64,000 bases of DNA, taken from a virus. Positions within the stretch are counted from its first letter, which is position 1; each line of letters opens with the position of its first letter. The translations under genes were made by a program, and so were the position numbers. Location of the stretch: the IMG/VR virus record IMGVR_UViG_3300046352_000068, positions 4,256 to 68,255 of that record; one strand, given 5' to 3'. This document shows, piece by piece, positions 1 to 64,000 of the stretch. The notes beneath the pieces were generated by a model. That model did not search any database. It worked only from the letters and a program-made list of their open reading frames with translations, and was not told where the DNA came from.

Positions 1-91
1 AATAGTACAATTCATCTTGAAAAAGTACAATACTATAATTAGGTAAAAAAAAGACCCAAGTCTTTTAGAACCTGGGCATAAACTTAATAGT

Positions 92-232
92 CTATTTCTT
101 TTTTGCTTTCGGGAACACACCTTTCTTCTCCATCTTCTCTACCTTCTTGCCCTCCATCTTCTCGTGTTTCATCTTAGCAGCCTTAGAAGCATACTTCTCC
201 TTGCCACCGTATTCTTTGATCATTTTTGCCAT
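92..232 (-). CDS. Small Lys/Met-rich protein (46 aa, MAKMIKEYGGKEKYASKAAKMKHEK...), not in the ORF track
   Basis: ATG at 232 to TAG at 92, read manually; TATATTTG box upstream; composition like the basic small proteins at 61-64 kb. Confidence 0.7.
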   Translation of the reverse strand: MAKMIKEYGGKEKYASKAAKMKHEKMEGKKVEKMEKKGVFPKAKKK

Positions 233-255
233 TGTTGTTTTTGTTTAGTGAAATG

Positions 256-263
256 CAAATATA
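256..263 (-). promoter_or_regulatory. Bacteroidetes-type -7 promoter box TATATTTG
   Basis: Exact TAnnTTTG match about 24 nt upstream of the ORF starting at 232. Confidence 0.6.
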
Positions 264-269
264 CGATTA

Positions 270-860
270 GAAAAATAGGGGTTGGGGGTAACACCCCCAT
301 CTCAGCCGACCGGCCCCTAAAAGGAAACGACCTGGATCGAGGTACGGGGGGTGCGAATTCGGAAAAAGTTCGTAGGATTTTTGGCTTTTCTTGCGGGCGG
401 GACACGGCGTGAACGCTCGGATATAATTTGGCTTATATAGCCCCGCGACGTTTAGATATTTGTCTAACTATCTAACCTTTCCGACTCGAAGCGTTTAGAC
501 GTTTGTCTAATTATCCCATTGCAAAGGATCTTTACTTTTAACATTATGTTAAATAGAATTTTTAGGCTCGTCTAAAAAAAGTTTTCGGAAAGACTCAAAA
601 AAAATTTAGCCACGTAGGCTTACTCTTTTACCCCCGCCTAATTCCTAACATTATGTTAAGTAGCCCCGATTTTTCCCCAAAATATCGCTAAAACGGCTAC
701 CAAAACTTCATTGCATTTTTTAAAGAACTTTCGCCATATTTGCCCCTATTCATTGCATTTTTCTAATAATCACAAAAAAGAATTCAACGAGTACTTGACA
801 CGGATGTGATTTTTTACATTACTTTGCATCAACAAAAACGCAATAACAATTTAAAAAAAT
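270..860. other. Divergent non-coding control region, possibly including the genome terminus or packaging site
   Basis: Lies between divergent arms; GC-rich G/C runs at 277-410; paired palindromes TTAGAy-n4-GTCTAA at 452-467 and 495-510; TAACATTATGTTAA at 539 and 646; TTCATTGCATTTTT twice near 707 and 749. Confidence 0.55.
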
Positions 861-866
861 AGTCTT

Positions 867-1151
867 ATGGAATTACACGGATTTAATCAAGATTTCATTT
901 GTGCATTAGAGGCACAAGGTTTGGCAAAATGTTTTGAGGCTTATTCTGAATATTGTTCGGGGTCTGATATTATGCAAATAGGCTTTAATCCTAATTCGGG
1001 TTACGTTTATATTGCCTTAGAAATGGAACCTATTTCAATTTGCTCTAATATGGGCCGAAGCGTTGAATACATGTATACTAATCTTTATGATGGCGAAGAG
1101 ATTTTCTTTGATACGTATGAAGAGGCCGTAAAATTTGATAATACTTTGTAA
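867..1151 (+). CDS. Early hypothetical protein
   Basis: First ORF of the + arm, downstream of promoter-like TTGACA...TTACTTTG (795-826). Confidence 0.75.
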   Translation: MELHGFNQDFICALEAQGLAKCFEAYSEYCSGSDIMQIGFNPNSGYVYIALEMEPISICSNMGRSVEYMYTNLYDGEEIFFDTYEEAVKFDNTL

Positions 1152-1304
1152 TATGAAAAACTTAATCAGAGTATTCCGGGTATTCAAAGAGGGCACAACG
1201 TCCGAATGGGTTACAATTTTAATCCCTGAAACGGATCTTTGCGACGTTTTATTGGAGCAAAAAATGAATAAGTATATCTATCTAGGTTATAAAATCAAAT
1301 CAAT

Positions 1305-2003
1305 ATGAAAAAGTTAATATCAAAAGGCACAAGTAACGCCAAAACAGCGAAAAACATTTTAGAGACTCATATTTTGTACATGAGCCCATATAACCAAAAT
1401 TCAAAAGGTAAAAATATTTGCCCTAAAGCCTCTAAAGGTTGTATTTTGGGCTGTTTGTTCACTGCCGGCCGCGGGGCATTCAATAGCATCCAGGAAGCCC
1501 GCAAAAAAAGAACTGAATTGTATTTAAATAATCGCGCGGAATTTTGCGAGCGTATTGTAAAGGAATTGCAATTACTTAACACTAAAGCCGAAAAGAAAGG
1601 GGCTAAAATTGCGATCCGTTTGAACGGAACAAGTGATTTGGACTTTATTGGTATCATTAAAAATCGAATGGATATTAATATCCTAGATGCATTCCCAAAC
1701 CTGGAATTTTACGATTATACAAAGATCCTAGGCAAGGTTGAAAAATACGCGGGAACAAGATATAAATTAACTTTCTCGCGGGCTGAAGATAACGAAGCCG
1801 AAGCGAAAAAAGCCCTAATGTATGGCGTTCCCGTATCGGTTGTGTTTCACCACAAATTAGACCTACCATCTACCTACCTGGGTGCACCCGTAATAGATGG
1901 CGATAAAGCGGACGATCTAATGCTGGACTCAGGTGCGGTGATCCTAGGACTTAAGGCAAAAGGCAGGGCTAAAAAAGATATCACAGGTTTCGTGGTAGCA
2001 TAA
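1305..2003 (+). CDS. GP88-like (radical-SAM-related) phage protein
   Basis: CPxAxxGCxxGC cluster, IRLNGTSD and FYDYTK motifs. Confidence 0.7.
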   Translation: MKKLISKGTSNAKTAKNILETHILYMSPYNQNSKGKNICPKASKGCILGCLFTAGRGAFNSIQEARKKRTELYLNNRAEFCERIVKELQLLNTKAEKKGAKIAIRLNGTSDLDFIGIIKNRMDINILDAFPNLEFYDYTKILGKVEKYAGTRYKLTFSRAEDNEAEAKKALMYGVPVSVVFHHKLDLPSTYLGAPVIDGDKADDLMLDSGAVILGLKAKGRAKKDITGFVVA

Positions 2004-2013
2004 ACAAAAAGAC

Positions 2014-2709
2014 ATGCAAAAGACATTCAAATTAAATTCATTAGGCGATAAATACCAGGTATTCATTAAGCCTAAAACAAAGTTAACCACCATTCAAACG
2101 GGTACGGAGGAAATAAATTTTTACTTTGGTCGGCCTGAATACATCCAGGCAGAAACGGAGTACCTCACAAATTTTCTAGAACATAGACTATGTATGAGCA
2201 TGGCAAACGAAATTAAATCTTATATTTTAAATAATATCTAGGATGGAATACAATACAGGATTTTATATGGATGGTACGCCATGGGCGATACCTTTGAAGG
2301 AAGTGAGATTAAAAAAGCAATGGACCAAAAAAAGCGTCACGTTATATATGGCTTTCGAGGACAACCAAACGCCTTATTGGATAGAGGTGACTGAATTAGG
2401 AGATAACAAAAGGTCTGTATTAATTACGGGATCAATCCTTCAGACCACCACATTATCGTTAACCGAATTTTTACGCAAATTTTCATCCTTAAAATTATCA
2501 TGGCACGCAAAATCATAAATCAAGGCGAGTATAGCCTCCACGTGGTGGCCTCAGAAGCTGGGGTAATCATTGTAAAAGTATTCAAGCGAGGCGATAAAGA
2601 CCTGATTGAATGCTCAATTTTCACCGAGCAAGGCGAAGCATTAACGGACTATATTAGCCAGTTCACCACCAAAACCGAGTCAATCACTCAATTTTTAAAT
2701 ACAATTTAA
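2014..2709 (+). CDS. Three tandem early hypothetical proteins (2014-2241, 2243-2518, 2500-2709)
   Basis: Tightly packed ORFs of 75, 91 and 69 aa. Confidence 0.6.
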
Positions 2710-2710
2710 G

Positions 2711-3175
2711 ATGGCAAACATTTGTTTTAACTACATTCAAGCCTTTGCACATCCTGAGGCACTTGATAAACTTCGCGATCACTTGATTAAAGACAAAGAT
2801 GTGGACATAGTGGACATTGGCGATCCGATCGATGGCGAACTAACATTCACCGTAGAGTCTAGATGGTCACCACCTGCGGAGTGGGTATGTGAACTAACTG
2901 AGAAGTTCTCAGGCGTTTTAATTGAATGCGAGTACGGGGAAATTGGCTCGGACATATGGGGTAAGTTTGGTTTTCGGGATGGTGTGTTATTGTTTACAAT
3001 GGAATTACCATACCTTGAAGGCAGGCACAAATCTATGGTGTGGAATGAGTTCCTTGAATGCGAGGTGTTACGTAGGCTAGATAGTGCGGATTCATTCGAG
3101 GGTTTTATTGAAGACTTTACTTTCTGCAGTGAAGAAGAAATAAACGAACTAAAAGAAATCTATTATGAGAATTAA
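2711..3175 (+). CDS. YubB/DUF1281-like ferredoxin-fold protein
   Basis: N-terminal NICFN and FTVESRWSPP...IECEYGE motifs. Confidence 0.6.
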   Translation: MANICFNYIQAFAHPEALDKLRDHLIKDKDVDIVDIGDPIDGELTFTVESRWSPPAEWVCELTEKFSGVLIECEYGEIGSDIWGKFGFRDGVLLFTMELPYLEGRHKSMVWNEFLECEVLRRLDSADSFEGFIEDFTFCSEEEINELKEIYYEN

Positions 3176-3305
3176 AATAGAGGCAATGTACCTAGACTGG
3201 TTGAACAATTTCATTACGCTGGATGCTTTCGCAGATTATTACGAGATCAGTAAGTTTAAAGCACTTAGAGTTATCAAAATCGGTAGACAATTAAATGGAT
3301 TTTAA
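3165..3305 (+). CDS. Small hypothetical protein (46 aa, MRIKIEAMYLDWLNNFIT...)
   Basis: Read manually; fills the gap between neighbours with short overlaps. Confidence 0.6.
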   Translation: MRIKIEAMYLDWLNNFITLDAFADYYEISKFKALRVIKIGRQLNGF

Positions 3306-3412
3306 CGAATGGGCAAAGTATTCGGGGATAGGGAGTACCTGCGAATACGACGATAGAACGATGCAGTTCATCGAGCAATACAATAACGCAACATTTCAAA
3401 CTTACATGGACA

Positions 3413-3652
3413 ATGAAAGAAAGAACAGAGCAATTCAGAGAGCTGATCAGATCAGGGCTCAAAGGGGGGAGATTTTATCTGCCAACAGCAAGCGGTCGAA
3501 CAGTACAGTTCCAGTTCACCAGGGACGCGATCACCAAGAAGTTCATCCTAAAATGTTTCGATGGGCGGGACTGGTTGTGGACATCATACGACAATGTGTC
3601 CGCAAATTTACTAAGGGATTTTAACGAAATAATCGAGCAGTACAATGACTAA
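3413..3652 (+). CDS. Hypothetical protein
   Basis: 79 aa, coupled to the next ORF; overlaps alternative ORF 3295-3624. Confidence 0.5.
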   Translation: MKERTEQFRELIRSGLKGGRFYLPTASGRTVQFQFTRDAITKKFILKCFDGRDWLWTSYDNVSANLLRDFNEIIEQYND

Positions 3653-3971
3653 CATGAAAGAAGAGTTTTTAGAAGAAGTCAAAGGCAAAGAGGTTCTTTG
3701 CGTGGACTTGAAGTATGGATACAGCTGGGTTGATCCTGATGATAATGAGAGGCAAGCAGAGATTCAGTTAGTTGCGGCTTACTCACAAGAAGAGTATGAT
3801 AAGTTTTTAGAAAAGCTAAATTTTGAATACGATGATGGCTTCGGCTCGCAATTATTATCAGGCATCATTTGGTACAAAGATGGTACTTGGTCTGAGCGTG
3901 GCGAGTACGATGGCTCAGAGTGGTGGGAACATAAGTCAAGGCCAAAATTTCCTCGTTACTTGTTGCCATGA
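3645..3971 (+). CDS. Acidic hypothetical phage protein
   Basis: 108 aa with YDDGFG...GIIWYKDGTWSERGEYDGSEWW motif. Confidence 0.75.
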   Translation: MTNMKEEFLEEVKGKEVLCVDLKYGYSWVDPDDNERQAEIQLVAAYSQEEYDKFLEKLNFEYDDGFGSQLLSGIIWYKDGTWSERGEYDGSEWWEHKSRPKFPRYLLP

Positions 3972-4251
3972 AAACTAAAACAATAATCATTATTTGGATT
4001 GTAACCATATTGGTTGCATTAATTGGACATATACTATGAACACACTACATTGGATTGCGATTGCATTGTTTGTGATGGCATTAGTTTCAGGCTTGTTATT
4101 ATTTATTGAGGCCACGTTTTTATTATTCACCACTGGCGTGCTGGTATTAGCCATCGCCACTTATGTTAAAGATCGTGCAGAATCAAGGGACTAAAGCGAC
4201 TATCCTACTGGTAGGTATCGCAGTATTATTAATCTTATTTTTTATTATAGT

Positions 4252-4587
4252 ATGATAATATCAGACGTAGAAAAAATCGATAGAATCGCTAGGCGAATTT
4301 GTTATCGGCATCGTATCCGCAAGAGGGATATGTTTTTAAACACGAAGGCTTTCCCGATCGTATCGGCCAGGCATCATTTTTACACGCTATGTGATATGGA
4401 GGGCATAGCGATTTGGGAGATACAGCGGTACTGCGAGCGGTACGGGTATCCGATCGACCATGCGAGTGTGTTGTATGGTATCACTAAGATGAAGGAATTT
4501 GAAAAGAATCAGACTGGCACTAAGAATTTGGTGACGGCTAAATCAAAACAAGAACTAGCAAGAGAACGCGATGGAAGAAAAATTTAA
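4252..4587 (+). CDS. DnaA C-terminal-like helix-turn-helix protein
   Basis: IVSARH...DHASVLYG resembles the DnaA domain IV signature (RDHTTVLHG). Confidence 0.6.
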   Translation: MIISDVEKIDRIARRICYRHRIRKRDMFLNTKAFPIVSARHHFYTLCDMEGIAIWEIQRYCERYGYPIDHASVLYGITKMKEFEKNQTGTKNLVTAKSKQELARERDGRKI

Positions 4588-4689
4588 CGTGGCAGAGATT
4601 GCCTTCAAACAATTTACGATCGGTGTCATCATCGGCATCACCGGCACATTGAGTGCATTACTATGTGCTTACATTTTAATTAGACTATC

Positions 4690-7257
4690 GTGATGGAAAA
4701 TAAAGAATTAGATTATTCTGGAGATTTAGGATTTATGAATCCACGCTGGGATTTAGAAGAAGTTGAAATTGATAGAGACACTATGGTGCTATATAACACA
4801 AGTCGTTATTGGTATGTCTTTTTTGACCCCGCAACAAAACGAGGTATTAATCAATATGGTAGAGTTGTCCTAGAAGATGCTACGGAATACTTAATATCGA
4901 GAGGCTTGATGGATACAAACTATAATCAAATTAAATACTTTGAAGAATAATGCAAAGGATATCTAGATCCCGAGAAGGATTCGAGGAATCCAACACGGTC
5001 TGCCCCTGGTGTGGGCACGAGCATGATGTGAATGTCTTACGTAAGATATTCGAACGCTCAAACAATGTGTGCACGATGCACACTACCTGCGATGAGTGTG
5101 ATAAGCGTGTGCGGTTGCAACGCCACAAGCTAGGTCATTTTACATTTTACAAATACATTGACTATAAAAAAAGACGTTTAATTAAATCTGGTCATGTGCC
5201 AGTACTACGCAATGGGACGCAAGATTACGCCTGATGGACTATTGTCCAAGACACGCAGACACCTTCGACAGAGAGGGTTGCGGTACGCAAGTGTGGTAGG
5301 TGGTAAGAATCTATTGGTGCTTAAAGCATCAGGCGATTATCATTACCTACTCATCCAATTCGATGCTCTACCTGAGCACTGGTTGGAGCAACAACGCTAC
5401 TTTAACATTAAGATAGCTAGTGCTTTAAATTACGAGCAATTAACTAACGCAATAGACAGATATTTAGTATGAAAGCAACAGAATTAAGAATTGGAAATTT
5501 TGTAGAATTTGAAAATGAAGTTTTTAGGATGCACATTATTTCAGAATCTTATCCAGTATTAGACACGGATTTATTCGGAGCTTATGTAGTTGAATGGGAT
5601 AAACTTTACCCTATACCTTTAACCGAAGAATGGTTGGAGAAATTAGGATTCTGGTCAAAGTATAAATCAAATCATTTGAAATGGTCATTTTATGGATTCG
5701 ACATAGATCAAGTTTCTGATGAAGATGAAAATGGAAATGAGATACCTCAAGAACAGATTTTTCATTATGCATATCAATATGAAATTAAATATGTGCATCA
5801 ACTTCAAAACCTTTATTTTGCTTTATTCGAAAAGGAATTAACTATTAATCTATGAAGATTATGATTATGTTGCTCGTGTGCCTGAGAGTGGGGCACGATC
5901 CGAAGCGGTCTGAACCTGAGGTGGTGACAGATGCATTTATGATGGACACTTTTGAGCCCATCACTGATTTTGAGAAGGTATATTTTGACGAACAAAAAGG
6001 ATTACAGCAATGGACGAGAATAAACTGTACACAGCCATAGAACATGCTATCATCAAATGGGTTATTGATGGTACCAGGACAGCAGGTTCGTTAACAAGAG
6101 AGATAATTTTAATAATAGAACAACAAGTCAAATGAAAAAGAAGAAGGGAGAACCAGAATTAGAAGTAAGTGGAGTATTGATTATCAAGACTAGCAAAGGA
6201 AATATCAGGCAGGTTATGCTTACTGAAAGAGAGGCTGATGCTGTATTATCGCTTGCCAGGGCAATGCACTCCGGACAACTTAGGGTTAGTGAAAAAGTTT
6301 TAGAAGGTATAACATTTTAAACAACAAGACAATGACAATACAACAATGGCTTAAAGATGTTTACTATGATGAGTATGGACAATACTTGTGGTCTAAACAA
6401 TCATCAGATGGTGGTAGTCAAATGATTGCTGAGATAAGAGGTTGGGGTGCTATACAGAACTCATTCCCTTATCAGGAACAAGCTACTAAATTCCAAGATG
6501 AAGTGGGTAAGTTTATTGCTGATGCTATCAATGAGAAGATTGATAAGTCACATATTGTACAAAAAGTTGTATCAGAAACATTAGAACAGTTGTTGCCACA
6601 AACAGCAGCTGGTCAATGGGTTAAGTTTGACTTCTATGACCTAAGTACACGACCAATAAAATCTGGTAAGTATCTAGTATGCAGAAAGGATGGTAACATA
6701 CATTGGGAAACATGGAATACATCAGGATGGGCATACAATCACAATTCAATCACGCACTGGGCAGTGATTAAATCACCTAAACAAGAAGAAAATGACTAAT
6801 GAACCAATAATTAGAGTCAATATGTCAGAAGATACATTTGATTTTCTTAATATATCTTCTTCAGTAATTTATATAAACGAAGAGAGATACTTTCAACCAG
6901 CACCAGTTTGGTATAAATCTACAGATGTGCCTGGTGAGTTTGAAGTATTTTTGGAAAATCCACTCAACCAAAAAGACAATGCCTGAATTTACAGCAGAGG
7001 TAGAAATATCTGAATGGGAGTATGTGCGGGAGTGCACAGACTCTGAAGTCTCAAGACTAATCAAAGAGATATATAGTCAACACGAAGAAGTATGGGAGTA
7101 TGAGTTAAATAAATATAAGGCAGAGTTCAAAGCTCCCGACACTAGCTCTATTGCTACCACAGAATTCTTTGAGGCAATGCAAAAGATTAGCAATAACTAT
7201 TTAAGATTATCATTTGAACAAGAGGAAATCATTTTAAATTTATCTAAATCATTATGA
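4690..7257 (+). CDS. Array of about 10 small accessory ORFs (4690, 4950 Zn-ribbon, 5194, 5469, 5852, 6010, 6132, 6332, 6792, ~6979)
   Basis: Overlapping start/stop junctions; CPWC...CDEC in 4950-5234; PIPLTEEWL in 5469-5855; DUF551-like C-terminus (GKYLV...ITHW) in 6332-6799. Confidence 0.6.
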
Positions 7258-7562
7258 CACAAGAACAATTCAACGAGGCGTACGATACGCTATACAACCA
7301 TGCAATGTCTATACGAAAGGCAAAGCAACCTGAGTACACGCTAGAAAATGCAGATATTCTGCACAACTTTAAAGAGTCAGCCAAGCGTGCTGGTGTCACT
7401 CCATTACAAGTGTGGTCAATCTTTTTTGATAAGCAATTGAGTTCAGTCCAAGCACACATTAAGAATCCTGATCTAAAACCTGCTGAACCTTTGTCATCAA
7501 GATTTGCAGATTTGTATAATTATTTATTGCTTGGCTATTGTTTATTCCAAGAAAAAAATTAA
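7254..7562 (+). CDS. Nucleotide-modification-associated (DUF1599-like) helical protein
   Basis: K..EY...NF...DK...DLYNYLLL pattern. Confidence 0.55.
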   Translation: MTQEQFNEAYDTLYNHAMSIRKAKQPEYTLENADILHNFKESAKRAGVTPLQVWSIFFDKQLSSVQAHIKNPDLKPAEPLSSRFADLYNYLLLGYCLFQEKN

Positions 7563-7592
7563 ATTTGTGCATCATTTTAATCAAATAATATA

Positions 7593-8177
7593 ATGGAAAA
7601 AACGAAATCAGTATTCGAGGTATTGTCCTCGATTAATCTATCGTCTAAGGTAGAGAAGCGTGGGAATCTATCCTACATTAGCTGGGCAAACGCCTGGAGT
7701 GCAGTTAAACAACACTATCCTGAAGTTCAAAGAACAGTTTTTGAGACAGTGGATGGAGTTAATTATTTCACTGACGGGAGTTCAGCTTGGGTAAAAGTTG
7801 GCATCACTATTAATAACATAGAGCACATTGAGACATTGCCGGTTATGGATATGCGTAACGCATCTATACCAGTCGAAAGTATCACGTCATTTCAGGTGAA
7901 TAAATCTATTCAAAGATGTACAGTGAAAGCGTTAGCTCTACATGGCTTAGCTTTAAACATTTATTTCAAGGAGGAATTTCAAGATGACCCTAAGCCTATT
8001 GTGGCCAAATCTAATGACAAGGTAGTGTTAGTGGTCGGTGACAAAAACTGGGAGAAAGTAGTCAACTATGTTGTCGATAATATAGGGCTCAAGTCTGAGG
8101 ATGTATTTAAGAACCTATCCAAGAAGTATGAGTTATCAGATCAGGTAAAGTCAGCAATCAATAAACTTAAGAAGTAA
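7593..8177 (+). CDS. Sak/Rad52-like single-strand annealing protein (DUF1071)
   Basis: LSYISWANAW, LPVMDMRN, NKSIQRCTVKALALHGL motifs. Confidence 0.85.
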   Translation: MEKTKSVFEVLSSINLSSKVEKRGNLSYISWANAWSAVKQHYPEVQRTVFETVDGVNYFTDGSSAWVKVGITINNIEHIETLPVMDMRNASIPVESITSFQVNKSIQRCTVKALALHGLALNIYFKEEFQDDPKPIVAKSNDKVVLVVGDKNWEKVVNYVVDNIGLKSEDVFKNLSKKYELSDQVKSAINKLKK

Positions 8178-8590
8178 TGGAGACTATATTTAAAGAAGGT
8201 GATAGAGTATTCTGCTATAATCTTGGGGGTTGGGGTGAGGTAATTAAAATATTTAATGATGATAATCCTTTCCCTATTTATTGTTCTTTTGACTCAGGAA
8301 ACAGCAATTTTACTAAAGAAGGCAGGTTTTATATGGATGGTCCACCAATATTATCCTTCACCGAATATACCCTCGAAGGATTCAGCCAAGAGCGACCTGA
8401 GCCATTGCCTAAGAAAGGTCAGATTGTTTGGGTAAGAGATTGGGAAGGGCAAAGTTGGTTTATTGCTCATTATGTTCAAAAATCAAAGGGTGGATATTAT
8501 GTAACACATAGAGACCCTCTTAGTATACATTTGAATGGAAGTACTTATAGATATTTAACAACCAAAAACCCATACGCAAATGAGCAATAA
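8177..8590 (+). CDS. Hypothetical protein
   Basis: 137 aa, FKEGDRV...LSFTEYTLEGFSQERP. Confidence 0.7.
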   Translation: METIFKEGDRVFCYNLGGWGEVIKIFNDDNPFPIYCSFDSGNSNFTKEGRFYMDGPPILSFTEYTLEGFSQERPEPLPKKGQIVWVRDWEGQSWFIAHYVQKSKGGYYVTHRDPLSIHLNGSTYRYLTTKNPYANEQ

Positions 8591-9314
8591 CATTTTAGAA
8601 ACATTGAAAAACGATTCAGAATACTATTCTGGAATTGGTAAGCAGTACCTATCTAACTCAGATATTGGTGCTCTATTGTACAACCCTACGCAGTATGGTG
8701 TGCCAAAAGAAAAGACTCCTGCTATGCTTGCAGGGTCTTACTTTCATACGTTCATCCTAGAGCCTGATAAGTTAAAGAACTTCATGGCAGTGGAGGCATC
8801 GACACGTACGACTAACTTGTACAAAGATGCGTTGGCCTCATCAGGTGCTGATATGTTATTACTTCAGAAAGAAGTTGATGATTGTGAACGCATGGCTAAG
8901 GCGTTGATGGGAAACCTCACGTTTTATGACATGATCCGTGACTCAGCTAATTCGTACGAGGTTCCGGCCATCGGTGAGATTGGTGGCATCCAATGGAAAG
9001 GTAAGTCAGACATTGTAGGAGATGAGATTCTTATTGACCTCAAGACCACGGCTAACCTTGATGACTTCAAGTTCTCTGCACGCAAGTATAACTACGATTC
9101 ACAGGCTTACATCTACAACCAGTTATTCGGTAAGCCTATGGTGTTTATTGCAGTAGAGAAAGATAGCTGTCGCACAGGCTTGTTTGAATGCTCAGATGAG
9201 TTCTTGGATCGTGGCAGGGAGAAGGTATACAAGGCTATCGATGTATGGCAAAAGTTCTTCGGGCCAAATGCGACCGATGATATTACTCAGTATTTTAAAT
9301 TAGAAACGTTATGA
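8580..9314 (+). CDS. RecE-like PD-(D/E)XK exonuclease (DUF3799)
   Basis: LSNS, GSYFHTFILEP, KGKSD...IDLKTT, YDSQAYIY. Confidence 0.85.
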   Translation: MSNNILETLKNDSEYYSGIGKQYLSNSDIGALLYNPTQYGVPKEKTPAMLAGSYFHTFILEPDKLKNFMAVEASTRTTNLYKDALASSGADMLLLQKEVDDCERMAKALMGNLTFYDMIRDSANSYEVPAIGEIGGIQWKGKSDIVGDEILIDLKTTANLDDFKFSARKYNYDSQAYIYNQLFGKPMVFIAVEKDSCRTGLFECSDEFLDRGREKVYKAIDVWQKFFGPNATDDITQYFKLETL

Positions 9315-9528
9315 AGCATAAAAAAACATATTCTGTCGTGTATAAAAAAACAGCATATTATATTGATGCAGATTATTGTATGGAAAATTATGAACATAAT
9401 AGGCTTTCATTTTTTACGGGGAAAGAAGATTATTTTGATATGACAATGAATCCATTAGTCGCCTCATTTCCATTAAACAAATCAGCGATTTATAGAGTAG
9501 TAAACAATTAAACAAACAATAAACAATT

Positions 9529-9843
9529 ATGGCACAATTATTTTCAGCATCATTAGATGTAAAAAAAATCACTAAATCTAAATTAGTGGAAGGCAAGAAA
9601 GGTACTTACGCAAATGTAACTATCTCGATTAATGACGAGGCAGACCAGTATGGCAATACTGCTAGTATCTATGAGTCTCAAACACAAGAAGAACGTGAGG
9701 CTAAAGCCCCTAAAGTTTACCTTGGCAATGCGAAGCTCGTATGGTCATCCGATGGTGGCTCTACGGCCAAGCAAAGTGGCTCTACGTCGAAGCCAGCTAC
9801 TGCACCAGAAGTGGTTGAGGATTCATTAGATCTCCCCTTCTGA
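9529..9843 (+). CDS. ssb: Single-stranded DNA-binding protein
   Basis: GKKGTY...DQYGN...YLGN core with acidic tail ending DLPF; follows annealase and exonuclease. Confidence 0.75.
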   Translation: MAQLFSASLDVKKITKSKLVEGKKGTYANVTISINDEADQYGNTASIYESQTQEEREAKAPKVYLGNAKLVWSSDGGSTAKQSGSTSKPATAPEVVEDSLDLPF

Positions 9844-9846
9844 TCC

Positions 9847-10060
9847 TAGGTGTACAAATGTACAAAGTAGAGGAACATTAGCTTATATATAATTTTATAT
9901 TTCTACATGAATTATTTTTTTCTAATATTCTCCTTTATTTTGTACATTTTGTACATTTAATCATAAAAAGAATATATAACTAACTAATAATAAGTAAGTT
10001 AGCTTATGCAAACTTTAAAAAACTTTCTACACTTTTAGGTGTACAATTGCAAACTTTAAT
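9847..10060. repeat. Putative replication origin
   Basis: TGTACA at 9851, 9859, 9941, 9950, 10040; imperfect inverted repeat 9851-9875 / 9928-9955 around an AT-rich core; lies between ssb and primase. Confidence 0.6.
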
Positions 10061-10072
10061 CTAATAAACGAG

Positions 10073-12451
10073 GTGCAAGTAACTATATTTTCAAATATCA
10101 AGGAAACGTCCGTCCCATTCTATCGGGATGTCCTAGCTATACTAGCCAGGGTGAAGGACGGCAAGTCCAAGGATCTAGTCCGTAAGATTAGATTAGAGAA
10201 GGACAAGGAGACCCGCAATAAACTAAAGCAGGAACTGCCAGCAATTTGCTTCTCTGGAAAATTCTCTAAGCGTGAGGACTCAGCATTGTTGGAGCATAGT
10301 GGTCTGATATGTTTGGACTTCGATGACTTCCCATCAAATGATGAGATACTAGCCAAGAAGGATGAGTTGGCTAATGACCCATATACATTTGCTGTGTTTA
10401 TCTCCCCATCAGGTAGTGGCCTGAAGGTGTTGGTTAAAATACCAGCGGATACCTCTAAGCATAAGACATTCTTTAACGCCTTAGAGAACTACTACAACTG
10501 CGAGCAGTTTGATAAGACATCCAAGAACGTGTCACGTGTGTGCTACGAGTCTTACGATCCGACTATTTACGTGAACATTAACTCACAAGAGTGGAACAAG
10601 ATTGAGGAAGGCGAGATTGAGCACATGACCAAGGACATGCGACCAACGATTGCAATCGATGACGAGGATGAGATTATTAGCCGTTTGGCTAAGTGGTGGG
10701 ATAATAAGTTTGGGTTCGTGTCAGGTGCACGCAACAACAACTTGTACGTACTAGCGATGGCGTTTAATGAGTACGGCATACACAAGGGTGATGCGATGTA
10801 TCGCTTAATGAACTTTGCTACTGAGGACTTCCATCAAGATGAGATTAAGTCCATTGTTGATTCAGCTTACAAGCATTTGGAGAAGCACGCCACGAAGTAC
10901 TTCGAGGACACAGTGCGTATTGACTACGCAAAGACACAGCTAAGTAGAGGTGTGCCAAAAAAAGAAGTCCGTTCTCAACTGCAAGCCTCCGGGGTTAAGG
11001 ACGGGATTATTGATTCAGTAATGACTCGAATCGAGGAGGAGCAGAGCAAGAACACATTTTGGACTAAGAGCGACAAAGGTGTGGTGAGTTTGGTGCACTA
11101 TGAACTAAAGACATTCTTGGAGAATAGTGGATACCGAAAGTATACACCAGAAGGAAACAAGGGATTCATTTTTGTACGCATCAATCAGAATCTAATTGAG
11201 ATGTGTACTGAGGATGACATCAAGGACTTTGTTCTTGACCACATCCTTAATAACTTCCAAGACCTTAGTGTGTACAATTACTTCGCAGATAAGACCAGGT
11301 TTTTTAGAGAGGACTTCCTATCTATGCTTGAGTCGGTGAGCATCTACTTTGTGGAGGACACGAAGGATGAGGCGTATCTGTACTTTAGAAATGGTGTAGT
11401 GAAGGTGACTAAGGACAAAACGGTGCTCTTGAACTACGAAGACCTTGGTGGCTACGTGTGGTCAGACCAAGTTATCCAGCGTGACTTCAAGTTTTGCCCA
11501 TCTGATGAGTGTGACTACAAGACGTTTATCCGCAACATCGGTGGCAATGATGACCAACGTGTGGCGTCGATTGAGTCAACGATCGGGTTTATCCTTCACG
11601 CATTCAAGAACGGTGGCTACTGCCCTGCGGTGATCATTAACGATGAGGTGATCTCGGAGAACCCTGAGGGTGGTACGGGTAAGGGCTTGTTTATGAATGG
11701 AATCAGCCGAATGAAGAAGGCGGTGACTATTGATGGTAAGTCGTTCTCGTTTGACAAGTCATTTGCTTATCAGCTAGTTAGCACAGACACGCAGGTGTTG
11801 GTGTTCGATGACGTGAAGAAGAACTTTGACTTTGAGCGTTTGTTCTCGGTAGTCACTGAGGGTATTACGGTTGAGCGTAAGAACAAGGACGCAATAAAGA
11901 TTCCATTTCACAAATCACCTAAGGTGGTCATCACGACCAACTATGCTATACAGGGTAAGGGTAACTCGTTTGAGAGACGTAAGTGGGAGATGGAGTTCAA
12001 GCAATTTTATACTAAGGACTTCACGCCTCAGGATGAGTTCGGCCGGTTGTTATTCAATGACTGGAACGAGAAGGATTGGTGTGCCTTTGATAACTACATG
12101 ATTAAGTTGTTGCAGAGTTATCTAAAGACTGGACTTGTGAAGTGCAACTTTGTGAATCTGAAGGAACGTAAGTTCAGGGCAGAGACGAACGCTGAGTTTG
12201 CGGAGTGGGTACATGAGTTTGGGCCTACATTGATGCCGATTAATCATCGCTTCAGACCAGATGATGTGTTTGATAAGTTCATAGCGGACAACAACGGCAT
12301 GTTTAGAATGTTGTCTAAGCAACGATTTAACTCATGGCTACGTACGTACTGCTTGTATTTAACAGGCATGAATCCATTAGAGAGTAGAGATGGAGCAGGT
12401 AAATCAATGGTGTTCCCATCTAAATCCAATAAACAATTAGACTTGATATGA
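10073..12451 (+). CDS. Primase-helicase (VirE-N/BT4734-like primase, PriCT, P-loop helicase)
   Basis: SGLICLDFD and FISPSGSGLKV primase motifs; GARNNNLY; Walker A GGTGKG, Walker B LVFDD, VITTN; GTG start. Confidence 0.9.
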   Translation: MQVTIFSNIKETSVPFYRDVLAILARVKDGKSKDLVRKIRLEKDKETRNKLKQELPAICFSGKFSKREDSALLEHSGLICLDFDDFPSNDEILAKKDELANDPYTFAVFISPSGSGLKVLVKIPADTSKHKTFFNALENYYNCEQFDKTSKNVSRVCYESYDPTIYVNINSQEWNKIEEGEIEHMTKDMRPTIAIDDEDEIISRLAKWWDNKFGFVSGARNNNLYVLAMAFNEYGIHKGDAMYRLMNFATEDFHQDEIKSIVDSAYKHLEKHATKYFEDTVRIDYAKTQLSRGVPKKEVRSQLQASGVKDGIIDSVMTRIEEEQSKNTFWTKSDKGVVSLVHYELKTFLENSGYRKYTPEGNKGFIFVRINQNLIEMCTEDDIKDFVLDHILNNFQDLSVYNYFADKTRFFREDFLSMLESVSIYFVEDTKDEAYLYFRNGVVKVTKDKTVLLNYEDLGGYVWSDQVIQRDFKFCPSDECDYKTFIRNIGGNDDQRVASIESTIGFILHAFKNGGYCPAVIINDEVISENPEGGTGKGLFMNGISRMKKAVTIDGKSFSFDKSFAYQLVSTDTQVLVFDDVKKNFDFERLFSVVTEGITVERKNKDAIKIPFHKSPKVVITTNYAIQGKGNSFERRKWEMEFKQFYTKDFTPQDEFGRLLFNDWNEKDWCAFDNYMIKLLQSYLKTGLVKCNFVNLKERKFRAETNAEFAEWVHEFGPTLMPINHRFRPDDVFDKFIADNNGMFRMLSKQRFNSWLRTYCLYLTGMNPLESRDGAGKSMVFPSKSNKQLDLI

Positions 12452-12604
12452 GAACTATATTATTATTTTTTTTAATTATTATCTGGATGTTAATTACTTT
12501 ATGTCTTGCAATAAGTGTTATAGGTATATTGGCTTTTATTGCTGGCGACGAAGAGTGGTTTAAACTAGGTAAAAAATTAATTGATAGCTTTTTAATTAGA
12601 TAAA

Positions 12605-13459
12605 ATGACAACAGTTAACTCTTTAAGTGGTGGCAAAACATCATCCTACATGGCAGCTCATTTTCCTGCAGATGTGGAGTTATTCTCGCTTGTTCGCACA
12701 AGTGATGAGTCTTGCAAGTTTAAGGACGATGCAATCAGAAAGATTGTAGAAGATAGAATTCAGACAGACTTCATAGGTACGTTGGAAGAAGATGCAATCA
12801 TCTACACAATGCTTGATCTCGAGCAATTTTTAGGCAGAGAGATAACTTGGGTAACTGGGCCGACATTTGACTCGATTGTGAACAAGAATAGAAAAGACAA
12901 TGGGGATTACTATAAATACTTACCGAACGTAACTCAGAGATTCTGTACTGTGCACATGAAAGTTAACCCAATCTTTGAATTCTGCAGAGCCACCACTGAG
13001 CTACCTGTCGAGATGCGTATTGGATTCAGAGCTAATGAGACCAGGAGAGCTAACAATATGCTGAAGCGTTGTGTTGATGGCGTTGAGAGCTTTCGAGTAA
13101 TCAAGTCAACAAATGAGCGTGGCAGACATAAGTGGCACTCTGTTCCTTATCGTACACCTAGATTCCCTTTGATTGAGCAGAACATATTGCGTGAGCAGGT
13201 CCATGAGTATTGGAAGGATAAGCCAGTTAGGTTCGCTTACATGAACAATTGTGTTGGATGTTTTCATCGCAATCCTGCTTTACTTAAGTTAATGTCGGAA
13301 ATTCAGACTAATAAGTTTGATTGGTTTGCTAATCAAGAGACCGATACGGCTAAATTTATTAAGGGTACATCGTATAATAAAATTAAAGAATCATTTAAAC
13401 AAGTGGAGTTATTTGAGTCAGACTTTAACGAGTGCGACTCAGGTTTCTGCGGACTATAA
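12605..13459 (+). CDS. PAPS-reductase-like (adenine nucleotide alpha hydrolase) protein
   Basis: SLSGGKTS PP-loop, RFCT...K, IGFRANE.RR, NCVGC, C-terminal CDSGFCGL. Confidence 0.8.
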   Translation: MTTVNSLSGGKTSSYMAAHFPADVELFSLVRTSDESCKFKDDAIRKIVEDRIQTDFIGTLEEDAIIYTMLDLEQFLGREITWVTGPTFDSIVNKNRKDNGDYYKYLPNVTQRFCTVHMKVNPIFEFCRATTELPVEMRIGFRANETRRANNMLKRCVDGVESFRVIKSTNERGRHKWHSVPYRTPRFPLIEQNILREQVHEYWKDKPVRFAYMNNCVGCFHRNPALLKLMSEIQTNKFDWFANQETDTAKFIKGTSYNKIKESFKQVELFESDFNECDSGFCGL

Positions 13460-13778
13460 TTATGGAAGAACCAATTATTTTAACAATTAAAGTCGACGGT
13501 AAGACGCTTACTGTTGAGACGCCATACGATAGCGATATGGATGATTTGACGCAAATCTTTCACGTGATGAGTAGATTTGCTGGGCTAGAGTTTGAGTCTA
13601 CATTTGAGAAGGCTTACAAGTCTTGGAATGCAGGAGTAAGTGATGATGACATTCTTGTTGAGTCACAGAATAGATACGCTAACGAGGTAAAAGATTTCAT
13701 AAGAATGGTAGACAATGCACCACTTAGATTAGCGTTTCAACAAGGGGCACGCTGGGCTAGAGCTAAACTAAACGAGAT

Positions 13779-14489
13779 ATGAAAACCATAGCAATCGGAG
13801 ATATCCACGGCAGAACAATCTGGCAAGATATAGTAGCGAAGGAGAAACCCAATAGAGTAGTGTTCATTGGTGACTACTTTGATAGTTACGATGATTATAC
13901 TGCGGCTGAGCAGATGCACAACTTCAAAGAAATCATTGAGTTTAAGGAGTCAGGTGAGGTGATTATGATGATCGGGAATCACGACTTTCATTACATAGAA
14001 GGCTCTGAGCACTATTCTGGGTACCAAGCAGGAGCTGCTGCTGCGATTAATGATTTGTTGCACAACAACCTTCACCACTTGCAGATGTGTTATCAGATGG
14101 ATGAGTTTTTATTCTCTCACGCAGGTGTTAGCCACGACTGGTTAGAGTTGCACTCTAAGGAGTACAAGGATAATAACGATGTAGATGTGGCACAAATTGT
14201 GAATGATTTGTGGGAGTTTACACCACGAGCGTTTAAGTTTGCAGGTTGGGATCCGTACGGAGATAGTGTGATATCATCACCTATTTGGATACGACCTCGC
14301 TCATTGATTGTTTCCAACAGAGAAACGCTACGTGACCGATTTATCCAAGTCGTTGGGCACACCCAAGTAAAACGCATGGATAGAGAAGGCAACGCAACCG
14401 GTGGTAGATACCACTTGATTGACACACTAGGAACATCAAGAGAGTACTTAATAATCGAAGACGACGAAGTAAAATTTGGCACAATATGA
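13779..14489 (+). CDS. Calcineurin-like metallophosphoesterase
   Basis: GDIHG, GDYFD, GNHD, SHAG, VGHT motifs. Confidence 0.9.
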   Translation: MKTIAIGDIHGRTIWQDIVAKEKPNRVVFIGDYFDSYDDYTAAEQMHNFKEIIEFKESGEVIMMIGNHDFHYIEGSEHYSGYQAGAAAAINDLLHNNLHHLQMCYQMDEFLFSHAGVSHDWLELHSKEYKDNNDVDVAQIVNDLWEFTPRAFKFAGWDPYGDSVISSPIWIRPRSLIVSNRETLRDRFIQVVGHTQVKRMDREGNATGGRYHLIDTLGTSREYLIIEDDEVKFGTI

Positions 14490-15151
14490 AAGCAAAATTA
14501 ATTTTTAATCTACCAGATGATAATGATGACTACAAGAGATGTAACCTGTCATTAAATATGGCCTTAGCTATCAATGAGTACGACCAATGGCTAAGAGGTC
14601 AGTATAAGCACGCAGACGATGAGGAGGCTGTAAGGTTCCGAGATAAGTTCAGAGAAATAATGAGTGAAAATGATATAGACGTAAATACTTTACTACAATG
14701 AAAAAAATAACAAGATCAGTAATTAAGCTATCAGAGATACCTGAAGAATTACAAAAGAGCAAAGTATTTCGTGGACTTAAAGAACACACTTACCTAGAAG
14801 CTCATATTGATGATGAGTTTGGAGCAAGTCCACTCACGGTATGGTTAATAGAAACATATCCAACAATAAAACGTAAGATTAGTTTTCTTATTCATATTGA
14901 TAAATAATATGGAAGATAACGTAATAAACAGATTAGTGACTAGGCTTAAGAAGATAGGCATTGAGGTTCAATTATTTGGTAACTATCCTTGGATATATCT
15001 TGATAGTATAAACGGAAATAGAATCAAGAAGGAAGACTATTATCTTGGCAACCATGGGTTCACGATCGCGTTCTATCCCAACAAAGAGGAAAAGGTAATG
15101 CAGCTAAATGATATCAAAAAAACGTTTGAAATAATCAGAAAATATAGATGA
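14486..15151 (+). CDS. Three small hypothetical proteins (14486-14701, 14698-14907, 14897-15151)
   Basis: Coupled ORFs with overlapping junctions. Confidence 0.6.
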
Positions 15152-15152
15152 T

Positions 15153-15398
15153 ATGGAAAAGAAACAGACGGCAGTAGAATGGCTTGAAAATGAATTAGCC
15201 TTTTTTTTAAAAGACATTATAGAAAATAAAAATCATTTATTGATGATTAACTTGTTTGAACAAGCCAAAGCAATGGAGAAAGAGCAGATGGTAAAGTTTG
15301 CTTTGCATCTACATAATGTAGATATGAGCAAAACGGGTACTGATATTCTTATTGATGAGGCAGAACAATATTACAACGAAACTTATAACAAACAATGA
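15153..15398 (+). CDS. KQTAVEW-family small protein, copy 1
   Basis: MEKKQTAVEWL...AKAMEKEQ...AEQYYNETY. Confidence 0.7.
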   Translation: MEKKQTAVEWLENELAFFLKDIIENKNHLLMINLFEQAKAMEKEQMVKFALHLHNVDMSKTGTDILIDEAEQYYNETYNKQ

Positions 15399-15399
15399 A

Positions 15400-15753
15400 A
15401 TGAATTATAAAGAAAATTACGCACAATCTTATGCGGCATATAAAGGTATAGTTACACTTGAGAACTGGAATATAAATGAAATACAAGAAATTATTAATTC
15501 AGTAAGAGGGTATGAGAACGTAAAAATTGCATTCGAATTATTTCAGAACATTGAATACAAGAACCCTTCCTATACTTGCAGAATTAAACTCGTAGATGGA
15601 CAAAACATACTACTTAGATACGAATGGGTTATAAAATCTGTTTCTGATGAGAATGTTCATTCAGTAGCATTAAACGATGCGACAAGAATACTTATGAGAG
15701 ACATTTGGCTTACAGCAATAGATTCATTTAAAAATTTAGCTTATGGAAAATAA
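15400..15753 (+). CDS. Hypothetical protein
   Basis: AT-rich ORF between the two KQTAVEW paralogues; likely ATG at 15400. Confidence 0.6.
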   Translation: MNYKENYAQSYAAYKGIVTLENWNINEIQEIINSVRGYENVKIAFELFQNIEYKNPSYTCRIKLVDGQNILLRYEWVIKSVSDENVHSVALNDATRILMRDIWLTAIDSFKNLAYGK

Positions 15754-16045
15754 ACAGACGGCAGTCGAATGGGCTGAAGATAAATTATCTGATTTAAACT
15801 CAGCAGTTGTTAATGGAGAAATCGCTCCTGAAGAATACCACGAAATAAGGGTTAATATATGGAAGAAAGCCAAAGCAATGGAGAAAGAGCAGTCAATAAA
15901 AGACTACAAAGCTGGGGCCGTAGGCGAAATATGGGAGCTTAATATTGACGAGAGTGCAGAATCTTATTACAATAAAACATACGCAAATGATACAACTAAG
16001 GGATTACCAGAAGAAAATAGTAAGCGACGGGGTTGGCATTATTAA
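15743..16045 (+). CDS. KQTAVEW-family small protein, copy 2
   Basis: MENKQTAVEWA...AKAMEKEQ...AESYYNKTY. Confidence 0.7.
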   Translation: MENKQTAVEWAEDKLSDLNSAVVNGEIAPEEYHEIRVNIWKKAKAMEKEQSIKDYKAGAVGEIWELNIDESAESYYNKTYANDTTKGLPEENSKRRGWHY

Positions 16046-16568
16046 TATGGAAGCACAAATGATATTAGAACATACTGATATGAGATATACGTATGTTAAT
16101 GGTTATGAAAGGCTATATAGATTGTATATTGATGGAGAAATTTGGTCAGTAAGATCTGGTAAGTTTTTAAAACAAGAGCTATCTAAAGGCTATAAAAGAG
16201 TAACATTGTGTATCAATGGTAAAACAAAAAGATATCAGGCACACAGATTAGTGGCTATGCATTTTATATTAAATCCATTGAAAAAACCTTGCGTAAACCA
16301 TAAGGATGGCGATAGAATAAATAACCATATGCGTAACTTAGAATGGTGCACATATAAAGAAAATGAAAATCATTCGTATGACATATTAGGTAAAATAAAT
16401 CATAACAGAAAATTATCTGCCGAAGCCTTAGAAGATATAAGAAGTAATGCTATAAAAGGTGTAAACAAATCAAACAAAGGCAATGTTGATAAATTTGCCA
16501 GTAAATACAATGTTAAATCAGGTACTATATTGAATGTATTAAAAAACAAATTTTATGTTAGAACTTAG
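15987..16568 (+). mobile_element. Free-standing HNH homing endonuclease with a helicase-like 20-aa N-terminal extension
   Basis: HRLVAMHF...VNHKDGDRINNHMRNLEW; in-frame upstream MIQLRDYQKKIV; alternative ATG at 16047. Confidence 0.85.
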
Positions 16569-17787
16569 AGATTACCAGAAAGATATTGTCAAAAAGGGCT
16601 CTTCTGTAATTTCTGAACACGGACTACTATACTTGTCTATGGCTGTACGCTTAGGGAAAACAGCTACGTCACTTGCTATCGCAGATGAGATTGGTGCAAA
16701 TAATGTTTTATTTTTGACTAAATTGAAGGTTATTCCGGGTATTTATAAGGATCACAAAGACTTTGGGTTTAAGAGTAAGATAACTTGCATAAATTACGAA
16801 TCCATCCATAAACTTGAGTCACAAAAATGGGACTTGATAATCGTAGATGAGTCGCATTCTTTAGGCGCACTGTGTAAGCCAAGCAAGCGAGCGAAGCAGG
16901 TGAAGGATTTGGTGTATAAGAACAAATGCAATGTAATATTCTTGTCGGGTACACCAACCCCTGAGAGTTACTCGCAGATATACCACCAATTGTACGTGCA
17001 TCCTAACAACCCATTCAAACAATACGCTAACTTTTATCGGTGGGCGAATGACTATGTGAAGGTTAAGGTTAAATATATAGGTCAAATGAGGGCTAACGAC
17101 TACTCAGGTGCGATTAAGGATAAGGTGATGGATGCTATCAAGCATCTAATGATATCTTTTACTCAAGAGCAAGCAGGGTTTACCACATCAGTGGAGGAGG
17201 CTGTACTGAAAGTCAACATGAAGCCTATCACCTATAAGCTAACTAACAAGTTAAAGAAAGACTCAGTAGTTCAGGGTGATGACGACACAATACTTGCTGA
17301 CACCGGAGTGAAGATGATGAACAAGTTACACCAGATGTACTCTGGGACCATCATCCTAGAGTCGGGCAAAAGGTTGATATTCGACAACACCAAAGCTGAG
17401 TTTATCAAGTCTCACTTTGAAGGCAAGAAGATAGGTATCTTCTACAAGTTCAAGGCCGAGTGGGATGCGTTGAAAGAAGTTTTTGGTGACAACCTAACCG
17501 ATCAGCTAGATGAGTTCAATACCACAAACAAGAACATCGCACTTCAGGTGCTGGCAGGACGCGAAGGAGTTAGTCTTAAGAACGCTGACTATTTAGTGTA
17601 CTATAACATTGACTTTAGTGCTACGTCATACTGGCAAAGCCGCGATCGACTTACGACGATGGAACGAAAGTTCAACAAAGTCTATTGGGTTTTTGCAAAC
17701 GGAGGCATCGAAGAGAAAATTTATGAGGCAGTACAACAAAAGAAAAATTTTACACAAGAGTATTTCAAAAAACATTTCTTAACTTAG
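16555..17787 (+). CDS. Superfamily 2 DNA helicase
   Basis: LRDYQ, RLGKT, DESH, SGTP, AGREGVSL, QSRDR motifs. Confidence 0.9.
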   Translation: MLELRDYQKDIVKKGSSVISEHGLLYLSMAVRLGKTATSLAIADEIGANNVLFLTKLKVIPGIYKDHKDFGFKSKITCINYESIHKLESQKWDLIIVDESHSLGALCKPSKRAKQVKDLVYKNKCNVIFLSGTPTPESYSQIYHQLYVHPNNPFKQYANFYRWANDYVKVKVKYIGQMRANDYSGAIKDKVMDAIKHLMISFTQEQAGFTTSVEEAVLKVNMKPITYKLTNKLKKDSVVQGDDDTILADTGVKMMNKLHQMYSGTIILESGKRLIFDNTKAEFIKSHFEGKKIGIFYKFKAEWDALKEVFGDNLTDQLDEFNTTNKNIALQVLAGREGVSLKNADYLVYYNIDFSATSYWQSRDRLTTMERKFNKVYWVFANGGIEEKIYEAVQQKKNFTQEYFKKHFLT

Positions 17788-17788
17788 C

Positions 17789-18097
17789 ATGCTCGAATCG
17801 AAACGACAAACCAAAATACGCAATGCACTAATCAAAGACGGCTACTTCGTAACTAAACTTACAGTTACAAGTACTCCAGGAATACCTGATCTGCTTGCGA
17901 TAAAAGATGGCAAAGCCTTATTCATTGAGGTTAAGCAACCGGGTAATGACCCAACTGAGTTACAATTATTCATGCACGATAAGCTGAGAGGCTTTGGATG
18001 CGAAGTTAAAGTTTGGACAGACTATGGAACAGATTATGGTAGCAGTACCAACGAGCATAATCAAGTGGATGGCAGCGATGCGGAAGGATACTTTTGA
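17789..18097 (+). CDS. VRR-NUC domain nuclease (resolvase-like)
   Basis: GIPDLL...FIEVK...TELQ. Confidence 0.85.
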   Translation: MLESKRQTKIRNALIKDGYFVTKLTVTSTPGIPDLLAIKDGKALFIEVKQPGNDPTELQLFMHDKLRGFGCEVKVWTDYGTDYGSSTNEHNQVDGSDAEGYF

Positions 18098-18380
18098 TCA
18101 GGTAGCAGACGCATTAATCCACTTCTCGAATGAGTTGGAAGAAGATTACGAGAGAACGATTGTGTTCAGCGTAGTCGATGATGAACCGAAGTACTTTAGG
18201 TTTCACGCCTCTCCTGGAGAACTAACCTTTGATGGTGAAGACGAACCCACGGAGATGGTGTCAGTGGAATTACTCGAGCAGATAGATGTAGACGAGTTCT
18301 TAGATGAAGTCCTAGAAGGCAATCAAATTATTAAAGACAACAATTTAAAACGATTTATCGCAAGTTATGAGTTTATTTGA
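18069..18380 (+). CDS. Acidic hypothetical protein
   Basis: ORF between VRR-NUC and nrdB; start codon uncertain. Confidence 0.6.
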   Translation: MAAMRKDTFDQVADALIHFSNELEEDYERTIVFSVVDDEPKYFRFHASPGELTFDGEDEPTEMVSVELLEQIDVDEFLDEVLEGNQIIKDNNLKRFIASYEFI

Positions 18381-19359
18381 AAAACGTATCGCATATAAAC
18401 CTTTTGAATACCCAGAGTATTTTACTGAAGGGTGGTTAAAGCAAGCCCAGGCATTCTGGTTATATACTGAAATCCCTATGTCATCCGATGTAAAGGATTG
18501 GAATGAGAATCTAACAGAGAATGAGAAGCACGTAGTAGGTAATATCCTATTAGGTTTTGCTCAAACAGAATGTGCTGTGTCTGACTATTGGACAGGCATG
18601 GTGACTGATTGGTTCCCTAAGCACGAGATTATTCAGATGGCAATCTTATTTGGAGCACAAGAGACAGTTCACGCAGCTGCTTACTCGTATCTGAATGATA
18701 CCCTTGGTCTTGATGACTACGAAGGATTTATGCACGAGCCTGCGATTGCTGGTCGTATTGAGTCGTTGACATCTGTGCCACATAATTACAACTATAAGAT
18801 TCTGTGCACATCTGCACCAGCACGTAGAGATGTGGCTAGATCACTAGCAATCTTCTCGGCGTTCACTGAAGGAGTGGCCTTGTACAGCTCATTCGCTGTG
18901 TTGTATTCGTTCCAAATGAACAATAAGCTAAAAGGTATCGGACAGCAGATGAAGTGGTCTGTAAGGGACGAAGCCTTGCACTCTAAGATGGGATGTCAAT
19001 TGTTCCGTCATATGTGTGAGGAGTTCCCTGACCTAAAGACCGATGCCAAAGATGCCATCATCGAAGCGGCTAAGTTAACTCTTGAGATGGAGATGAACTT
19101 CATCGACAAGATATTTGAGAGAGGTGACTTAGAGAATCTAAAGGCATACGACCTTAAACACTTTATGCATAAACGCATCAATGACAAGTTAGTAGAGTTA
19201 GGCTACGATGCCATCTTTGCTTATGACCCTGCAGCTGCTGAGCAATTGGATTGGTTCTACCAATTAACAGCAGGCGTTGAGCATTCTGATTTCTTTGCAA
19301 CAAGACCAACAGCGTACAGTAAAGCCAACGAAGGCGAAGACTGGAGTGATATGTTTTAA
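18367..19359 (+). CDS. nrdB: Class I ribonucleotide reductase beta subunit
   Basis: YKPFEYP, ETVH...Y, TEGVALYSSF, RDEALH, DFF motifs. Confidence 0.95.
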   Translation: MSLFEKRIAYKPFEYPEYFTEGWLKQAQAFWLYTEIPMSSDVKDWNENLTENEKHVVGNILLGFAQTECAVSDYWTGMVTDWFPKHEIIQMAILFGAQETVHAAAYSYLNDTLGLDDYEGFMHEPAIAGRIESLTSVPHNYNYKILCTSAPARRDVARSLAIFSAFTEGVALYSSFAVLYSFQMNNKLKGIGQQMKWSVRDEALHSKMGCQLFRHMCEEFPDLKTDAKDAIIEAAKLTLEMEMNFIDKIFERGDLENLKAYDLKHFMHKRINDKLVELGYDAIFAYDPAAAEQLDWFYQLTAGVEHSDFFATRPTAYSKANEGEDWSDMF

Positions 19360-19379
19360 CTTAAACTAAATATAATACA

Positions 19380-19688
19380 ATGGAAGAATTATCTTTTGAC
19401 CAACTAATTATTAATGTACACGACTGGGCTAACGAGAAGGGTTTAATAGACCCATCATTTGTAAAGTCTCAATTTGTAAAATGCGTCGAGGAGTTAGGTG
19501 AAACTGCCTCCGCTATCAGCAAGAATAAGCCCGATGAATTAATCGATGGCCTAGGTGACACATTCGTGACGCTTATTATCCTATCTCTGCAATGCGGAGT
19601 TACTCCACAAGAAGCATTGAACGCAGCGTGGAACGAGATTAAAGATCGCAAAGGGAAAATTGTTTCAGGTACATTCATTAAGCAATGA
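19380..19688 (+). CDS. MazG-like nucleotide pyrophosphohydrolase
   Basis: EELGE...DGLGD...EIKDRKG. Confidence 0.85.
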   Translation: MEELSFDQLIINVHDWANEKGLIDPSFVKSQFVKCVEELGETASAISKNKPDELIDGLGDTFVTLIILSLQCGVTPQEALNAAWNEIKDRKGKIVSGTFIKQ

Positions 19689-19963
19689 CAAAGCACCATC
19701 CTATCCATGAACAGGACCTAATAGACTTAGGTTTTGAGAAAGTCTTTGTCTCTAAACACGAGTCAGGACATGAGCACGACTTCTACTACTATGTTTATGT
19801 AGTATCGAAGCACACCACAATGATAACTAACGCTGATGATGAGGCGAAACTTAGTACATGGCAGGTGTTTTTATTTGATGATGACTTTTACTTTGATGAG
19901 ATAGAACCTCTAACAACTTTTTTAACATCCTTCAAATATGTCAAACTCCCCGATAAAGATTGA
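19685..19963 (+). CDS. Hypothetical protein
   Basis: 92 aa, LIDLGFEK...DFYYY. Confidence 0.65.
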   Translation: MTKHHPIHEQDLIDLGFEKVFVSKHESGHEHDFYYYVYVVSKHTTMITNADDEAKLSTWQVFLFDDDFYFDEIEPLTTFLTSFKYVKLPDKD

Positions 19964-20067
19964 GATAGTGTTGCCAGATAAGTCAAACGCCTCAATCGAC
20001 GCAAGCAGTGCCGAGAGTGCTGTACAAATGATAGAATTTTTACTTGAACTAATAAAATCTTTAGAAA

Positions 20068-21834
20068 ATGATTAATCACGCAGAAAACCTAGGATGGGAA
20101 CTAGATGTAGACTTCCCAGCTTGGGGTAACTCACCCGAATACGTAAAGACAATCTCAGGTGGATACCTATTAGCAGGAGAGAAACCAATAGATGCTTATC
20201 GCAGAGTGTCTAAGGCTGTAGCCGAAAGGTTAAACAAACCAGAGTTAGCAGATAAATTCTTTGACTATATCTGGAAAGGTTTTTTAAATTTAGCCACACC
20301 TGTGTTATCTAACACAGGCACTGATCGTGGCTTACCAATCTCGTGTTACGGCGTTGACATTGCTGACGCTGTTTATGACATTGGTACCAAGAACTTAGAA
20401 ATGATGCTACTTGCAAAGCACGGAGGTGGAGTAGGCATAGGCTTCAATCGCATCCGTCCTGCAGGATCAAAGATATCTAAGAATGGTACATCAGATGGTG
20501 TTATCCCATTCACTAAGATATTTGATTCCACTATTCTTGCAACATCACAAGGAAACGTGCGTCGTGGTGCTGCATCAAGTAACCTAAATATTGAGCACAA
20601 AGACTTTGAGGATTGGTTGGAGATTCGTGAACCTAAGGGTGATGTGAATCGCCAGTGCTTGAATCTACACCAATGTGCTGTGGTGGGTGATAAGTTTATG
20701 CGCAAGCTAGAAGACGGTGATCCGGATGCACGTCGCAAATGGGGTAAGTTATTGCAGAAGCGTAAGGCCACAGGTGAGCCGTACATTATGTTCAAGGGTA
20801 ACGTGAACAAGCAGAACCCTGAGGCATACAAGAAGAATAGTTTGAAGGTTTATATGACGAACATCTGCAGCGAAATCGTTCTGCATACAGATGAAAGCCA
20901 TAGCTTTGTATGCTGTCTGTCCTCAGTCAACTTAGCTAAGTACGATGAGTGGAAAGACACGGACTTAATACACGTGGCTACTTGGTTCCTAGATGGTGTA
21001 CTAGAAGAGTTCATTCAGAAAGCTAAGAATATGAAAGGCTTTGAAAACGTAGTTCGCTTTGCTGAGAAAGGTCGTGCTATTGGGTTAGGTGTTCTAGGAT
21101 GGCATACATACTTACAACAGAAAGGTATCCCATTTGAAGGGTTGCTTGCTCAGTTTGAGACACGTAAGATATTCTCTCAGATTAAGATTGAGTCTGAGCG
21201 TGCATCACGTGATATGGCTGTTGAGTATGGCGAGCCATTATGGTGCGTGGAGACAGGTATGCGTAACACACACTTACGTGCTATTGCTCCAACGGTATCT
21301 AACTCTAAGCTAAGTGGTAATGTGTCAGCAGGTGTTGAGCCTTGGGCTGCTAACGTATTCACAGACCAATCAGCTAAGGGTACATTTATTCGTAAGAACA
21401 AAGAACTTGAGAAGGTGCTTAAGAAGATTGGCATTAACACTAAAGAAATCTGGGATAAGATTCTTGCTGATGGTGGATCAATCCAAGACATTGCTGAACT
21501 TGATGAATGGTATTATGTGAATGGTAAATTAACGAATGATGTTCCAGAAGATTCTGACCACATTAGAGTCAAAGAGGTGTTCAAAACATTCAAGGAGATT
21601 AACCAATTAGAATTAATTAAGCAGGCAGGTATTCGTCAGCAATACATTGACCAATCTGTTTCATTGAACTTGGCATTCCCATCACAGGCTACACCTAAGT
21701 GGATTAACCAAGTACACATGGAGGCTTGGAGACAACGCATCAAAACATTGTACTATATGCGTACTGAGTCAGTATTGAGAGCAGATATTGCCACACGTGC
21801 TACTGATGAAAGTTGCATTTCGTGTGACGGGTAG
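20068..21834 (+). CDS. nrdA: Class I ribonucleotide reductase alpha subunit (short, no obvious ATP cone)
   Basis: PISCY, GGGVG, TNICSEI, AIAPT, DQSVS, TLYY, C-terminal CxxC. Confidence 0.95.
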   Translation: MINHAENLGWELDVDFPAWGNSPEYVKTISGGYLLAGEKPIDAYRRVSKAVAERLNKPELADKFFDYIWKGFLNLATPVLSNTGTDRGLPISCYGVDIADAVYDIGTKNLEMMLLAKHGGGVGIGFNRIRPAGSKISKNGTSDGVIPFTKIFDSTILATSQGNVRRGAASSNLNIEHKDFEDWLEIREPKGDVNRQCLNLHQCAVVGDKFMRKLEDGDPDARRKWGKLLQKRKATGEPYIMFKGNVNKQNPEAYKKNSLKVYMTNICSEIVLHTDESHSFVCCLSSVNLAKYDEWKDTDLIHVATWFLDGVLEEFIQKAKNMKGFENVVRFAEKGRAIGLGVLGWHTYLQQKGIPFEGLLAQFETRKIFSQIKIESERASRDMAVEYGEPLWCVETGMRNTHLRAIAPTVSNSKLSGNVSAGVEPWAANVFTDQSAKGTFIRKNKELEKVLKKIGINTKEIWDKILADGGSIQDIAELDEWYYVNGKLTNDVPEDSDHIRVKEVFKTFKEINQLELIKQAGIRQQYIDQSVSLNLAFPSQATPKWINQVHMEAWRQRIKTLYYMRTESVLRADIATRATDESCISCDG

Positions 21835-21839
21835 CAATA

Positions 21840-21896
21840 TATTATAATTTTAACACAGCACTGTATTATAATTTTAACACAGCACTATATTATAAT
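21840..21896 (+). repeat. 24-bp tandem repeat, about 2.4 copies (TATTATAATTTTAACACAGCACT)
   Basis: Identical 23-mers at 21840 and 21864, partial copy at 21888 overlapping the next ATG. Confidence 0.9.
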
Positions 21897-22449
21897 GAAG
21901 AAGATAAGTACACTATTTAGAAAGAATCCAGATAAACTTGGATTGGTTATCGATGAAATAGATCCTCAGAATACGTGGGTGTCAGAAATAGATGTTGTAG
22001 CGACACAGAAGTTTGATGGCACAGCATGTGCTATTATTAACGGAGAGTTGTATAAGCGATACGATGCAAATAAAGGTAAGGTTGCTCCTGATGGAGCAAT
22101 CCCTTGCCAAGAACCAGATGAAGTCACAGGTCATCATCCACACTGGGTAAAGTGTGATAGATATAAGCCAGAAGATAAATATTTCTTTGAGGGGTTTGAC
22201 GGAATGCCACCTTGGGAAAGAGTGTATGGTACTTATGAATTGTGTGGGCCAAAGATAAATGGTAACCCTGAAAATTTGTCAACCCACATGTTATTGAAAC
22301 ACGGGCTATTTAAAATTGGGTTATCCTCAACGGACTTCTGGTACTTAAGGGGAAGATTAAAGAAACTTGATATAGAAGGAATAGTTTTTCATCATCCTGA
22401 TGGACGCATGTGTAAGATACGTAAGTCTGATTTTGGTCTTAAAAGATAA
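21895..22449 (+). CDS. RNA ligase-like nucleotidyltransferase
   Basis: Motif I KFDGT, III YELCG, IV EGIVF, V MCKIR. Confidence 0.75.
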   Translation: MKKISTLFRKNPDKLGLVIDEIDPQNTWVSEIDVVATQKFDGTACAIINGELYKRYDANKGKVAPDGAIPCQEPDEVTGHHPHWVKCDRYKPEDKYFFEGFDGMPPWERVYGTYELCGPKINGNPENLSTHMLLKHGLFKIGLSSTDFWYLRGRLKKLDIEGIVFHHPDGRMCKIRKSDFGLKR

Positions 22450-22454
22450 ACATT

Positions 22455-22640
22455 TACCTTTGTTACAACATACTTCTCCTGCATCCTATAAGAACTGCAC
22501 GCTAAGGTTGGCTCTCCAGGTGTACAACTGCGACCCTTAAAGAAGTTTTTTCACAAGTTTGGTCAAGCCTCTTAGAAATAACGTAACCAAACAGTAATCG
22601 GGTTCATGCCATAAGAACTGAGCCCGATTCATTTTTTTCT
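22455..22640 (+). ncRNA. Candidate ~170-nt structured small RNA with its own promoter and terminator
   Basis: TACCTTTG box 22455-22462; no ORF; several hairpins; terminal stem 22596-22629 followed by a T tract. Confidence 0.55.
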
Positions 22641-22750
22641 TTGAAAAAGTATACAAGTAATTAGATAATTAACTAAATTTACAAAGGTTAAAGTGATAAT
22701 TATTTTGAAAGGGGAGGTGTTTATCGTTTTACATCTCCCCTTACTTGTTT

Positions 22751-22951
22751 ATGAAAGAGCATATAGACTATACAAACACAACAATTCGCTTCATCAATAA
22801 GATGACAGACGAGATATACGAGGCTCTTATCGACAAAGAGTACGAGGATTTACAAGACTCCATTTCAATTTTAATCGAAAAATTAAATCAATTACGCAAT
22901 GAAACCTTACCTAGAATTCGCACTAGAGTTGCACCAACAAGGCGACCTTAA
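22751..22951 (+). CDS. Small hypothetical protein
   Basis: ATG at 22751 behind a hairpin leader. Confidence 0.65.
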   Translation: MKEHIDYTNTTIRFINKMTDEIYEALIDKEYEDLQDSISILIEKLNQLRNETLPRIRTRVAPTRRP

Positions 22952-24098
22952 CAAAGCCGAGATTGCCAAAAGAGTTCAAGAGCATTACAACATGCACGAT
23001 CGAAACGTCGAGACTCTTCGCAAAAGAATATCCGCATACATTTTAAAATCAGAGCACCGTGGCCTTGCTGATGAGTGTGAAGCTGCAGGTATATCGCTGG
23101 CAGACACACAACACTATTGGTATAAAGGAAAGCATTACTCTGTTTTTGCAAAGTCAAATGTAAAGACGGAAGACGTTCCTTATGAGAATGTAATTCGTGA
23201 CATCATAGGTTCTTATAATCCATCAAAGATACAATCAATAGCCAAACACAAAATCTCCTCTCCTGTCGCAATTAAGGCTACTGTATCGGATTGCCACGTA
23301 GGATTAGAGCCTAATCCAGGTGGAACTTCTTTATTTGCTTACGAATACAATGAACAGATTTTTAAAGATAATTTATCTAAAGTGTTTAACTCTTTATGTA
23401 AAGAACGAGACGCTAATGGTAAATTTGACTTATTGGTTATTGATGATCTTGGTGATGGCCTTGATGGCTGGAATGGTCAAACCACAAGAGGTGGTCATGG
23501 TTTAGACCAAAATATGAATAATGAAGAGATGTTCCGAGTTTTTGTAGAAGGTAAGCTAAATCTTATTGAAAATTGCATCAAAGAGGGTATTGCTAATGAA
23601 ATTGTAGTTCGAAATGTAGCTAACGATAATCACTCTGGATCATTTGCATCCATTGCAAATATGACTATTCAGATGCTATTAAATAGAACTTACTCGCCTG
23701 ATGATGTGTCATTTTACATATTAAATAAGTTCATGGAGCATTTTGAATACGGAGACCATACATTTATCTTGACTCATGGCAAAGATGCCAAGCATATGTT
23801 TAAGGGTTTGCCTTACAACTTAAATGACAAGGCAGTGTCTTTTATAAATGACTACATAGATCATTATGATATTCGTTCAAAATATATCCACGTAGAGAAA
23901 GGTGACTTGCACCGAGTTGGGTATGATAGAACAAAGAAGTTTGATTACCGAAATTTCATGACATTTGCACCTCCTAGTGCATGGGTTAGCCACAACTTTG
24001 GGGATTGTTATTCAGGTTATTCAATTCAAACGGTGCCTAAATTTAATGGAGAAATTAGTCATACAGATTACTATTTCGACATGAAAAAGAAGATTTAG
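22899..24098 (+). CDS. Calcineurin-like phosphoesterase with N-terminal HTH-like region
   Basis: SDCHVG, LGDGLDG, NDNH, THG, GDLH motifs. Confidence 0.75.
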   Translation: MKPYLEFALELHQQGDLNKAEIAKRVQEHYNMHDRNVETLRKRISAYILKSEHRGLADECEAAGISLADTQHYWYKGKHYSVFAKSNVKTEDVPYENVIRDIIGSYNPSKIQSIAKHKISSPVAIKATVSDCHVGLEPNPGGTSLFAYEYNEQIFKDNLSKVFNSLCKERDANGKFDLLVIDDLGDGLDGWNGQTTRGGHGLDQNMNNEEMFRVFVEGKLNLIENCIKEGIANEIVVRNVANDNHSGSFASIANMTIQMLLNRTYSPDDVSFYILNKFMEHFEYGDHTFILTHGKDAKHMFKGLPYNLNDKAVSFINDYIDHYDIRSKYIHVEKGDLHRVGYDRTKKFDYRNFMTFAPPSAWVSHNFGDCYSGYSIQTVPKFNGEISHTDYYFDMKKKI

Positions 24099-24195
24099 TA
24101 TTTTTGTTGTAATTATAACTGTTGCAGAGTTAAATTATAAAAACATTAGCATTGGAGAGTAAGGCTGCAACCCTGAAATCCAATGCTTTTTTATT
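24099..24195 (+). promoter_or_regulatory. Kissing-loop leader A (promoter, two hairpins, U tract)
   Basis: TATTTTTG box; loop GTTGCAG (24121-24127) is the exact complement of loop CTGCAAC (24165-24171). Confidence 0.75.
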
Positions 24196-24741
24196 ATGGA
24201 AGAAATATTTAAAGACATAGCTGGATACGAAGGCCACTATATGGTGAGTAATTTAGGAAATGTAATTTCATTAAAATACAATAAAGTTCGTAAAATGAAA
24301 TTAAGGTTAGATCAACATGGTTACCCTACGATATGCCTATGGAAAGATGGTAAAAGCACATTTCCTAAAGTACACAGATTGGTATATGAAGCATTTATTG
24401 GTCCGAGAGGAGACAGTATGACTATAAATCATATTGATTATGATAGAGCAAATAATAATGTAAATAATTTAGAGTCAGTCACATATAGGGAAAATTCTTC
24501 ACACAGAGCCTTAAGGGAAAATAAATCATCTAAATATCTTGGCGTGGACTATAAACGAGGCGTATGTAAATGGGTTTCCAGGATAACATTTGAAGGAAAA
24601 AGATATCACTTAGGTATATTTAAAACAGAAATAGAGGCATTTGAAGCTAGAATGAAGTTTGAAAAAGAAAACAATATTATTAATAAATATTTTAGTAATT
24701 TTACAGAAATATATGAAAATGACAGTACAAGAATACGTTAG
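24196..24741 (+). mobile_element. NUMOD4-HNH-AP2-like homing endonuclease
   Basis: EEIFKDIAGYEGHYMVSNLG, HRLV...NHID...NNLE, SKYLGV...YHLG.F. Confidence 0.9.
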
Positions 24742-25072
24742 TGCATTAATGGAGATTGAGAATGTATCTCATATCGCACACTTACAGACATCATCATTTG
24801 CAGAGCATAAGGCTTTGAATGAATTATACGATGGGATTGTTGACCAGTTTGATGCATTCGTTGAAGCATACCAAGGTAAGTATGGCATCATTAAGGGATA
24901 CAAATCCTTTAAATTAGAAGAAGGCGTCGATATGATTTCTTACTTGAAAGAAAAAATGACAGCATTTGATGCGTATCGTGGCACGTTAACTGACGGATAC
25001 TTGCAGCAAATGGTTGATAATACGCAAGAGTTATTAAGCTCTACGTTATACAAATTAAGATTTTTAAGTTAG
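24713..25072 (+). CDS. Ferritin/Dps-like four-helix protein (DUF5856-like)
   Basis: HIAHLQT.SFAEHKAL..LYD...D.FVEAYQG...YKLRFL. Confidence 0.7.
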   Translation: MKMTVQEYVSALMEIENVSHIAHLQTSSFAEHKALNELYDGIVDQFDAFVEAYQGKYGIIKGYKSFKLEEGVDMISYLKEKMTAFDAYRGTLTDGYLQQMVDNTQELLSSTLYKLRFLS

Positions 25073-25094
25073 AATTGCGTATAAGGTGATTAAT

Positions 25095-25124
25095 TAAAAA
25101 GGGGACTCTTGGTCCCCATTTTTA
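25095..25124. terminator. Bidirectional intrinsic terminator where the two arms converge
   Basis: AAAAA-GGGGAC-TCTTG-GTCCCC-ATTTTT. Confidence 0.85.
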
Positions 25125-28100
25125 TTACCTAGCATCTTTCTCAATCTGCTGTTTTACCTTTTCGTTTACCCTAACAGCTTCCGTGAAAAGTATGTTGGTG
25201 GAAGCAAGCAATTCTACTGCTAGTACATACACTAACTTTGATTTATCTTCGTAAGATAATTCAATCTCATTACCAAATCTGTCTGTATAACTGTCACTAG
25301 TAATCATATTAATAGTGTCAGCCATATCAATAAACGGTCTTACTGCAATCTCAGGAACACCTCCAATAAAACCAAGTAAAGCATCCCAGGTACTTTGTGG
25401 TTTATATTCATATAACTTAGCTCTTTCCTCTTCAGGTAGATCTGATTGAACTAAATCAGCCAATGAATTTATAAGTGCCACTACAGCTGTATCTCCTATA
25501 TTAGGTATTGGAGATAACACATCGGTTGCAAATTTTGTTGTTGCAGACTTTATGTATTTATCTCTTCGCTTTTCTTTTTCATCTTCATCCTCATCTATAC
25601 CAAGTATTGAGTTAGCTACAATTATAATTCCTGAATTAATTGTGGCGGCCATCGCCTCAAATAAAACCATTTCTGCTGCTGTAGCTGAAAGCGACTTGAT
25701 AGCATCGACCTTATCCTGGTCGCTAGATGCTTTAGACGTAAGTATAGTTATGTCTGTAGTTATCTTATCCTTTGCATTAAAAATAAAACTACTGAATGGG
25801 AGTATCATTGACCTGGTCATGGTAGTCCATGGATTCTTTGTTGTCAAGAATTTACCCATCATATCAGATTCAGATACATTTTGCTGAAGATTTACTTGGT
25901 CTTCCGCGTAGTCCGCAGCCTTCTTGTTTAGCTCATGATTTTTCCAATCAAGGTTACTTGTATTAATACCTTGTTTCTTTAAGTCATGTAAATAGTAAGC
26001 AAACCAAGAAGCACGAGCAGCGATAACATCACCTTGCTTCAAAAAGTTATCTAAATATATCTTACCCGCTTTACCTATAAGCTCGGAAGATTTATTTACA
26101 AATTCTTCAACTTTAGTTGAGGAACCCAAATCAACCTGATCAATAACCTTGTTAGCCGACTCGATAGCTGTTTGTGATTCTAAACCACGATTAGCAATGC
26201 CGTACCCTGAGTTCTGTAAGAACTTAGTAGCGTCTTTATTTTTCAGTAATCTAAATCCTTGAATTGTAGATGCTGGGTCATCCGCTAAATTTATTAGCGT
26301 ATTTATTAAGGCTGTACCACCTTGCTTAATGAATGATGTAACTGATCCTAATGCACGAGAAGTACCATATCGGCTAATAGATTGAATAATCTTAGCAGCA
26401 GCCTTCTCGTCTACGGAACCAGTAGCTACATTCTTTGACCTAACTTCATTTACATAGTAGTTTAATCTATCCTTTATTACCGCTCTATCTTTAGGGTCAG
26501 GATATATTTTATCAAATGAAGGAGACTGAGTGAACCCTCTGTATTGCTGAACGTATGGTGCGGTCTTTATGTCAACTAGCATTTTACGCAATGCAACAGA
26601 GTTATTGTAATCAAAGTCAAAACTTAAAACTCTACCCTTAGGCAAAGATTTAATTCTATTGTTCTTCATCAAAGTACCTGATGGTTTTTGATTTAAGAAA
26701 TCAAATGCCATTTTATAAATAGATGATTCACCAACATCGCCAACTTCTTTTTCAACTATCTGTTCAAAAATGTCTGGAGTGTAATCAATATCATCTTCTA
26801 ATACCGTATTGTATACAGAAGAAGCAATTTGTTTAACTTCTGGATAAAACTTCTTATATGTGTTAACCCAAAAATCAACAGCTTCTTTATTTTTAGGGTC
26901 AATTAATTCACCTACCTGTTCTGGACTAGAAGCGTCTCTAATTTTATCATAAATAGCATTTTCTATTTTACCCTTTTTAACCAACTTGGAATCTTTTGAG
27001 TTTAACAATTCTTGAATAGACTCTTCTACTATTTTTTTTCTTCTTGTAAACTCGTCTTGCTTCTGCTCTTGCGTTCCGTTTACCGATCTTTTTAAAGAAG
27101 CATAGGTTTGTCTTTCAAAAACATTTTCTATGTCGTTGAAGTTTTTTCCATTAGGTTTTGTTTTTTGGAATTTATTAGAATAGGCTTCTTCAATTCTGTC
27201 AACAATTGCATTAGCTTGGCTATTTGCATTAGAAATACCTCTAAGCCCCATTGCATCAAATACCTCAGACCCAACCTTGCGGCTTCTGTGAACTAAGTCT
27301 AAGATAGATTTTACTGGAGAAAACGCAGAAGTCCATATTCTTGATAGATAATTAATAGGTTTACTACCAAATACTCTTCTAAAACTTTGAGCCACAACCC
27401 CTTTATCCTCAAAAGACTTAGCCTTTTCTGCACCTATGTAATTCTGGTACATAGTCTCCATATTATCAACAATATCATTTACGATATAATTTTCTAACGC
27501 TTCGGCAGCTCTGTACGAATCTCTAATAGACATTAAATCCAAATCCATACTAGTGAAGTTTTTAAGCAACTTCTTAGTATAAGCATCTAATTCCAATTCT
27601 TCGTTAGTCAAAGGATTAAAACCGTCTTCTAAAATAGAATCAGCAATATCTGTCATTGAATAAAACAACTCCTTTATATTGCTTCTGATTTCAGCTTCGT
27701 TCTCTATTGTATCTGGTGCTGTGCCAGCCTCAACAGACATGACATAACTCTGAATCTCGGCAAGACTCATGGATGCGTCGATAAGACCAGCTTCCGCTAA
27801 GTAATCGTATTGGTCTAGTAAAGTGTTCTTCACTTTCTCTTCTTGCTTTGCTAACTCGTCTGCAGTAAACGTAGACACAGCATTAATTGAAGCAGCCTTT
27901 CTAATTGGCTTCTTAATTGCATCATATACTTGTCTTGCATTCTCTAAGTATGTGTCAATATCAGTAAACTCAGGAATTACTTTTGCAAAGTCCTTAGCCA
28001 TTTTAGCTACTGACGCTTGCAAAGTATCTGACTTAGACAACTTCTTAATTCTGTTTCTAAAGGTAGTTGCCTCTTTGATACGATCTTGGTAGTCCGCACG

Positions 28101-30779
28101 CTTGAACATCTTATCCATACGCTCAAACAAACGCTCACGCATAACTGGGTTAAGGATGTTTGTCTTAGCTAATGAATTAAGCAATGACTTCTGTTGTGGT
28201 TTGCTTAATGCACCACGAGTAATCATTGACTTAATCTTTTCTACTACATCTTTTCGCACTTGGTCAGTAGCTTTTTCTGCACCTTTAGCAGCCTTAGCTT
28301 CAAGTTTAATTTGGTCTTTAAGTGCAGTCATTTCATTGACTGTTACTTTCTTTTGAGTAGGCTCTCCTAATACTTTTTTAGCAGATGGAGCCTTCTTTTC
28401 TTTTACACCAAACTCTTTGTTGATATCACGCAACATTTGCTCACGAGTCACATCATCTGCTTGCTCGTACGCAACTGTTTGTTGCATGTATGCAATACCG
28501 CCTTGAACAGCCTCTTTTCTTGGGCGACCACGCTGTAATGCTTTATTAACAGCATCAATACCTTTTTGAACAGCATTAACTTGCGTTTCATCAGCAGGCT
28601 TAACCTGCTCTTCAACAACAGGTTCAGCTTTAAGTGACTTAGATGCATCAATAACCAAGATATTCTTAATACCTGGCTTCAATGTTTTTTGGTCAATATC
28701 AGTATATCTTACCGCTTCAAAACCTCTTTCTTTTAACGCATCAAAAACTTTCTTAATATCTTCTTCTGGCAATGCTTCTTCAAACCGAGGGTCGATTAAC
28801 TCAAAGAAGTTAGCATCTGTAGGTAAACCTAATTCTTCCATTATAGAATAAGCATCTGCCTCGTCAGCAATCTTACCCTTATCTAAAAAGAATTTAGATA
28901 CCTCACCATCAGACATTTTAGCATATTCATTAGCCTGACTAGCATCTTCTGATACATATAAAGGTCTACCTTCTTCTAGTGATGGTAGATTACCTCCATG
29001 AAACACTTCAATAGTTTCGGTTGGTGCTACTTCTTCTGTAGCCATCTGAATCATACCGCCTGCTTCAGGTTTTACTTCTTCTGCTTTAACATCTTCTGCT
29101 GGTAATGCTGCTAATTCTGCATCATACTTGGCATTTATGTTTTTCTTTTCATTTGTTGTTTTTGGATTTTCAATCAAATCACCTACACCATCTACTTCAC
29201 CTGACCAAACAAAAGGACGCATTGGCATTGATTTTAACTCTGCTTGCCTCCTCGCTTCTATGTCAACTACTTCTTTTCTTTGACCTTCTTCGGCAGTGCC
29301 TTGAGGTTCTGCTTGGGTGATTCCTTCCGCCACTTCTCCGCTAACTCCGGCTTCTGGCTGTACAGGTACTTCACTTGTTGTTTGCTTTTGAACGGCATCT
29401 TTTTGTTGTTTAAGGTTATTTTGTTGTTTAAGTAAATCGTCTAATAGTAACTCCTTCGCACTCTTATCCATAGATGCATCATCTATAATAGACTTAGCAC
29501 TATTAAAGTTCTCCTCTAACTTATCATCAATGTCAAATATCTGCTTCACTTGATCAGCAGATAAGTTGGCTGCAATTGCTTCGTTTTTTGCCATGATGGC
29601 TTCATTCTCCGCAACGAGTTCGTCAATCTTTTTGTTAACAATTTTGTTTACACGAGGATCAACATCATCGCCATGCTCAAGGTTGAGGCTTTGGATGGTA
29701 TTTAAGTTATTGTTTAACTTATCTCTTTGCTCTTTAGGGATTATCTTACTAGCCACATATCTACGTGCAGCACCAACACCCTCACCTGCTAAAGATACAC
29801 CACCACTCCCAACAAGACCAAGTACAGCACTATTAGCTGATTTTTTTAGTATATCAGAAATATTAATTTCTTCTCCCTTTGTTATTTTGTCTGAGGTTTC
29901 CTGAATTAAGGTAGTAGCACCCTCTGATAATCCCTCCAACCCCATGTCCTTAACAACGGATGTAACAACACCTTCAGCAATAGCTCTTGCTGCAGTAGGA
30001 GAACCAACGGCATTGCCAATTGCTTTGCCAATAATGCCACGTGTAATGCCTTCTGTTTTTTGCTCTACAACGCCATATATACCAGCATTTATCAAATCAC
30101 CAATACCAACATTGCCTTTGGATTCAGTGATATCATCGGACCGTTTGCCTGCTGCAACAGAGACACCTAATAACGCTGGATTAATTGAATAAGAAGCAAT
30201 TGCAGGTAGTGATTCTACAGTGGTTTTTAATCCTTGATAAAGAATATTTTTAACTGATTCTGCATTTGGATTGTTTTTGAATTTTATTAATTCATCAATC
30301 GCAGACACCTCTTGTTGTCTAGTCTTCTTGTATATGTCTTCCGACTTTTTATTTAAAAAATCGGTAGCCTCTTGGGATGTTTCTGCCATCTGACCCATAG
30401 GTGTAGTAGCCGATAACGAATCTCGGATCTGTTTTTTTACAGAGGAAGGTAGCTTATTGAATTCACTGGAACGACCGGTAGCACTAGCAACAATGTCTAA
30501 TGCTGCATTCTGTGCGAAAGCAGGAATAGATGCTATGTTAGCTAATGTTTTTACACCAGCCCCTTTGAGCGTATTCCAAAGGTCGTCAATCATTCCGATT
30601 TCTTCCTTATCCTCTTTTAACTGAGAACCCGATAAAGATTTCGTAGGTTGAGATACAGATTTTGAATCCAAAGTAGTGGAACTTGCTACTTGTGGTTGGA
30701 CTTTTTTTTTTACAGGTGTAGGTTTTTGAGCACCAACAATTGCCGAGCTAAAGTCTATATCTTGTTCTAATTCCGCCAT
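25125..30779 (-). CDS. Large virion/ejection (polyvalent) protein with an ART-like domain
   Basis: 1884 aa, last gene of the structural arm; VFHGG...LYVS...A.EYA...GFEAVRYTD segment. Confidence 0.7.
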   Translation of the reverse strand: MAELEQDIDFSSAIVGAQKPTPVKKKVQPQVASSTTLDSKSVSQPTKSLSGSQLKEDKEEIGMIDDLWNTLKGAGVKTLANIASIPAFAQNAALDIVASATGRSSEFNKLPSSVKKQIRDSLSATTPMGQMAETSQEATDFLNKKSEDIYKKTRQQEVSAIDELIKFKNNPNAESVKNILYQGLKTTVESLPAIASYSINPALLGVSVAAGKRSDDITESKGNVGIGDLINAGIYGVVEQKTEGITRGIIGKAIGNAVGSPTAARAIAEGVVTSVVKDMGLEGLSEGATTLIQETSDKITKGEEINISDILKKSANSAVLGLVGSGGVSLAGEGVGAARRYVASKIIPKEQRDKLNNNLNTIQSLNLEHGDDVDPRVNKIVNKKIDELVAENEAIMAKNEAIAANLSADQVKQIFDIDDKLEENFNSAKSIIDDASMDKSAKELLLDDLLKQQNNLKQQKDAVQKQTTSEVPVQPEAGVSGEVAEGITQAEPQGTAEEGQRKEVVDIEARRQAELKSMPMRPFVWSGEVDGVGDLIENPKTTNEKKNINAKYDAELAALPAEDVKAEEVKPEAGGMIQMATEEVAPTETIEVFHGGNLPSLEEGRPLYVSEDASQANEYAKMSDGEVSKFFLDKGKIADEADAYSIMEELGLPTDANFFELIDPRFEEALPEEDIKKVFDALKERGFEAVRYTDIDQKTLKPGIKNILVIDASKSLKAEPVVEEQVKPADETQVNAVQKGIDAVNKALQRGRPRKEAVQGGIAYMQQTVAYEQADDVTREQMLRDINKEFGVKEKKAPSAKKVLGEPTQKKVTVNEMTALKDQIKLEAKAAKGAEKATDQVRKDVVEKIKSMITRGALSKPQQKSLLNSLAKTNILNPVMRERLFERMDKMFKRADYQDRIKEATTFRNRIKKLSKSDTLQASVAKMAKDFAKVIPEFTDIDTYLENARQVYDAIKKPIRKAASINAVSTFTADELAKQEEKVKNTLLDQYDYLAEAGLIDASMSLAEIQSYVMSVEAGTAPDTIENEAEIRSNIKELFYSMTDIADSILEDGFNPLTNEELELDAYTKKLLKNFTSMDLDLMSIRDSYRAAEALENYIVNDIVDNMETMYQNYIGAEKAKSFEDKGVVAQSFRRVFGSKPINYLSRIWTSAFSPVKSILDLVHRSRKVGSEVFDAMGLRGISNANSQANAIVDRIEEAYSNKFQKTKPNGKNFNDIENVFERQTYASLKRSVNGTQEQKQDEFTRRKKIVEESIQELLNSKDSKLVKKGKIENAIYDKIRDASSPEQVGELIDPKNKEAVDFWVNTYKKFYPEVKQIASSVYNTVLEDDIDYTPDIFEQIVEKEVGDVGESSIYKMAFDFLNQKPSGTLMKNNRIKSLPKGRVLSFDFDYNNSVALRKMLVDIKTAPYVQQYRGFTQSPSFDKIYPDPKDRAVIKDRLNYYVNEVRSKNVATGSVDEKAAAKIIQSISRYGTSRALGSVTSFIKQGGTALINTLINLADDPASTIQGFRLLKNKDATKFLQNSGYGIANRGLESQTAIESANKVIDQVDLGSSTKVEEFVNKSSELIGKAGKIYLDNFLKQGDVIAARASWFAYYLHDLKKQGINTSNLDWKNHELNKKAADYAEDQVNLQQNVSESDMMGKFLTTKNPWTTMTRSMILPFSSFIFNAKDKITTDITILTSKASSDQDKVDAIKSLSATAAEMVLFEAMAATINSGIIIVANSILGIDEDEDEKEKRRDKYIKSATTKFATDVLSPIPNIGDTAVVALINSLADLVQSDLPEEERAKLYEYKPQSTWDALLGFIGGVPEIAVRPFIDMADTINMITSDSYTDRFGNEIELSYEDKSKLVYVLAVELLASTNILFTEAVRVNEKVKQQIEKDAR

Positions 30780-32287
30780 TTATATGTTTTGTTAGGAAAT
30801 TGTTTAATAATTTTAGCTTTAATTTCTTCGTCAGTTAAGTTTTCGCCTCTATCCTGGGCAGCTTTTCTGGCAGCATTCATATCAAATGTCATTGTCTCTT
30901 TCTTTGCGGGCTTTATATTGACACCTCTTAAGTCCGCTTCTTCAACCGCTTCATCAAAATCAGCAATTCCTTCTGATACATTTGATTTGCCTGTCATATA
31001 GGCATATGCCTGAGCTGGAGTTCTGAATTCCTGAATAACCTCTTCTTTTGTTTTACCACGAGGAATGCCTTTTAATACGTTTGTACCATCAGCTCTTTGC
31101 ACTACAACTGGCTGTCTTACTCCATTATCAATAGCCACTTGCTTAACTTCTCCAAATCTATTTAAACCACCTGTTGGATCCATAAACTCTAAAGCAGCTT
31201 TAGCTTTGTTAATATTTCTAGTCAACCTCTTCTCTTCCTTCAATTCAAATACAGAAGGTTTGTCAGCTTTCTCGGCTCTTTGAGGAGCATACCCTTGTGT
31301 CTGCGATTCTTTCTGTCCAACGCCAACTTCGATTTGGTCTCTAACGTACGCTTCTGCAGCCTTTTGCTGTGTAGGAGTTAACTTAGGCGTTAGTACACCA
31401 TTCACTCTTTCTGCTGTGATTATTTTGTCAGCAGGAACTCCTTTTGCAATAAGTGCTTTTTTCTCAGACTCTGTTTCTGCGGCTTGATATCCACCAGCAT
31501 AGTCAATTAGTATACTAGTAGCTTTAAACGGAGTTACAGTCATCGCTGTTACCTGAGCACTTACCGCTGCTTGATACTTAGGATTCTCTCTAGCATTCTC
31601 ACTAACCTTAATTTTACCCCCACCTAAATCTGTTACCTCTCCAAATTCAGCAACACGTTTTAAGAATGTAGAAATTCCGTCATTTAAATCAACCCTCTTA
31701 TCAACGATATTACTTTCGTTTATCATCGATACTGGGCTATAAACATTACTAGTACTATCTACCTTACCGGTTTGAGGATTAGCTTTAGTTCCGTAAATAC
31801 GCAATGAATCAGGATTTACATAAAGTTGGCCATCCTTAATATCTAATTGTTGTCCATATTTTTCTGAACGATATCTTCCAAATCCAGACATCTCGCCACT
31901 TTCGTTCATTTTTTGGATTTTACTTAAAATACCTGCATTTAACTTAACGGCTTTAGACACATTGCCCCAATCAGTCATAAGCGTATTTTTCTTTAGCTTA
32001 TAGTCTGACATGTTAATAGCACCTCTTTTCAATAAATCATATTGAGTTTTAAGTGCATTTCTAGCCTGATCAACACCTTTGTATAAATATTCGTTTAAGG
32101 TTTGGTCTGTCGTAGTTTCGTACTCTCCAATTTTCTGAAAGGTAGTTGCAAAATCATCTTCAATTACTTGTCGCTTATCGTCTCTGTCTTTCTTTACCTC
32201 ATTGTATTGATCAAATAATTGCGTACCAATTTTACCCCAATCTGTTGGAGGTACTTGATTACCTATATATCCTGCAAATTCTGCCAT
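30767..32287 (-). CDS. Putative internal/ejection protein
   Basis: 506 aa, position in the podovirus ejection-protein cluster. Confidence 0.55.
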   Translation of the reverse strand: MAEFAGYIGNQVPPTDWGKIGTQLFDQYNEVKKDRDDKRQVIEDDFATTFQKIGEYETTTDQTLNEYLYKGVDQARNALKTQYDLLKRGAINMSDYKLKKNTLMTDWGNVSKAVKLNAGILSKIQKMNESGEMSGFGRYRSEKYGQQLDIKDGQLYVNPDSLRIYGTKANPQTGKVDSTSNVYSPVSMINESNIVDKRVDLNDGISTFLKRVAEFGEVTDLGGGKIKVSENARENPKYQAAVSAQVTAMTVTPFKATSILIDYAGGYQAAETESEKKALIAKGVPADKIITAERVNGVLTPKLTPTQQKAAEAYVRDQIEVGVGQKESQTQGYAPQRAEKADKPSVFELKEEKRLTRNINKAKAALEFMDPTGGLNRFGEVKQVAIDNGVRQPVVVQRADGTNVLKGIPRGKTKEEVIQEFRTPAQAYAYMTGKSNVSEGIADFDEAVEEADLRGVNIKPAKKETMTFDMNAARKAAQDRGENLTDEEIKAKIIKQFPNKTYKWRN

Positions 32288-32297
32288 GTTTTATTAA

Positions 32298-33164
32298 TTA
32301 ACGTATAGATCCTGTCAAACCACTTAAACCTAAAAAGTTTTCGTATTGGCCTTGTCCATATCTAAGATTAGATAAGTAGTCGTTCTGTAATTGAGATTCA
32401 TAACCGGCTCTTGCATTATCATAGTAATTTGACGGCATACTTGTTAATGATGGAGTCATCGCGTTCATTGCATTTGCTGTGTTGGCCTGACTAACCGGTG
32501 TGTTTATTTGACCACGCATTTGTTGCAACTGAGGAGTAAGTGCTTCGTAAGCATTTTTTTGAATCTGAGTACCAGTTAGTGTACCATTTCTATTCAATCC
32601 TTGTGCCGCTTGTTGTTCAAACAAAGGTCTATTTGCTAAGCTCTGAGCCATAACATTACCAGCCGTTTGAGCTAATCCTTGAATCCCTGCATTTATTTGA
32701 CTCTGCCCTGCCGCTGCTGCACCCTGAGCACCTAACAATCTCTGTTGTTCTAAAGCAGCTTGTCTTGCTAAATTACGCTGCTCGACATTTTGTGCATTTT
32801 GTGCTTGGTATAAGTCTCTCTCGTATTGTGCTTGTTGTGCTTGTGCTGCTAAAGCTAAGTCTTCAGCACGACCTTGTGTATTCAAGGCCGTTAATCCACC
32901 AAGAACTCCTGCTGCACCAATATCTTGTAAACCTTGAAGTTGTTGTGCTTGACGTGCTTGAACGTTTTGTTGAGCCATGTCTAAACCAAGAGTTGGAACT
33001 TGTAGGTTTCTGAATCTGTCAGCCTCTTGCATTTGAGCAATAGATTGAGCTGCTTTTGCTGCGGCTTGCTGAGCTTCACCTTTGGCGTTAGCTCCTTGAA
33101 TGATATTCATCGCAGACCCACCTGCGGCAATACCTCCTAAAATTATTGTTGATGCTGCGGGCAT
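32298..33164 (-). CDS. Putative internal/ejection (pilot-like) protein
   Basis: Ala/Gln/Gly-rich helical protein with hydrophobic N-terminus. Confidence 0.55.
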   Translation of the reverse strand: MPAASTIILGGIAAGGSAMNIIQGANAKGEAQQAAAKAAQSIAQMQEADRFRNLQVPTLGLDMAQQNVQARQAQQLQGLQDIGAAGVLGGLTALNTQGRAEDLALAAQAQQAQYERDLYQAQNAQNVEQRNLARQAALEQQRLLGAQGAAAAGQSQINAGIQGLAQTAGNVMAQSLANRPLFEQQAAQGLNRNGTLTGTQIQKNAYEALTPQLQQMRGQINTPVSQANTANAMNAMTPSLTSMPSNYYDNARAGYESQLQNDYLSNLRYGQGQYENFLGLSGLTGSIR

Positions 33165-33165
33165 A

Positions 33166-33573
33166 TTATAACTGTTTTATCATTTCTGTGCAGTTTGTGG
33201 AAGACTTTTGAAATCCACAATTCTCGTATTTACTAATCAAACTATTGTTAATAAGACAAGTCCAAACTGCTTTATGTCCAGCTTCTTTACAAGCCTGTGA
33301 TATTGTTTCAATCAATAACTCAATAGCCTCGTGCCTATCCTTGTCTTTGTATTCAAAATTAGATACTATAAACTCGCAAAATGCGATTCCGGAATTCGTG
33401 AAATAGGCAAATCCTGCACATATATTCACGTTTTCTTTTGAAATCATAAAACCACCTAATCCATTGTTGGGTAACATTTCTTTCGGAGGGGCTTGCCATC
33501 TCCAATCTTGCCACCATTTTACCAACGTATTATCGTAGTCACTTTCGTTTAGTAACCTAATATTAAATTTCAT
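33166..33573 (-). CDS. GNAT-fold acetyltransferase-like virion-associated protein
   Basis: IRLL...ICAGF...KYENCGF pattern; position upstream of ejection genes. Confidence 0.55.
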   Translation of the reverse strand: MKFNIRLLNESDYDNTLVKWWQDWRWQAPPKEMLPNNGLGGFMISKENVNICAGFAYFTNSGIAFCEFIVSNFEYKDKDRHEAIELLIETISQACKEAGHKAVWTCLINNSLISKYENCGFQKSSTNCTEMIKQL

Positions 33574-33594
33574 TCTACAAATATAATTAAATTA

Positions 33595-34323
33595 TCAAGG
33601 ATAACTCTTGAAAACATCAGAAGTTACCATAAACATTTCAGTGTAATCAGTATCGCTGTTTGTGAACTCTACGCTAAGGTATGTGCCTCTTGTTGGTGTA
33701 GACTCTGCTACCGGGTTCTTTTCATAAAGAATAAAGCTACCATTAGTCGGTTCGGTTCCTGTTACATTAACTGTAACCGTTGTTGCGGTGTGTGCGGTAA
33801 TCGGCCCAATCAATGTTAGTACACCTGCGTTAACCCAATAAAGGTTGTCGCCTGTGCTAATAATGTCACCTATATTAAACGTGAACGTAAGTAATCCTGC
33901 AGCGTAAGTTGTCACATTACCAATGCCCTGAACAGATGTCATTGACACATCATTGTTTGATGAGCTCAATCTTCGAATGTAAGCGTACCAAGTTCCTTCT
34001 TTTAACTCATACCACGTCGAATCAATTTCACCAGCACCTTGGTCAGATATGATAGCTGTATCCCAAGCTGTTGTAGAGTTGGTAGCAATTGTTTTAAACG
34101 ACTTAGTTTGATACGGCTCATTATTGAACACCGTAGTAATCTTCGATGGATAAAGTACACCGTAGTAGCTGTTGCGTACCGGGTTTGAGTTATGCTTATA
34201 AAGATTACCGTTCTTGAACGTATACAAATAATTATTCATAGACACCATCCACTCAGGTAAGTATGAGTGGTATGATGTCCATCCTGACAATCTTGGTGAA
34301 TATGTTATTGTATAGTTAGCCAT
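33595..34323 (-). CDS. Tail stabilization/nozzle protein, C-terminal part encoded as a separate gene
   Basis: TITYS....GWTSYHSYLPE...YTFKNG.LY.H...KEG.W...RG.Y. Confidence 0.65.
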   Translation of the reverse strand: MANYTITYSPRLSGWTSYHSYLPEWMVSMNNYLYTFKNGNLYKHNSNPVRNSYYGVLYPSKITTVFNNEPYQTKSFKTIATNSTTAWDTAIISDQGAGEIDSTWYELKEGTWYAYIRRLSSSNNDVSMTSVQGIGNVTTYAAGLLTFTFNIGDIISTGDNLYWVNAGVLTLIGPITAHTATTVTVNVTGTEPTNGSFILYEKNPVAESTPTRGTYLSVEFTNSDTDYTEMFMVTSDVFKSYP

Positions 34324-34348
34324 TTCTTATGCAAATTTACTTATTTAA

Positions 34349-37300
34349 TTATACAGGACAACCATAAAAGGCTGTTATTTGTATTGAACCATTGTACGCT
34401 GGAGGAGGTGTGCTTTGTGTAAGCGTAGCTCCTGTGTAAGTGTAGAATGTTGTAGTTGGGAATGGTAACACATATCTTCTTCCTACAGAATCAGGAGCGA
34501 TAGTTGTATAAGCAATTCCAACACCTGGAGAACACTCAGATAACTCATAATAAGTTGTAAGAGTTGGACATCCTGTCAATCCTGTATCTGTGATTGCAAG
34601 TAACGTTCCTCCTGGGCTAGACGACAACACACTAGTTACAGTATAAGTAGAACCGCCAGATTCGACTCTATCGTTTACAGCAAAAGTACCTATTGCATAC
34701 GCTTGTGAGTTAGCAGTAGATCCGTCAGAACACTTGTATAATGCATACCAATCAAACGTAGGCGTAGGACAACCCTCTTCTCCTGTAGTTACAATTGGAA
34801 TCAATGTGCCAACTGGCTCTGTATTTAATATATCTGTAATAGTGTACGTTGCTCCATCAGAAGTAACTCGCTCATTTAAAGCAAACGAATCTTCTGCATA
34901 TTGCTCTGAATATGTTGTTGCTAATGTATCACAATTTAATAACTCGTACCAATCGTAAACCGGCGGCTTAGTGGCCTGAGTTACAGTTATAACAAGATTC
35001 TCTGTGCAACCGGATACTGTGATGTTTAAGTTTCTTGGAGCACCAAGGTTCTCAAGTACTTCTACATATATCACCTCATTGTCTGAACCATAGTTATCGC
35101 TAACTGTTAACCAGTCATTATAAGGAACCGTTACAACCCAATCCGTATTTGACTCGATGTAGAACGACTTCTTTTGAACCGTACCATCAAACGATAAACT
35201 AGTAGGCGTAACTGATATTGAGCACGTTCTTAGTTTTCTATCATTGTCAACAGATAATACATAGTGCTCAAAGTACGGATCAAACATACCTAACTTTACT
35301 ACATTGGTGTCTAAGTTTGCTTTGAACCAGTTCTTTAATCCTTGTGATGAAATCTCAAACAACCCATTAGGTTGCAAAGCTAAAACAGCACCACGTCTAG
35401 CGTCAGTAAAGAATAAGTCATTACCCCATATCGCAAAGCTCTCTGGATTAAGACTAATACCATACTCTCCTTGATAAGAAATCTGCGTTCCTAATACCTC
35501 AGGGATAGATGCCACAACACCACCTCCAGTAGAGTCGCTTAGTAAGTTCTTCCCATAAAGCACCTTAGAGATTTTATTCTCTTGGAATACCACTAAGTCC
35601 GTGTCTCTTGAGTACAGCTTCTGGATTGAGCCAAAGAATCTATCTAAATACTTAAAGTTACCAAGCGATAGGTTAAACTCATTCAATCTGTTGATAGCAG
35701 ATGTCTGAGTGTAAATACCGCTATAAGTAAGAGCTTGAACTAATGTCTGCTGCTCATATCCTTCAATAGTAGAGTTAGCACGTGGGCTAAACTGCATCGT
35801 TGCAGCATTCCAATCGTCTCTAATTCTGAAACTTTCTACTCCGTTACCGAAAGTAAATGCATTAAAGTCTGAGTTAAAATCAAGCGTATTTAAATCTATT
35901 ATCGCCGGAGCACCCAATGCAATGTCCTGATTGTCAATATTTCCATAGTGATTGCCATCGATAATAGGATACGTTTGTGAAAGCTCATAGTATATATCTT
36001 GGTTGGTGTCTACTGGAACGGTCTCAAATATAATCGAAAACTCCGATTGTTGTAATGAGAACTGGGTATCAATAGCAGGGTTTGTCCCACCTTGCTCTGA
36101 ATAAAAATACATGTAAACAGGATACGACAAGGTCACAGGTCCAATAGATGTACCTTGATCTATACTTCCTGGTCTTCCGGTTGTTAATAATTGACCTCTT
36201 CTAAAACAAACATTCTTGGGGCCAATGCTTTGTGCAGCATCGTCGTAAGCTACCCACTTTTGATATGCAGAATCTTCGATGAACCACTCCTCTATATTGA
36301 CATAATCTCTTGTCGAGATAAATGTCTGAGTAATCCATTGATCTGTTCCATTAGTCTCCTTATACTTAAACGTCAAAACAGCACCTGCCTTAATCGGCCG
36401 ATCGGTATTGTAAGCTAATGACTCACTCCAGCCATCTAATGTAAAGAATACTCCTGGAGGGAAATCGTCACCATAATCAATCGGGCCACCGAATATATTT
36501 AAACAAACATCTTGTAAGTTACCTCTACAGTTAACAACCCAGTAATCTTTAGTGGTGTGACCTGTGTTAGATAAAAATCTAATTGAACAAGTACTTCCAG
36601 AGTATGTAAGTGTTTGATCTGCTGCCGAGTTTATAGTAACACCACTGGCAACTAATGTTTTATAATTGCCATCGTAAGAAACGTAATATTTGAATGTATC
36701 TGCTACACCACCTGTAGAGTCTATCTCTACATAGAATCTAGCATCATTTGTCCCTGTGTAAACATTGCTACCACCGGTAATCATGTCATCAATACCAATA
36801 CCGTAGAATATCGACTCCTCTGCTACGTTAAATCTATTTTCAACTAACGTAGTTGCTGTACTAGGAAAACCACCTAAGTTGTCATCCTTGTAATAAGTAA
36901 CAGGAGGAAGTACTGTGCTTTCAATCTTAACCTTAAAGTAAACACCTGCAGGCTGATTTGTATCAGCACTGTTCAAGAAGTTTGCTGACTTAGATTGAAC
37001 ATCCAATACCTTATACTGAATATTGGTATTATTAGTAGCTCCTTTCAAAAACATGTAAGAACCAACAGTGATTTTATCTTGGTCTGCTTGGTTAATCAAG
37101 AACCACTTGAACTGACCGTCTTCAAAATAAGTCAATGGGAATACATTGTAGTACTCCTGCTTATCTTGCTTAATCATGAAGCGGTAATGCGTAGCAAATG
37201 CTGGCGGCTGATAAGTCCCATCAATTGTCACTCGAATGTTGTTTGCATCAATTGCGTTAGATGCAGGGATGTATATCGTGTTTGTGTTCTCCGTTGGCGT

Positions 37301-38491
37301 AATGACAGTAGTTGTTCTACCGTAATCATCCAAGTACACAATACCAATCTCGTAATCTCTATTACTCTTAAATGTAGGCGTAGGCGTGCCACTAACTACA
37401 CTGTTAGATAGTAATGATAAACTAAACTTAGGGTCAATCGGCTCCTTATTCTCTTTTACTAAATCAAAGAATTGAGTGTAGTTACCATAAACCAAACGGC
37501 TACCAATAAGCTCTTGAGACTTTGCCTTAATAGGCACGTTATCAAATAGTCTATTAACCTGCTCGATAGGCAGAACCGTAAACACCTTATTGTTCTTAAA
37601 GGTGAACGAGTACTCTGTATTGTCGTCGTAGTTATTTAAGCTCTTAACTAAGCTGTCAATAATGTATGTATTAGTGCTCTGCGTATCTCTAAACACCAAC
37701 TGAACCTCCTTCACGTTCTTTGAACCTGAATTAAAAGTAATGTCAGCAGTGTTGAAGTTGTTCACCATTGAGATGTTCTCAGACACACCATAGTCGTAGG
37801 CATACTCTTTAGGGAAGAACGCCACAGGAGAAAATGGTGCCAAAGCACTATACTCGTTATCTAAATACTTGTAACGATAAGAGAAATACAAAAACTTGTT
37901 CTCCAAGTTGTTTGCCTCACCTTCTGAATACAAGTTAATAGTTGGTGCAGACAATGGAGGTGCCAAGATGACGTTAATGTCGGCCTCAGTGAATCCATCT
38001 ACTGCATAATTCTTAGCACGATCAATGTTGATCCTACGTGGAGGATTTAGATTGTCAGTCCAGAAAAGTAGTCCGTTGATATAGTTTATGCCTGTAACAA
38101 AGAACGCCTTGTCAAAGCCAAGCAATGAAGCCGTAGTGGGTGTTGCCTTAGTGGCCTGCAACACAGGTGTAGTCGTATCTGTTAATTCATTGTATTCGTA
38201 GATAGCATCCAACGTATCAGATGCCACTAACCAATAAATACAGTTATTCGCCTCGTATGCTAACGACCCAATAGTTAATGCGTTAGTTAACTCGTAGTCA
38301 GTTCCCTTCAGAATATTACCTAAGTAGTTCTGTGCCACACCATTGTGAGACCCTTCAGAAGACACGAATGCTCCGTCAGAATCACCCACAATAATGTTTA
38401 GTGCATCTTGATATACACCATCAGGTAAAAAGTGAGGGTCAAGGTCTTTATTCATGACCCCCGAAAGGAAATTTCTTTGAAGTTCTATCAT
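34349..38491 (-). CDS. Tail stabilization/nozzle protein (P22 gp10-like) with BACON and Cys-bounded repeats
   Basis: NFLSGVMNKDLD...Y.DALN, LFWTDN.NPPR.IN, FSYRYKY.DNEYS, GNGVES, YGIS.NPESF. Confidence 0.8.
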   Translation of the reverse strand: MIELQRNFLSGVMNKDLDPHFLPDGVYQDALNIIVGDSDGAFVSSEGSHNGVAQNYLGNILKGTDYELTNALTIGSLAYEANNCIYWLVASDTLDAIYEYNELTDTTTPVLQATKATPTTASLLGFDKAFFVTGINYINGLLFWTDNLNPPRRINIDRAKNYAVDGFTEADINVILAPPLSAPTINLYSEGEANNLENKFLYFSYRYKYLDNEYSALAPFSPVAFFPKEYAYDYGVSENISMVNNFNTADITFNSGSKNVKEVQLVFRDTQSTNTYIIDSLVKSLNNYDDNTEYSFTFKNNKVFTVLPIEQVNRLFDNVPIKAKSQELIGSRLVYGNYTQFFDLVKENKEPIDPKFSLSLLSNSVVSGTPTPTFKSNRDYEIGIVYLDDYGRTTTVITPTENTNTIYIPASNAIDANNIRVTIDGTYQPPAFATHYRFMIKQDKQEYYNVFPLTYFEDGQFKWFLINQADQDKITVGSYMFLKGATNNTNIQYKVLDVQSKSANFLNSADTNQPAGVYFKVKIESTVLPPVTYYKDDNLGGFPSTATTLVENRFNVAEESIFYGIGIDDMITGGSNVYTGTNDARFYVEIDSTGGVADTFKYYVSYDGNYKTLVASGVTINSAADQTLTYSGSTCSIRFLSNTGHTTKDYWVVNCRGNLQDVCLNIFGGPIDYGDDFPPGVFFTLDGWSESLAYNTDRPIKAGAVLTFKYKETNGTDQWITQTFISTRDYVNIEEWFIEDSAYQKWVAYDDAAQSIGPKNVCFRRGQLLTTGRPGSIDQGTSIGPVTLSYPVYMYFYSEQGGTNPAIDTQFSLQQSEFSIIFETVPVDTNQDIYYELSQTYPIIDGNHYGNIDNQDIALGAPAIIDLNTLDFNSDFNAFTFGNGVESFRIRDDWNAATMQFSPRANSTIEGYEQQTLVQALTYSGIYTQTSAINRLNEFNLSLGNFKYLDRFFGSIQKLYSRDTDLVVFQENKISKVLYGKNLLSDSTGGGVVASIPEVLGTQISYQGEYGISLNPESFAIWGNDLFFTDARRGAVLALQPNGLFEISSQGLKNWFKANLDTNVVKLGMFDPYFEHYVLSVDNDRKLRTCSISVTPTSLSFDGTVQKKSFYIESNTDWVVTVPYNDWLTVSDNYGSDNEVIYVEVLENLGAPRNLNITVSGCTENLVITVTQATKPPVYDWYELLNCDTLATTYSEQYAEDSFALNERVTSDGATYTITDILNTEPVGTLIPIVTTGEEGCPTPTFDWYALYKCSDGSTANSQAYAIGTFAVNDRVESGGSTYTVTSVLSSSPGGTLLAITDTGLTGCPTLTTYYELSECSPGVGIAYTTIAPDSVGRRYVLPFPTTTFYTYTGATLTQSTPPPAYNGSIQITAFYGCPV

Positions 38492-39388
38492 TTACTTAAT
38501 CCACTTAGATTGGCCTCTCATGTTCATTAACAAGCGACCTGGGTGTAAATTACTTAATCTAATCTTTGCGTTTCTCCAATTGGAAACTTTCTCTTTGCGA
38601 GCTCTATTGATAATGTACTCAGGCTGGTTTGCTTTATTGTTCAATATCGCCCATTTGATGTACGAGTAAATGTACTCCTCTGCTAACTTGTTAACAATAA
38701 TCAAGTTGTCATCACCTGGATACATGCCATCAGAGATGTATTCAACCAACACAGATTGTCTTGCAACACCTGAACTAAAGTTAATTACACCTGATACCTT
38801 ATCAATTCTGAATGAGGGGTTGACGTTTGCCACCTCTGTGTTCATTCCGTAAGCCGCACCGAAGCCCTGAGTGAAGTACCATAGACCATCTACGTACCAA
38901 CCCCACTGATTATTGAATGGACATAACATATAGTTCTCGCCATCAATACGCGACAGGTCTAATTTAGAGGTTCCTTGTAACGCATTACCTTGGTCATCAA
39001 ATAAGATTTGATAATCATTATCTTGTAAAAACTCAATAGCAGAATTTGCTTGAGTATTCTCATGCATCGGATACAAATTACCACCCCAAAACAAAGAGAT
39101 TCTAACATAGTTCACATAATCAGGAGGAAGCACAAACTTCAAATCATCACCCACATCTAACTGAAGCGTGTTGACTTGGCGATTACCATCGTAGTTCAGT
39201 TCTTGAATCGCCCTTTTTGCGTGAAATAAAACCTTATATCTGCTGATGTTATTAAGCAACTCGCCATCATCTGTATACATAAGGATGAAGTTATTCACTA
39301 CATCACCTAACGTAACGTTCTGATACGAGCCCCAGTTGGCATCGGTAGGGTTTACCCCATCATTGGTGTAATATTTTTCCTGATTCAT
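38492..39388 (-). CDS. Tail ring/adaptor structural protein
   Basis: FHAKRAIQELNYD, LPPDYVNYVRIS, EYISDG; position. Confidence 0.7.
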   Translation of the reverse strand: MNQEKYYTNDGVNPTDANWGSYQNVTLGDVVNNFILMYTDDGELLNNISRYKVLFHAKRAIQELNYDGNRQVNTLQLDVGDDLKFVLPPDYVNYVRISLFWGGNLYPMHENTQANSAIEFLQDNDYQILFDDQGNALQGTSKLDLSRIDGENYMLCPFNNQWGWYVDGLWYFTQGFGAAYGMNTEVANVNPSFRIDKVSGVINFSSGVARQSVLVEYISDGMYPGDDNLIIVNKLAEEYIYSYIKWAILNNKANQPEYIINRARKEKVSNWRNAKIRLSNLHPGRLLMNMRGQSKWIK

Positions 39389-40080
39389 TATTGTTGTTTT
39401 TGATCAGTGTAAGCCTCTTCTGCTCTAGCGGCTGTAACCACATCCATCTCTCTAATACTAACGCCAGCATATTCACAAATTTTAACGACTAACTTAGGGA
39501 AGTCGGATATAGCCAACTCAAAATCTTGGTAGTCATTTGCCGATTGATTGAACAAAGGACTTCCGTTCACCACCGTATAAGTCCACTTCGGATCAGCTGG
39601 GTAACGAACGTAATAGATATTAATGTTATCTGTAATGGTAGCAGGATACACAGCTACCTGAGTCCCTTGCATCACATACGTAGGATACGTTTCTGTGGGT
39701 GCTGTCAGATTGGAATTAAGCAAATAATGTAATTTACCTTGGTCCACATGAGTAACTTCTTTACCATTATAATAGAGTACGTTTAATAAGAAAAAGTTTT
39801 CGGGTAAGTCAAACTTGAAGTTAACTCCGTTGTATACCAAGTCGGTATTCTTGGAGAATGCGTCGATTGTTTGATCTAGCTGCTTTGTAATATCAGAATA
39901 TCCGCTAGTCTCCATACCCTTAAGGTCTGAAATCTTAGCTTTCTGGAAGTCGTAAAAATATTGTTGAAACAACTCAAGCTGAGCTTGCTTAGCAAAGCTA
40001 TTGAACTCTTCTGGCGTAATGAAGCCGTTTCGCTCTTTAGCGACAATGTTGAGAACAGTGTTGTATACCGAATTTACCAT
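39388..40080 (-). CDS. Tail ring/head-tail connector protein
   Basis: VYNTVL...KE..GFITP.EFN..A.QAQ; Y.RYP.DPKW. Confidence 0.7.
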   Translation of the reverse strand: MVNSVYNTVLNIVAKERNGFITPEEFNSFAKQAQLELFQQYFYDFQKAKISDLKGMETSGYSDITKQLDQTIDAFSKNTDLVYNGVNFKFDLPENFFLLNVLYYNGKEVTHVDQGKLHYLLNSNLTAPTETYPTYVMQGTQVAVYPATITDNINIYYVRYPADPKWTYTVVNGSPLFNQSANDYQDFELAISDFPKLVVKICEYAGVSIREMDVVTAARAEEAYTDQKQQ

Positions 40081-40580
40081 TATAAATACTTATTTTGTAT
40101 TTCTTTATGATACAAAAATAAGCATAATTTTTCGTATGCTATTTGTTCATCATTAAAGATGCCTATATACACTTGCTTGCCATCTATATATATTTGCGCC
40201 CTCCATTTATTCCTATCCTTATCCCATGTTATATTGGGATATTTACTAGATTTTTTCTTCATAGAACTCCTGTGCACACAGTTCTCTCTAGTAGAAACCC
40301 ACTCTAGGTTATTTATGTAATTATTTAATTTGTTACCATCTATATGGTTTACGCACATAGAATCATATTTTCCCAAAAAACTTTCAGCAACTATTCTATG
40401 CACTTTTTTGCAAGTTTTTTTATAGTTTACAGTAAATGCGGCAGACAAATAACCATCTTTTGTTATAAATGATTTAAGAGTTTTTCTTCCACTCTTTAGT
40501 ATCCTTCTTAATTTGCCATAATTACTCACTTCGTAGAATGATTCAAATCCAAGAATTGGCACCCATATTTCATTTTCCAT
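40080..40580 (-). mobile_element. NUMOD4-HNH-AP2-like homing endonuclease
   Basis: EIWVPILGFESFYEVSNYG, HRIVA, VNHIDGNKLNN...NLEW. Confidence 0.9.
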
Positions 40581-40690
40581 ATAAAAAAATAAATCCTACA
40601 AAATCCACTGCATCTCACCTCAGCTTCATTTATAGGACTATTTATGTTTTCAGTTACGTAATGTGAGATGGTAACTACAATGCAAAGATA
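40581..40690 (-). promoter_or_regulatory. Kissing-loop leader B
   Basis: TATCTTTG box (40683-40690); loop CATCTCAC complementary to loop GTGAGATG on the transcript. Confidence 0.75.
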
Positions 40691-40695
40691 ATAAA

Positions 40696-41439
40696 CTATC
40701 TATATTTTTTAGATAATAATTCATAAATTTCTAAGCCGTCATTACTTTGTAGCCACGAGGCCAACAACTTAACCGGATCTTCGCCAAACGGCACACCCAT
40801 TAGCTTCTTCTTGTTATCAGACAAGTTGTAGAAGATATCACGGTTCTTGTTCTTTAAAACAAATGTACCATCCTGGATAGACTTCACCGCAATGTTCTGT
40901 AACTTAAGTTCAGGGTCGTTCAACATACCAAGGAACTGAGCCGGATGCGTTCTTGCGTAAACAAGTAAATCACGTCTAAGTTCTTCGCTAGATAACTTGT
41001 CTACACGTGTGCCTAATAGTACACGAGCAACAGCCTCTGCTGTATTGATATCTAAATCACGAGCCGCTAATTGAGCATCCAATTGTAAGTTAATACTATC
41101 GAACTGAGCAGCAGCATCTTTCTGTGTATCCATCTCCTCGAATAACACGCCATTGTCCGGGTGTAAAGCCAAGAATTGCTGTAACACTTGATTGGTCTTA
41201 TTAACACTTAACAAGCCGTCCTCGAAAATAACTGGAGCTAAAACAAAGTTTCCGTCTTGCTCATCCTCAAATGGAGACTTCTGATTTGTTGCATAACGTA
41301 AAGCACGGTTTACACCGGTCTTTTCATCGAAGTAAAACAATGGTCTACTAGAAGTACTTCTTGCAGACAACATAAACGAGATAGGGAACGTTTTTCTTTT
41401 TAGGACATAGACTCTGTCCTTGAATTCTTTATTTGACAT
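40696..41439 (-). CDS. Conserved structural-module protein downstream of the capsid gene
   Basis: KDRVYVL...RALRYATNQKSPFEDEQ...IFEDG.L; position. Confidence 0.6.
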   Translation of the reverse strand: MSNKEFKDRVYVLKRKTFPISFMLSARSTSSRPLFYFDEKTGVNRALRYATNQKSPFEDEQDGNFVLAPVIFEDGLLSVNKTNQVLQQFLALHPDNGVLFEEMDTQKDAAAQFDSINLQLDAQLAARDLDINTAEAVARVLLGTRVDKLSSEELRRDLLVYARTHPAQFLGMLNDPELKLQNIAVKSIQDGTFVLKNKNRDIFYNLSDNKKKLMGVPFGEDPVKLLASWLQSNDGLEIYELLSKKYR

Positions 41440-41474
41440 TATATTAGATTTTAAATTTTAAACAAATTAAATAA

Positions 41475-41494
41475 GGGGAGACCGAAGCCTCCCC
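41475..41494 (-). terminator. Intrinsic terminator after the major capsid gene
   Basis: GGGGAGGC-TTCG-GTCTCCCC then TTATTT on the - strand. Confidence 0.85.
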
Positions 41495-41503
41495 CTAGTT
41501 TTA

Positions 41504-42919
41504 CTAGTTCTCGAACAAGAAGAAGTTGTTCGCACCAAGTGTACATAATGCACGCTCAGATAAGAAGTTAACTTCCATTGCATCTAAAGAACTTGTTTGA
41601 GCACCACCAGCAGAACCAGTGATCCAAGTCTTGTAACGACGATCTTCAGTCTCAGAAGCACGGTAACGAACGTGTAAGAACGGACGCTTAGCATTCTTTC
41701 CTAAGATTTGGTCATATACGTTAGTTGAACCTGCAGGTACCAAGATACCATTGATTCCACCACCTACGATTCCACCACGAGTAGTAGCATCGTTTAAGTA
41801 TTTCCAGTCAGTCTTGTAGAAATCGTATCCACGCTTAAAGCCTGTGAAACCTAAGTTTAACGCCATGTCCTTATCGTTGTCGAATAAACCATAAGAAGTA
41901 CCACCTGCTCCGTAAGAGTTTTGTGATGCTAACATATCGTCGATATCGAAACCAAACTTACGGTTTAAGAAGATAACGTTCTCTTGGATTGCTCCTTGCT
42001 TGTCAAGACGTTGGATGATTGAATCGAAGTCAGACAAAGTAGTTGGATTACCACCAGCCCATACGTTACCACGCTCAGCTACAGCATCAAATAAACCTTG
42101 AGTACCAGCAGCACCAGGTTGTACTTGAGAAGAAGCAACTGTCAAGTAAGTAGCAGCAGCAGAACCAGCTTCAGCAGGAACACCTTCAACCATTGACATC
42201 TCTAAGTAATCTTCGAAACGTAAACGAGTCTCGTGCTCAGACTTGATGTACCATAAGTAACCAGTAGCACCATTCTCAGAAGTCACTTCAACCCATCCGA
42301 TTTGAGCCATGTCAGAACCAGAAACAGCATACTTATCTTTGATGATAATTGGCTTGTTTTCGAAGAAGATATCTTGAGACTCTAAAGAACCGTCCATTCC
42401 TAATGAACCTTTAGTGAATTCAGAACCGTAAACGAATGCAGTAGAAGCAGTATCTACAGCGATTGATTGTCCTGAAGCAGCATAGTAAGCTACTGTGAAA
42501 GTGTTAGCAGTTGTATCTACTGCAGTGATAACCGCTTTATCAGAAGCAGAACCAGCGTTTGCAGATAAGAATACAGTTTGGTTAACACGGAAGTTAACAG
42601 TTACATCTGCATCTTCAACAGTCCACACAGCTGTATCTTGTCCTGCAGCAGCAGCTGAAGTACAGTTTACATACTTAGTGTGTAAACGACCTTGCTCTGC
42701 CCATTTGATTAAGTCAGAGTTAGAAGGTAATTCTGCACCTACCATACGTAAGAAAGATGCAATAGAACGATTACCATAACGCTCGAATTCTGCCTCGTAA
42801 GTATCAGGAAGATACTGGTTTAAGAAATCGAAGTTAGTAATGTAGTTTGTAGGCAATGTTGCCTTTACCGCTGAGGGCTCTAATTGAAAGCCCGGGGTAG
42901 CTTGAACTGATCCAGCCAT
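41504..42919 (-). CDS. Major capsid protein
   Basis: 471 aa after scaffold and portal, followed by a strong terminator; W.EQGRLH, GYLWY.K.E.ETR.RF. Confidence 0.85.
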   Translation of the reverse strand: MAGSVQATPGFQLEPSAVKATLPTNYITNFDFLNQYLPDTYEAEFERYGNRSIASFLRMVGAELPSNSDLIKWAEQGRLHTKYVNCTSAAAAGQDTAVWTVEDADVTVNFRVNQTVFLSANAGSASDKAVITAVDTTANTFTVAYYAASGQSIAVDTASTAFVYGSEFTKGSLGMDGSLESQDIFFENKPIIIKDKYAVSGSDMAQIGWVEVTSENGATGYLWYIKSEHETRLRFEDYLEMSMVEGVPAEAGSAAATYLTVASSQVQPGAAGTQGLFDAVAERGNVWAGGNPTTLSDFDSIIQRLDKQGAIQENVIFLNRKFGFDIDDMLASQNSYGAGGTSYGLFDNDKDMALNLGFTGFKRGYDFYKTDWKYLNDATTRGGIVGGGINGILVPAGSTNVYDQILGKNAKRPFLHVRYRASETEDRRYKTWITGSAGGAQTSSLDAMEVNFLSERALCTLGANNFFLFEN

Positions 42920-42937
42920 TTTTTTTGTTTTTTGGTT

Positions 42938-44023
42938 TTAGTTTTTTAAAGATTTAATCTTAAGTCTGTTACCATGGTCACTATCCAATGCTGTTACTTT
43001 AAACCCACCTTTGTCGATATTTTGTGGAGCATTTCTAACGCTCATATCGATGTTCTTGCTTTGACGAACTGAGTCATCAATTGCATCTGCTTTGCCCATA
43101 TCATAAAAGAATTTGGCCATTGCATCAGGGTTCATTGCCGCAGCAATTGTTTTGTGATACTGTTTAGCATCCTTAATGTATCCATTTTCATCAACGAAAT
43201 TAGTGAAGAATTTGGAAATGTCTGTTTGTTGAGCTTTCAGCTGCTCTGGAGTTCCAGGTTTATAAGATACTTCCTTATCTCCAACTTTGAAATCAAAACC
43301 TTTGAATTCATCAGAGAATAATTCACTTGTCTTATTCATAAAGTACTCCGACTTTTTAGCCTGGTCTTGCTGCATAGCAGTAGACTGACTGATATATTGC
43401 TTGTAAGATTCCAAAGCCTCTCTGTCCTCAGCAGGAATAGTAGCTTCCATCCTCGACTCAAGGGGAGCTTTATATTTTTCCTTTTGTTCTTCAAAGTACT
43501 TTGACGCCTTGCCAAGTTCTTTTTTAAGTGCTAACTTCTTGCGTTTGATTTCTTTCTCATCATCCATCTCCTCATCGTATGCAAACTTTGATTCGTATTC
43601 GAATGCGATATCCTCATCATCAAAATCAGGATTAGTCTCACGCATGTAGTCAGCTAGAAGTCTTTCTGGGTTAACCTTAGAAAAATCTTGGTTAACACGA
43701 TAGAAATCTTCTAAACCACGACCTGTGTCTTTCTTGAATTTTAAGAAAGCATTTACGTCTTCAGGAAGTAATTCCTGTTGTGGTTTCTCTACAAATAGTT
43801 CATCCAAAGAGTTTACCTCTCTGTTGAACTTTGTTTTTAAATATGAAAGAACGTCGTTATCACCAAATTGTGGTGATTCAATAACTGGCTCTTCTGTAGG
43901 TGTTTCTATAACAGTTTCTACAGGTTCTGCCATTTTTTGTTCGTGCTCCTCAAGCAACTTTTGCTCGATTTCTTGCACAGACTTTTCTTCAAAGTCTACA
44001 AGTTTTACTTGAATATTATCCAT
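42938..44023 (-). CDS. Capsid scaffolding-like protein
   Basis: Acidic coiled-coil between portal and capsid genes. Confidence 0.7.
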   Translation of the reverse strand: MDNIQVKLVDFEEKSVQEIEQKLLEEHEQKMAEPVETVIETPTEEPVIESPQFGDNDVLSYLKTKFNREVNSLDELFVEKPQQELLPEDVNAFLKFKKDTGRGLEDFYRVNQDFSKVNPERLLADYMRETNPDFDDEDIAFEYESKFAYDEEMDDEKEIKRKKLALKKELGKASKYFEEQKEKYKAPLESRMEATIPAEDREALESYKQYISQSTAMQQDQAKKSEYFMNKTSELFSDEFKGFDFKVGDKEVSYKPGTPEQLKAQQTDISKFFTNFVDENGYIKDAKQYHKTIAAAMNPDAMAKFFYDMGKADAIDDSVRQSKNIDMSVRNAPQNIDKGGFKVTALDSDHGNRLKIKSLKN

Positions 44024-44060
44024 TTAATTTAATTTAGTTGCACAAAAGTAATAATAAAAT

Positions 44061-46493
44061 TTATCTTGGGTTGAATTGCTCTAAGCTAAAGCCATCCAAT
44101 GAATCTTCTTCGCTCTCGAAGTCCATTGCTGGAAGGTCTTTTTGACGCTGTTCAATTAACTTAGATTGTTGAGTAGCTTGAAGTTTTGTGCGATCGTCTT
44201 TAGCTTTCTCTTTATCCATATCTAGCTGCTTAATCTTCTCTACTTCCATGCCTCTTAGTTGCATGTTATAGTTAAATTCAACAGCCATAAGTTGTTCTTT
44301 AATCTGTGCTTCTGCTTGCATGCGTTGAATATCAAACTGCATTTGTGCTTGAGCAAGTTGTGCTTTAGCTTGAGATTCTGCTTGTACTTTTTGTAGTGCA
44401 GATTGAGCTGCTGCTTGAGAAGATTGGATATTACCTTGAGTCTGCATTTGAATCTTAGCTTGCTCATTCTCCATATCTTTCTTACCCTTGTCCTTACGCT
44501 TCATCTTAAGTAACTCGTTAGCTAACTTAAGATTCTTCATTTGACGAATATCAATAGCATCCTCAAGAGTGATTTGGTCACGCTGTAATGCCATCTGAAT
44601 GTTAGCCTCTAATTGAGCCTTCTCTTCCTCGTCAGGAGCAACCTCGATGAAAATACCAAAGTCGTGTAAGTACAAGTCTTTGATTTCTTCTAAAAGACCA
44701 ACAGCATATTTACCAATTTGCATCACGAACTCTTCTTTAAAGTCAGAGTATTCTAAGATGTCAGCAACACGAAGCGATAACGCTTCAGATAATCTGCGAG
44801 TAATAAATAAACTTCCTTCTAAGATGTGGCGAGTTGCTGTGTTTGAATTTAATGCAGCAAGTTTCTGTACACCAACTAATGCATCAGGATTAGGAGTAGA
44901 AGCATCACGAGCTTCATTTAATCCTGTTACATCACGTATCATGCTCATGTACTGATTGTATGCATTAATCAATGCAGTAATCTTACCTTGGCCACTATTA
45001 GTGTTTAACTCTTGGATTGGAATACGACCATGGTTTAAGTCACCATCAGTAGTCATACTACGTCCAATAACACTACCTGTTTGGAAATACAAACGAAGAG
45101 CATCTTCTGGATTGTAAGCACCACCGGTTCCTAAGTCAACCTCATTGATACCATCAGCATCGATGAACACACCATCCGGCACAACACGTTGTAGAACTTG
45201 TTGTAACTTAAGGTGAGTCATTTGAATCAAGTCAGCAAAAGGAATCATACGACGAGTCAATGACTCAATGATACCTTTGTACATTCTTGGTGCTACAGCG
45301 ATGTAGTTTGGTAACGCATACTGAGAAGCAGACTTAGGGCGAACCATATTGCGAGCAAGCTCCCACTTAAGTAAATAAGGAGATCCAGGTACCATAATAC
45401 CTTCGTACCAAACATCAATTCTCTTCTCAATTCTCTCAAATCTTTCTTCAGTTCCTTCAGGAGGGTTGAAATTTTCATCTTTTTGAATTACACGAACGCC
45501 ATTGTTCTCAAGATATTTCTTCTTGTAAACAAACGTCTTGTCAGTTTTATAATTAAAATATAATAACGTAACTACATCTCTGTTGAATATATCGCTACGG
45601 TAAGGACGCATAATTCCATAATAATTGTACCACGCTGTTCCTAATTGTTGAATCTCTGCCAACTCCTCTTTTGTAATGTCTGGCTTAATCTTAATTAGTT
45701 CAGTGATTGGTACTTGCTTTACTTCTCCCCAATAGAAACAATCGTCAAATGTTGGAGACTCAGTGTAACTATAAACAATGTTAGCGGGGTCAACATACTC
45801 CACACGAACTCCTGTTCCTGGTACAAATGAGTGCTTTACTACTCCGATACCAATTGTTGTGATGTCGTAGTCGACCCTTTTACGAACGTCTTGATAATGG
45901 TTTAAATCTAAGATAGTATTGATTGCCTCCTCTTCAGCAATCTCAATTGCAGGCTTATAATTAAGCTGCATATATAACGATAACTCTTGGTCATTCTCAG
46001 GTAAATCATCCTCAGGAACATTGAATGCATCAATCCCAAACTCTTGCTTAGTTTGAACTAATAGGTCTTTGGCAATCATATCTGCCTCAACCATCTCTTG
46101 AAACTTAGAGCGTTTGTTAGATGACATTGCATCTTGTGCATATGCTTTAACCTCAAATAATCGGTCATGCATACCGTTAACAACGATGTCAACAAACTTA
46201 GGGATGATTGGTACAGGAGTCCAGTCTAGGTTAATGTGCGACATATCGCCATCAACTTCTAATTGGCTTTTATATTTAGCTACTGGCTGCTCACCACGAG
46301 CATAAAGTCTAACTCTATGGAAATCAATCCATTGTGAATAGTATCGGCAGCTATTGCCTGTCTTTGCAAACCATTCATATGAAATGCTTTGCCCAATTCT
46401 TAAGCCATATTCCCAGGATGCCTTTTCCTGATCAGTCGCTAACTGCGAAGGGAATTGGGTATCTGGCATTAATATTCCAAGAGGTTTGTTCAT
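44061..46493 (-). CDS. Portal protein
   Basis: 810 aa after terL; LDWTPVPIIPKFVDIVVNG; Gln-rich C-terminal barrel. Confidence 0.85.
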   Translation of the reverse strand: MNKPLGILMPDTQFPSQLATDQEKASWEYGLRIGQSISYEWFAKTGNSCRYYSQWIDFHRVRLYARGEQPVAKYKSQLEVDGDMSHINLDWTPVPIIPKFVDIVVNGMHDRLFEVKAYAQDAMSSNKRSKFQEMVEADMIAKDLLVQTKQEFGIDAFNVPEDDLPENDQELSLYMQLNYKPAIEIAEEEAINTILDLNHYQDVRKRVDYDITTIGIGVVKHSFVPGTGVRVEYVDPANIVYSYTESPTFDDCFYWGEVKQVPITELIKIKPDITKEELAEIQQLGTAWYNYYGIMRPYRSDIFNRDVVTLLYFNYKTDKTFVYKKKYLENNGVRVIQKDENFNPPEGTEERFERIEKRIDVWYEGIMVPGSPYLLKWELARNMVRPKSASQYALPNYIAVAPRMYKGIIESLTRRMIPFADLIQMTHLKLQQVLQRVVPDGVFIDADGINEVDLGTGGAYNPEDALRLYFQTGSVIGRSMTTDGDLNHGRIPIQELNTNSGQGKITALINAYNQYMSMIRDVTGLNEARDASTPNPDALVGVQKLAALNSNTATRHILEGSLFITRRLSEALSLRVADILEYSDFKEEFVMQIGKYAVGLLEEIKDLYLHDFGIFIEVAPDEEEKAQLEANIQMALQRDQITLEDAIDIRQMKNLKLANELLKMKRKDKGKKDMENEQAKIQMQTQGNIQSSQAAAQSALQKVQAESQAKAQLAQAQMQFDIQRMQAEAQIKEQLMAVEFNYNMQLRGMEVEKIKQLDMDKEKAKDDRTKLQATQQSKLIEQRQKDLPAMDFESEEDSLDGFSLEQFNPR

Positions 46494-48706
46494 ATCTTGT
46501 TAATTCTACTGAAGGAACCAGTGTTATCGTAAGTTGCAAATTTAATGCTTATTTTTGACTCTTTTTTCTCAGGCAAATATACGTGCTTTTGATTTGCCAT
46601 AATAGCATACCCCGAACTAATTGACGCATCAAATTTAGTTCTATCGTTTACATCGAATCTAGCCCAGTCTTGAAGCGTTTTATTGAACGGCATATCTCCT
46701 ATCTCATCAGGCTGACGATAGTTACCCTCCATGTCTAATCCCACAAAACGCTCGATGTATGTCTCGATTGCTGTGGCGTGTGCCTGCTTAATATCTTCAC
46801 TTGAAGATGGTATACCACCAATCTCTCTTTCTGTGAACGACAATTTATGTGCATGCTTATCAGGACGGTTCATTGAGAAGCCACGATAGCCTCTATTCTT
46901 AAAGTGATACAGTAGACGAGCTTTATTGTTCTCACAAAGAATAGGCATGCCATAGAACACGCAAGCCATCAGTACTTCTTCAAAGAATATTTCTGCTGTC
47001 TGTGGACGAGCAATGTACTCTAGAAAGAATTGGTTGGATGGTGCACCTGTCATATTAAACTTGGTTAACCCGTGGAGCGAACCGTTTGATCCACCAAAGG
47101 TCGCACCTGAGATGTCGTAGGGGTCACAGCCAAACGCACCAATATGCTCATTACCCGGATATCTATTCCCATTTTTAGTAATATAATTATTGTTGATTCC
47201 TGGTCCCGGTATCCAAGATACTAAGAACCGACCATTCTTATCAGGAGTCCAAACAACTTTGGTATCCTTCTCTCCGTTAGCCCAATGAAAGTATCCACGT
47301 GTTACGACGTGGTCTTGTACTAAACTGTCATTGTAGTCTATCTGCTGATAGATTTTAGTCAAGTTAAATAGAGATGACTTAGTCTCATCACGGAAAGCGT
47401 GTGACTCTGTTCTAGGGAACTGACGATAATGCTCATTTAAAGCATCTGGGTCACTCTTAAGTGAGTCGACTTCATTTTGCCAGTTGGTTATAACACCGTT
47501 TGTTATCCATTCGCCTTCTTGTGCTGAAGCAATTGGTTCCGAAGGGTCTTCTAATACTGCGTGACCAAACTCGTCAATATATCCTTCATAGTTTTGGTCC
47601 ATCGGAATAAATAATGAATATAGACCCGACTTAGTTTGACCATTCGCATTTCTTTTTCGCACATCTGAGTCATAATATATCTTTTTATAGTTTTCTCCAC
47701 CTTTATCTAATGCGTTAGATGTTGAGCCCATCATACACTTGCCGATAATCCTAGAACCCAAACGAAGACAAGTCTTTCTTACACGCCACCCATTTAAAAT
47801 ACTTAATGGTTTTTCTAACTTAGCAGCCTCATCTTCAACAAGTAATTTAAGTTTCTGGCCGTCAAATGAGTTGTCAGCTGTATTTTTCCAAGTAATAGTC
47901 GTATCTAATCCATCAATCTCTTCTTCCTCTTCCTTATCCATGTTCTTTCTAGTAATCTTAGAAGAAGGAACCCTAAAGGCAAGTTCTGTTACTGGGGATG
48001 AGTTACCATCACGAGTAGGCATAAAAAAGAATGGGTAGTTATTAATTATGGGAACAACCTTACCCGTAAACATCATTTTAGCATCCGTACCTGTCTTAGA
48101 CATAATACCTAGACTTGAATCGCGAGTTGACGTTGCAATATTAATAACTTCTGACGAAGCCATAAAGGAGAATCCTGAACGACGATTCTTTAGGTAACAC
48201 ATGCCAAAACAACGATTGTCTGCTTTACACGCTTCCCAAAATAAAAAGAATATTCTATTAGCCTCTCGAAAGTCAGGATGCCCTACGTCTGTCTTTGTAA
48301 ATTGAAGATACATGTAGTGAGACCCTGTTATATATGTAGGTACTTTGTTATTAATAAACCAATAACCTAAATCTCTCCTCCTAAACTGCTCCTCAATATA
48401 ATCAATCCATTGTGATTTAAAAGCAGTATCCCGACGAGCCCAATCAAACTGAGTCTTAATTCTTGATAGTTCACGTGGGTATTCTTCAACTATCCACTTA
48501 TTGTGTTTATAATTAATTTTATCAGGAGTAGAAGGAAGAGCGACTCTTAGATTTTGTATGTCGTAAATATTCCCAATAGTCCCATCTTTAGAAACAATAA
48601 CTATATCATATTCTTGGTCATAGCCATATAACCAATCCTTTTTTGCATTACGCTTCTTAAGGATTTTTTCGGGGATAATATTGTCAACTATATGGTATAA
48701 ACTCAT
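46490..48706 (-). CDS. terL: Terminase large subunit
   Basis: KNRRSGFS Walker A, EDEAAK Walker B, GSTSN, nuclease GCDPYD, ENNK, FDASIS. Confidence 0.9.
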   Translation of the reverse strand: MSLYHIVDNIIPEKILKKRNAKKDWLYGYDQEYDIVIVSKDGTIGNIYDIQNLRVALPSTPDKINYKHNKWIVEEYPRELSRIKTQFDWARRDTAFKSQWIDYIEEQFRRRDLGYWFINNKVPTYITGSHYMYLQFTKTDVGHPDFREANRIFFLFWEACKADNRCFGMCYLKNRRSGFSFMASSEVINIATSTRDSSLGIMSKTGTDAKMMFTGKVVPIINNYPFFFMPTRDGNSSPVTELAFRVPSSKITRKNMDKEEEEEIDGLDTTITWKNTADNSFDGQKLKLLVEDEAAKLEKPLSILNGWRVRKTCLRLGSRIIGKCMMGSTSNALDKGGENYKKIYYDSDVRKRNANGQTKSGLYSLFIPMDQNYEGYIDEFGHAVLEDPSEPIASAQEGEWITNGVITNWQNEVDSLKSDPDALNEHYRQFPRTESHAFRDETKSSLFNLTKIYQQIDYNDSLVQDHVVTRGYFHWANGEKDTKVVWTPDKNGRFLVSWIPGPGINNNYITKNGNRYPGNEHIGAFGCDPYDISGATFGGSNGSLHGLTKFNMTGAPSNQFFLEYIARPQTAEIFFEEVLMACVFYGMPILCENNKARLLYHFKNRGYRGFSMNRPDKHAHKLSFTEREIGGIPSSSEDIKQAHATAIETYIERFVGLDMEGNYRQPDEIGDMPFNKTLQDWARFDVNDRTKFDASISSGYAIMANQKHVYLPEKKESKISIKFATYDNTGSFSRINKI

Positions 48707-49230
48707 ATATACTTGTTAATTATATTATGTCCCTTGAAATAATTGCATCTTTTTTTATACGCCTCGTCTTCAGAATTGAATGTGCCTAAATAGATTGTTT
48801 TGTTATTAATCTTTATTCTTGACATCCATTTTTTAGACAACTTATGCCAATAAACACCAACATACTTGCTTGTGCTTTTTGTATTAGAAGCTCTGTGGCA
48901 GTTATTCTCAGCACGAGATACCCATTCTAAATTGGAGATGTGATTGTTATAGATATCCCCATCTATATGATTTACTTCTTCTTTAACATCATTACCAATA
49001 AAAGACATTGCACATAATCTGTGTATTTGAAATTGTCTAGTTTTACCATTTTTAGACAAACCTACTTGTAAATATCCAGATGTATTCTTATTAGGAGATA
49101 ATATTTTTTCTTTCAAATTTAACTTATCATTACCTCTAATAACAATTCTTGCCAAACTTTTAATTTTAGAGTAATTGCTTACTTCATAAAATCCCTCGTA
49201 TCCTATAACCGGTTTCCAAATCTCTTCCAT
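48703..49230 (-). mobile_element. NUMOD4-HNH-AP2-like homing endonuclease directly upstream of terL
   Basis: EEIWKPVIGYEGFYEVSN, HRL...VNHIDG...NN...NLEW, SKYVGVYW. Confidence 0.9.
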
Positions 49231-49231
49231 A

Positions 49232-49516
49232 CTATTTTTTCTTAGTTGCAAACTTTTCAGCAAATCCTTTATTAACAGTATTCTTTTCCACAACAACGCC
49301 CTCTAGTATATTTTGCTCGTCTTCAATACGTTTTAATATTTCAAAAGCATCTGTTATAGCCAATCGTTTACTTGCGGCTGCGTTTTTTAGCTTATCTGCA
49401 GTTAAATCATCCTCCATGTGAGTAATGATTTTCTCCTCAGCAACTTTAATTAGTTCCTCTACAGCCTTGTATCCGGACTCGATAATCTTCCTTTTAAGTT
49501 CTGTTACTCTATTCAT
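49232..49516 (-). CDS. Possible terminase small subunit
   Basis: 94-aa helical protein upstream of terL; position only. Confidence 0.45.
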   Translation of the reverse strand: MNRVTELKRKIIESGYKAVEELIKVAEEKIITHMEDDLTADKLKNAAASKRLAITDAFEILKRIEDEQNILEGVVVEKNTVNKGFAEKFATKKK

Positions 49517-50063
49517 CTAATTTAATTGTTAGATTCTTAGTATACATACGGTATACTTTCTCGCCATCAATATAGAACGGGTATTCGCTCTCAGGCTCAA
49601 ACGTGACCGTGTCACCCTCTTTTAATCCTAGTGCTAGTACTTCTTCGTTTGGATACTTTATAGTGCCTACAAGAGGCTTCTCTGCGTCCGCAGTAAGTAT
49701 GCCTGTGTAGTCATTCTCCACAGGAGAAATAAACACATAGCGACCAATGCCAATCCAATCAGCACCAGTCTTCTTATATGCATACGGATCGTCAATAAAG
49801 TACAAGTCCTCTCGGAAGTAATTCCAAGCAGACTTCTCTCTACCACGCATATCGTAATACAGCCTAAAAGTATTGTGATGCACAATGACCGTATCACCTG
49901 GTTCAACAGGACCCTCGTATCCAATAGGCGTAGAGATAACAACAGCCTCACGCATAGTGGCAAGGTGGTCTTCTTTCGATGTAGAAATAACAATTTCACC
50001 CCTCGTGTTATCATATCTCTTGTTATCACGTGGTTGGACCAAAAAGTAGAAAGGACTTCGCAT
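49509..50063 (-). CDS. GroES-like co-chaperonin (tandem domains)
   Basis: LVQP...AVVISTP...V.PGDTVIVHHN; second repeat G.I.Y...LKEGDTV.F. Confidence 0.6.
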   Translation of the reverse strand: MRSPFYFLVQPRDNKRYDNTRGEIVISTSKEDHLATMREAVVISTPIGYEGPVEPGDTVIVHHNTFRLYYDMRGREKSAWNYFREDLYFIDDPYAYKKTGADWIGIGRYVFISPVENDYTGILTADAEKPLVGTIKYPNEEVLALGLKEGDTVTFEPESEYPFYIDGEKVYRMYTKNLTIKLDE

Positions 50064-50522
50064 TAGAAATCTATATTATATTCAATTAAGAATGGCATAT
50101 TGCCATTAATCTTTTTCCATAAGACCACCTCATCATTAGCCTCAATGAAGATTTCAACATCTCCTGCATCGGTCTGACGAATCAAATGTATCTTGTAGTT
50201 ACCCTGCAAAACTACTTGATTATGCATATAATTCATTGCATTCTTATAATCTGCACCAACTGATATTTTACGAATTACCATCTTTGTTCTTGATTTCTCC
50301 AGTAGCAAAGTCAATCGTAATATCTCCGTACTTAGCGTGTAGTTCCTGCTGAATGGCAACATGTGTTGTGCCAGCTGTATCTAACTGAGCTAAAATAGAT
50401 TGTTTCTCTACTTTGGAATTGTGAATTGTAATCTCAGCATCTGCTAATGCGTTGCGAAGATTTCTGATTTCTGTATGAGCGGCTCTGAAACGATCCAACT
50501 CGTCTTGTGTTAATTTATCCAT
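50063..50522 (-). CDS. Two small hypothetical proteins (50063-50281, 50268-50522)
   Basis: MVIRKISVGADYKNAM... and a coiled-coil ending KYGDITID..TGEI. Confidence 0.65.
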
Positions 50523-50597
50523 TGTATTATATTTTTTTGTAAAAGTACTAATTATATTTTATTATGGCGTAATATTACGTAATTTTGGATTATCATT

Positions 50598-51101
50598 ATG
50601 CACAATAATAATATTAAAATGGAAAAATTAATAGAAGCATATCCAAATTATACAATCGACTTACAAGGTATTGTTACAAACATCAATACAAAGCACAAAA
50701 TCAAACAAACTGTCAAACAGGGTAGGCTTATGGTTGAATTGTGGAAAGATAACAAAAAGAAACACCAACTTGTTCATAGATTAATCGCTCAAGCATTTAT
50801 CCCTAATACTTATAATAAGCCGCAGATAAATCATATAGATGGCAATCCTTTAAATAATAATATTGAGAACCTAGAATGGGTTACAGATAGCGAGAATAAA
50901 TATCACGCACATAGAACGGGTCTTATAAATTGCAGAAAAACACCTGTTATACAATATACTAAGGAAGGTGAATTTATTGCTGAACATAGGTCTGTATTAG
51001 ATGCTTATAAAGCAACCAAAGTAGACAGAAAGAGTATTCATTTTAATATTAAAAATATTTACAACCACGCTGGTGGATTTGTATGGAAGGAGAAAAAGTA
51101 A
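50598..51101 (+). mobile_element. HNH homing endonuclease with NUMOD1-like C-terminus
   Basis: HRLIAQAFIPN...INHIDGN.LNN...NLEWVT; PVIQY...AGGFVW. Confidence 0.9.
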
Positions 51102-53125
51102 AAATATTATTCCTGCTTGCTCACTGTTCGACAGGGGGAATGCCTGCATTTGTTTTAAAGAGTGTTCAAACTCTTTACAAGACATTTGAAATAGAGGTGG
51201 TAGAGTATCAATGCCATAGCTTAGACTACGTTGTTCAACGCAATCAAATAAAGGAACTAGTTCCGTTTCACACCTTGCACGAGGACAAGATGGAGTTGTT
51301 CAACATCATCGCAAAATTCAATCCCGACATTGTTCACATTCACGAACCAGCTGAACGCTTTAATCGTGATATGATTTCTGAATTATATCGGGAAGACCGA
51401 AGCTACCGAATCGTGGAGACGTGCCACGATGTGTCGTTTAACCACGACAAAGAAAAGATATTTCATCCTGATGCGTACTATTTCTGCACGCCATATCACT
51501 TAGAGACATTTGCTTCATCGCCATCTTACAAAGAGGTGATTGAGTTTCCAATAGATGATAAAAGAAATCGTGATTATTATGATAACCCTTTTGATACAAA
51601 AAGAAAAAATGTTGTTAATGTAGGTCTTTGGACTCCTGGTAAGAATCAAGCTGAGGGGATTGAGATAGCTAGAAAGTATCCTGATATGGACTTTCATTTT
51701 ATCGGAAACCAAGCTATTAATTTTAAGCATTACTGGGAGCCATTAATGAAGGATTTGCCATCTAATGTTCACGTGTGGTTGGAGAGAAATGATGCACATA
51801 GGTTCATTAAGATGGCAGATATCTTTATGTTTAATTCTACGTGGGAGTGTAACCCACTAGTATTACGCGAAGCCATATCTTTTGGTAAACCGATTATTGC
51901 TCACAACCTTCCTCAATATGGATCAATGTTTAGTAAATACATTCAACCTATTGATACTGATTTAAATACTATCAAATGTAATTACATTATACCTACAGAT
52001 AATACTTCGCAAATATTTTGGGAGAAGCAAATCGCATTCTACAATAAAGTAATGACGCTTGACAAGCAAGAGCAAGATGTTAAAATCATCCAACACTTTG
52101 TTGGCCAACCATACCTAGAGATTAAGTCAGGACTGAAAGCCGACTTTAAGGTGCAATACTTTGATGGCGATAAATTAGTTTACGAGAATACTATCGGATC
52201 AAATAGCTGGGTAAAACTAAACAGGCAGTACTATACTGAATGGGAGAGCAAGGTTTTTATGAATGATAAACTAATACACAATGATATACTTTCACTAGAA
52301 GGTAAGCGTGTATATATCGCTCTATCAAGTAAGTCTTTAGGAGACACAATTGCCTGGGCACCATATGCTTACGAGTTTCAGAAGAAGCATAAGTGCAAAG
52401 TGATTTTGTCCACTTTTTTAAATAAAATACTGGACATTCCTGAGATAGAATTAGTAGAGCCTGGAACTGTAGTTCCTAACATTTATGCTCAGTATAATAT
52501 CGGTTGGTTCTACGACTCAAACAAAGAGCCTGAGTTACCAAATACTATTAAGCTACAAGAGGCAGCAACTAAGATATTAGGGCTTGACTTTCAGGAGATT
52601 ATGCCGAAGTTAAAGTACGATGCCGGTGAAAATAACTATGGCAAGTATGTGACAATAGCCACCAACTCCACATCAGGATGTAAGTTCTGGACAAAAGAAG
52701 GATGGCAAGGTGTGATAAACTATTTGCACGAGAAAGGGTACAAGGTAATTAATGTATCACTTGAAGAGAATCCGTTCGATAACTGTGAGCAGATTATTAA
52801 TAAAGATATCCAAAAGACAATGGCTATTATTCACCATAGTCAATTTAGTATCTGTTTGGGAAGTGGCGTAGCTTGGTTAGCAAATGCCATTGGTAAACAA
52901 GTGGTTATGATAAATAACTTTGCTGCAGATGATCACGAGTTTGAGTGCATACGAGTTACTAACAAGTCAGTATGCAACAGTTGTTGGAATAACCCTAACT
53001 TTAAATTTGATGCTTCCGACTGGGATTTTTGTCCAATCTGGAAGAATACTCCCCGACATTTTGAGTGTCAGAGGAGTATAGTTGCTGAAGATGTAATAGA
53101 TAGATTAGTGTTACTTCTCGACTAA
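51083..53125 (+). CDS. Two-domain glycosyltransferase: GT4-like plus Aah/TibC-like O-heptosyltransferase
   Basis: STGGMP, KNQ, DIFMFNS.WECNPLVLREA; then SKSLGDTIAW, KFW, GSGVAWLA, CNSCW...FCP....RHFEC. Confidence 0.8.
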   Translation: MEGEKVKILFLLAHCSTGGMPAFVLKSVQTLYKTFEIEVVEYQCHSLDYVVQRNQIKELVPFHTLHEDKMELFNIIAKFNPDIVHIHEPAERFNRDMISELYREDRSYRIVETCHDVSFNHDKEKIFHPDAYYFCTPYHLETFASSPSYKEVIEFPIDDKRNRDYYDNPFDTKRKNVVNVGLWTPGKNQAEGIEIARKYPDMDFHFIGNQAINFKHYWEPLMKDLPSNVHVWLERNDAHRFIKMADIFMFNSTWECNPLVLREAISFGKPIIAHNLPQYGSMFSKYIQPIDTDLNTIKCNYIIPTDNTSQIFWEKQIAFYNKVMTLDKQEQDVKIIQHFVGQPYLEIKSGLKADFKVQYFDGDKLVYENTIGSNSWVKLNRQYYTEWESKVFMNDKLIHNDILSLEGKRVYIALSSKSLGDTIAWAPYAYEFQKKHKCKVILSTFLNKILDIPEIELVEPGTVVPNIYAQYNIGWFYDSNKEPELPNTIKLQEAATKILGLDFQEIMPKLKYDAGENNYGKYVTIATNSTSGCKFWTKEGWQGVINYLHEKGYKVINVSLEENPFDNCEQIINKDIQKTMAIIHHSQFSICLGSGVAWLANAIGKQVVMINNFAADDHEFECIRVTNKSVCNSCWNNPNFKFDASDWDFCPIWKNTPRHFECQRSIVAEDVIDRLVLLLD

Positions 53126-53563
53126 TTCAACATCAGTTGAAATTTGGCTTAAGAACACACCGTAAAAACTTTCTCCTTTAATGTCTTTAATGTCATTCAA
53201 TGTAACGTGAGGGAAATCAATTTCTTTTTCCTCAGCTAATAATGCATTGTATTCATTTGCAAATGACACAAACTTTGGATTCTGAACAGTCTTGGCTTCG
53301 TCTGAGAAAGGATTAACCATAATTCCACCTTTACCGTCTTCTTCTCCATGCTTCTTAATTAACTCATCACGCAAACCGTCTAAAGTTTTCTTGTCACTAG
53401 CTAATAATTCAGCTAGTTTAGATAAACGATACTTAATAACTAAGTTAATGTTTTCAGACAACAATCCTTTAAGAACTACTTCTTTGGTTTGCTGATTCAT
53501 TGCACCATTAATTTCTGCTTCTAAAGCAAGGATATCTCCAAGTGTTAATTTAATTTTATTCAT
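53111..53563 (-). CDS. Hypothetical protein (tail-associated region)
   Basis: 150 aa helical ORF with TAAATTTG box upstream. Confidence 0.65.
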   Translation of the reverse strand: MNKIKLTLGDILALEAEINGAMNQQTKEVVLKGLLSENINLVIKYRLSKLAELLASDKKTLDGLRDELIKKHGEEDGKGGIMVNPFSDEAKTVQNPKFVSFANEYNALLAEEKEIDFPHVTLNDIKDIKGESFYGVFLSQISTDVELVEK

Positions 53564-53586
53564 GATTTATGTTATTTTTAACAAAT

Positions 53587-53934
53587 TTAAGCAATAGGTT
53601 CTTCAGATGCAACTACTTCTTCTACAATAGGCTCAGGAGTTGGTTCAGGAGGAACCGGAGGGATGAAGTCTCCTGTAATAGTAAGGTTTAACTGCTCTGC
53701 TATCCACTCCCAAGCAAAAACGTCACTCTGCCATTCAGCATAAGCCTCGCCTGTCATATTCAGGTTGCCTTGAGCAAGTTGTGCACCTACACTACCACTT
53801 TCGGTTGTAGCAAATAATCCGTACCAAAAAGTAGCGGATGTGTTAAGCGTTACATTAACTGCATAACAGTTCAGGATAGTCGCTTGTTGTACTGTACCAT
53901 TGTCCCAAATTGAGACTGCTTCGATAGTTTTCAT
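53587..53934 (-). CDS. Tail-fibre-associated hypothetical protein
   Basis: GNLNM.G..Y..W...AWEWIA..LNL; downstream of the fibre gene. Confidence 0.6.
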   Translation of the reverse strand: MKTIEAVSIWDNGTVQQATILNCYAVNVTLNTSATFWYGLFATTESGSVGAQLAQGNLNMTGEAYAEWQSDVFAWEWIAEQLNLTITGDFIPPVPPEPTPEPIVEEVVASEEPIA

Positions 53935-53963
53935 TTATATATTTTTTTTAAAATTACTAAAAA

Positions 53964-54398
53964 TTAAGGACAATACGTTTGTCCTGATACGATTTGTATT
54001 GATCCGTTATATCCTGCAGGCAAAGTAGTTTGATTAATTCCATTATAATAATAGAATACAGGACTACCACTAGGTAATACATAACGTTGACCTGTTCCCA
54101 ATACAGGAGTAATTTTTGTCCACGCAGCAGGGCCACCTGAACAATGATTAAGTTGATAATAAGTGTAAGCAGATGCTACCAAATTACTCTTAACAACTAA
54201 TTGATTATCTGTTTTACCAGCTAATGGAGCTGTTTGAATATCGACAGTTGTTAGTGCACCTAACTTAGTTATCTCCCTATTGCTAGGTATTCCTGGAGGA
54301 GGTATTATACCAATCTGTATGAATACATTATTATTTACTGCATCCTGAAGATTAGCCCAACTCACACATTGATTACTTGCTATTCCTGCCCAAGACAT
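53964..54398 (-). CDS. Small structural protein with a Cys-bounded C-terminal module
   Basis: C-terminus similar to the last repeat of the nozzle protein. Confidence 0.65.
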   Translation of the reverse strand: MSWAGIASNQCVSWANLQDAVNNNVFIQIGIIPPPGIPSNREITKLGALTTVDIQTAPLAGKTDNQLVVKSNLVASAYTYYQLNHCSGGPAAWTKITPVLGTGQRYVLPSGSPVFYYYNGINQTTLPAGYNGSIQIVSGQTYCP

Positions 54399-54399
54399 A

Positions 54400-57300
54400 T
54401 TAGTTTAGTTTTGCTTCTAGTTCTTTTACCTTTTGCTCCAAAAATTGCACCTTAGCAACTAAAACCTCACGATAAGAAAGACTTAATAATCCATCAGTTC
54501 CTTTGCTTACTGCACTTGGTAGTATTCCTTGTACATCTTGTGCAAAATATCCAAGTTCCTCTATACCATTCTTAGTGTACAACTTAGCTACAACAGATTC
54601 AATGCCTTTTGTTTGATAGTTATCTTCAATTAAAGTCTTGATGGTAGCATCTGATGTTTCAAAATATGCTACTCCATAATAATTTCCATTATCAATATAT
54701 GCCTGTCTTAATAATACACCCGGTTGTTTTTTGTAAAAATTAAATATTCCACCATATTCATAGAATGACATTTGGTCTCCTGCTGTAACACTATAATCTC
54801 CTGCTGCTGCAGGTATCCCTCGCAAAATTAATCCGTGATACATATCGCCTGCTCCTGCAATGTTTGCATACGCATTACCTTGATTTAACATTATTGTAGG
54901 AACTGAAGTTGCTGCAGCAGGCGTAAATCTACCCCATCCATTTACATCTAATTTCCAACCACTATCCGTAGTGGTGCCTATTAGGAAGTTACCACTATTA
55001 AAATATGAAGCCCCATTAGCAGTTATATATATAGTGTTTGATTGAGCTTCATTGTATAAATATAATTGTGCAGGGTCAGCAGCTCCTCCCGGATTAAAGA
55101 ACAACCTATTTTCGTTGCCATCACCATTAGTTGTCTTAACCTTAAATTGTCCGTGAACAGCTAATACAGCATCAGGCGCCGTCGTTCCGATGCCTACGTT
55201 GCCAGAGGATGTAAAAGTCAATATATCACTTGATGTACTAAAGTTTCTAATACTACCATAAGCAGCTCCACTTGGTGTAAATAAAGAATAATATCTTACA
55301 TTCCCATCGCCAAAAATTATATTATGCGCCCCTCCATTTTGAGCAAATAATACACCGGTTGAAACCGCATCAATAGCCCTACCACCACTATTATTAAATA
55401 TATTGTTTCCGTTAGTAGTAACACTACTCGAAAACGTGGCTGCGCCTGTTGTTCCTAATGTTAATGACAATGTCCCATCATTAACATAAAAATAATGCCC
55501 TAACCCTAATTCTGCTGCATAAGCCATATTTCTGTCTGTGTTTCCTAACGCAGAACCTCTAACGCTTATAAATCCACTTGTTACACCATTTTGTCTGATT
55601 GACAAAATTCCACCACCTGTTGTTCCTGTATTGTCTGCAATAAAAATTCCATTGTATGCTGCACTCCCTTTTGATGTTACTCCATTTATAAACCTTCCTG
55701 TACCATTAACATCTAGCTTGTAGCCTGCGTTAGTAATTGTACTGCTTGTTATGAGCACATTGCCATCCGAAAAAATACGCATTTTTTCACTAATAGCAAA
55801 AGATGAATTTGTAGCCGCAGTAAAAAATCTTATAACATTATCATTAGCAGCATTTGCAGAACCTGATGCAGATATAATTAATCCATCTCCACCTGTACCA
55901 ATAGCCATTTCACTAGTATTGCTAGTAGAGTGTAAAACTATTCCCGGTACTGTTGCACCCCCAATATCTAATATTTTATTAATTCCAACTGAAGATTGAC
56001 TTGGTGTAACTCCTAATCCTAAATTGCCTGAAGGATTTATGATAAGCCTTGAAGTTAAATCACCTCCATTTGCTCTTGTTACAAAACTTAATCCATAGCC
56101 ATAATCACCATCAGTTCCATTTGCTTTAAATGAACTTATACCTGCTGCATCAACAAGTGTTGTGCCTGTATAAACTCCTCTAAATAATATACCACCACCA
56201 TTACCTGCTGCTACTGCTGAATTGTCTGCAATACTTATATTATATCTTGCAGCATTATTTGTTGCAGCAGTACTTATAAAACTTGCACTTGTTCCACTCA
56301 ATGCTCTACTAATTAAAGTAACAGTTGTTCCATCATCAGTAATAGCACTATTCCCTATTGTACTTGCACCTGTAAACTTAGGTAGGTAGTTGGTTGTTCC
56401 TGACCCTGTAATCTGACCAACTGGAGTTGTTCCTGATGATCCTGAGGTGCCATTAACACCTGACGTGCCTGATGTACCGTTAACTCCACTAGTACCATTA
56501 ACACCTGAAGTTCCGTTGATGCCTGATGTTCCAGATACACCTGACGTACCGCTTGCTCCTGAGCTACCACTAGTTCCGCTAACTCCTGATGTGCCACTGC
56601 TACCGCTTACCCCACTTGTACCATCTACTCCTGACGTTCCACTCACGCCTGACGTACCACTAACTCCGCTAGTACCATCAATACCTGATGTACCTGCAGT
56701 TCCAGATGTTCCATCTATCCCACTTGTACCAGCTGTACCTGATGATCCGCTTGAACCAGATGTACCTGATGTACCACTAACACCACTCGTCCCTGATGCG
56801 GCAGCAATTGATGTAGTAACATATGAGTACTCACTATCTTCTGTGTACCACTCTGCAGTTTTTGCAGTGCTTACATTATTGTTATAGTAAATCTTAACAA
56901 TCATTCTGTCAGTTGCAGAGATTGTCGTGTGTGGAAAAACAAAGTCTACGGTAGTCTCTGCAATAACACCTATTCCAAACCAAGCCAAAAGAACTACAGA
57001 CGAAGTAGCTAATGTCCCGTAAGGTGTGCCTGTTGAGTCAGCAAGTTGTAATGTTACATAAACTTGTATATTGTCATTATCCTGAGGCTTTAATGTATGT
57101 AGATGAAATCTTTGTACGCCTGATGGGATAATAGTAAATCCTAATTGCTCTGTTATAAATTGTTGAACCAACACATTTTGTTGGTTACCAGCCATATTAA
57201 CAGTTATTGTCTGTAATCCTGCAAATGTGGGTTCAGTAGATAATACTTTATATGGAGAAATAGAAGAAGATTGACTATTATTAAAATAGTAAACACGGCC

Positions 57301-58392
57301 ACCACTAACACCATCAACCCCTGAAGTACCTCCTGTACCCGATGTGCCTGTTGTACCTGAGGTTCCTGCAGTACCACTAGTACCTGTAGTTCCTGATGTG
57401 CCACCTGTACCGTCAGTGCCTGATGTAGCTGACGTGCCCGATGTACCATTGGTTCCACTAGTGCCATCAATTCCTGATGTACCGTTTATCCCTGATGTGC
57501 CATCAATACCGCTTGTCCCACTGCTTCCTGACATACCTGATGTACCAGCAGAACCATTAGTTCCACTTGTACCACCTGTGCCATCTGTTCCTGAGCTACC
57601 ACTAGTCCCATCTATACCATCAATACCTGACGTACCTGATGTACCACGTGTTCCTGATGTTCCTCCTGTGCCATCAGTTCCTGAAGAACCCGATGTACCT
57701 GAGCTTCCTGATGTACCAGTAGTGCCTGAAGATCCTGATGTACCTGATGTTCCATCTATTGCTGAAGTTCCGCTAGTACCTGTTGTCCCTGATGACCCAC
57801 TTGTTCCATCTGTACCACTAGTACCTGATGAGCCAGAACTTCCGCTTGAACCAGACGTACCTGTAGTACCTGATGTACCTGACTCTCCTGAGAATAAGCC
57901 AAAAGTAACAGACTCATCTTCATTTATGATACCTGAATTACCTTGTAAGAATGTTAAGTCTAAGAAATAGTAATCACCGGTATGAACAACAGCATCAACT
58001 CTATATAATGCATATTCACTAGGGAATCCTGGACGATTAACAAGTAAGATTCTATTTAACCAAACTTCTTCAATAAATACGCCTGGCTCTGTATTAGCAA
58101 GGGTTAAGAAAGAAACCTTGATAGTTCCTGCAAGAGCGATAACATCTACTGTATCAAATGGATGGCCAACTAATTCGAATGTCTTTGCAGGCTGAGATTC
58201 TGTCGGGGCATACATTCTGTATGTCCAGTTAAAGTTACCTGTATCAATAATACCTACCCGATTGAAATAATCGGCAATATCATTGGTAGTGAAATTCTTA
58301 GTTGTCTTGTATTCTGTGTTCCAGTCTGAACCGATAACTCTATCAAGTCCTGTAACATAGGTATCAATGCTGTAAGTGCTAATCCGGGCCAA
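54400..58392 (-). CDS. Tail fibre with (G-T-S)n tracts and C-terminal S74-type intramolecular chaperone
   Basis: TTG start MARISTY; G-X-Y repeats; GNVGIGT-type fibre repeats; TSDATIK...GYFAQDV...coiled coil. Confidence 0.85.
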   Translation of the reverse strand: MARISTYSIDTYVTGLDRVIGSDWNTEYKTTKNFTTNDIADYFNRVGIIDTGNFNWTYRMYAPTESQPAKTFELVGHPFDTVDVIALAGTIKVSFLTLANTEPGVFIEEVWLNRILLVNRPGFPSEYALYRVDAVVHTGDYYFLDLTFLQGNSGIINEDESVTFGLFSGESGTSGTTGTSGSSGSSGSSGTSGTDGTSGSSGTTGTSGTSAIDGTSGTSGSSGTTGTSGSSGTSGSSGTDGTGGTSGTRGTSGTSGIDGIDGTSGSSGTDGTGGTSGTNGSAGTSGMSGSSGTSGIDGTSGINGTSGIDGTSGTNGTSGTSATSGTDGTGGTSGTTGTSGTAGTSGTTGTSGTGGTSGVDGVSGGRVYYFNNSQSSSISPYKVLSTEPTFAGLQTITVNMAGNQQNVLVQQFITEQLGFTIIPSGVQRFHLHTLKPQDNDNIQVYVTLQLADSTGTPYGTLATSSVVLLAWFGIGVIAETTVDFVFPHTTISATDRMIVKIYYNNNVSTAKTAEWYTEDSEYSYVTTSIAAASGTSGVSGTSGTSGSSGSSGTAGTSGIDGTSGTAGTSGIDGTSGVSGTSGVSGTSGVDGTSGVSGSSGTSGVSGTSGSSGASGTSGVSGTSGINGTSGVNGTSGVNGTSGTSGVNGTSGSSGTTPVGQITGSGTTNYLPKFTGASTIGNSAITDDGTTVTLISRALSGTSASFISTAATNNAARYNISIADNSAVAAGNGGGILFRGVYTGTTLVDAAGISSFKANGTDGDYGYGLSFVTRANGGDLTSRLIINPSGNLGLGVTPSQSSVGINKILDIGGATVPGIVLHSTSNTSEMAIGTGGDGLIISASGSANAANDNVIRFFTAATNSSFAISEKMRIFSDGNVLITSSTITNAGYKLDVNGTGRFINGVTSKGSAAYNGIFIADNTGTTGGGILSIRQNGVTSGFISVRGSALGNTDRNMAYAAELGLGHYFYVNDGTLSLTLGTTGAATFSSSVTTNGNNIFNNSGGRAIDAVSTGVLFAQNGGAHNIIFGDGNVRYYSLFTPSGAAYGSIRNFSTSSDILTFTSSGNVGIGTTAPDAVLAVHGQFKVKTTNGDGNENRLFFNPGGAADPAQLYLYNEAQSNTIYITANGASYFNSGNFLIGTTTDSGWKLDVNGWGRFTPAAATSVPTIMLNQGNAYANIAGAGDMYHGLILRGIPAAAGDYSVTAGDQMSFYEYGGIFNFYKKQPGVLLRQAYIDNGNYYGVAYFETSDATIKTLIEDNYQTKGIESVVAKLYTKNGIEELGYFAQDVQGILPSAVSKGTDGLLSLSYREVLVAKVQFLEQKVKELEAKLN
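56425..56797 (-). repeat. Gly-X-Y (GTS/GVS/GVN) coding repeat, block 2
   Basis: Same periodicity as block 1. Confidence 0.9.
57300..57889 (-). repeat. Gly-X-Y (mostly GTS/GSS/GID) coding repeat, block 1
   Basis: Gly every third residue, Ser/Thr dominated; 9-nt periodicity. Confidence 0.9.
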
Positions 58393-58429
58393 AGTTTTTC
58401 AAATTTAGTTTTGGCAAATTTACGCAATT

Positions 58430-58960
58430 TTATAGATACTTATTGACTATGCCATTATCTCTTTCATATTTGCACCTAGCAGCATAAGCATCTTCTTCGG
58501 TTAAGAAATGGCCAATTGTTTTTTGTTTTTGATTAATACATATTGAAGCCGTAAATCTTTGCTTTGCTTTTATCCAACTAACACCCGTGTATTTGCTTGT
58601 TGTTTTGGTTTTATCAAATCGGTGGCAATTATTTTCTTGCATTGATACCCATTCTAAATTAGAATAATGGTTGTTTAATCTATTACCATCTAAATGGTTT
58701 ACAAAGTCACGACCTTCTTCTCTCGGTATAAATGCTTCAGCAACTAATCTATGAATAGAGTACTTAATTGGTTTTCCTCCATTTCTTAGTGAAATTCTAG
58801 TGTAACCAACATTACTAATAAAAGGAGTTAGCTCCTTTCCTGTTATAGGATATATAGATCCATCAGATCTCTTATATTTTCTATCCAATGATTTAACTTT
58901 TCCACTTTCGCTAACTATAAAGTGTCCTTCATAGCCAACAACATCTTTCCAATCTTCCAT
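58430..58960 (-). mobile_element. NUMOD4-HNH-AP2-like homing endonuclease
   Basis: EDWKDVVGYEG, HRLVAEAFIP, VNHLDGNRLNN..SNLEW, SKYTGVSW; ATG at 58960. Confidence 0.9.
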
Positions 58961-59071
58961 ATAAAAACAAAACCCCAACGTGTAGGACCGTCGGGGTTGT
59001 TTAGTTTTTCAACTATTTAAAACGAATATTAGGTCCTACACTAACACTCGCTTTATTACATCACAAATATA
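58961..59071 (-). promoter_or_regulatory. Kissing-loop leader C
   Basis: TATATTTG box (59064-59071); two 10-bp stems with loops TGTAGGAC and GTCCTACA. Confidence 0.8.
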
Positions 59072-59079
59072 AAAATAAA

Positions 59080-59529
59080 TTACTTAAGAACCAAGAATTT
59101 AAAATAAGCATATAATACAATAATAGCCGACTCTATTAGTATAACTATAATAGCCCATGTTGGGACCATGTATCTAATTGTGTCTACACTATCTATACTT
59201 ACTTTTGATTCGCTTTTATTTCTATACTTATCTTCATACACATGAGCGATTGAATCAATGTCCACTGTGGCCTCAATCTTGCCACGTACAGAGCGAATTA
59301 CTACTTGCCCTTGTGGTATCTTAATCTTGCTATAGAACGTGCTTAAAATGCCAGAAGAATCGCACGGATTCTCAATTGTTAGCGTGTCGTGTACGGCCTG
59401 AAATATCTTTTCTGTACGTGTAGTTTTGAACGTATCTACACGTATAACTTCTTTGTACTCAGTCACCGTTTTTGTTTGACGGCAGGAAACTGTTATAATT
59501 AACAATAATAAGAAAAGTATCTTTTTCAT
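59080..59529 (-). CDS. Putative unimolecular spanin (lipoprotein with C-terminal TM)
   Basis: MKKILFLLLLIITVSC lipobox, beta-rich middle, C-terminal hydrophobic helix; follows endolysin. Confidence 0.65.
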   Translation of the reverse strand: MKKILFLLLLIITVSCRQTKTVTEYKEVIRVDTFKTTRTEKIFQAVHDTLTIENPCDSSGILSTFYSKIKIPQGQVVIRSVRGKIEATVDIDSIAHVYEDKYRNKSESKVSIDSVDTIRYMVPTWAIIVILIESAIIVLYAYFKFLVLK

Positions 59530-60014
59530 TAACTTACAAGTTTTTCATTTCCTTTATATGGAACATATGAGGTTTTAGTGCCGTTCTTTGTAGCAATTAA
59601 AATCTCATTCTTATTTAAGCCTTCACCATAAGCCACGTGAACCCATCCCAGCTTTCCTTTCTCAGGAAACTCTGCAATTAATTGCTTGAATTTCAGGTTA
59701 TCTTTAATCCAGTGAAAAATTTGATTATTAGTAACTCCTGACGTAGCTCCATCCATGTCAATATCAATTGCTCTGCCATGACAGTGGTCTGAAGTAGCGG
59801 AACCTCCTACTGCAGCGTTTAATGCTTTTGATCTGTAGCCAGAGCTAATATGAATAGGTACACCAAAGTGATTTCTAATAGGCTCAAATACATTCTCTGC
59901 CAACTTCTTAAAGTTTTCTAAATGCTCAGGTGTTGGATCATTGCTAACGCCTTTTCTTTTTGCTGTTTCTGATCTTGTTACCTCCGAAAGGTCTAAGTGT
60001 TCTGAAATTCTCAT
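59529..60014 (-). CDS. Endolysin, peptidase M15 family
   Basis: ISSGYRS..LN.AVGG...SDH..GRAID, WVHV. Confidence 0.9.
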   Translation of the reverse strand: MRISEHLDLSEVTRSETAKRKGVSNDPTPEHLENFKKLAENVFEPIRNHFGVPIHISSGYRSKALNAAVGGSATSDHCHGRAIDIDMDGATSGVTNNQIFHWIKDNLKFKQLIAEFPEKGKLGWVHVAYGEGLNKNEILIATKNGTKTSYVPYKGNEKLVS

Positions 60015-60123
60015 TTAATTATTTGTCTAATTTGATCTTCATTAAAAAAATGTAAATAGATAAAATATATATCAATGCACATGGCAATGGCTACGATACA
60101 CGATACAATAAACCTTGTTAATT

Positions 60124-60459
60124 TCATTTACGTTTATATTCTAATACTGAAATTCTTGTTTGTAACTGAGCTATTTCTTTAATCAATTCTAGTTTCATGT
60201 CTGCACGAGATTGTTGAGCATTAGCCCTAATCTGCTCCATTTCTATTGTAGTACCTTGTGGTGGTATAGCTTTATTTTCAGTATTAACCACAATAGCAAC
60301 TTTATTCTCAAGTATTGTTAATTTATTCCTTGTTAATGATAATTCACTCATCAAGTAACCTATGCAAGAAATGCATATTGGAATAGAGGCCCAAACAAGT
60401 TTTTCTAAAATACTATCCTTGCCCACGACTTCTTTTTGTTTTTTTAGACTTTGGTCCAC
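60124..60459 (-). CDS. Membrane-anchored coiled-coil protein
   Basis: One TM segment followed by coiled coil; start uncertain. Confidence 0.55.
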   Translation of the reverse strand: MDQSLKKQKEVVGKDSILEKLVWASIPICISCIGYLMSELSLTRNKLTILENKVAIVVNTENKAIPPQGTTIEMEQIRANAQQSRADMKLELIKEIAQLQTRISVLEYKRK

Positions 60460-60532
60460 TTGTCTTTGAATGCTTACCCTTGCGTCTTACACCAAAGGTG
60501 ATCTTTTTAGCTTCATTACTCGCTTTCGCCAT
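60413..60532 (-). CDS. Small basic protein (39 aa, MAKASNEAKK...RSRGQG)
   Basis: Read manually; Lys/Arg-rich. Confidence 0.55.
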   Translation of the reverse strand: MAKASNEAKKITFGVRRKGKHSKTSGPKSKKTKRSRGQG

Positions 60533-60755
60533 TTGACTTACTATTTAATGCTTTATATCCTGCAATACCTAATGCTGCGGCCGCAAATGTCAAAAGAGAA
60601 ATGAAAATAAACTCTTTAATAACTAATTCACGGCCAAGAACTCCTGTTACAACATCTACAATAGTTATGATAACAACCAATCCAATTGCAATAAACGCTG
60701 CAACTGATTGCTCGTTGATGTCATTTGAATCCTTAAAGATATCTTTTAAAGCCAT
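60516..60755 (-). CDS. Putative holin (two TM segments)
   Basis: Two hydrophobic helices, near the endolysin. Confidence 0.55.
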   Translation of the reverse strand: MALKDIFKDSNDINEQSVAAFIAIGLVVIITIVDVVTGVLGRELVIKEFIFISLLTFAAAALGIAGYKALNSKSNGESE

Positions 60756-60910
60756 TTACTTCTTTCTTTAATAAGTTTGTACAACTTAAATCCCGTGTAC
60801 GCAATTGATATACCTAACAAGAATACACGTAGTGCAGCCTCGATAGTTGTAAATGACAGCATTAAGCTAGTCATGTTCAGTAGCCCTATTTTCAAATCGT
60901 CTTCAGTCAT
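60746..60910 (-). CDS. Small membrane protein (holin-like)
   Basis: MTEDDLKIGLLN...hydrophobic segment with basic C-terminus. Confidence 0.5.
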   Translation of the reverse strand: MTEDDLKIGLLNMTSLMLSFTTIEAALRVFLLGISIAYTGFKLYKLIKERSKWL

Positions 60911-60911
60911 C

Positions 60912-61175
60912 TTACCAAAGAGCAACAATGTTGGTAGCTGCTGTTCCTGTAGAGAAAACTCTTCTAACACGAACCTGTAAAGTTGTGCCTGTTGGAACTG
61001 CGTAGAATATAACCTCATCGCCACCAATCGTTAACACCTTTATATTACCAGCTCCACCAATGTAAAGGATACATCCTTCATCATTTGTTCCTCCTGATAC
61101 ACTAGGAATATTGTCTGTATTTGATGGAGTTACTGCTGCAGCACGCCCCGACTGTACATAATTTAAAACTCCCAT
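60912..61175 (-). CDS. Head spike base-like protein (RcGTA Rcc01079-like)
   Basis: AAAVTPS...LYIGGAGNIKV...VPTG..L.VRVRRV.STGT.AT.IVALW. Confidence 0.65.
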   Translation of the reverse strand: MGVLNYVQSGRAAAVTPSNTDNIPSVSGGTNDEGCILYIGGAGNIKVLTIGGDEVIFYAVPTGTTLQVRVRRVFSTGTAATNIVALW

Positions 61176-61176
61176 A

Positions 61177-61302
61177 TTATTTTTTCTTTGAAGTATTTGA
61201 CTTAATAACTCCCTTAGCGATTAAAACATCTTTCTTTGTAACTTTCCCGTCTTTATTCATATCAGGAAATGATTTACCAGTTTTCTTAATTACCTTCTTC
61301 AT
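61177..61302 (-). CDS. Small basic protein with EF-hand-like DMNKDGKVT
   Basis: 41 aa read manually; TAACTTTG box at 61322-61329. Confidence 0.6.
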   Translation of the reverse strand: MKKVIKKTGKSFPDMNKDGKVTKKDVLIAKGVIKSNTSKKK

Positions 61303-61330
61303 CTTTTTATTTTTATAGTAACAAAGTTAA

Positions 61331-61621
61331 TTATTTTTTTTTAGTCCCTCGGGCACGTCTATCGCCAGGCATATTATTTTTGTCTCCACGATTTTTTGAT
61401 GGAGATTCATACGTTAACCTTCCATTTTTATGATGCGACAAATCTTTTCCTGCATGAGGGCCAGTCTCATCCGAATACCCACCACGTTTGCGATTCTCCT
61501 TATTTAACTCGATGCGTTTTCTTAACTGCTCAGGACGCTTATTGTAGTCAGCTTGATAATCTAAGCGTTTAGCTCTAGCCTCTGGGTGAGTCTTATAATA
61601 AATTGAAGTTCTGCCTGCCAT
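61331..61621 (-). CDS. Small basic HNH-like protein
   Basis: GKDLSHH...S.NRG. Confidence 0.5.
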   Translation of the reverse strand: MAGRTSIYYKTHPEARAKRLDYQADYNKRPEQLRKRIELNKENRKRGGYSDETGPHAGKDLSHHKNGRLTYESPSKNRGDKNNMPGDRRARGTKKK

Positions 61622-62358
61622 TATCTGTAGCGTTTAGTTTTTTCTTTAACAGACTTGGGTTGAGAAACAAATTGCTTTCCCTTACTATTACCTTCAGCCT
61701 TGGCCTTATTTGTAGCCGCCTTTTGTGATGAAGACAAAGCATTCCAAGCAGACTCAGGTAGATAGCGTTTCTTTCCCTCAGACTTAACCTCTTTAGAAGA
61801 ACCCTTCTTTTTGTTTTCGCTAGTTGCAGATGTCATCCACTTTTGTGAACCCCAATCTTTTAAACTTTTTTGCGATTTTGCTAGTGCCATCTTAGTTCTT
61901 GTAACCTCCTCCTTTGCTTTTATACTCCTTTGCAAGAAGTTGTGCTTTTCTCCCGGACCATTCTCCAGGGTCACCACCTTTTGATCCTGCTTTTATTTTA
62001 TTAAATAAAGCCTTTCTCATTGTAGGCTTAGTATAATTACCCGCTTCATTTACTTTGCTCTTTGCCATTATTTTTTCTTCTTATGTGTATTCGCAAAATT
62101 ACGTGCAGCATCTACGCTGCCAAAACCCCAAGCCTTTAAAGCCAAGGCTTTTCTAGTTGGCTCACCATTTGGTTTCTTCATCGGCCCCGCCATCCCTGCA
62201 AATCTTGCAGCAAATGACACACGACGTGGGTTGGTGCCCTCTTTGACAGGAGCTTTAAGTGTGCCCTCTTTATAAGACGCACGACCCTTAGCATTTAAGC
62301 CGCCTCCTGTTTTATTTTTACCTTCGGCTCGTTGCCAGGCTTCAGTTTTATAAGCCAT
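61621..62358 (-). CDS. Three basic small proteins (61621-61890, 61892-62068, 62068-62358)
   Basis: SLKDWGSQKW...RYLP; NYTKPTMR...GEWSGRKAQLLAKEYK; GGLNAKGRAS...SFAARF...ALKAW. Confidence 0.7.
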
Positions 62359-63076
62359 TGTTTTTATTTTTATTGTAATTTACTATTTTTTCACAAAACA
62401 TTATAAACTCATTTATTTGAAAATTATTTTTCATAATGTTTACAACATAGCAAACTAACTGTACGTTTCCTTTTATATATCCTAGATTACTGTCAATTCT
62501 ATCTATACTTATATTTGTTGAATTACTTCCATGATTATATGTCATTTCTGTTCCAGATATATTACATAATCCTTTTTGATTTTCATACAAATCCAATAAG
62601 TATTGAATATCTATATTATATTCTTTTTTTCTTTTTGACGAATGGTTTAGTAACGTAGAAATATAGTTTTTATAACTAGAATGCTTTTTTATTATTTTAT
62701 TTGGATAATTTAGCTTATCTCTATTTGATGCGGATAATAAAACACAACTTTTACAAGTTGATCTATATTTAATCATGCCATCATCAAAGCATCCATTTTT
62801 ATAAAATTCATTTAGTGGTTTTGTACTATTACACTTTAAACAAACTCGAGAATTTTCTTTAATTATATTTTCATAAATAGGTCTTGACCTATTCTTCTTT
62901 ACTTTTTTCCTACATATTTTACATACTTGCCTATATCTTACAAAACCATCTTTACGTATAGAGTGTTTATAATATTCAGAACTCGGTTTATCTTCTAAAC
63001 ACTTTATACACTTTGCTTCTGTTTGATCTTCTGGCATCCTTAATATGTAAGGAGCGTAATTTAGGCGTGGATTCAT
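62348..63076 (-). mobile_element. Zn-finger repeat plus HNH-like endonuclease
   Basis: Two CxxC...K...F/Y...CxxC units; Q.GLC.ISG...SIDRIDS..GY..GNVQLVC..VN.MK; very AT-rich. Confidence 0.75.
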
Positions 63077-63128
63077 AAAAATGGAATTTTTTTGTAAATA
63101 TACAAATTTCCACTCAGATATATCCAAG

Positions 63129-63904
63129 TTATTTATTCTTTTTTATTTTTTCTGTATAATACTGATCTTTTCCTGTTTGGAACGGGAACATTGCGTTCAT
63201 GCGTTCTCTTCTATCAGCACAGCCGCAGTTATCACCTGCGACGGCTTTAACAGCGGCTGCAACACCTGTTACCTTAGCAACATGCTCGACTACGTCTCCT
63301 AAGCCTTTCATTATTTTTTCTTCATTACCTTAGCAACCTTAACTGCTTTAGTAGCAGCTGCAATTTTAGTAATGCCCATTGCCGTCTTAGGCATTGGGCG
63401 TGTCATTGGTGTCTTTTCCATATTATGTATTTTACCTACGTTACCTTTTAAAAAGCTCATATATCCGTCTAAAGATTTAGCGGATTCAAACTTAGCGGCT
63501 CTTTTGATAACGTCTTTCATTACTTATTTTCCAAATAGTGAAGCAAGCCCACTGGTAATCTTACTCATCATGCCTTCTGAAGAAGGAAGCGGTGTATCAC
63601 GGCCTGCTGTTGCATTAGCCTTAGCCATTGCTGCATCAGCACGAGATTTCAAACCAACAGATTTGGCTGAATCAGCAGATGCTTTTTTTTGCATGCTATT
63701 TGCTATACCTACTCTTTCTTTTTTAGAAAATCCACCGCCATAAATATCTTGATATTTTTGCCCAGTCTTGTTGTAAGGTACTCCTTTTGACATTTGCATT
63801 TGATCAAATGCTGTTTCTTTTAATGATTTAGAATTAGTCATCAACGAATCAGAAATCTCGTAAGCACGTTTGGCAGATATCTGCCCTGGTTTCATCTTTG
63901 CCAT
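63129..63904 (-). CDS. Three small hypothetical proteins (63129-63311, 63311-63520, 63524-63904)
   Basis: GLGD...TG...CGC..R in the first; the others Lys/Met-rich. Confidence 0.65.
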
Positions 63905-63906
63905 AA

Positions 63907-63999
63907 TTATTCTGGGAATGAAGGTGATGCAGCCAAAGGATAATCCCGGCCTGTTGCTTTTTTAACTGCAGCGTTTGCTAATGAACGGTAGCGTTTAGC
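63907..63999 (-). CDS. 3' end of a gene truncated by the window edge
   Basis: ...AKRYRSLANAAVKKATGRDYPLAASPSFPE stop. Confidence 0.55.
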   Translation of the reverse strand, partial: AKRYRSLANAAVKKATGRDYPLAASPSFPE

Positions 64000-64000
64000 A

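Follow-up and report, generated by a model that had tools for sequence, protein, structure and literature searches.

What is the short structured leader that stands directly before an HNH endonuclease gene at position 24196 of this phage genome, and what could be the role of two loops within it that are exact complements of each other? We addressed this in the window, by which we mean the whole stretch of 64,000 nucleotides that was analysed, corresponding to bases 4256-68255 of a 68,255-bp virus record that is rated complete. An earlier note on this DNA had claimed that three NUMOD4-HNH genes share a leader layout, and that loop 1 of each leader contains the exact reverse complement of loop 2.

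Four leaders in one phage genome

Sequence reading and RNAfold reproduced both claims at all three places. In copies A, B and C a TAnnTTTG box is followed by hairpin 1, which an A-rich linker joins to hairpin 2, and a U tract then leads to the ATG; the two loops are exactly complementary over 7 nt (A), 8 nt (B) and 8 nt (C). The three HNH genes are ~39% identical to one another, and all encode NUMOD4 and HNH_3 domains (Pfam). The features of the genome that bear on these leaders are as follows.

24099-24106, + strand: copy A promoter box TATTTTTG, of the Bacteroidota -7 type by sequence
24107-24140, + strand: copy A hairpin 1, 13 bp and a single bulge (RNAfold, MFE = centroid; own scan)
24121-24127, + strand: copy A loop 1, GTTGCAG
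24141-24147, + strand: copy A A-rich linker AAACATT, 7 nt
24148-24187, + strand: copy A hairpin 2 (RNAfold and own scan), with a 9-bp base AGCATTGGA/TCCAATGCT, an internal loop GAGTA/GAAA (AGUA/GAA type) and a 3-bp apical stem AGG/CCT
24165-24171, + strand: copy A loop 2, CTGCAAC, complement of loop 1
24188-24195, + strand: copy A U tract, TTTTTTAT T, adjoining hairpin 2 and running into the ATG at 24196
24196-24741, + strand: HNH gene A, 181 aa, NUMOD4 and HNH_3 (Pfam)
40581-40690, - strand: copy B leader, box at 40690-40683
40677-40651, - strand: copy B hairpin 1, loop code CATCTCAC at 40670-40663
40650-40637, - strand: copy B linker
40636-40595, - strand: copy B hairpin 2, with a UGAA/GGAU tandem G.A internal loop and loop code GTGAGATG at 40618-40611
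40594-40581, - strand: copy B U tract, followed by the ATG at 40580
40080-40580, - strand: HNH gene B, 166 aa, NUMOD4, HNH_3 and a weak AP2 match (Pfam)
58961-59071, - strand: copy C leader, with its own box TATATTTG at 59071-59064
59055-59018, - strand: copy C hairpin 1, loop TGTAGGAC at 59040-59033, three G.U pairs
59017-59002, - strand: copy C linker, containing a mini-hairpin
59001-58966, - strand: copy C hairpin 2, without an internal loop, loop GTCCTACA at 58988-58981
down to 58961, - strand: copy C U tract, followed by the ATG at 58960
58430-58960, - strand: HNH gene C, 176 aa from the ATG at 58960, NUMOD4, HNH_3 and a weak AP2 match (Pfam)
genome 3995-3894, - strand: copy D, the fourth leader, 260 bases before the window (own scan for hairpin pairs with complementary loops)
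16047-16568, + strand: leaderless HNH_3 gene, starting one base past the upstream stop codon
48703-49230, - strand: leaderless HNH_3 gene, starting one base past the upstream stop codon
50619-51101, + strand: HNH_3 gene with a short, different leader

The loop-E-like internal loop GAGTA/GAAA that had been reported for copy A was likewise found, and its AGUA/GAA type recurs in two other leaders. Stem 1 of this copy had been given as 11 bp with one bulge; the bulge and the 11 pairs are present, but the full stem extends to 13 bp. Similarly, the three HNH leaders stand as described, but they are not the whole family, as a fourth copy lies before a non-HNH gene and the genome holds six HNH_3 genes in all, compared with 0-2 in five complete relatives. 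Copy D shares the box of the other copies and likewise ends in a U tract and an ATG; its loops are AGTAGTGG and TCCACTAC (7 bp), and the gene behind it, encoding a 162-aa non-HNH protein, is followed by the phage GroEL gene. The three remaining HNH_3 genes of the phage genome lack this leader. The linker of copy A is able to pair with the U tract as a terminator A tract, and the 3' end of HNH gene A overlaps the start of a DUF5856 gene (ATG at 24713 or 24719). The fold of copy C is considerably more stable than expected (z = -4.97), with 0/200 shuffles as stable.

The nearest deposited relatives of one virion protein belong to Flavobacterium, Cellulophaga and Maribacter phages (49-65% identity), and the TAnnTTTG boxes are consistent with such an origin, suggesting that the host is likely a member of the Bacteroidota and the virus a Flavobacteriia-type phage. 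According to a study of F. johnsoniae (PMC6847099), TAnnTTTG is the Bacteroidota -7 promoter element, with its G at -5, and this host group does not use Shine-Dalgarno sites. Following the geometry in that source, we placed the predicted start site ~5 nt past the G of TAnnTTTG. Twenty leaders were tried, and in 18/18 that folded the box lies 0-7 nt (5 nt allowed for) ahead of hairpin 1; the boxes agree by sequence with Bacteroidota sigma-A promoters and are thus predicted promoters. Four RNA runs were compared with this DNA, and one contig of X4 spans 23923-24502, comprising the upstream gene, leader A and the HNH gene, which speaks for presence only. Searches of GenBank phages for near-identical and distant DNA, using a 20-kb stretch and two leaders, gave no match. 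In the cultured Cellulophaga phi19:1 and a Manatee Spring podovirus, the HNH homologues directly adjoin the gene upstream and lack a leader, and we found no cultured phage model that carries one.

Complementary loops of this length could in principle arise by chance. The 68-kb genome contains a U-rich tract followed by TAT(T)ATG exactly four times, in copies A-D, and at all four it is associated with two hairpins whose loops are complementary over 7-8 nt. For a broader test, the 150 nt upstream of HNH genes were folded blind to complementarity, with 221 dereplicated loci yielding 124 adjacent hairpin pairs. A loop-loop run of at least 6 nt was present in 15/124 cognate pairs and in 0.31% of comparisons across loci, while a run of at least 7 nt was present in 10/124 cognate pairs and in 0.05% of comparisons across loci (15,158 comparisons in both cases). 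Our own scan returned 6 matches in the first 80 loci, compared with 0-3 (mean 1.4) in ten dinucleotide shuffles. When hairpin pairs were defined by promoter box and U tail alone, 7/7 showed the complementarity, two of them being judged by eye (the unconstrained fold hides part of the loop). Loop-loop complementarity is far beyond chance.

Selection on RNA structure

Selection on RNA structure had been argued from the three copies, and comparison with further leaders bears this out, with compensatory changes in both stems. RNAalifold predicted both hairpins for eight B-type leaders, with double changes in 13/22 pairs. Pair counts for the stated structure (8 sequences) showed 97.2% of cells paired, vs 31-44% with a slid partner, and 11 pairs with double changes, vs 3.9 in shuffles, 0/500 of which reached the observed value. 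In an alignment of 15 leaders that have B-type loops and wholly different stems, 87.7% of cells pair and 15/17 stem pairs carry double changes. The loop helix also covaries between lineages. Overall, ~18 loop codes were found, including four compensatory changes of code: CATCTCAC/GTGAGATG to CTTCTCAC/GTGAGAAG (L233), CATCTCAC/GTGAGATG to CATCCTAC/GTAGGATG (L012), GTTGCAG/CTGCAAC to GTCGCAG/CTGCGAC (L319) and GGTCAAG/CTTGACC to GGTCGAG/CTCGACC (L410). At two loci, L008 and L196, the A-type loop pair is swapped between loop 1 and loop 2. When the loops were kept unpaired during folding, the sense strand was the more stable one in 20/21 curated leaders, by a mean of 6.6 kcal/mol, and these 21 leaders contain 53 G.U pairs in the sense orientation vs 14 in the antisense orientation. 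This strand specificity implies that the element acts as RNA, on the strand of the gene. Therefore, we conclude that the leader is a selected RNA structure.

Within the B lineage the stems all change, while the loops remain constant, down to unpaired residues such as AUUA of loop 1 and AG of loop 2. The search pattern for B-type loops had pre-selected the paired loop letters, so that only the contrast between loops and stems is informative here. Different loop codes, it had been suggested, may stop cross-talk between cassettes. Inside any one lineage it is the loops that vary least and not most, and loops evolve more slowly than stems. As a separate observation, loop 2 of the B lineage reads GAGGUGA, a Shine-Dalgarno-like word, in a host type that does not use such sites. 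In most copies of hairpin 2, an internal loop that is symmetric and non-Watson-Crick lies 2-4 bp below loop 2 and is of the tandem G.A, AGUA/GAA (copy A, G002 and L410) or UU/UU type.

The persistence of both paired and unpaired loop residues amid changing stems may point to a protein or a further RNA that recognises their sequence. One may imagine an RNA that binds a protein or the polymerase, either as an autoregulatory operator or as a put/nut-like antitermination site, in which the kissing fold and the loop residues form the recognition surface and the bound state decides read-through of the adjacent terminator. Both the invariance of the unpaired loop residues and the recurrence of tandem G.A or AGUA/GAA internal loops, motifs that proteins often bind, would fit such a role, as would the promoter-proximal position just ahead of a terminator; nut and put sites lie upstream of their terminators. 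However, the same architecture is built with ~18 unrelated loop codes, which argues against one sequence-specific binder, and the proteins encoded downstream are unrelated (HNH, winged-helix and DnaD-like), which argues against autoregulation by the product. We regard this explanation as improbable.

The second hairpin had been likened, together with its U tract, to a terminator, and this anatomy fits every copy. The U tract adjoins hairpin 2 whatever the distance to the ATG, which is 8-31 nt here; in contigs with B-type loops the start codon lies as far as 68 nt beyond loop 2. In all curated leaders at least 5 U are found in the 8-9 nt directly after the hairpin. Its base is G+C-rich, often CCC...GGG, and upstream lies the A-rich linker, which is able to pair with the U tract. 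Hairpin 2 is therefore, judged by its anatomy, a predicted intrinsic (Rho-independent) terminator. Owing to their interrupted stems, hairpins 2 of copies A and B were missed by a simple terminator scan.

An element of RNA processing or stability, such as a duplex cut by RNase III, a small self-cleaving RNA or a protector of the 5' end, would account for the position of hairpin 1, which begins 0-7 nt from the predicted start site as 5' stabilisers do, and for the conserved purines of the internal loop; moreover, hairpin 1, the loop-loop helix and the apical stem would together reach ~15-25 bp if stacked. Yet such a role leaves unexplained why the U tract is tied to hairpin 2, no core is invariant across all codes, and no Rfam ribozyme matched at E <= 1. 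We therefore assign it very little probability.

Inserted cassettes and the genes they carry

We compared the insertion site of copy B across 80 loci that have the virion gene downstream of HNH B, both flanking genes being present in 74. No HNH gene is present in 58/74, where the gap measures 49-103 nt, and a further 10/74, from distant relatives, have gaps of 419-810 nt without an HNH match. The HNH gene is found in 6/74 loci, with a B-type leader in 6/6, and one more HNH locus, the seventh (L093), breaks off where its contig ends. Eight empty gaps were read, each consisting of a stop codon, a canonical terminator, TATCTTTG, five bases and the ATG, which under the published geometry would give a nearly leaderless resident mRNA. 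In L135 and L145 the resident terminator and box are intact and the insert starts directly after the box, while the resident terminator has been lost from the site in this window and from three other filled loci. The last ~50 nt of the HNH B open reading frame hold a TATTTTTG box ahead of the virion gene (ATG 40080), which, by its sequence, can serve this downstream gene; a TATTTTTG box near the HNH 3' end is kept in all filled B sites shown. A remnant of the HNH-end segment lies in the 103-nt gap of L132, a gap length shared by L133 and L137.

The A site is empty in the complete relatives G002, G004 and G005, where a stop codon overlaps a TATTTTTG box and the ATG follows 15 nt on. This resident box suggests that cassette A, like cassette B, sits at the start site of a resident promoter, so that the copy A box is, as predicted from its sequence, the promoter of the DUF5856 gene, used by the cassette. 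The C site is also empty in complete relatives; cassette C comes with a box of its own, and the sequence that resembles the resident promoter of the tail-fibre gene now lies downstream of HNH C. Since related phages have empty sites, leader and gene constitute one inserted cassette, and its sporadic presence at a conserved site is that of a free-standing homing endonuclease cassette.

As the element lies exactly at the cassette borders, it might be a signal at the DNA level (a cruciform, or a site for recombination or homing), or insertion might have produced it by chance. Against this stand the G.U pairs and the stability that favour the sense strand in 20/21 leaders, the compensatory changes that preserve RNA pairing, and the occurrence of the same leader with different genes at different sites. 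An explanation of this kind is extremely improbable.

To determine how widely the layout occurs, searches anchored on the HNH protein were made in viral, metagenome and genome collections, giving 80 + 159 + 80 = 319 usable loci. Family membership was assigned by our own descriptor scan; leaders with unrelated stems cannot be aligned by MAFFT. The full layout was found at 3 + 15 + 3 = 21/319 HNH loci, representing ~15 distinct leaders. Two further leaders were found in the complete relatives G005 and G002. The first precedes a NUMOD4-HNH gene sited after groEL, while the second precedes another endonuclease gene (PHROG endonuclease VII; a weak Pfam HNH match, E = 0.004, is below the cut-off) and has the loop code of copy D on different stems. 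Three leaders (L019, L428 and L429) come from hosts with sigma-70-type promoters and Shine-Dalgarno sites. A separate, simpler class occurs in hosts that use Shine-Dalgarno sites (L054, L083 and L389), in which loop 1 pairs with a loop 2 that contains the Shine-Dalgarno site and hides it. Other scan matches were judged to lack the layout (L049; L260, L267, L305, L321 and L330; L404; L086, L132/L133 and L160; G002:13364 and G004:20304; and several matches within genes).

An exact-pattern scan of IMG/VR for both B-type loops returned 17 contigs, with the full layout in 17/17. The gene behind the leader encodes a NUMOD4-HNH protein, of several lineages, in 9/17 contigs; in the other 8/17 it encodes a Lin1244_N replication-initiation protein, a DnaD-like helicase loader or a small protein of an unknown open reading frame. 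One of the HNH genes behind a B-type leader is 85% identical to HNH C, which demonstrates that leaders and genes have been shuffled. The same loops, on different stems, before genes for initiators and helicase loaders show that the element is not specific to HNH genes. It had been suggested that the RNA is a specific partner of the HNH nuclease. This does not hold, given that B-loop leaders precede non-HNH genes in 8/17 contigs, that copy D precedes a gene for a candidate winged-helix protein, and that three HNH genes lack this leader. The product of the copy D gene matched no Pfam or PHROG family and gained no lead from the Atlas; its 5 homologues (its own cluster and four others) are all unnamed. 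Its AF2 model (pLDDT 84) contains two winged-helix-like domains with weak PDB matches, 0 of them at E <= 0.001, making it a candidate tandem winged-helix protein on the strength of these weak matches. A nuclease was considered for this protein, and none was recognisable by family search or by matching the AF2 model.

In the cases that were read, no promoter was found between hairpin 2 and the ATG. The gene would thus depend on read-through, and leader and gene form one transcription unit. A third partner for four loop codes was sought genome-wide; occurrences were at the level expected by chance, and none was near a cassette. These two results bear on the alternative that the leader is a stand-alone small-RNA gene acting in trans, in which copies dimerise hand in hand or a finished leader binds a nascent one, so that RNA level or genome copy number would change termination or translation in the manner of an antisense RNA without an antisense gene. 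In architecture the leader is a typical terminator-ended small RNA, its fully paired loops of 7-8 nt and short linkers would fit a reciprocal dimer more easily than an intramolecular contact, its loops are more conserved than its stems, and the downstream genes include replication initiators; plasmid replication initiators are a class controlled by kissing antisense RNAs. However, leader and gene share one transcription unit in the cases read, no third copy of any loop code lies nearby, and the hinge of hairpin 2, or a long linker where the hinge is missing, fits a contact within one molecule. We consider a trans-acting RNA unlikely.

Proposed mechanism and known systems

We propose that the element is a portable promoter-proximal attenuator RNA of ~80-100 nt, carried by genes inserted into Bacteroidota (Flavobacteriia-type) phages, a reading of the sequences whose chances of being right we judge to be even. 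Transcription would start at the TAnnTTTG promoter, 0-7 nt ahead of hairpin 1 by the published geometry, and the RNA would pass through the A-rich tract into hairpin 2, with its G+C-rich base, non-Watson-Crick internal loop and short apical stem. The U tract directly after hairpin 2 would complete an intrinsic terminator with A and U tracts and, with the start codon lying beyond it, the gene would be transcribed only by read-through. Loop 1 would pair with loop 2 through 7-9 Watson-Crick bp, the internal loop of hairpin 2 probably being the hinge for contact within one molecule, and this pairing may lock or tune the terminator fold independently of upstream sequence. A gene placed behind a strong resident promoter would then be expressed from the read-through fraction alone. 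The leader probably keeps expression of the nuclease and of some other DNA-binding genes low, which would suit DNA-binding proteins that are sensitive to dosage, for example homing nucleases or replication initiators. The promoter at the 3' end of the cassette would restore expression of the displaced resident gene, and a small RNA with a hairpin cap at each end would arise as a by-product.

Helix arithmetic suggests how the contact could be accommodated: hairpin 1, the loop-loop helix and the apical stem would stack, and the lower stem would fold back at the hinge, in which case linkers of 7-15 nt would suffice. In copy A, with fully paired 7-mer loops and a 7-nt linker, a contact within the molecule needs a sharp bend at the internal loop, while copy C, in which the hinge is absent, has the longest linker (16-22 nt). 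Nevertheless, a plain terminator would be enough for attenuation, and the conserved kissing contact is therefore unexplained by the attenuator model alone. It is conceivable, with a small probability, that the leader is a self-complementary sense-sense sensor of dosage, responding to promoter activity and phage genome copy number. Terminated leaders would bind nascent leaders through reciprocal contacts of loop 1 and loop 2 ("hand in hand"), thereby raising termination or blocking initiation. If so, expression of the nuclease or initiator would be compensated for copy number without an antisense gene or a protein.

If the attenuator that we propose is correct, it would bring a class of structured RNA into the gene regulation of Bacteroidota phages, about which little is known, and would show that mobile genes can carry their own "insulator" and so insert directly after a strong promoter with no lethal effect on the phage. 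Holding the apical loop of a terminator by means of a hairpin upstream is an unusual arrangement. The compact size (80-100 nt) and the many orthogonal loop codes may provide a set of parts for tunable, context-independent attenuation, and the natural compensatory variants make the loop-loop contact directly testable.

The leader had not been recognised as a named RNA family, and our searches agree: no Rfam 15 family matched the window, whether the gathering score or E <= 1 served as the threshold, and none matched any leader in 16 + 10 = 26 leader-bearing loci, where the only hits were to tRNA, group I introns and int-alpA, elsewhere or in other loci. In the literature covered we found no description of such a leader, although the supplements of the candidate-RNA catalogues PMC10690425 and PMC5737381, which lie outside that coverage, may list it. 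It appears to be an undescribed RNA family. The Rfam int-alpA RNA (RF02996) also lies directly upstream of NUMOD4-HNH genes, in L042 and L073 (above the gathering score) and in L085 (below it), but it differs in sequence and fold and is matched by none of the leaders here. A Type III toxin-antitoxin RNA (ToxI-like) was considered and rejected, as the leaders have no tandem repeats and the downstream proteins are of the HNH, winged-helix and DnaD-like types.

Several known systems share part of this design. The pRNA of phi29 likewise has two mutually complementary loops in a single RNA, and these covary from phage to phage as its primary sequence drifts. The phi29 RNA forms a 4-nt intermolecular pairing and a ring on the portal, has one gene per genome and is in Rfam, whereas the helix described here is 7-9 bp, several copies per genome stand before unrelated genes, a terminator is built in and Rfam has no match. 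Morons and promoter-stem-loop (PeSL) cassettes are accessory genes that travel with a module of promoter and stem-loop, and thus, like the genes studied here, carry their own short regulatory module; they have no loop-loop tertiary contact, and their terminator follows the gene, whereas here it precedes it. A further case is that of the kissing-RNA attenuators, namely the rep leaders of pT181 and pIP501 with their counter-transcripts, the CI RNA of phage P4 and the C4 RNA of P1/P7. In these, a promoter-proximal leader is likewise followed by a terminator close ahead of the replication or regulatory gene; the outcome depends on loop-loop pairing and different codes confer specificity, as may also hold here. 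The partner in pT181/pIP501, P4 and P1/P7 is a separate antisense or processed RNA, whereas here both partners are in one sense transcript (an antisense RNA was sought by sequence reading).

The T4 homing endonuclease genes offer a parallel in genomic setting. According to PMC2988022, T4 mobE combines a terminator with a promoter downstream, and T4 homing endonucleases have their translation restricted by RNA hairpins. The arrangement reported there, with a nuclease between resident genes, a 5' hairpin or terminator as throttle and a promoter behind for the displaced gene, resembles the one found here (PMC2988022). A hairpin of the T4 type that sequesters the ribosome-binding site was rejected for copies A-D, as their ATG lies 8-14 nt past hairpin 2, behind an unpaired U tract and without a Shine-Dalgarno site. 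In T4 (mobE, segB and I-TevI), the devices are single hairpins that hide the Shine-Dalgarno site or a terminator within the open reading frame, in contrast to the two kissing hairpins upstream of the open reading frame here. Unlike the T4 system, the leader also serves non-nuclease genes, in a host group without Shine-Dalgarno use. Overall, we would place the leader with the known cis-regulatory leaders and attenuators of mobile phage genes, among which its kissing contact is unusual and well supported.

HNH B and its resident neighbour

In our genome, the leader and NUMOD4-HNH gene of copy B lie between two resident genes, and a box for the downstream virion gene (ATG at 40080) lies inside the HNH B reading frame, at its 3' end:

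40080-40130, minus strand, TATTTTTG box within the 3' end of HNH B

A remnant of this 3'-end segment is kept in the gap between the two flanking genes of an HNH-free relative (L132), where it resembles a scar left by loss of the HNH gene. The gap is 103 nt in two further relatives (L133 and L137), equal to that of L132 when the lengths are compared. At empty B sites (L097, L103, L129, L141 and others), only 5 nt separate TATCTTTG from the ATG of the virion gene; by the published G-at-minus-5 geometry, the mRNA of this gene would be leaderless or nearly so.

The window also encodes a tail-fibre-like protein:

54400-58392, minus strand, 1330 aa, collagen triple-helix repeats (Pfam Collagen, E = 4e-37)

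HNH genes lacking the two-hairpin leader

This genome holds six HNH genes in 68 kb versus zero to two in each of five complete relatives. Three HNH_3 genes lack the two-hairpin leader:

16047-16568, plus strand
48703-49230, minus strand
50619-51101, plus strand

Translational coupling to the upstream gene is suggested for the first two, as the upstream stop codon lies one base before their start. The third is preceded by a box of its own, with a leader that is short and palindromic.

The region of copy D

The fourth leader, copy D, lies just before the window (genome numbering, locus L007):

3408-3896, minus strand, gene behind the leader, 162-aa protein
1863-3404, minus strand, phage-encoded GroEL following it (PHROG 5725, E = 7e-124)
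1323-1394, minus strand, tRNA gene (Rfam RF00005, 33.5 bits)

The 162-aa protein models as two winged-helix-like domains. At this spot, the close relative G001 has another gene with a plain 4-nt leader. ARAGORN found no tRNA within the window.

Structured RNAs near HNH genes of other phages

Among contigs having Shine-Dalgarno sites, an upstream hairpin loop before HNH genes shows complementarity to another loop or stretch containing that site in L054, L083 and L389 (also L281 and L299), for example CCCTTAT/ATAAGGG and CTCCAAT/ATTGGAG, which looks like translational masking via loop-loop pairing. A known family, the Rfam int-alpA RNA motif (RF02996), lies upstream of HNH genes in three other phage loci, and group I introns are found downstream in L042 and L029. 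The motif lies at:

L042, 1415-1480, 41.6 bits
L073, 1408-1478, 47.3 bits
L085, 1412-1474, 29 bits
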